A DNA stretch of 36,490 nucleotides, from positions 1-36,490 of the forward strand of contig CAYXWB010000012.1 of NCBI GenBank assembly GCA_964468515.1, read 5' to 3'. The translations under genes were made by a program, and so were the position numbers. A model generated the notes under the pieces. It saw only the letters and a list, made by a program, of their open reading frames with translations. It was not told the origin of the DNA and did not search any database. Source of the stretch: an uncultured Bradymonadales bacterium. Lineage in GTDB: Bacteria; Myxococcota_A; Bradymonadia; Bradymonadales; Bradymonadaceae. Below, one piece after another: positions 1 to 36,490 of the stretch (its first letter is position 1; the number at the start of each line of letters is the position of its first letter).

Positions 1-68
1 TCCTCACCGAGCTTGAGCCGCGCTTCGCGCGCGGCCGCCTCACGGCCCGATGGCGAGGCGCCCGACGC

Positions 69-2027
69 TCAAGCGTCGGGCGCCGCGCCATCGGACGCCT
101 CGCCATCGGGCGCTTCTTGCTCAGGCGCGAGCAGCATCGCCTCACCCTCGGGCGTCTCCTCGTCGTCATGGAAGAACGCGCGCAGCTCGCGCGCCACGCG
201 CGCGTTCACACCTGGCGCGGCGCGCAGCGCCTCCTCGCTGGCCGCCTGGATCGCCTTGAGGCTGCCAAAGTGCTTGAGCAGCGCGCGACGCGTCACAGGC
301 CCGATGCCCGGCACCTCATCAAGCGACGAGCGCATGCTCTGCTTGCGTCGCACCTGCTTGTGGAAGCCGATGGCGGTGCGGTGCGCCTCATCGCGCAGCC
401 GCTCCAGTAAGAACAGCTCCGCGCTGTTCTGACGCAGCACGATCGGGTTCTTGCGCCCCGGCACGAACACGCGCTCAGGGCTTCGCGTGACGTCCTCATC
501 TTGAAAGCCGACCTTATCCACGCGGCTCTTGGCGAGGCCGATGACGTCGATCTGGGCGTCAAGGCCAAGCTCCTCTAGCACCTTCATCGCTTGGCCCAGC
601 TGCCCCTTGCCGCCGTCGATCACGAGCAGATCCGGCGCATCCTCACCGCGCTCAATAACACGCGTGAGCCTGCGCGTGAGCAGCTCGTGCATGCTGGCGA
701 AGTCATCTTGGGTGGTGACCGTCTTCATCCGATAGTGGCGATACAGCTTGTTCGCGGGCTCGCCGTCGATGAACACGACCTGCGATCCGACGATCGGATC
801 GCCCTGAAAGTTAGAGATGTCATAGCACTCAATGTGCGCGGGGAAGTTGCGCAGCTTGAGGCTGCTCTGCAGCTTCTCCAGGAGGTCATGCGCGCGCTCT
901 TGCTTGCGATGACGATCCTCAAAGGTGTGCTGCGCGTTGGTCATGGCGGTGTCGACGATGGCGCGCTTGGCGCCGCGCTGCGGGGCGAGCACGGCGACCT
1001 TCTTGCCGCGCCGCTCGCTCAGCAGCTCCGAGAGCGCGCCGCGCTCGGCCTCCCCCAGCTCCAGCGGCAGCAGCACCTCATCCGGCACCACCATCTCGCC
1101 CTGGTAGTACAGGTTCACGAAGCTTGAGAGCAGCTCCTCATCGGGGAATTCTTGGTCAGTGAAGCTGAACGCGCGCGCGCCCTCCAGCCGCCCGCGCCGC
1201 ACCGTGAGCAGCTGCACCAGCGCGCGATCGCCCTCGCGGTACAGCCCGATGGCGTCGCGATCGGTGTGATCCTCGCTGACCACCTGCTGACGCTCCAGCG
1301 CTTGGCGAATGGAGCTGATCTGGTCGCGATAGTGCGCGGCCTGCTCAAACGCCATCGCCTCGCTGGCCTCCATCATGCGCTCGAGCAGCTCCTCCAGCAG
1401 CTCGTCAGCGCGCCCGCTCAAGAACATCATCGCCTGCTCGACGTGGCGACCGTAGACCTCTTGGGGGATGGGGAAGACGCAGGGGCCAGGGCAGCGCTTG
1501 ATCTGATACTGCAAGCAGGGGCGCGTGCGCCGCTCAAGCACCGCGTCAGTGCAGGTGCGCAGCTGGAAGTGGCGGTTGAGCACATGCAGCGCGCGGCGGA
1601 TGTCACCGGAGCTCTCATAGGGGCCAAAATAGCGCGCGCCATCTTGCGGGTCGCGCTTGCGCACGACCTCGACGCGCGGCCAGCGGTGCGTGGTGTCCAC
1701 GCGCAGCGACATGTAGGCCTTGTCATCCTTGAGGCGCACGTTGTAGCGCGGCAGATGCAGCTTGATCAGCGTGCTCTCTAAGATCAGCGCGTCCTTCTCG
1801 GTGGGCGTGATGATCGTCTCAATCTCGCTGAGCAGCCCAGGCAGCCGCTTGACGAAGGGGCGCGGATCGCCCGATGCTTGGAAGTAGTTTCGGACACGGT
1901 TCTTGAGATCCTTGGCCTTGCCGATGTAGATGATCGTGCCGGAGCGATCTTTCATCAGATAGCAGCCCGGCGCGTGCGGCATCACCGCGAGCCGGGCCTC
2001 ATAATCAAAGCTCACATCAGTCGTCAT
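69..2027 (-). CDS. uvrC: Excinuclease ABC subunit C (UvrC).
   Basis: N-terminal GIY-YIG motif (YLMKDRSGTIIYIGKAKDLKNRVRNYF), a central UvrC Cys cluster, and a C-terminal RNaseH-like/HhH region. Full length is about 650 aa. The ORF-track start at 2045 is TTG. The in-frame ATG at 2027 (MTTDVSFDY...) has GAGGTG about 9 nt upstream. Confidence 0.93.
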   Translation of the reverse strand: MTTDVSFDYEARLAVMPHAPGCYLMKDRSGTIIYIGKAKDLKNRVRNYFQASGDPRPFVKRLPGLLSEIETIITPTEKDALILESTLIKLHLPRYNVRLKDDKAYMSLRVDTTHRWPRVEVVRKRDPQDGARYFGPYESSGDIRRALHVLNRHFQLRTCTDAVLERRTRPCLQYQIKRCPGPCVFPIPQEVYGRHVEQAMMFLSGRADELLEELLERMMEASEAMAFEQAAHYRDQISSIRQALERQQVVSEDHTDRDAIGLYREGDRALVQLLTVRRGRLEGARAFSFTDQEFPDEELLSSFVNLYYQGEMVVPDEVLLPLELGEAERGALSELLSERRGKKVAVLAPQRGAKRAIVDTAMTNAQHTFEDRHRKQERAHDLLEKLQSSLKLRNFPAHIECYDISNFQGDPIVGSQVVFIDGEPANKLYRHYRMKTVTTQDDFASMHELLTRRLTRVIERGEDAPDLLVIDGGKGQLGQAMKVLEELGLDAQIDVIGLAKSRVDKVGFQDEDVTRSPERVFVPGRKNPIVLRQNSAELFLLERLRDEAHRTAIGFHKQVRRKQSMRSSLDEVPGIGPVTRRALLKHFGSLKAIQAASEEALRAAPGVNARVARELRAFFHDDEETPEGEAMLLAPEQEAPDGEASDGAAPDA

Positions 2028-2132
2028 GGGAGAGCACCTCGCCAAGAGGGTGCGCGCGTGGCGCTCATCGCCGCGCGCCTTGAGCGCGTCTACCGCCGCG
2101 CGCCAGCGCGCGTCTACTTAGGAGAAACAGTC

Positions 2133-2720
2133 ATGTCCGTCTCGAACATCCTGACGCTGCTGCGCAGCCCCAAGCTCGACCTCGACGCGCTGGAGCGCGC
2201 CTTGGACGCGGCCTCGCATGCCGACCGCATGGAGGTGCTCGACGCGCTGAGCCCCAGGCTCCAGCGCGCGCTGTGGGACGCGGCCCAAGGCCGCGCCATC
2301 ACGCTCGATCACTTCGTGCCGCCGAGCACGCCGCCGATGCGCCCCGTGATCCATGAGGGCATCAACACGCTGCCGAGCTTTCGCCACTTTCAGAAGCGCT
2401 TCTGCAAGCCCAGCGCGCCGAGCGCGCGCGAGCAGCTGATCGGCTACAACCATCAGACCTTCTCAGCGGCGACCGGTCCAGGCTACTTTGTCTGCTATGA
2501 GGATCAGCCAAGCGGTGAGGTCTGGATTGATTATCGTGAGCTCCCGACGGAGCGCCCGGAGTCGTGGCCTAAGCTGAAGCCGAACTCCGATCGGCTCGGG
2601 CGACTGGTCTACCATGGCATGGTCGATCGAATGCGCCGCGTCTCGCAGCATGTGAGCATCGGGCGCGCGTACAAGAAGGCGCCGATGAGCGCGTGGTTCG
2701 TGCTGGTGCGCCGCCCCTGA
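2133..2720 (+). CDS. Hypothetical protein of 195 aa.
   Basis: The ORF 1878-2720 overlaps uvrC on the opposite strand at its 5' end. The in-frame ATG at 2133 (MSVSNILTLL...) is preceded by GGAGAAA 6 nt upstream. The composition is not Arg/Ala-biased and looks like a real protein. No family was recognised. Confidence 0.55.
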   Translation: MSVSNILTLLRSPKLDLDALERALDAASHADRMEVLDALSPRLQRALWDAAQGRAITLDHFVPPSTPPMRPVIHEGINTLPSFRHFQKRFCKPSAPSAREQLIGYNHQTFSAATGPGYFVCYEDQPSGEVWIDYRELPTERPESWPKLKPNSDRLGRLVYHGMVDRMRRVSQHVSIGRAYKKAPMSAWFVLVRRP

Positions 2721-2731
2721 GCTGGGGCAGG

Positions 2732-2753
2732 GCGGCGCCACGCGTGGCGCCGC
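2732..2753. terminator. Perfect 22-bp palindrome between convergent genes, likely a bidirectional terminator hairpin.
   Basis: gcggcgccacgcgtggcgccgc is its own reverse complement. It lies between the stop of the 2133-2720 gene and the stop of prmC. Confidence 0.35.
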
Positions 2754-3632
2754 TCACTGAGGCGCGAAGCCCATCACCACGCGGTCATGCCTGGCGAGGT
2801 CTTGCTTGACCACGACGCGCTCATAGCCTGCCTCTTCGAACAGCGCGCGCACAGCCGCGCCTTGGCGAAAGCCCATCTCACACAGCAGCGCGCCGCCGGG
2901 CTTCAGGTGTGAGAGGGCTTGGGGGATGAGCGCGCGCAGCACGTCGAGGCCATCGGCGCCCGCGAACAGCGCGAGGTGAGGCTCGTGCTCGCGCGTCTCT
3001 GTGGCGACGAGCGCCAGCTCGTCGGTGCCCACATAGGGCGGGTTGCTGACGATCACGTCGAACGGACCATCGCTTGAGGTGAGCGCGTCGAACAGGTCAC
3101 CTTGGGCCAGTCGCACGCGCTCGGTGAGACCGAGCGCGTCGGCGTTCTCGCGCGCGAGCGCGAGCGCGTCGTCGCTGATGTCGGTGGCGATGACCTGCGC
3201 CTGAGGACGCTCGCTGGCGATCGCCAGCGCGATGGCGCCCGTGCCGGTGCCAATGTCGAGCGCCTGGGAGGGCGCGCCTTTGGGCAATTGGGCGCAGGCC
3301 AGCTCCACCAAGCGCTCGGAGTCGGGGCGCGGGATGAGGGCGCGCGCGTCGGTCTTCAGATCGAGCGTCCAGAAGCCGCGCGAGCCGGTGATATAGGCCA
3401 CCGGCTCATGGGCCGCGCGCCGCTTCACGAGCTTGCGAAAGGTGGCAAGCTCGCTGGGCTCCATGGGCCTGTCAAACGAGGCGTAGAGCATGATCCGCTG
3501 CATCCCCAGCGCGTAGCTCAACAGCAGCTCGGCCTCCAAGCGCGGGGCGTTGAGCTGGCGCTTCTTGAAGAAGTCCGTGGTCCACTCCAGCAGCTTGAGC
3601 ACGGTCCAGCTCTCTGGCTTATCATCACTCAT
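2754..3632 (-). CDS. prmC: Release-factor glutamine N5-methyltransferase (PrmC/HemK).
   Basis: Class I SAM-methyltransferase motifs (LDIGTGTGAIALAIA) and the NPPY catalytic motif (VIVSNPPYV). Start is placed at the in-frame ATG 3632 (MSDDKPESW...) with GGGAGC upstream. The longer ORF-track N-terminus is Ala/Arg-rich and unlikely to be real. Confidence 0.9.
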   Translation of the reverse strand: MSDDKPESWTVLKLLEWTTDFFKKRQLNAPRLEAELLLSYALGMQRIMLYASFDRPMEPSELATFRKLVKRRAAHEPVAYITGSRGFWTLDLKTDARALIPRPDSERLVELACAQLPKGAPSQALDIGTGTGAIALAIASERPQAQVIATDISDDALALARENADALGLTERVRLAQGDLFDALTSSDGPFDVIVSNPPYVGTDELALVATETREHEPHLALFAGADGLDVLRALIPQALSHLKPGGALLCEMGFRQGAAVRALFEEAGYERVVVKQDLARHDRVVMGFAPQ

Positions 3633-3788
3633 CGCGAGGCTCCCTTGGCCAGCAGTCACGGCGTCATCACGCGCGTCTGTGGGTGTAGCACTCTGCGCGC
3701 GCGGGCTCAACGCGCAAACGCGCGCGACCTGCACATCGGGGCAGGTCGCGCGCGTGAGGGTGAGGCGCGCCGCGGTCGGCGCGCGGCT

Positions 3789-5411
3789 TTAGAACTGCAA
3801 GGCGGCCGTGATCGAGACGACCCAGGTGTTCATCGCCTGGATGCGAAAGCGCTCCCCAGAGCCATCAAGGGTGGGGTTGTGGACGGGGTTGCGCTCTAGG
3901 CGCGCGTCGGGGCCGGTGAGATCGACGGTGGTGTCAGCCGTCTGCTCCAAGCTGTCATCGACGTCGCGGCCTGTGCGCGCGTTGCTGATGAAGTGCTCTT
4001 GCTGGTGCTCTAGGCCGACGTTGGCCTTGAGCTGGAAGTACTTGCTCGGCTGCACGTAGATGCCGACCATACCACGGAACATGCCATGGGCCTCGACGGT
4101 CATGATGCCATCGGTGGCGAACTCGAGCGTCTCAATGCGGCCATCTTGGAGCAGCTCATTGAGATCGTAGGCGGGCACAGCGGCGCGCGCGTTGGAGGGC
4201 TGACGCACGATCCAGGCGCAGGCGACATCCTCGGCGTTCTGCAGCTCACCGCCCTGATAGTTAGGCAGGACTTGGCGTAGGGTCTTGCGGTTGCAGCGGC
4301 TGTTGACCATGTGATCATAGAGCGCGGTGTAGTCGCGCCCCTCGCTGGTGTAGCCGAAGTCAAAGCGCAGATCGATGCCCACGCGCGAGCCGGTCTGGCG
4401 GTTCTCGTGAGGCACGAACTCCGCGCCGAGCGTGAACTCACCGCGCATGGGCGGGTTCTTGAACACTTGGCCTTGGTTCTGCGGGTCGACCTCGCGGATG
4501 GGCGAGTCGGTGGCGGCGAAGGGCAAGAAATATTGGACGCCGAAGTAGGGCTCCACCCAGTCAAAGCGCTTGGAGCTGGCGATCTTGAACTGAAGCTCGT
4601 GGACGCCTCGGCCGATGGCGCGGTTGTCCGCGCGGGCGATAGGCACGATGGGCATCACATAGTCGAGCCCGAGCAAGAGGTTGGCCTTGGTGTCATCGCG
4701 CTGGTCGTTGAACACGGACCAGTGCAAGCCGACGCTGGGCTCGGAGAAGCCTGAGCGCAAGTACTCGCGCTGCTCGTCGAGGCTGAACAGCTGATAGCCG
4801 GAGAACTGGTCGAGCTTCTCAATGCGCTGTGAGTCGGTGTCGGTGGGGCTGAAGGTCTGCCCGATCTCACGCTCAATGCAGCGCCCTGGCTCGTTGTTGT
4901 CGCAGCTGAGGGCTGGGTCGACCGATGAGTTGCGGTTGTCCACGCTGCGCAGCGGGTCGCTGTTGTCATAGCGAAGCGAGCGCGTGTTGACGAAGACGTA
5001 GGGGACGTTGAGGTGCAGCTCCAGGTCTTTAAACAGCCCCACGCGCGCCTGGATGTCAATCTGGCTGCGGGTGCTGTTGTAGATCATCTCGCGGTTGTTG
5101 ATGATCCTGGCCTCACGACAGCGCGTGTCGCTGGTCTCCAGGCGCGGGTTGTTGGGGGTGAGCGGGTCACCGCCGGGGACGCAGGGCGCCTCGCGCGCGA
5201 TCTGGGCGCTGGTGTTGCGATAGCTGAAGGCCGCTTCGAGGTTAAAGTCGAACGGATCCCAGGTGTTCGGGTCGAGATCATCGAAGTCGTCGGCGGCGTC
5301 GAGCAGATCAGTGAACTCGGCCGCGAGGCTGGGCGTCGGGCACAGCGTAGCGCTCGCCCACAGCAGGGCGCTAGCGCACAGGGTCGCGCTCCAGGAGCGT
5401 GAGCGATGCAT
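3789..5411 (-). CDS. Secreted protein of 540 aa, probably an outer-membrane beta-barrel.
   Basis: N-terminal signal peptide (MHRSRSWSATLCASALLWASATLCPTPSLAAE). Alternating amphipathic segments rich in G/Y/F/N/D, and a C-terminal ...AALQF ending in Phe, which is the typical OMP C-terminal signature. A strong SD (GAGGAG) sits 8 nt upstream of the ATG at 5411. Confidence 0.6.
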   Translation of the reverse strand: MHRSRSWSATLCASALLWASATLCPTPSLAAEFTDLLDAADDFDDLDPNTWDPFDFNLEAAFSYRNTSAQIAREAPCVPGGDPLTPNNPRLETSDTRCREARIINNREMIYNSTRSQIDIQARVGLFKDLELHLNVPYVFVNTRSLRYDNSDPLRSVDNRNSSVDPALSCDNNEPGRCIEREIGQTFSPTDTDSQRIEKLDQFSGYQLFSLDEQREYLRSGFSEPSVGLHWSVFNDQRDDTKANLLLGLDYVMPIVPIARADNRAIGRGVHELQFKIASSKRFDWVEPYFGVQYFLPFAATDSPIREVDPQNQGQVFKNPPMRGEFTLGAEFVPHENRQTGSRVGIDLRFDFGYTSEGRDYTALYDHMVNSRCNRKTLRQVLPNYQGGELQNAEDVACAWIVRQPSNARAAVPAYDLNELLQDGRIETLEFATDGIMTVEAHGMFRGMVGIYVQPSKYFQLKANVGLEHQQEHFISNARTGRDVDDSLEQTADTTVDLTGPDARLERNPVHNPTLDGSGERFRIQAMNTWVVSITAALQF

Positions 5412-5974
5412 GAGAGGACTCCTCTGCGCTTGAGGCCGCCTGCGGACTTTTTAGGGGCAAGGCCAGCGGCGCGACACGACGTGTGGCCTTCGGGCGTTGC
5501 GCTATAGGGGGCGCCTCGACGAGCGCGAGGGCTTGAGGCGCATCCTGAGCGACCGAGAGCTTGCTGACCGTGCTACCAGCGAGGCGCGCTGATGTCAAGT
5601 CAGTGGCGCGCGCCGCGTGGCGCTCGGTGTGAGCGCGCTCGCGCGCGCATGAGGCGTCACGGCTTCCCAGCGATAATCACACCTTGGCTCATGGCCAGTC
5701 CAGAAGTGCGCTCCGCGCTCATTTTTTGCGTTGGCCCGCTCCTGCCACCGTGTTACACCTCCTGACATGCGCGTCGTAGGCGGTTTGACTCCTGGTCAAG
5801 TTTTTCCCTCACGTCGCACATGGCAGGGCATGCCCGCTCATTTTGGCATCCCCCTGCGCTCCCCCTAGCCAAGCCTCTATGCGCTGATGTGACAGCTGTC
5901 TGGCGCTGCTCTGAGCATGCTCTCAAGCGTGAACGCTCTCTCTAGGACTCTTATCAAGGATCTGGGACCCTCGC

Positions 5975-6598
5975 ATGACCAACCACACCGCGCAGACCCC
6001 ACCCGCCCTTGACGCTGCGATGACCGTTGGGGCGACATTGCGCCAAGCCCGCGAACACCTCGGCCTCTCCTTGGCTGAGGTCGCCGCGGTGACTCGCATC
6101 CCCCGTCAGATGCTCGAACACCTCGAGCGCGATCGCTTCGCGGAGTACTCGGCGCCCGTGTTCGTGCGCGGTCACCTCTCTAACTACGCGCGCGAGCTGC
6201 GCTTGGATCTTCACCAGCTCATGCGCGCTTATGAGCGTCAGACCGGTCAGCGCCCGGCGCAAGCCCCCGCTGAGAGCGTCGCCGTCTCGCCCGTGGTCGC
6301 CGCCGCGCGCCCCGCCGTCGCGCGCGCTCGTCAGGCCGCGCGCCGCGCGCGCCCCAGCGCCGCGCGCCAACACCCCGGCGTCGCGCGCTTGGCTGAGAGC
6401 GTGCGCCCGCGCCACATGGCCGGCGTCTTCCTCATCCTGTGCGCCCTGTTCGCCGCCTTCACCCTCATCCACGGCAACCGCGCCACCGCTCAAGATCAAG
6501 CTCACTTCCCTGAGACCTCGCAGGATGACTGGAGCCTGGAGCGTGACGTCAAGAAGACACGCTGGCTGCTTGAGCAGCCCCCCGCTCAGCAAGACTGA
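5975..6598 (+). CDS. RodZ-like membrane protein with an XRE-type HTH domain.
   Basis: The N-terminus GATLRQAREHLGLSLAEVAAVTRIPRQMLEHLERDRF...VRGHLSNYARELRLD matches the RodZ/HTH_25 pattern. It is followed by a basic linker and one TM helix (MAGVFLILCALFAAFTLI). An alternative start at 6020 is possible. Confidence 0.62.
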   Translation: MTNHTAQTPPALDAAMTVGATLRQAREHLGLSLAEVAAVTRIPRQMLEHLERDRFAEYSAPVFVRGHLSNYARELRLDLHQLMRAYERQTGQRPAQAPAESVAVSPVVAAARPAVARARQAARRARPSAARQHPGVARLAESVRPRHMAGVFLILCALFAAFTLIHGNRATAQDQAHFPETSQDDWSLERDVKKTRWLLEQPPAQQD

Positions 6599-6630
6599 GC
6601 CCGCTTCGTTCGCCCCTCTCTGTGCGCTCG

Positions 6631-6660
6631 CTGGCCTGGCATCTTCACATGTCAGGCCAG
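6631..6660 (+). terminator. Stem-loop 33 nt downstream of the rodZ-like stop, a candidate intrinsic terminator.
   Basis: ctggcctggcat cttcac atgtcaggccag forms a stem of about 12 bp (one G-U pair) with a 6-nt loop. It is followed by CTGTCTTCTG. Confidence 0.35.
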
Positions 6661-6699
6661 CTGTCTTCTGCGCTCTCCCCCTCGTGAGGAGGTCCACCC

Positions 6700-8085
6700 A
6701 TGCAGAGCGACGCTCAGAAGCTCTTGGTGGCCACCATCAAGAAGCTGCTCCATCGCCACGGCAAGCCCCAGCTCGTGCGCATCATCCAGCGCTCGCATCC
6801 CGCTGACCTCGCCTACGCCTTCAGCTTCCTCACCGATGGTGAGCGCCTGGAGCTGTTCACCCTCATCGAGGATCTGGAGCTGGCCGCGCGCCTGCTCAGC
6901 GAGCTTGAGCCGCGCATCCTCTCCTCCTTCTTGCGCCAGCTCGAAGATCGCAAGCTCGCCCAAGTCTTCGAGGCCATGTCCTCCGATGACACCGCCGATC
7001 TGCTGGAGCTGATCGACGACGAGGATCGTCGCGAGCTGCTCATGACCATGATGCGCCGCGATGACCTCGCCACCACCCAGGCCCTGCTGGAGCATGACCC
7101 CGAGTCGGCCGGTGGCCTCATGGTCCCCGACTTCTTCGCGCTGGAGGAGACCACCACCGCTGGCGAGGGCGTGCGACGCCTGCAAGAAGACGCGGGCCAG
7201 ACCGAGATGGTCTTCTATATCTATGTCGTCAACGAGCACGGCCACCTCGTCGGCGTCACCAGCCTGCGCGAGCTGGTGCTCGCGCCTAGGCAGCGCCTGC
7301 TCAAGAGCTTCATGACCCCCGAGGTCATCCGCGTCGCTGTCGACACCGACCAAGAAGAGGTCGCGCGCCTCATCGCCCGCTACAACCTCGTCGCCTTGCC
7401 CGTGGTCGATGAGGGCAATCACCTGGTGGGCGTGATCACGGTCGATGACATCATCGACGTGATGCGCTTAGAGGCCACCGAGGACATGATGCTCATGGCA
7501 GGCGCTGGCGAGTCGCAGATGGATGACTACGGCTCAGGCCTGGTCAACTTCCGCCGCCGCGCCCCCTGGCTCGCGCCCACGCTCGTGGGCGGCTTGCTGG
7601 CCATGCTCACCCTGTGGTGGTTTGAGCAGGAGATCGCGCTGGTGCTGCCGCTGGTGGGCTTCATCCCGCTGCTGATGAGCTTGGCAGATAACGTCTCGGC
7701 GCAGTCCTCCACCATCGTCACGCGCGGCTTGGCGCTGGGGCGCACGGACTTCGTGCAGGCGTCGCGCGTCTTCTTCAGCGAGCTGGGCGCGGGCGCGCTG
7801 GTCGGCCTGTCCGCAGGCCTCGTCTGCGGCGCGCTCGCCTACGCGCTGCTTCGCGCGCACCCGCACATGATCGCCGTCGGGCCGCTGCGCTTTGTGGCGG
7901 CGAGCGCCGCGCTGCTGGCCTTGTGCATGCCGCTCGCGTCGCTCGCGGGCGCGTTCATGCCGCTGGGCTTCGCGCGCTTTAAGCTCGACCCCGCCATCGC
8001 CACAGGCGCGCTCGTCACCACCGCTGTGGACTTGGGCGTGGTGCTGCTCTATCTAGGCGGCATGAAGCTCGCGTTGGGGCTCTAA
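6700..8085 (+). CDS. mgtE: Magnesium transporter MgtE.
   Basis: MgtE N-domain, tandem CBS domains (VVNEHGHLVGVTSLREL...ALPVVDEGNHLVGVITVDDIIDV) and a C-terminal 5-TM MgtE channel domain. GAGGAGG lies 8 nt upstream of the ATG at 6700. Confidence 0.93.
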   Translation: MQSDAQKLLVATIKKLLHRHGKPQLVRIIQRSHPADLAYAFSFLTDGERLELFTLIEDLELAARLLSELEPRILSSFLRQLEDRKLAQVFEAMSSDDTADLLELIDDEDRRELLMTMMRRDDLATTQALLEHDPESAGGLMVPDFFALEETTTAGEGVRRLQEDAGQTEMVFYIYVVNEHGHLVGVTSLRELVLAPRQRLLKSFMTPEVIRVAVDTDQEEVARLIARYNLVALPVVDEGNHLVGVITVDDIIDVMRLEATEDMMLMAGAGESQMDDYGSGLVNFRRRAPWLAPTLVGGLLAMLTLWWFEQEIALVLPLVGFIPLLMSLADNVSAQSSTIVTRGLALGRTDFVQASRVFFSELGAGALVGLSAGLVCGALAYALLRAHPHMIAVGPLRFVAASAALLALCMPLASLAGAFMPLGFARFKLDPAIATGALVTTAVDLGVVLLYLGGMKLALGL

Positions 8086-8099
8086 GCTCGCGACACAGC

Positions 8100-9371
<1,272 letters not shown>

Positions 9372-9408
9372 GAGGCGGCTCGTGCGGGCAGAGGGGGGGT
9401 GCGGCGCT

Positions 9409-11001
9409 TTAGTCGAGGCCGATGCGCACGGGGGCGAACGCAGGATCATCCTTCGGCTTGGGCGGCGTGACGATCTTGGAGGTCTTGGGCTGCGTCGTGG
9501 GCTTGGGCTTGGCGGTCACAGGGCGCTTGGGCGAAGGCTTGTCTTCGGGCGCGCTCGGGGGCTCATCCTGCGGGGGCGGCTCAGGCTTTGAGGGGGCAGC
9601 GCCGGCGCGGACAGGCGGCGCAGAGGGCGCATCATCCTGCGGGATGATCGGCTCAGGCGCAGGCATCACAAGCTCGGGCTTGACGGGTGAGGGCAGGGTG
9701 GTCAGCGCGTCCTCGACGGGTGGCGAGGGGGCGCTGGGGCGCAAAAGGTCGGTGCCAAAGAAGATGCCGATGGCGCCGAGCCCGAGGAGCACGCCGCCTA
9801 GCAGCAGCAAGGTGAGCCTGCGCGAGCGCTGGTGCTCGTGAAAGGCCCCGAGCTGGTCGGAGGTGATCGCGCTGGGCGGCGTGATGACAGGGCGCGCCTT
9901 GGCGTCAGCCAACCCCGCGGGGGTCATGGGGCCGCTCGGGCGAGGGTCGCGCTGCAGGCCGACGTGGGGCGGTGTGGTGGACATGAAGCCAGGGCGAGGG
10001 GCGATGGTGGTGGCGGGCGCGGCCTCCCACTCGCTGACCTCCGCGTTTGACAGGTTGGTGAGCGTGCTATGGGGCAGGCGCGCGGCGGCCCGGACGCTCG
10101 GCGCCTCGGTGGCCTTGCGGTGCTCCATCGCCACCTCCAGGCGGCGCAGCTCCTCGGCCAGTGACTTGCCGGATTGAAAGCGCTGGCTGGCGTCCTTGGC
10201 CATCAGCTTGTGCACGATCGCCTTCAGCTCAGGCGGCGCGTCCAGGCGCGTGATCGGCGGCAGCGGCGCGCTGATGTGCAGCATGATCGTGTCGATGGCC
10301 GTGTCGCCCCAGAACGGCAGCTTGCCCTCCAGCATCTCAAACAGCATGATCCCCAAGCTGTAGAGGTCGCTTGCTGGCATCAGATCGCGCTCACCGCGCG
10401 CCTGCTCCGGGCTGATATAGGCCGGGGTGCCGAACACCTCGCCCGCGCGCGTCAGCCGGTTTTCTTGCTCGGCGGTCAGATCTCCCGAGGAGTCGCGGAA
10501 GATACGCGCGATGCCAAAGTCGAGCACCTTCACCAGCTCCGAGTCATCCGTCATGCGCGCCAGCATGATGTTCTCGGGCTTCAGATCGCGATGCAAGATG
10601 CCCTGGTGGTGCGCGTGATCTAGCGCCAGCGCGATCTGGCGCGTGATCGCCACCGCCTCGGCTGCGGGTACGCCGTGGATCACACGCTTGTGCATGGGCT
10701 CCCCCTCGACGTACTCCATCACCGTATAAAACGCTTCAAGCTCCGTGGAGTAGCCAAAGTCGAACAGCGTGATGCAGTTGGGGTGATGCAGCCGCCCGAT
10801 CGCCTTGGCCTCGACCTCAAAGCGCTGCTGGATGCGATCGTGGGAGCTGAGCCCGGCGTGCAGCAGCTTGATCGCCACGGGGCGATCAACCATCAGCTGG
10901 ATCGCCTTGTAAACGGCCCCCATGCCTCCCTCCCCGATCTTGCGACCGAGGCTGTATTTGCCATCGATGACGGTGCCGACGGCGATCTCATCCTGTGTCA
11001 T
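9409..11001 (-). CDS. Transmembrane Ser/Thr protein kinase.
   Basis: Hanks kinase subdomains: GxGxxG ([12 protein letters not shown]), [21 protein letters not shown] and APE. A single TM helix ([21 protein letters not shown]) is followed by a Pro-rich extracytoplasmic tail. The ORF-track start at 11073 is GTG. The in-frame ATGs at 11043 and 11001 are alternatives, and 11001 gives the usual short lead-in before the kinase domain. Confidence 0.85.
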
Positions 11002-11221
11002 GCGCAAGAACGCTCGCAGGGTTGGCCACGGATGCGTCGCCATGAAGGCGACGCATCGGTGAGCTTCAGACACCGTTCACGCTGAACCACCTGGAGCGAA
11101 ACGCTCTCGCTTGGCGGCTCGGACGACGTGCTCTCGCGCCATCATATCGGAGGAAGCGCGACGCGACAAGCGACTTGCCTGCTGCCTCGCTCCCCTCACG
11201 GCCGCGCGCGCGCGTGGTGAG

Positions 11222-11249
11222 TTGACGCGCGCGCCCACGCCGCTATGCT
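11222..11249 (+). promoter_or_regulatory. Near-consensus sigma70-like promoter upstream of the lipoprotein gene.
   Basis: TTGACG, then a 16-nt spacer, then TATGCT. It lies about 37 nt upstream of the GTG at 11286. Confidence 0.3.
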
Positions 11250-11285
11250 CGTGTCGCCCTCGCCACGCATCCCCAGGAGTCCCCC

Positions 11286-19032: not shown

Positions 19033-20496
19033 CTAGAACACGAGGCTCAGGGCCGCGCCGCGCGCGTCATCGACGAACGACGACACGCCGCCAAGCTCCA
19101 TGTTCGGGCGCGCCACCAGGTCGCCCTCGCTCAAGCCCATGATCATCATGCTCGTGGTGCACACGATGAACGTGGCGCCTTGCTCTTGCGCGCTGTCGAG
19201 CAGCTGCTCCAAGCTCATGACCTGACGATCCTTCATGATGCCTTGCATGATGGCGGTGCCTGCGCCGCCGAAGTTGAGCTTGCCGAGCTGCTGACGGCGC
19301 GGCCCGCGCGGCATCATCCACTTGAACAGGCGCTGAAAGAGGCTGGGCTTGGGCTCGCCGGCAGTGTGCGAGGCGCGGTCGGCGCGCAGCAGGTTCACGC
19401 CCCAGAATGAGAAGAAGATCTTCACGTCCATGCCGCTCGCGGCGGCCGCGTTGGCCGTCATCAGCGCGGCCATCAGCGCCTCAAAGTCATTGTGCAGCAC
19501 CAGCAGCGTCGCGCGGCGATCGTGCGGCTGCACGGCGGGCAGGCGCGCGGTGGGGTGCGACCTGCGCATCGCGCGCGGTGGGGCGTCCGCGTTGAGCTTG
19601 ATGCGCGCTTGGATGCAGGTGCCGCTCTCAAGCGACAGCACCTTGTGCTCGCGCCCAGCGCACCAGCGCGTCAGCGGCAGCAAGAAGTCGAGGTCATCAC
19701 AGCGCAGCGCGACCTCAGGGCCGGTCAGCGACAGCGCGTCGAGCGCGTCGAGCTGCGCTTGGCGCTGGTCTTGGCTCAGGCCGCTCAGGTTGAGCTGGAT
19801 CGCCGCTGGCGAGCGCTCGCTTGGCGCGCCGGTGTGCTGAGACGTCGCCGCAGGTGCATCGAGCGGTTGAGGGGTCGCGCCCAGCGGCGCGCTCGCGCCG
19901 CTGCCTGGCTCAGCGCTGATGTGGGCGCGCAGCGCGCCGTCATGCTCCTCCAGCGAGAGCAGCTGATAGCCCGCGCTGCGACACCAGCTCGTCAGGTCGA
20001 GCGCGAACGCAGGATCATCAGCGAGCACGATGAACTCGGCGTGAGGATCGTGCGCCTTGACGCGGCGCGCCTCTTTGGCCAGCGCCAGGGTGGGTGCGGG
20101 GCAGCTCATGCCGCGCATGTCGAGCAGGCGCGGCTCGCCGCGCTCTTGCTGCTCATCGCGGCCTCGGTCAAGCATACCCGTGAGCGCCTGCGCGGGCAGG
20201 GCGTGCGTGGTGGTGCGGTGAGGGCGAACGGGCTGCTCATCCAAAGCGTCTGCGTCGCCGTTCAGCGCCACCGTCGCGGCGTAGCCGCCTTGGCTGAGCG
20301 TGTCCAGCTGCACGAGGGTGGCGCTGGCGCTGCGACACCAGCTCTTGAGGTCCACCGGGAAGGCGTCATCATCGCACAGGATGCGCAGGCGCGCGGGCGC
20401 CCCGCGCAGCGCGCGCGCCTCGCGCGCGGTGTTGAGGATCGGCTCGGGGCAGCGCAGCCCGCGATAGTCAAGCTCTTGTGTGATGGTCAAGGTCAT
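19033..20496 (-). CDS. Fusion of three TusA-like domains and a C-terminal DsrE/DsrF-like domain, a putative persulfide/sulfur-carrier protein.
   Basis: Two canonical TusA CPxP motifs (LDYRGLRCPEPIL; LDMRGMSCPAPTL) and a third degenerate copy lacking the Cys (LNLSGLSQDQ). The C-terminal region resembles DsrE/DsrF-like proteins and keeps a conserved Cys (LLVLHNDFEALMAALMTANAAAASGMDVKIFFSFWGVNLL...GATFIVCTTSMMIMG). ATG at 20496 with GGAG upstream. Confidence 0.75.
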   Translation of the reverse strand: MTLTITQELDYRGLRCPEPILNTAREARALRGAPARLRILCDDDAFPVDLKSWCRSASATLVQLDTLSQGGYAATVALNGDADALDEQPVRPHRTTTHALPAQALTGMLDRGRDEQQERGEPRLLDMRGMSCPAPTLALAKEARRVKAHDPHAEFIVLADDPAFALDLTSWCRSAGYQLLSLEEHDGALRAHISAEPGSGASAPLGATPQPLDAPAATSQHTGAPSERSPAAIQLNLSGLSQDQRQAQLDALDALSLTGPEVALRCDDLDFLLPLTRWCAGREHKVLSLESGTCIQARIKLNADAPPRAMRRSHPTARLPAVQPHDRRATLLVLHNDFEALMAALMTANAAAASGMDVKIFFSFWGVNLLRADRASHTAGEPKPSLFQRLFKWMMPRGPRRQQLGKLNFGGAGTAIMQGIMKDRQVMSLEQLLDSAQEQGATFIVCTTSMMIMGLSEGDLVARPNMELGGVSSFVDDARGAALSLVF

Positions 20497-20555
20497 CGTC
20501 AGGCGCTCCGGTCATTCGTGACTGCTTCAGCGTGGTGCAAGGGGCCGCGTCGCGC

Positions 20556-22616
20556 TCAGGGCTCGTGATGCAGGATCATGAGCTGACGAAAGACGAGGGT
20601 GTATTCTTGCTCCAGCGCGTCGCTCATCTGGAGCGCGTCAGCCCACGCTTCTTGCCGGATGAGGCCCGCGACGAGCTCAGCGAGGCGGCCGAGCTGGGCC
20701 GCGTCGATGCCTCGGGAGGCCTCGGTGATCTGCGCGCAGTGCAGGCGCGCCGCGTGCGCGTGGCGCAGCTCACAGGCCTCTTGGAGCGCGCTGAGCCAGT
20801 TGGGCATGTGGCCGATGATCCCCTCGATGATCTCGCGCCGCGTGGCGCTTGGCAGCGGCGTGAGCGAGGTCAGCGAGGCGCCTCGCGGCGCCAGGAGCTT
20901 GGCCACATGCTCGGACAAGGTGGTGATCGCCTCGATCGGGATCGCGCGCAGCGTGCGCGTCCCCTTGCGCGCCATGAGCGCCTCGGGATGCGCCGTGAGC
21001 ACCAGCAGCGGGCGCGGATCATCGGCCGCCGCGTTGAGCAGCCATTGCGCGCTGACTGAGCCATCAAGCGCGCGATCTGACAGCAACATCAGCGCGTCCC
21101 AGCCCCCCTCGCCGGCCCGCGTCATCAGCGCGTCTGGCGTCTCACACCAGACGATGTCCCAACGCAGCGCGCTGAGCTGCGCGCGCACCAGCTCACGCAA
21201 GACGGGGTTGTCATCCCAGATCAACAAGGTCTGAGGTGGCGTCTCGGGCAGCTCATGCGCGCTCGGGCTAGCGTGCAGCGCCACGCTGTGGCGCGCGAAC
21301 TCACCTGAGCTAGGCCGCGTGAACTCGCCAGAGGTGGGCCGCGTGAAGTGGCCTGAGCTGGTAGGGCGTCTCAGCAGCGCGCGCGCGGGCGCGTCGCGCA
21401 AGGTAGCGGCCACGTCGTGCTCGTGCTGCTCGCGCGCTGCTGAGGCGCGCGGCGCGGCGCGCATCGTCAGCATGGCCTCGGGCGTCGCGTCGTCGCTCGT
21501 GGCCTCCGAGCTCTGGGCGCCGACGCCCATGCCAGGGTTGGTGCGTGTGAAGGGGGCGGGCGCGGCGTGAGGCAGCTTCGCGCCCCTCAACGCGCTGGTG
21601 CCTGCGACGGGCGTCATCTGGCGCGTCCCGGCGCTCACCCACCATGACGGCGGCAGCGCCTCCTGCTGACGCAGCTGCTGCAGCGCGCTTAGCAGCTGGC
21701 GCGCGCTTGGTCGATCATCGGCGCTCGGTGACAACATCGCGCCCAGCAGCTGATCCAGCGCCTGCGGCAGCCGCGGCTGCACCGCGCGCGCCGAGGGGGC
21801 GGTGGTCGAGCGCGCGTGATGATCAAACAAGCTCGGCAGGCTCGTCACATGCGCCAGCAGCTCTCGCCCCGTGAGCGCCCACCACAAGATCGCCCCCAAG
21901 CTATAGATGTCAGAGGCGTGGCGCGCCTGCCCGACCAGCTGCTCGGGCGCCATATAACGCGGGGTGCCCAGCAGCTCCTGGCGCACCGTGGACGCGTCGC
22001 CCAGATGCGCCACGCCAAAGTCCAAGAGCGTGAAGTGCAGCTGCAGCGGCCCATCGCCTCGACTCACCATGATGTTATATGGCGTCACGTCGCGGTGGAT
22101 GATGTTCGCCTCGTGGATCGCCGCGAGCGCTTGCGCTGCCTGCTCCCACAGCTGCAGCAGCGCGCTCCATCGCAGCGGCTTGCCGCGCTCTAAATGCGCC
22201 GCTAGCGTGCTCCCCTCCACATACGCCATCGCCATCGCGGGCAGCCCCTGCGGCGTCTCTCCCACCATATATACGGTCGCTAAGTTCGGGTGCTGCACCC
22301 GCGTTGAGGCGCGAAACTCGATCGCGAAGCGCTCGCGTATTGTCTCCCCCTGCGGGCTGCTCATCAACGCCTCATGCGCGATCTTCACCACCGCATGCCG
22401 ATCCGTCCCATCCTGCGTCGCCAGATACACCCGCGCAAACGCGCCCTCTCCGAGCGGGCGCTGCAGCGTGAAACCTCCCAAAACGTGTGTCCCAATGCAC
22501 GCGTCTTGATGCGCAGGCAGCGGCTCTTCTGAGGTCGCTGAGGTCGCTGAAGTCGCTGAGGTCGCTGAGGTCGAAGTCGCGCGCGTGTCGCTGAGCTCGT
22601 GTTCAAAATGGGGCAT
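20556..22616 (-). CDS. Ser/Thr protein kinase with C-terminal receiver-like (REC) and Hpt-like domains.
   Basis: N-terminal Hanks kinase (GEGAFARVY, VVKIA, HRDVTPYNIMV, DFGVAH, APE). A Pro/Ala-rich linker follows. The C-terminus has a REC-like fold (LLIWDDNPVLRELV...WDALMLLSDRAL...LLVLTAH) and an Hpt-like helix (LRHAHAARLHCAQITEASRGIDAAQLGRLAELV). It lies 59 nt upstream of, and co-oriented with, the TusA-DsrE gene. Confidence 0.8.
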   Translation of the reverse strand: MPHFEHELSDTRATSTSATSATSATSATSEEPLPAHQDACIGTHVLGGFTLQRPLGEGAFARVYLATQDGTDRHAVVKIAHEALMSSPQGETIRERFAIEFRASTRVQHPNLATVYMVGETPQGLPAMAMAYVEGSTLAAHLERGKPLRWSALLQLWEQAAQALAAIHEANIIHRDVTPYNIMVSRGDGPLQLHFTLLDFGVAHLGDASTVRQELLGTPRYMAPEQLVGQARHASDIYSLGAILWWALTGRELLAHVTSLPSLFDHHARSTTAPSARAVQPRLPQALDQLLGAMLSPSADDRPSARQLLSALQQLRQQEALPPSWWVSAGTRQMTPVAGTSALRGAKLPHAAPAPFTRTNPGMGVGAQSSEATSDDATPEAMLTMRAAPRASAAREQHEHDVAATLRDAPARALLRRPTSSGHFTRPTSGEFTRPSSGEFARHSVALHASPSAHELPETPPQTLLIWDDNPVLRELVRAQLSALRWDIVWCETPDALMTRAGEGGWDALMLLSDRALDGSVSAQWLLNAAADDPRPLLVLTAHPEALMARKGTRTLRAIPIEAITTLSEHVAKLLAPRGASLTSLTPLPSATRREIIEGIIGHMPNWLSALQEACELRHAHAARLHCAQITEASRGIDAAQLGRLAELVAGLIRQEAWADALQMSDALEQEYTLVFRQLMILHHEP
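22531..22580 (-). repeat. In-frame 9-bp tandem repeat of about 5.3 copies, encoding (ATS)n at the kinase N-terminus.
   Basis: gaggtcgct gaggtcgct gaagtcgct gaggtcgct gaggtcgaa. On the coding strand it translates to TSATSATSATSATS. Confidence 0.6.
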
Positions 22617-23044
22617 AGCGCTGACCGAGGGGTGAGGTGGTGGAGCCGCTGCTTCAAAGGGACGCTCTGGAGGATAGGTCCGCCTGCTTTAAGGTCACAC
22701 AGATTCCTCTGGAAAATACAGCAGGGTTGTGTTTTTACAGTAGTGGTATCTGTTTGTCTTCTATGGGGAACCGCATCTTCAGGCTCGCGCGTCGCTGCTT
22801 CAATGGGGTGATAGGGCGCATGAACGCTCGCACAGCGCGCCTGCACGCGGCGTCGCCCATCTCCTGGCTAGATGAGCGCTGTCGGTCGTGCCGAGCACAG
22901 CGCGCGCCAAAGCCCACGCCTCTGCTCACGCTCACACCTGTATCCGCGCGGGTAGCGCATGCGCGAACATAAGCACAACCTCGCCAGCGGAGCGTCGTAG
23001 GCGTAGCTTTTATGCGGGATTGGCTCGCCGCGCTGCGCAGACGC

Positions 23045-23098
23045 ACCTCAGGCGGCGCTCAATGCACCGCCTGAGGGGGATGATGAGCACCCCCCTCA
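23045..23098 (-). terminator. Two overlapping GC-rich hairpins immediately downstream of the RND gene stop.
   Basis: cctcaggcgg...ccgcctgagg and cctgaggggg...ccccctcagg are inverted repeats. They lie 12-65 nt below the stop at 23110. Confidence 0.4.
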
Positions 23099-23109
23099 GG
23101 CGCGTCACC

Positions 23110-25581
23110 TCAGAGGTCGGCGCTGCGCTGCTCAGTCGCGCGCTCGCGGTCACGGTAGGCGTACAGCAGCAGCGGGGGCAACAGCAGCAGGTCGCCCAGC
23201 AGCGCGCCGCCGATGGTGATCGCCGTCAAGCGCGCGAAGTACACGCTCGGCTTGAAGTCGCTCCACAGCAACACCAGCAGCCCCGTGAGCAGCAGCACGC
23301 TGGTCAGCAAGATCGCGCGCCCCGCCCCATAGAACGTGTGCATCAGCGCGTCATGCGTCGTCGGCTGGCGATCAAGCTCCTCCTTGAACCTGGCCAAGAA
23401 GTGGATCGTGTCATCCACCGCCAGCCCCAAGCTGATCGCGAAGATGATGATCGTCGTCGTGTTGAGCGTGATGCCCGCCCACCCCATATACCCAAAGGTC
23501 GCGATCAGCGGCGTGAGGTTTGGGACCACGCTGATCAAGCCTAGCTTCAAGGAGCGAAACACCAGCGTCATCATCACGAAGATGATCACGCTCGCCATCA
23601 GCAAGCTCGCGAACAGGTCTCGGATGAACGAGTCCAGCGACACGCTCGCCACATAGGCGTCTCCGGCGAGCACGGTGGTGTAGCCTTGCGCTGGGGGGAA
23701 CAGCTCGCTCAGCTGCGCGCGCAGCGTGTCGCCCACCACGATCATGCGCTGCGCGCCAAAGTCGCTCACGCGCAAGAGCAGCCGCGCGTGGCTAAAATCA
23801 TCGGTGATGAACGCGCGCGCGCCGTCGCGGCTGTCCGGCGGCCCCTCAATGAGCAGGTGCAATTGCGCGATCTGCTCGGCGCTGTCCGGCATCACCGCGC
23901 GCTCGGCCACATCGCCCAAGAGCGCTTGGCGCGCCGCTTGGTGGAAGTCCACGAAGCTCTGCGTCGCCAACACCCCGTCGATCGCCCCCGCGCGCTGCTG
24001 CAACGTCGCGAGCTTCGCGTAGGCCTCAGGCGTCTTGAAGTGATCCTTGTCGGGGTGCTTGACGCTGATCTCCACGGGCAAGATCCCGCCCAGGCGCTCC
24101 TCCATCAAGACGGAGGTCTGATAGGTCGGGTGCGACTCCTGATAGATCTCCAGCAGCGTCGTGTCGATCCTCACCCGGCTGCCCAGCACGCCAAACCCTG
24201 CGGTGACCAGCAGGCCGCCGATGAGGAACAGCGCGGGTCGCCTGAGCACCGCGCGCGCCAGCACCATCAGCCCTCGCTCAAGCCAAGGCGCGCTCGCCAG
24301 CGCCTCAGGCGTCAGCGCGCCGCGCCTTGGCACCGCCGTCGCGCTGATGCGTCGCATCGGCTTGAGGTAGCTCAGCGCCGTCGGGATGAACAGCACCGTG
24401 AACACGAACGCGCACAGCACCCCGAACGCCGCCTGCAACCCAAAGCGCTGCAAGATGGTCGTGTCCGCTGACACCAAGCTCACGAACCCCACCGCCGTGG
24501 TCGCGCTCGTCAGCAAGCACGCCAAGCCCGTGTGGCGCAACATCGCGCGCGTCGCATCCATCGGCGCCAAGCCGCGCTCCGCTTCTTCCGCTTGGCGCGT
24601 CAGCATGTGGATGCTGTCCGAGATCCCGATGATGAAGATCATCGTCGGCAGGATGTTGTTGATGATGTTGATGGGAGAGTCGGTGAGCACCAGCATGGCG
24701 GTGGTCGCCAGCACGCTCAAGAGCACCGTGCCTAGCGGCAGCAGCGCGCCCGCCACGCGCCGAAACAGCGCGATCAAGATCAAGAAATAGATGAACCCCG
24801 TGAGCGGCACGAACGTGAGCTGCTCGCGCTTGAGGCTGTGCATCACGTCCACCCGCACGCGCGGGATGCCGCCCACCCGCACGCTGTAACCAGGCGGCAC
24901 AGCCGCCCTATCGATCACCGCCTGCACCGCCTCATTCACCCGCTCCAGATCGCTGGCCTCTTGCAGCCCATCATCCAGCCACAGCAGCACCGCGCTGACG
25001 CTGCCACGCTCATCCACCAGTCGCCCCTGCACCAGCGGCTCGCTCATGGCAAACGCGCGCACACGCGCCGCCTCCTCCGGTGAGAAGATGACGGTTGGGT
25101 CGTGTGGATCGGCGCCGCGCGCCTCCAGCAGCGTCATCGCCAAGGGGCGCGTCGTCAGCGCGCCGTCCTCGCTCGTGCGCGGCACCTCCATCGTGGTGAT
25201 CGACGCCGCGCGCTTGATGGTCGGGCGCGCCGCAGGCGCGTCCTCACCCGCAGCCGCGCGCGGCGCGATGAACCCAGGCACCTCCAACGCGCGCAAACCC
25301 AGCGTCAGCTGGTGCGTGTAGCTCAGCGCGCTCGTGTCGAACACGTCGCGCCCCTCATCCGCGACGACCAGCACCGCCAGCAGGTTGTCCTCGCGCCCAA
25401 ACGTGCGCGCCACCTCCTCGCGCACCGACGCGCGGTCCGATGACGAGGCGAACAGCTGCTGCGGCGTGAAGTTAAACGTCAAAAAAGGTACGCTCGTCGC
25501 GCACATCAGCCCCACCAGGAGCGTGACAACCAGCAGCGGCTTGCGGTACTTCAAGATCAGGGCGGCTAACGCTTCGACCAT
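23110..25581 (-). CDS. RND-superfamily exporter of MMPL/HpnN-like type, with 12 TM helices and two large periplasmic loops.
   Basis: Two repeated six-helix TM bundles, each preceded by a large soluble domain. Conserved RND TM motifs are present (GISDSIHML...; GLAVDDTIHFL). The ATG at 25581 (MVEALAALILKYRKP...) has AGAAGG upstream. The ORF-track start at 25650 adds a 23-aa extension. Confidence 0.85.
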   Translation of the reverse strand: MVEALAALILKYRKPLLVVTLLVGLMCATSVPFLTFNFTPQQLFASSSDRASVREEVARTFGREDNLLAVLVVADEGRDVFDTSALSYTHQLTLGLRALEVPGFIAPRAAAGEDAPAARPTIKRAASITTMEVPRTSEDGALTTRPLAMTLLEARGADPHDPTVIFSPEEAARVRAFAMSEPLVQGRLVDERGSVSAVLLWLDDGLQEASDLERVNEAVQAVIDRAAVPPGYSVRVGGIPRVRVDVMHSLKREQLTFVPLTGFIYFLILIALFRRVAGALLPLGTVLLSVLATTAMLVLTDSPINIINNILPTMIFIIGISDSIHMLTRQAEEAERGLAPMDATRAMLRHTGLACLLTSATTAVGFVSLVSADTTILQRFGLQAAFGVLCAFVFTVLFIPTALSYLKPMRRISATAVPRRGALTPEALASAPWLERGLMVLARAVLRRPALFLIGGLLVTAGFGVLGSRVRIDTTLLEIYQESHPTYQTSVLMEERLGGILPVEISVKHPDKDHFKTPEAYAKLATLQQRAGAIDGVLATQSFVDFHQAARQALLGDVAERAVMPDSAEQIAQLHLLIEGPPDSRDGARAFITDDFSHARLLLRVSDFGAQRMIVVGDTLRAQLSELFPPAQGYTTVLAGDAYVASVSLDSFIRDLFASLLMASVIIFVMMTLVFRSLKLGLISVVPNLTPLIATFGYMGWAGITLNTTTIIIFAISLGLAVDDTIHFLARFKEELDRQPTTHDALMHTFYGAGRAILLTSVLLLTGLLVLLWSDFKPSVYFARLTAITIGGALLGDLLLLPPLLLYAYRDRERATEQRSADL

Positions 25582-25678
25582 AAGCTCTTGCCTTCTCAGG
25601 TGGGCTTGCAAAGAAAAGATGAGGGCTGCGGCGGCGCCCATGATTGGCACGAATTAACCACAAACCTCAAGCGGTGAG

Positions 25679-26173
25679 ATGTCACAACCTACGGATCCAG
25701 AGCACACCTCCACACCACAACCTCGCGCGGTGATGGCCATTGACGTAGGCGCCAAGCGCATCGGCTTGGCCATCTCCGATCCGACGCGCGCTTATGCGCT
25801 GCCGCTTGCGACCATCGAGATCGACCCCGCGCGTCGCGATCGCGCCACCGCCGCGATCATCGCCCTGGGCGTAGAGCGGGGGGTGGGCCACGTCGTGATC
25901 GGCTGGCCGCTGACGCTCCAAGGCAAGCGCGGCCCAGCCACCGCCCGCGTCGAGGCCTTCGAGGCGCTGCTTCGCCCCCACCTCAAGCGCTTAAACCTCG
26001 ACTGGCCCATCACCCGCTGGGATGAGCGCATGACCACCGCCACCGCTGAGGCCCTGCTCATCGGCGCCGACGTCTCCCGCGCCAAGCGCAAGCAGGTCAT
26101 CGACCAGCTCGCCGCAGCCCACATCCTCGACGGCTTCCTGGCGAGCGAGCGCGCCGTTGACCAGCGAGGCTGA
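25679..26173 (+). CDS. ruvX: Putative pre-16S rRNA nuclease / Holliday-junction resolvase-like protein RuvX (YqgF).
   Basis: RNase H-like YqgF motifs (AIDVGAKRIGLAISD...; GHVVIGWPLTLQGKRGPATARVEAF; DERMTTATAEALL). An alternative ATG at 25733 gives the canonical short N-terminus. Confidence 0.8.
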   Translation: MSQPTDPEHTSTPQPRAVMAIDVGAKRIGLAISDPTRAYALPLATIEIDPARRDRATAAIIALGVERGVGHVVIGWPLTLQGKRGPATARVEAFEALLRPHLKRLNLDWPITRWDERMTTATAEALLIGADVSRAKRKQVIDQLAAAHILDGFLASERAVDQRG

Positions 26174-26178
26174 GCGTC

Positions 26179-27354
26179 GTGATAGCCGCTGAGCTGCTCA
26201 TCCCCCTGGCCCTCGCATGCCTGACGCTGCTCGCGCTCTGTGTCGCGCTGCGCTTCAGCGGGCGCGGGCGCGCCTACTGGCGCACCATGCGCCCCGTGCT
26301 GCGCCAGGGGCGTCAGGCGCTGCGCGCCCTTGATGCGCAGCAGCGCGAGCTCCAGTCGCTCATCGACGCCCCGCAAGTCCAGGCCGACGCCCTAGAGGCG
26401 CGCTGGCTCAAAGCGCAAGGTCCGCCACCGGTCGATGCCCTGGCGAGCGCGCCGGGTGTGGGGGAGGGGACGCTTGATCTGTTGCGTCGCCACAGGATCA
26501 CCGGGCTTGAGCAGGTGCGCTCGGTCGATCAGCTGACCAAGATCAAGGGCATCGGCCCTCACAAAGCGAGCGCCTTGGTCTTGGGCAAAGCCCAAGCCCA
26601 GGCGCAGTGGCGCGACAGCTCGCGCGCCCGCTACAAGCGCGAGGTCTTCCCGCGCGAGCACGCCTCCCTCATCGAGGACGCGCGCCGTGAGGCGGCGCGC
26701 GCGGGCGCGCGCCTGGCCATCTTGGAGGGGCAAGCCCCTTCAGAGGCGCGCAGGGCGACTGCGCGCGCCCTGCGCGGTGGCAATCTTGTGGGGGCGAACC
26801 TTCGCCCCGATCGGATGCCCGCCCTCATGCAAAAAGCCCAGCAGGCCATCCACTGGCTCGCGCGCTGCGAGGGCGTCGCGCAGGCCGCCCCTGTGGCGCT
26901 GCTTCGCGCCCCACAGCCGCTCGCGCGCGACCAGTGGATCGACGCGCTGCGCGATGAGTACACCTGGCAAGAGTTCGAGGACTACATCGCCGCGCTGTGG
27001 CGCGCGCAAGGTTACACCGTCGAGCAGACCGCGCGCGCGGGCGACCACGGCGCCGATGTGATCGCCGCCAAGGGCGACATCCGCTGGGCCATCGAGTGCA
27101 AGCAGTACGCGGCCACGACCTCCGTGAGCAACGAGATCGTGCGCAGCGTCGCCTCGCACAAGACGCGCGCTGACCTGCACATCTCCCACGCCTGCGTCGT
27201 CACCACGGGCCGCTTCACGGCCATGGCGCGCGAGGCCAGCCAGATGTTCCAGGTCACCTTGATCGGCCCCGATGAGCTGTGCGCGCTGATCGCCAAGACC
27301 AATCTCTTGCCGCAGACGCGCGCTGCGCGCGCCCATCAGCCCAGGAGGCGTTAG
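26179..27354 (+). CDS. Membrane-anchored protein with ComEA-like tandem helix-hairpin-helix motifs and a C-terminal Mrr-cat (PD-(D/E)xK restriction-endonuclease-like) domain.
   Basis: GTG start 5 nt after the ruvX stop. The stop lies 2 nt before the mltG ATG. N-terminal TM helix (LLIPLALACLTLLALCVAL followed by RFSGRGR). Two HhH motifs (ALASAPGVGEGTLDLL; LTKIKGIGPHKASALV). Mrr_cat pattern FEDYIAALWRAQGYTVEQTARAGDHGADVIA...WAIECKQYAATTSVSNEIVRSV...VVTTGRFTAMAREAS. Confidence 0.7.
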   Translation: MIAAELLIPLALACLTLLALCVALRFSGRGRAYWRTMRPVLRQGRQALRALDAQQRELQSLIDAPQVQADALEARWLKAQGPPPVDALASAPGVGEGTLDLLRRHRITGLEQVRSVDQLTKIKGIGPHKASALVLGKAQAQAQWRDSSRARYKREVFPREHASLIEDARREAARAGARLAILEGQAPSEARRATARALRGGNLVGANLRPDRMPALMQKAQQAIHWLARCEGVAQAAPVALLRAPQPLARDQWIDALRDEYTWQEFEDYIAALWRAQGYTVEQTARAGDHGADVIAAKGDIRWAIECKQYAATTSVSNEIVRSVASHKTRADLHISHACVVTTGRFTAMAREASQMFQVTLIGPDELCALIAKTNLLPQTRAARAHQPRRR

Positions 27355-27356
27355 CG

Positions 27357-28481
27357 ATGCCAGCCCACAAGCGCGACAAGACCTCCTCGGGACGCGGCGC
27401 CACAGCGGCGCAGCCTGCGGCCGCGCCGCTGTGGCGCCGCGCCCTGACGCACGCGCTGGCCATCGCGCTCTTGATTTTTACCCTGCTGGGGATCCTCGCG
27501 CTGCACTATCAGGCCACCGTGAGCCGCGCCGTGCTCGTCCCCGATGAGACGCGCACCGTGGTGATCCCACGCGACATGCCGTGGCCCCAGATCGTCGCCT
27601 CGCTCAAAGCCCAAGGCCTCGTCAGCCGCCCGCTGTACTTCGAGCTGTGGGCGCGCCGCCAAGGCCTGCCAAGCCAGGTGCGCGCGGGCACCTACCAGCT
27701 CACCGGGCCGCTCGATTGGCAAGGGCTCGGCGTCGCGCTCAGGCGCGGCGGTCAGCTCGACGACGCCTCCGTCACGCTGCTGGAGGGCTGGACCATCTTC
27801 CACATCGCCGATCGGCTGGAGTCCAAGGGCCTCGTCAACCGCCAAGCGTTCCTCGCCGCAGCGCGCGATCCGGCGCTCATGGCTGAGCTGAAGATCCCTG
27901 GCGAGTCGGTCGAGGGCTACCTGGCGCCCGACACGTATCAGCTCGCCAAGGGCCAGACACCGCAGCAGATCATCCGCAGGTTGCATCAGCAGTGGCGCGC
28001 GCGCTGGGAGCGGGTGGTGGCCGAGCGGCCCGAGGCGCTGGCGCGCATGAGGCGCGACTATGAGCTTGATGAGGCGCAGCTCGTGATCCTCGCGAGCTTG
28101 GTGCAGCGTGAGAGTCATCATGCGCCAGAGCAGCCCATCATCGCGCGCGTGTTCCTCAACCGCCTGAGCAAGCCGATGCGGTTGCAGACCGACCCGACCT
28201 GCGTTTATGGCGAGCAGACCTACCGCGAGGTGCCCTCGCCCGCGCGCTGCAAAGATCCGCTCAACCGCTACTCGACCTATCGCATCGACGGCCTGCCGCC
28301 TGGCCCCATTGGGAATCCTGGCGCGGACGCGCTGCGCGCGGCGCTGTCGCCCTCAGACGATCCTGCGGCCAAGCGCTACCTGTTCTTCGTCGCGCGCCGC
28401 GATGGCGCGCCCGGACATCAGTTCTCGGAGACCTTCGAGGCGCATCGCGCGGCGATCCGTCAGCATCTGATCCGGCGCTGA
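27357..28481 (+). CDS. mltG: Endolytic murein transglycosylase MltG (YceG-like).
   Basis: AGGAGG lies 7 nt upstream of the ATG at 27357. N-terminal TM anchor and a YceG domain with the catalytic region (LASLVQRESHHAPEQPIIARVFLNRL...LQTDPTCVYG...YSTYRIDGLPPGPIGNPG). Confidence 0.88.
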   Translation: MPAHKRDKTSSGRGATAAQPAAAPLWRRALTHALAIALLIFTLLGILALHYQATVSRAVLVPDETRTVVIPRDMPWPQIVASLKAQGLVSRPLYFELWARRQGLPSQVRAGTYQLTGPLDWQGLGVALRRGGQLDDASVTLLEGWTIFHIADRLESKGLVNRQAFLAAARDPALMAELKIPGESVEGYLAPDTYQLAKGQTPQQIIRRLHQQWRARWERVVAERPEALARMRRDYELDEAQLVILASLVQRESHHAPEQPIIARVFLNRLSKPMRLQTDPTCVYGEQTYREVPSPARCKDPLNRYSTYRIDGLPPGPIGNPGADALRAALSPSDDPAAKRYLFFVARRDGAPGHQFSETFEAHRAAIRQHLIRR

Positions 28482-28574
28482 GCGTCGCGGCGCGATTGAT
28501 CAGCGCTCGCTTTCTGGATAGGCTGACGGTGAGCTATTATAGCGTGAGCTTTCTTGCGAACTGACGAGGCACCC

Positions 28575-30173
28575 ATGATGCGCGCGATGCCACGACCTTT
28601 GATCATCAGCCCGCTGTGTGTGGCGCTGCTCCTGTTGGGGCTAGGATGCTCTCAGGGCGAGTCCACCGCGCCGCGCCCTCAGCGCCCCCCAGATGACACC
28701 TCGGACATGGACATGGGCCCAGGTGTTGACGTGCCTCCCGATCAACCTCTGGCGGTGATCCCCGATGAGGGCTGCGATCCCGAGGCCCCTGATGAGCCCG
28801 ATGGTGACGCGCTCGACACCAACTGCGACGGGATCGACGGCGACATCATGCGCAGCATCTTCGTCGCCTCGTACGGCGATGACGCCAACCCTGGCACGCG
28901 CCAAGCGCCCAAGAAGTCGATCCAAGCCGCCATTGATCTGGCCGCGACGGATGACTCGCGCCAGTGGGTCTTGGTCGAGGACGGGCTCTATGAGGGTGGG
29001 ATTCGGCTGGTCAACGGCGTGAACATCACGGGCGGCTACCAGCTGGGCTGGCGCCGCACCCCTGACAGCTTCGCGACGATTCGCGGCGCAAACCCCGCCA
29101 TCTCGGCAGTAGACCTGCCCGACGCGCTCACCTTGATGAACTTAGAGGTGCAACCTGGCGAGGTGATGCCCGGAGAGACGGTCATCACGATGGCGCTGGA
29201 GCGCAGCCCCGGCGTGCATTTGGAGCGGGTACGGCTCATCGGCGGCGCGGGCGGCCCGGGCGCGCGCGGCATGCAGGGCGTCACTGGGGAGCTGGGCCGT
29301 CAAGGCGCGCGCGGTGGTAATGGCGTGCGCGACAGCGACGCGTGGCTCTGCTCAAATAACCCACAGCCCACCCCTGGTGGCGGCGGCGGCGGCATGTGCG
29401 GCGGCGCCGATGGTGCGCGCGGCGGCGCGCCGGGCCACTTTAACAATGGTGGCTCTGCAGGCGCGCCAGGCAGCGGCGGCGCCGCAGGCGGCGCGGGCGG
29501 CGCGTCATCGCGTGCGGGCGGTGGCAACGGCGCCGCTGGCGGGCGCGGCGCCGCAGGTGGCCCTGGTACCGGTGGCTTGAACACGGGGCGCTTTGAGGGG
29601 CGTCAGTGGCTTGGGCAGGCGGGTCACCCTGGCGAGAAGGGCACCTCCGGCGCCTCAGGCGGCGGCGGCGGTGGCGGCGGCGGCGGCGGTCAAGGCACCA
29701 CCGAGTGCAAAGCCTGGGGCGGCGCTGGCGGCGGTGGCGGCTCGGGCGGCTGCGGTGGCGAGGGCGGCTCAGGTGGCCAAGCCGGTGGCGCGTCTGTCGT
29801 GCTGTTCCTCATCGACAGCGACATCACCATGAGCCAATGCCGCGTGTTTGTCGGCGCGGGCGGCGCGGGCGGCGAGGGTGGCGCGGGCGGTGTGGGTGGC
29901 CAAGGCGGCGAGGGCGGTGTGGGCGGCGGTCGCTTCAACAACAGCGGTCAAGGTGGCCTCGGTGGCCCTGGCGGTCAAGGTGGCCCCGGCGGTCAAGGCG
30001 GCGGCGGCGCGGGCGGTCCCGCGTTTGGCATCTACACCAACGTCGCGCTGTCTCAAGAGACAGGCTTTGAGCTGGTCGATGGCTCGGGCGGCTTCGGGGG
30101 CAACGGGCTTGGCGCCGAGGGGCGCGGCGCCGTCGGCGCCACGCGCGCCATTCAGGTCGGGCCTATCGATTGA
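28575..30173 (+). CDS. Secreted lipoprotein with a MopE-like Cys/Asp motif, a right-handed beta-helix N-domain and a long Gly-rich low-complexity region.
   Basis: The ORF-track start at 28554 is TTG. The ATG at 28575 has GACGAGG upstream. Signal peptide plus Cys (LLLLGLGCSQ). DTNCDGIDGD motif. Beta-helix-like region (SIQAAIDLAATDDSRQWVLVEDGLYEGGIRLVNGVNITGG). Then about 260 aa of GGxGG repeats. Confidence 0.65.
   Translation: MMRAMPRPLIISPLCVALLLLGLGCSQGESTAPRPQRPPDDTSDMDMGPGVDVPPDQPLAVIPDEGCDPEAPDEPDGDALDTNCDGIDGDIMRSIFVASYGDDANPGTRQAPKKSIQAAIDLAATDDSRQWVLVEDGLYEGGIRLVNGVNITGGYQLGWRRTPDSFATIRGANPAISAVDLPDALTLMNLEVQPGEVMPGETVITMALERSPGVHLERVRLIGGAGGPGARGMQGVTGELGRQGARGGNGVRDSDAWLCSNNPQPTPGGGGGGMCGGADGARGGAPGHFNNGGSAGAPGSGGAAGGAGGASSRAGGGNGAAGGRGAAGGPGTGGLNTGRFEGRQWLGQAGHPGEKGTSGASGGGGGGGGGGGQGTTECKAWGGAGGGGGSGGCGGEGGSGGQAGGASVVLFLIDSDITMSQCRVFVGAGGAGGEGGAGGVGGQGGEGGVGGGRFNNSGQGGLGGPGGQGGPGGQGGGGAGGPAFGIYTNVALSQETGFELVDGSGGFGGNGLGAEGRGAVGATRAIQVGPID
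29240..30030 (+). repeat. GGC/GGT-codon low-complexity repeat tract inside the lipoprotein gene.
   Basis: Runs such as ggcggcggcggtggcggcggcggcggt. The alternative frames give the Arg/Trp-rich and Pro-rich ORF-track artefacts. Confidence 0.5.
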
Positions 30174-30296
30174 AGATGTTGCTGCGCGCGCGTGCGCCGC
30201 GCTGTGTGAATAGAGCGTTGGCGAGCGCTGTTGAGTCTCGTACTGTGGACCTCTGGGCGCCGCCACTGCACCTTGGCGCCCGCGCGAGTGAGCCTG

Positions 30297-31004
30297 ATGT
30301 CACATGAGCTGCATTATCTGGTCACGGTCGATGATATCGCCCGCTTAAACCACTATCACAACCAGCGCTCCCCTTGGCTCAAGCGCCGGCGCGTGGCCCT
30401 CGGGTTGGCCATCGGGATGATGGGCCTCGGCATCTTCATGCTGATCGGCGCGAGCGTTGCGAGCATCTTCGTGCTGATGTTCTCGCTGTTCAACGCGCTG
30501 TGGATCATCGCCGGACAGCGCCAAGTGTCGCGCAAGCAGCTCACCTACATTCGACGCTTGTTCAGCGAGGGCGAGAACCGGGCGCTGTTTGGGCCGCACC
30601 AGATCGTGCTGCATGAGGATCGCGTGGAGGTCATCACGCCGTACTCGCGCACTGAGTTTAAGTGGGAGGCGGTGGAGCGCGTGGAGCAGGATGAGACGCA
30701 CATCTATGTTTATGTGAGCGCGCTCAACGCCCATGTGATCCCCAAGCAGTACTTCACCAGCGAGCTGGAGGCGCAGCGCTTCTTCCAGCAAGCGGCGCAT
30801 TTGCGCGAGCGCGCCCATCACCGCTTGCTCTATGCCGCGCCCGGCAGCCCCGCAGGGTTCTTAGAGGGCGCGCCCTCGCGCCCGGCGCCGCGCCACGCGC
30901 CGCACCCTGCGCCGCGCCCCGAGCCTCGCTTCGGACCCGCTGGCCCGCGACCAAGCGCGCCCACGGGCGCCTTTGGCGGCCCCGACACGGACGGCTCGCT
31001 ATGA
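30297..31004 (+). CDS. YcxB-like membrane protein with two TM helices and a bacterial PH-like domain, plus a Pro/Ala-rich C-terminal tail.
   Basis: ATG at 30297 (MSHELHYLVTVDDIARL...). Two adjacent TM helices (VALGLAIGMMGLGIFMLIGASVASIFVLMFSLFNALWII) are followed by a globular region of about 100 aa (YIYVYVSALNAHVIPKQYF), typical of the YcxB family. The ORF-track start at 30231 is TTG. Confidence 0.55.
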   Translation: MSHELHYLVTVDDIARLNHYHNQRSPWLKRRRVALGLAIGMMGLGIFMLIGASVASIFVLMFSLFNALWIIAGQRQVSRKQLTYIRRLFSEGENRALFGPHQIVLHEDRVEVITPYSRTEFKWEAVERVEQDETHIYVYVSALNAHVIPKQYFTSELEAQRFFQQAAHLRERAHHRLLYAAPGSPAGFLEGAPSRPAPRHAPHPAPRPEPRFGPAGPRPSAPTGAFGGPDTDGSL

Positions 31005-31006
31005 GC

Positions 31007-31032
31007 GCCGCAGCTCAGCGCTGAGCTGCGGC
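31007..31032. terminator. Perfect 26-bp palindrome 3 nt after the stop of the YcxB-like gene.
   Basis: gccgcagctcagc|gctgagctgcggc. Confidence 0.35.
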
Positions 31033-31245
31033 TGCGCATCCCCTCACATCATCGCATCCCAAGCACAGCGCGCGCTCGTGGCGCCATCGCTGTTGCGCGT
31101 CGTCTCGGCTGAACCTAGACTGCGCAGCCGCGTGGCTTACGCCCCACAAGCGCCTGATCTTACCGCGCGCGCGTGCGATGTCTTCGCTGACATCGACCTC
31201 AGCACGCGTCATGCGCGTCACACCATCGTCCAGGAGCAGTGAGTT

Positions 31246-33867
<2,622 letters not shown>

Positions 33868-33889
33868 CGGCCGCCTCGCACGCTCGCGA

Positions 33890-33933
33890 GCGACAGGGCC
33901 GCGCGTGGCGTTCGCCACGCGCGGCCCTGTCGC
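33890..33933 (+). terminator. Stem-loop of about 20 bp, 23 nt after the leuS stop.
   Basis: gcgacagggccgcgcgtggcg-tt-cgccacgcgcggccctgtcgc. There is no U-tract, which is common in high-GC genomes. Confidence 0.45.
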
Positions 33934-34113
33934 GCTGTGGCGCGAAGCGTCATCGTCGATGACGCGATGCGTTACAATTTATGCGGCAGAGCGGGCATTT
34001 GCCGCCGCTTAATCCGCGCTTTATTTTGAAGGAGGGGGTGTGCTAAGGAGCGAGGCTTCAGGAGGCCGCCGTCTCCACCTGCTCTCTCTCTCTCCAGTCA
34101 TCCCGAGGCATGC

Positions 34114-36336
<2,223 letters not shown>

Positions 36337-36350
36337 CATCAGGAGAAAGC

Positions 36351-36413
36351 GCGCGGGCCACAGCCCGCGCTGCTCCAGAGGGTGAGCGGGCGCGGCCGGT
36401 GGAGGCCGCGCCC
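36351..36413 (+). terminator. Two tandem GC-rich hairpins after the E1 gene.
   Basis: gcgcgggc-caca-gcccgcgc at 36351-36370 and gggcgcggcc-ggtgga-ggccgcgccc at 36388-36413. Confidence 0.45.
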
Positions 36414-36490
36414 CCCCGCGTGTTGTTTGCCCCGGAGCCGCCCCCCCCCGCCTCAGATGCTCACGATTATGGCCCCTCCGGAACCCGAAG

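Follow-up and report, generated by a model that had tools for sequence, protein, structure and literature searches.

The locus analysed here, a 36,490-nt stretch of a contig from an uncultured Bradymonadales bacterium (hereafter the window), raises the question of what might be done by a single protein in which three TusA-like domains precede a DsrE-like domain, and of whether this putative sulfur carrier works together with the Ser/Thr protein kinase encoded beside it. In bacteria, the readers of sulfane-sulfur and persulfide signals known so far are mainly transcriptional repressors (CstR and SqrR types), along with a few histidine kinases; the carrier's phylum is noted for its large kinomes and its complex behaviour. 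A first-pass annotation, made from the DNA sequence alone, had proposed an intramolecular sulfur relay that is either controlled by the neighbouring kinase or acts upon it. Our literature search on a link between TusA or DsrE and kinases, or on myxobacterial TusA, found nothing relevant, and the near-constant adjacency of the two genes in myxobacteria hints that sulfur trafficking and kinase signalling are connected in a way not yet described.

Domain architecture of the carrier

The carrier gene (positions 19033–20496, reverse strand) encodes a TusA-TusA-TusA*-DsrE_2 protein of 487 aa, where TusA* denotes a copy that lacks the active-site Cys. Its open reading frame has a GC3 of 0.87, which fits a real gene in a window of 67% GC, and 95 homologues were found. 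Pfam, hhalign and AF2 together place three TusA domains and a DsrE-like domain in one chain, as the first-pass annotation had it, in the order TusA (Cys16), TusA (Cys132), Cys-less TusA-like domain and DsrE_2 (Cys446). The linkers between them (residues 91–119, 199–228 and 307–322) are disordered in the AF2 model and poorly conserved in sequence and length among the homologues. The protein is predicted to be cytoplasmic and soluble; it was modelled as a monomer with a pTM of 0.53, and the inter-domain geometry is therefore not predicted. Within the domains the model is firmer: all three TusA domains form a two-layer alpha/beta sandwich of b-a-b-a-b-b topology with pLDDT above 90.

TusA domain 1 (residues 5–78; 20263–20484, reverse strand), assigned by PF01206 and AF2, bears Cys16 in a CPEP motif (codon 20449–20451), matches PF01206 over residues 8–76 (E = 1e-13; 51.3 bits against a Pfam cutoff of 28.6) and is modelled with a pLDDT of about 90–94. 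TusA domain 2 (residues 123–195; 19912–20130, reverse strand) holds Cys132 in a CPAP motif and matches PF01206 over residues 125–193 (E = 4e-15; 55.7 bits, cutoff 28.6). Foldseek matched it to 3lvj_C (TM 0.84, rmsd 1.6), TusA of the IscS-TusA complex, and alignment to 1dcj and 3lvj_C sets Cys132 against Cys19 of E. coli TusA. Both CPxP motifs that had been read from the sequence are thus present and intact.

Domain 3 (residues 233–300; 19597–19800, reverse strand) gave no match when searched alone against Pfam. Profile-profile comparison by hhalign connected it to domains 1 and 2 with probabilities of 98.1% and 98.5% (E = 1e-13 and 2e-15), and AF2 gave it the shared b-a-b-a-b-b fold with a pLDDT of 91–97. 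Judged by these profiles and this model it is a true TusA homologue, as had been claimed for a third, Cys-less copy, and it is a pseudo-TusA because SQDQ stands in place of CPxP. Assignment of the protein to the selenium-metabolism YedF family was considered and rejected, the match being N-terminal only and sub-threshold (23 bits vs 110).

The C-terminal DsrE_2 (DsrE2-like) domain (residues 328–486; 19039–19515, reverse strand) is assigned by profile and by structure. The Pfam family DrsE_2 (PF13686) matches residues 328–485 (E = 1.6e-33; 116.3 bits, cutoff 25), bearing out the earlier assignment to the DsrE/DsrF-like proteins; comparison with 3pnx gave E = 4.6e-19 and TM 0.91, and Foldseek added 2qs7 (DsrE2B; TM 0.80) and 3mc3 (DsrE3A; TM 0.78). 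The active-site Cys that is shared by all DsrE groups (PMC4175335) is present as Cys446 (codon 19159–19161), which lies in the motif FIVCTTSM; its counterparts in the alignment are the Cys in YACQLS of 3pnx and that in ACSTT of 2qs7. Trimeric structures have been described within the family, 2qs7 and 3mc3 among them (PMC4175335, PMC11094781).

Placement within the DsrE2 group proper is another matter, as the carrier scores 45 bits against the NCBIfam DsrE2 equivalog NF047629, far under its cutoff of 210. That group is defined by genetic linkage to Dsr or Hdr-like genes (PMC4175335), but no such Pfam families occur among the window's genes, and none appears as a conserved neighbour in 30 related loci. 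Of the characterised DsrE subgroups the closest is DsrE2B, which proved unreactive in vitro towards every sulfur compound tried (PMC4175335); this inertness counts against the explanation that we favour below, and DsrE2-type proteins are still biochemically silent.

Conservation and novelty of the carrier family

The family is small and mostly confined to Myxococcota. The arrangement TusA(C)-TusA(C)-TusA*-DsrE recurs in 74 of 95 homologues, and the number of active TusA copies ranges from one to four among members, with the Cys-less copy beside DsrE constant throughout. Across 77 aligned homologues Cys16 is kept in 99%, Cys132 in 97% and Cys446 in 99%, at an overall family identity of only about 36%, and the Cys-less domain drifts freely. 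Neither outcome that the first-pass annotation had named as refuting it, a C-terminal domain that fails to match DsrE-family HMMs or CPxP cysteines that vary among orthologues, was observed.

This pattern bears on the idea that what survives here are decayed domains serving a purpose unrelated to sulfur, such as scaffolding, in which the cysteines would be merely structural. The third TusA copy has indeed lost its catalytic motif, and the unreactive DsrE2B offers a precedent, but the near-invariance of the three cysteines in so divergent a family, set beside the drift of the Cys-less domain, the preservation of the CPxP context and the co-encoding in most relatives of a rhodanese that is catalytically intact by sequence leave this idea barely credible.

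A fusion of TusA with DsrE is not in itself new. Two-domain TusA-DrsE_2 proteins exist, widespread or already known, and longer chains of about 820 aa with the order CoADR-Rhd-TusA-DrsE_2 are common; the nearest non-myxococcal relatives of the carrier by sequence are TusA-DrsE_2 units inside such CoADR-Rhd-TusA-DsrE proteins. With these fusions and CstA on record, the premise that TusA and DsrE are normally separate small proteins overstated the novelty of the architecture. What is distinctive is the combination of one to four active TusA domains, a constant Cys-less copy beside the DsrE domain and an operon, shared with a kinase, that is conserved.

Operon structure and gene neighbourhood

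The carrier gene lies 59 nt downstream of the kinase gene and is co-oriented with it, as annotated. In the spacer (20497–20555, reverse strand) a GGAG precedes the ATG by 9 nt, and a search for sigma-70-like promoters and terminators between the two genes found none. An orthologous kinase gene sits immediately upstream of the carrier gene, on the same strand, in about 28 of 30 related loci (24 by tblastn and 4 more by clustering), at gaps of -4 to +66 nt, and the pair also occurs in a closed 11.1-Mb genome; the adjacency noticed in the first pass is a strongly conserved operon and not chance. Among culturable species, Plesiocystis pacifica SIR-1 has both genes of the pair. The -4 nt overlap of stop and start codons, which is often seen, suggests translational coupling of kinase and carrier. 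Outside the family, none of 50 non-myxococcal loci had a kinase within 8 kb.

Downstream, a rhodanese gene with an intact C-x-SGRRS loop follows the carrier gene immediately in 20 of the 30 related loci. A rhodanese is absent from the window, by tblastn (best E = 0.1) and by Pfam analysis of all called genes. Clustering of the 30 loci revealed no other conserved neighbours besides kinase and rhodanese, the rhodanese genes surfacing only chained to the carrier's own group. The apparent carrier paralogue downstream (cluster c0) was accordingly rejected as a single-linkage artefact: it proved to be a rhodanese with a helical domain, not a DsrE protein. A relationship between this helical tail and the C-terminal bundle of the kinase was likewise discarded (hhalign probability 0.8%).

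Pfam searches of the window detected no Hdr, Dsr, SQR, PDO or other genes of sulfur oxidation, detoxification or uptake, no CstR, CstB, TauE or CoADR genes, and no TusBCDE, MnmA, IscS, Moa or biosynthetic cluster genes; no Rfam families were found there either. Of the partners for which a neighbourhood survey had been advised, rhodanese is therefore present in most relatives and missing from the window, and Hdr genes are missing from the window as well. A role in anti-phage defence was also considered and set aside, since the carrier had no match in PADLOC and the kinase matched there through its generic kinase domain alone.

These neighbourhoods allow two readings without signalling to be weighed. 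The carrier could be a purely metabolic sulfurtransferase that detoxifies reactive sulfur in the manner of CstA or of the CoADR-Rhd-TusA-DsrE enzymes, its kinase being merely co-expressed without direct interplay. The closest non-myxococcal TusA-DsrE_2 units do sit in CoADR-Rhd-TusA-DsrE enzymes (PMC6158253), and CstA is part of a sulfide-stress operon (PMC9918477, PMC5480029). Against this stand the absence of SQR, PDO, CstR, TauE and CoADR from the window, the standing of the kinase as the only conserved neighbour besides rhodanese, often with the overlap noted above, and the fact that these kinases form an orthologous group of their own with a family-specific pseudo-HPt tail. We regard the metabolic reading as improbable.

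The other such reading is biosynthetic sulfur delivery, in which a cysteine desulfurase would hand sulfur to the TusA arms, destined for tRNA 2-thiouridine, molybdenum cofactor or a thiolated natural product. E. coli TusA delivers sulfur for tRNA 2-thiouridine or molybdenum cofactor, and the alignment with that protein, Cys19 included, together with the superposition on 3lvj_C would agree with such a task. However, the carrier scores 62.9 bits against the NCBIfam TusA equivalog NF001423, under its cutoff of 78; the window lacks the tRNA-thiolation, desulfurase, Moa and biosynthetic genes listed above; the kinase was the only conserved gene group to emerge from clustering of related loci, with the rhodanese chained to the carrier's group; and the fusion partner is of DsrE_2 type, not TusD type. 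Delivery to biosynthesis is, in our judgement, very improbable.

The partner kinase

The upstream gene (20556–22616, reverse strand) encodes a Hanks-type Ser/Thr kinase of 686 aa (Pkinase, E = 6e-39; 134.5 bits). Its catalytic domain (residues 44–320; 21657–22487, reverse strand), delimited by Pfam, ortholog alignment and AF2, looks catalytically competent from its sequence: K78 and D199 of the DFG motif are invariant and D176 of the HRD motif is nearly so among 22 orthologues. In the catalytic loop, HRDVTPYN, Thr/Ser replaces the Lys. No transmembrane segment and no recognisable sensor or input domain was found in the kinase.

Beyond the catalytic domain lie two modules of two-component ancestry. 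A search with the C-terminal 254 aa alone found nothing, and profiles were built from related loci and full-length kinase matches. By profile and by an AF2 model with a (b-a)5 fold, residues 462–575 (20892–21233, reverse strand) form a degenerate REC domain, with a profile match to the PDB receiver 1zy2 (NtrC1 receiver; E = 4e-11). Residues 590–683 (20568–20849, reverse strand) form a pseudo-HPt four-helix bundle (pLDDT 86–96) with profile matches to the HPt structures 7c1i (E = 1e-6) and 1a0b (ArcB; E = 6e-4), and Pfam Hpt matches are precomputed on the orthologues. The kinase-REC-Hpt organisation that had been claimed holds as far as homology goes, and fails as to conserved acceptors: the column aligned with the REC Asp is A/T/S in 15 of 22 orthologues (S513 in the window), and that of the HPt phospho-His is His in none of the 22 (Ala628 in the window). 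An acidic residue directly follows the REC Asp column in 15 of 22, so a one-residue register shift is possible. Lacking conserved phospho-acceptor residues in both modules, the protein is unlikely to run a canonical phosphorelay; the degenerate REC and HPt are probably protein-interaction surfaces.

The position just before the missing phospho-His is Cys in 18 of 22 orthologues (Cys627 in the window). One could imagine persulfide passing via rhodanese, the TusA arms and Cys446 to Cys627, where a Cys-persulfide would replace His~P and switch the Ser/Thr kinase. We hold this to be a very unlikely scheme; if it were true, signalling by Hanks kinases would be tied without intermediary to reactive sulfur species.

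Proposed mechanism and significance

The reading that we favour, with moderate confidence, is that the carrier is a fused sulfane-sulfur relay of the rhd-tusA-dsrE2 type, coupled to the kinase, and that its sulfuration would be the kinase's input. As a cytoplasmic multi-domain carrier, it would use Cys16 and Cys132 of its TusA domains to bear sulfur in persulfide (or thiosulfonate) form, and the flexible linkers would allow exchange between these cysteines and Cys446 of the DsrE2-like domain. The intramolecular relay chain suggested in the first pass is compatible with all the evidence gathered, as are the architecture and the positions of the cysteines. By analogy with the trimeric family members, the DsrE2-like domain probably trimerises to form a hub ringed by tethered TusA arms, and the Cys-less TusA beside it presumably serves for docking or as an adaptor. 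Loading of the relay would, in most relatives, fall to the rhodanese whose gene directly follows; a rhodanese being missing from this locus, its donor must be encoded elsewhere.

The carrier would then act together with the co-transcribed Hanks-type kinase, which, in the direction that we prefer, may read the carrier's sulfuration state and so sense sulfane sulfur or reactive sulfur species. The coupling of the two proteins is proposed from synteny, which fits either direction of the signal.

The reverse coupling, in which the carrier is a substrate of the kinase, with its Ser/Thr/Pro-rich linkers as one conceivable target, and the switching on or off of sulfur trafficking is an output of signalling, draws on the same conserved operon, on the apparent competence of the kinase and on runs such as RTTTH and TSQHTGAPSERS in the disordered linkers. 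But those linkers are the poorly conserved parts of the protein, no FHA or other phospho-binding module is present, and a kinase that has no other recognisable input domain would leave the sensed signal unaccounted for; we consider it an unlikely arrangement.

Should sulfuration of the carrier indeed be the kinase's input, a sulfur relay wired to a eukaryotic-like Ser/Thr kinase would be a different route from those described for sulfane sulfur, leading from reactive sulfur species to protein phosphorylation. Tandem TusA domains with a conserved Cys-less copy also offer a natural system for the study of TusA–DsrE recognition and of DsrE2-type function. If the link with the kinase is mere co-expression, the carrier is one more multidomain sulfurtransferase.

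Comparison with known systems

One close precedent is CstA of S. aureus, a Rhodanese-TusA-DsrE fusion for which transfer from rhodanese to TusA has been demonstrated (Higgins et al. 2015, as summarised in PMC9918477). Like the carrier, CstA joins TusA to a DsrE-family domain in one chain and has rhodanese in the same functional unit. It differs in having one TusA and an N-terminal rhodanese within the chain, whereas the carrier has two active TusA domains with a Cys-less copy and no rhodanese domain by Pfam, the rhodanese being a separate gene of its relatives. CstA belongs to a CstR-regulated cst operon with CstB and SQR; the carrier is partnered by a Hanks kinase.

In sulfur oxidisers, rhd, tusA and dsrE2 genes are syntenic, with transfer in the order Rhd to TusA to DsrE (PMC11094781, PMC4175335); examples of such sets are Alvin_2599-2601 of Allochromatium vinosum and dsrE3A-dsrE2B-tusA of Metallosphaera (PMC4175335, PMC11094781). 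These comprise the same three protein families as the carrier and its relatives' adjacent rhodanese, and it is the DsrE2B/Swol_2425 type that the carrier's DsrE domain resembles most. The sets consist of separate single-domain genes linked to Dsr or sHdr, whereas the carrier is fused, has tandem TusA domains and is linked to a kinase instead. AvDsrE2A has been proposed to be membrane-associated, unlike the predicted soluble carrier.

The CoADR-Rhodanese-TusA-DsrE_2 proteins of about 820 aa, such as BF638R_0572 of Bacteroides fragilis (PMC6158253), share the carrier's C-terminal TusA-DrsE_2 unit. Here, however, a flavoprotein disulfide reductase and a rhodanese are part of the chain, TusA is present once, the Cys-less copy is missing, and no kinase lies within 8 kb (0 of 50 loci).

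The partner kinase, finally, recalls two-component REC and HPt modules fused to Hanks-type kinases, and its REC and HPt are genuine homologues of these. Unlike phosphorelay modules, it has an HPt without His and a REC Asp column that is mostly S/T/A, and the two are pseudo-modules that probably serve for protein binding.

Genomic setting and domain architecture of the carrier

The window is ordinary chromosome, with genes for UvrC, PrmC, MgtE, a second Ser/Thr kinase, a 2-hydroxyacid dehydrogenase, an MVP-like protein, a CDF transporter, a PCC-domain protein (convergent with the carrier gene, 18 nt from the carrier stop), MMPL, RuvX, Mrr, YceG, LeuRS and an E1 dehydrogenase. Pfam assignment of the window genes found no Hdr, Dsr, SQR, PDO, YeeE or cysteine desulfurase genes, and no Rfam elements were found in the window. 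The second kinase, of Hanks type (554 aa; 9409-11073, − strand), lies outside the conserved module described below. The MVP-like protein (836 aa; 15002-17512, + strand) matched Pfam MVP_shoulder (E 4e-25), Vault_3 and Band_7 and is a predicted bacterial homologue of the eukaryotic major vault protein. GC3-based gene calling left out a 539-aa ORF (28554-30173, + strand) with a signal sequence of lipoprotein type and a C-terminal half extremely rich in Gly (GGxGG).

The carrier ORF (19033..20496, − strand; 487 aa, GC3 0.87, window GC 67%) is a real gene. The first-pass annotation read its product as three TusA-like domains followed by a DsrE-like domain, and Pfam, profile comparison, AlphaFold2 and Foldseek bore this out in full. 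TusA domains, each scanned alone, were recovered at residues 8-76 (E 1e-13) and 125-193 (E 4e-15), with DrsE_2 (PF13686) at the C-terminus (residues 328-485, E 1.6e-33, 116 bits against a cutoff of 25). In these two TusA domains the CPxP motif reads C16-PEP and C132-PAP, and C132 corresponds in the alignment to Cys19 of E. coli TusA. The DsrE cysteine, C446 in FIVCTTSM, lines up with that of 3pnx (Swol_2425) and 2qs7 (SSO1126, DsrE2B type), the closest two DsrE-family proteins of solved structure. Scanned alone, the Cys-less domain 3 (residues 233-300) had no Pfam match; it is 30% identical to domain 1, shares a DD..F..L..WC pattern with it, and its family profile matched those of domains 1 and 2 with 98.1% (E 1e-13) and 98.5% (E 2e-15) probability. 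An AlphaFold2 model built on a 35-sequence alignment gave all three TusA domains a common b-a-b-a-b-b topology (pLDDT >90), with disordered linkers at 91-119, 199-228 and 307-322, then a confident DsrE-like domain. Foldseek matched the model to 3pnx (TM 0.91) and TusA 3lvj_C (TM 0.84), as well as 2qs7 and 3mc3. The carrier scores under the NCBIfam equivalog cutoffs for TusA and for DsrE2, and so belongs to these Pfam families without being an orthologue of the characterised proteins.

Distribution and conservation of the carrier family

A search of 5.8 billion proteins returned 95 homologues, and an exhaustive search of 1.84 billion cluster representatives returned 134 matches at E ≤ 1e-30, several tens of them full-length. 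Named sources were Myxococcota (Sandaracinaceae, Nannocystaceae, Kofleriaceae and Polyangiaceae); genome loci holding relatives (numbered L001 onwards) came also from Plesiocystis pacifica, Enhygromyxa and Haliangium. Across 77 aligned full-length members, with overall identity of only ~36%, C16 is conserved in 99%, C132 in 97% and C446 in 99%; domain 3 is free to drift, W278 alone being kept (~90%). Both checks that could have told against the first-pass annotation came out in its favour: the DsrE HMM matched (116 bits) and the CPxP cysteines are conserved (97-99%).

In 74/95 homologues two active TusA copies, a Cys-less copy and DsrE follow one another, and five homologues have three active copies. 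Across genome loci the number of active copies runs from one (L014, L017, L024) through three (L021, L023, L028) to four (L010), pointing to ongoing tandem domain duplication and loss between lineages, and the Cys-less copy directly before DsrE is a family constant. A second Cys lies five residues ahead of the CPxP Cys (DCRGxxCPxP) in 66-71% of the family and occurs also in the TusA domains of CoADR-Rhd-TusA-DsrE proteins; at these positions the window carrier has Y11 (codon 20464-20466) and M127 (20116-20118). One closed 11.1-Mb genome (L081) encodes two paralogous carriers (P0033/P0045).

Conserved neighbours of the carrier gene

A Hanks-type kinase is the only conserved neighbour in 30 related loci besides a downstream rhodanese gene. 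It lies directly upstream on the same strand, with a gap of −4 to +66 nt. Using the window kinase domain as a tblastn query, we found it in 24 of the 30; four more hold kinases that fall in the same cluster but are divergent or truncated, and the last two are a 2.7-kb contig and a locus of different architecture. Among 50 non-myxococcal loci, no kinase lies within 8 kb. The pair recurs, with a 4-nt overlap, in the closed 11.1-Mb genome. In the window, 59 nt separate the two genes; a GGAG stands 9 nt ahead of the ATG, and no terminator-like site was found in the spacer. In L001 and L020 kinase genes flank the carrier gene on either side.

A third gene, encoding a rhodanese protein, follows the carrier in 20/30 loci (L002, L004-L012, L014, L015, L017, L020-L025, L028), ~0-100 nt downstream except in L020 (~2.3 kb, after a second kinase) and 0-21 nt away in the eight where gene calling put it directly downstream. 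The protein (203-242 aa) joins a PF00581 domain to a helical tail, and its C-x-SGRRS active-site loop is intact in all eight sequences examined. No rhodanese gene of this type was found in the window. The tail is a conserved C-terminal helical domain (~100 aa, ‘SCFVAE’ motif) without a Pfam match; kinship with the kinase pseudo-HPt was ruled out (hhalign 0.8%).

The partner kinase

The window kinase (catalytic domain 21657-22487, − strand) had been described as kinase-REC-Hpt, which holds for homology, although Pfam missed both C-terminal modules in the window protein. AlphaFold2 placed a kinase at 44-320, disorder at 328-457, a (b-a)5 domain at 462-575 and a four-helix bundle at 590-683 (pLDDT 86-96). 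The bundle profile matched PDB HPt domains (7c1i, E 1e-6; ArcB, E 6e-4; plant AHPs; LuxU), several orthologues have precomputed Pfam Hpt matches, and the (b-a)5 profile matched receiver domains (NtrC1, E 4e-11, and hundreds more). The phospho-His column holds His in 0/22 orthologues (Ala628 in the window) and the acceptor-Asp column A/T/S in 15/22 (Ser513), although an acidic residue comes next in 15/22, so the REC register is not certain. Judged by these positions, neither module resembles a functional phosphorelay element. REC is absent from some family members.

Partner kinases keep the b3 Lys, HRD, DFG and APE motifs; their catalytic loop reads HRD(V/L)(S/T)PxN, not HRDxKPxN, with Thr or Ser in place of the loop Lys. 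In the window kinase, neither a TM segment nor a recognisable sensor domain was found. A second subtype, with another C-terminal domain (‘VVLFGDLHVIL’, ‘SRVLVSTH’) instead of the pseudo-HPt, occupies the upstream position in L012, L014, L017, L019, L020 and L027; the L019 and L020 kinases have HGDVKPEN in the catalytic loop. Residues 14-29 of the window kinase (~22530-22575, − strand) form a (Thr/Ala-Ser)n repeat, TSTSATSATSATSATS. The repeat is disordered in the model and has no counterpart in orthologues, so translation may really begin at a later start codon.

Proposed mechanism

Most economically, we read the carrier as a fused rhd-tusA-dsrE2-type relay. Sulfane sulfur would be loaded onto TusA Cys16 and Cys132 and then exchanged between the TusA cysteines and DsrE Cys446 via the flexible linkers; in most relatives the loading would fall to the co-encoded rhodanese, in the window’s organism to an unlinked donor. 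The Cys-less copy, unable to hold sulfur at the canonical site, is probably an adaptor. Two caveats apply to the relay: DsrE2B, the nearest characterised subgroup, was inert in vitro (PMC4175335), and the carrier lies below both equivalog cutoffs. DsrE-family proteins are trimers (PMC4175335, PMC11094781), which makes it plausible that a trimer acts as a hub for six active TusA arms.

The tight lineage-specific operon and the make-up of the kinase, sensor-less with interaction-type pseudo-REC and pseudo-HPt modules, argue for a functional partnership. Synteny fits equally a kinase that gates the carrier through linker phosphorylation and a carrier that serves as kinase input, sensing sulfane sulfur or reactive sulfur species; we favour the carrier as input. 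A Cys just before the HPt ‘His’ position (18/22 kinases; 7/13 in the locus-derived set) might accept the persulfide at the end of the relay. In canonical HPt domains the residue just before the phospho-His is small (G/A/V), and the other kinases have A/G/L/I there, which fits a packing role and makes such an acceptor improbable.

Comparison with known fusions

The premise that TusA-DsrE fusion is unusual was overstated. Non-myxococcal relatives from the same query are largely ~820-aa proteins, in Pfam terms Pyr_redox_2 (CoA-disulfide-reductase-like), Rhodanese, TusA and DrsE_2, ending in TusA-DrsE_2; Bacteroides fragilis BF638R_0572 has been described with the same domain make-up (PMC6158253). 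TusA-DrsE_2 proteins of just two domains occur too (e.g. at L063), and S. aureus CstA fuses rhodanese, TusA and DsrE, with Rhod-to-TusA persulfide transfer shown, as summarised in PMC9918477 (citing Higgins et al. 2015). Sulfur oxidisers are well known for an unfused rhd-tusA-dsrE2 set, in which sulfur is transferred from Rhd to TusA to DsrE (PMC4175335, PMC11094781). Literature searches turned up no account of a module joining TusA/DsrE to a kinase, nor of this multi-TusA family. The carrier is of a multidomain sulfurtransferase type built from Rhd, TusA and DsrE parts. The domain fusion alone would be routine; its module is set apart by a tandem TusA array, an obligatory, conserved pseudo-TusA domain and a conserved Hanks-kinase partner, the putative coupling to which is the part worth an experiment.
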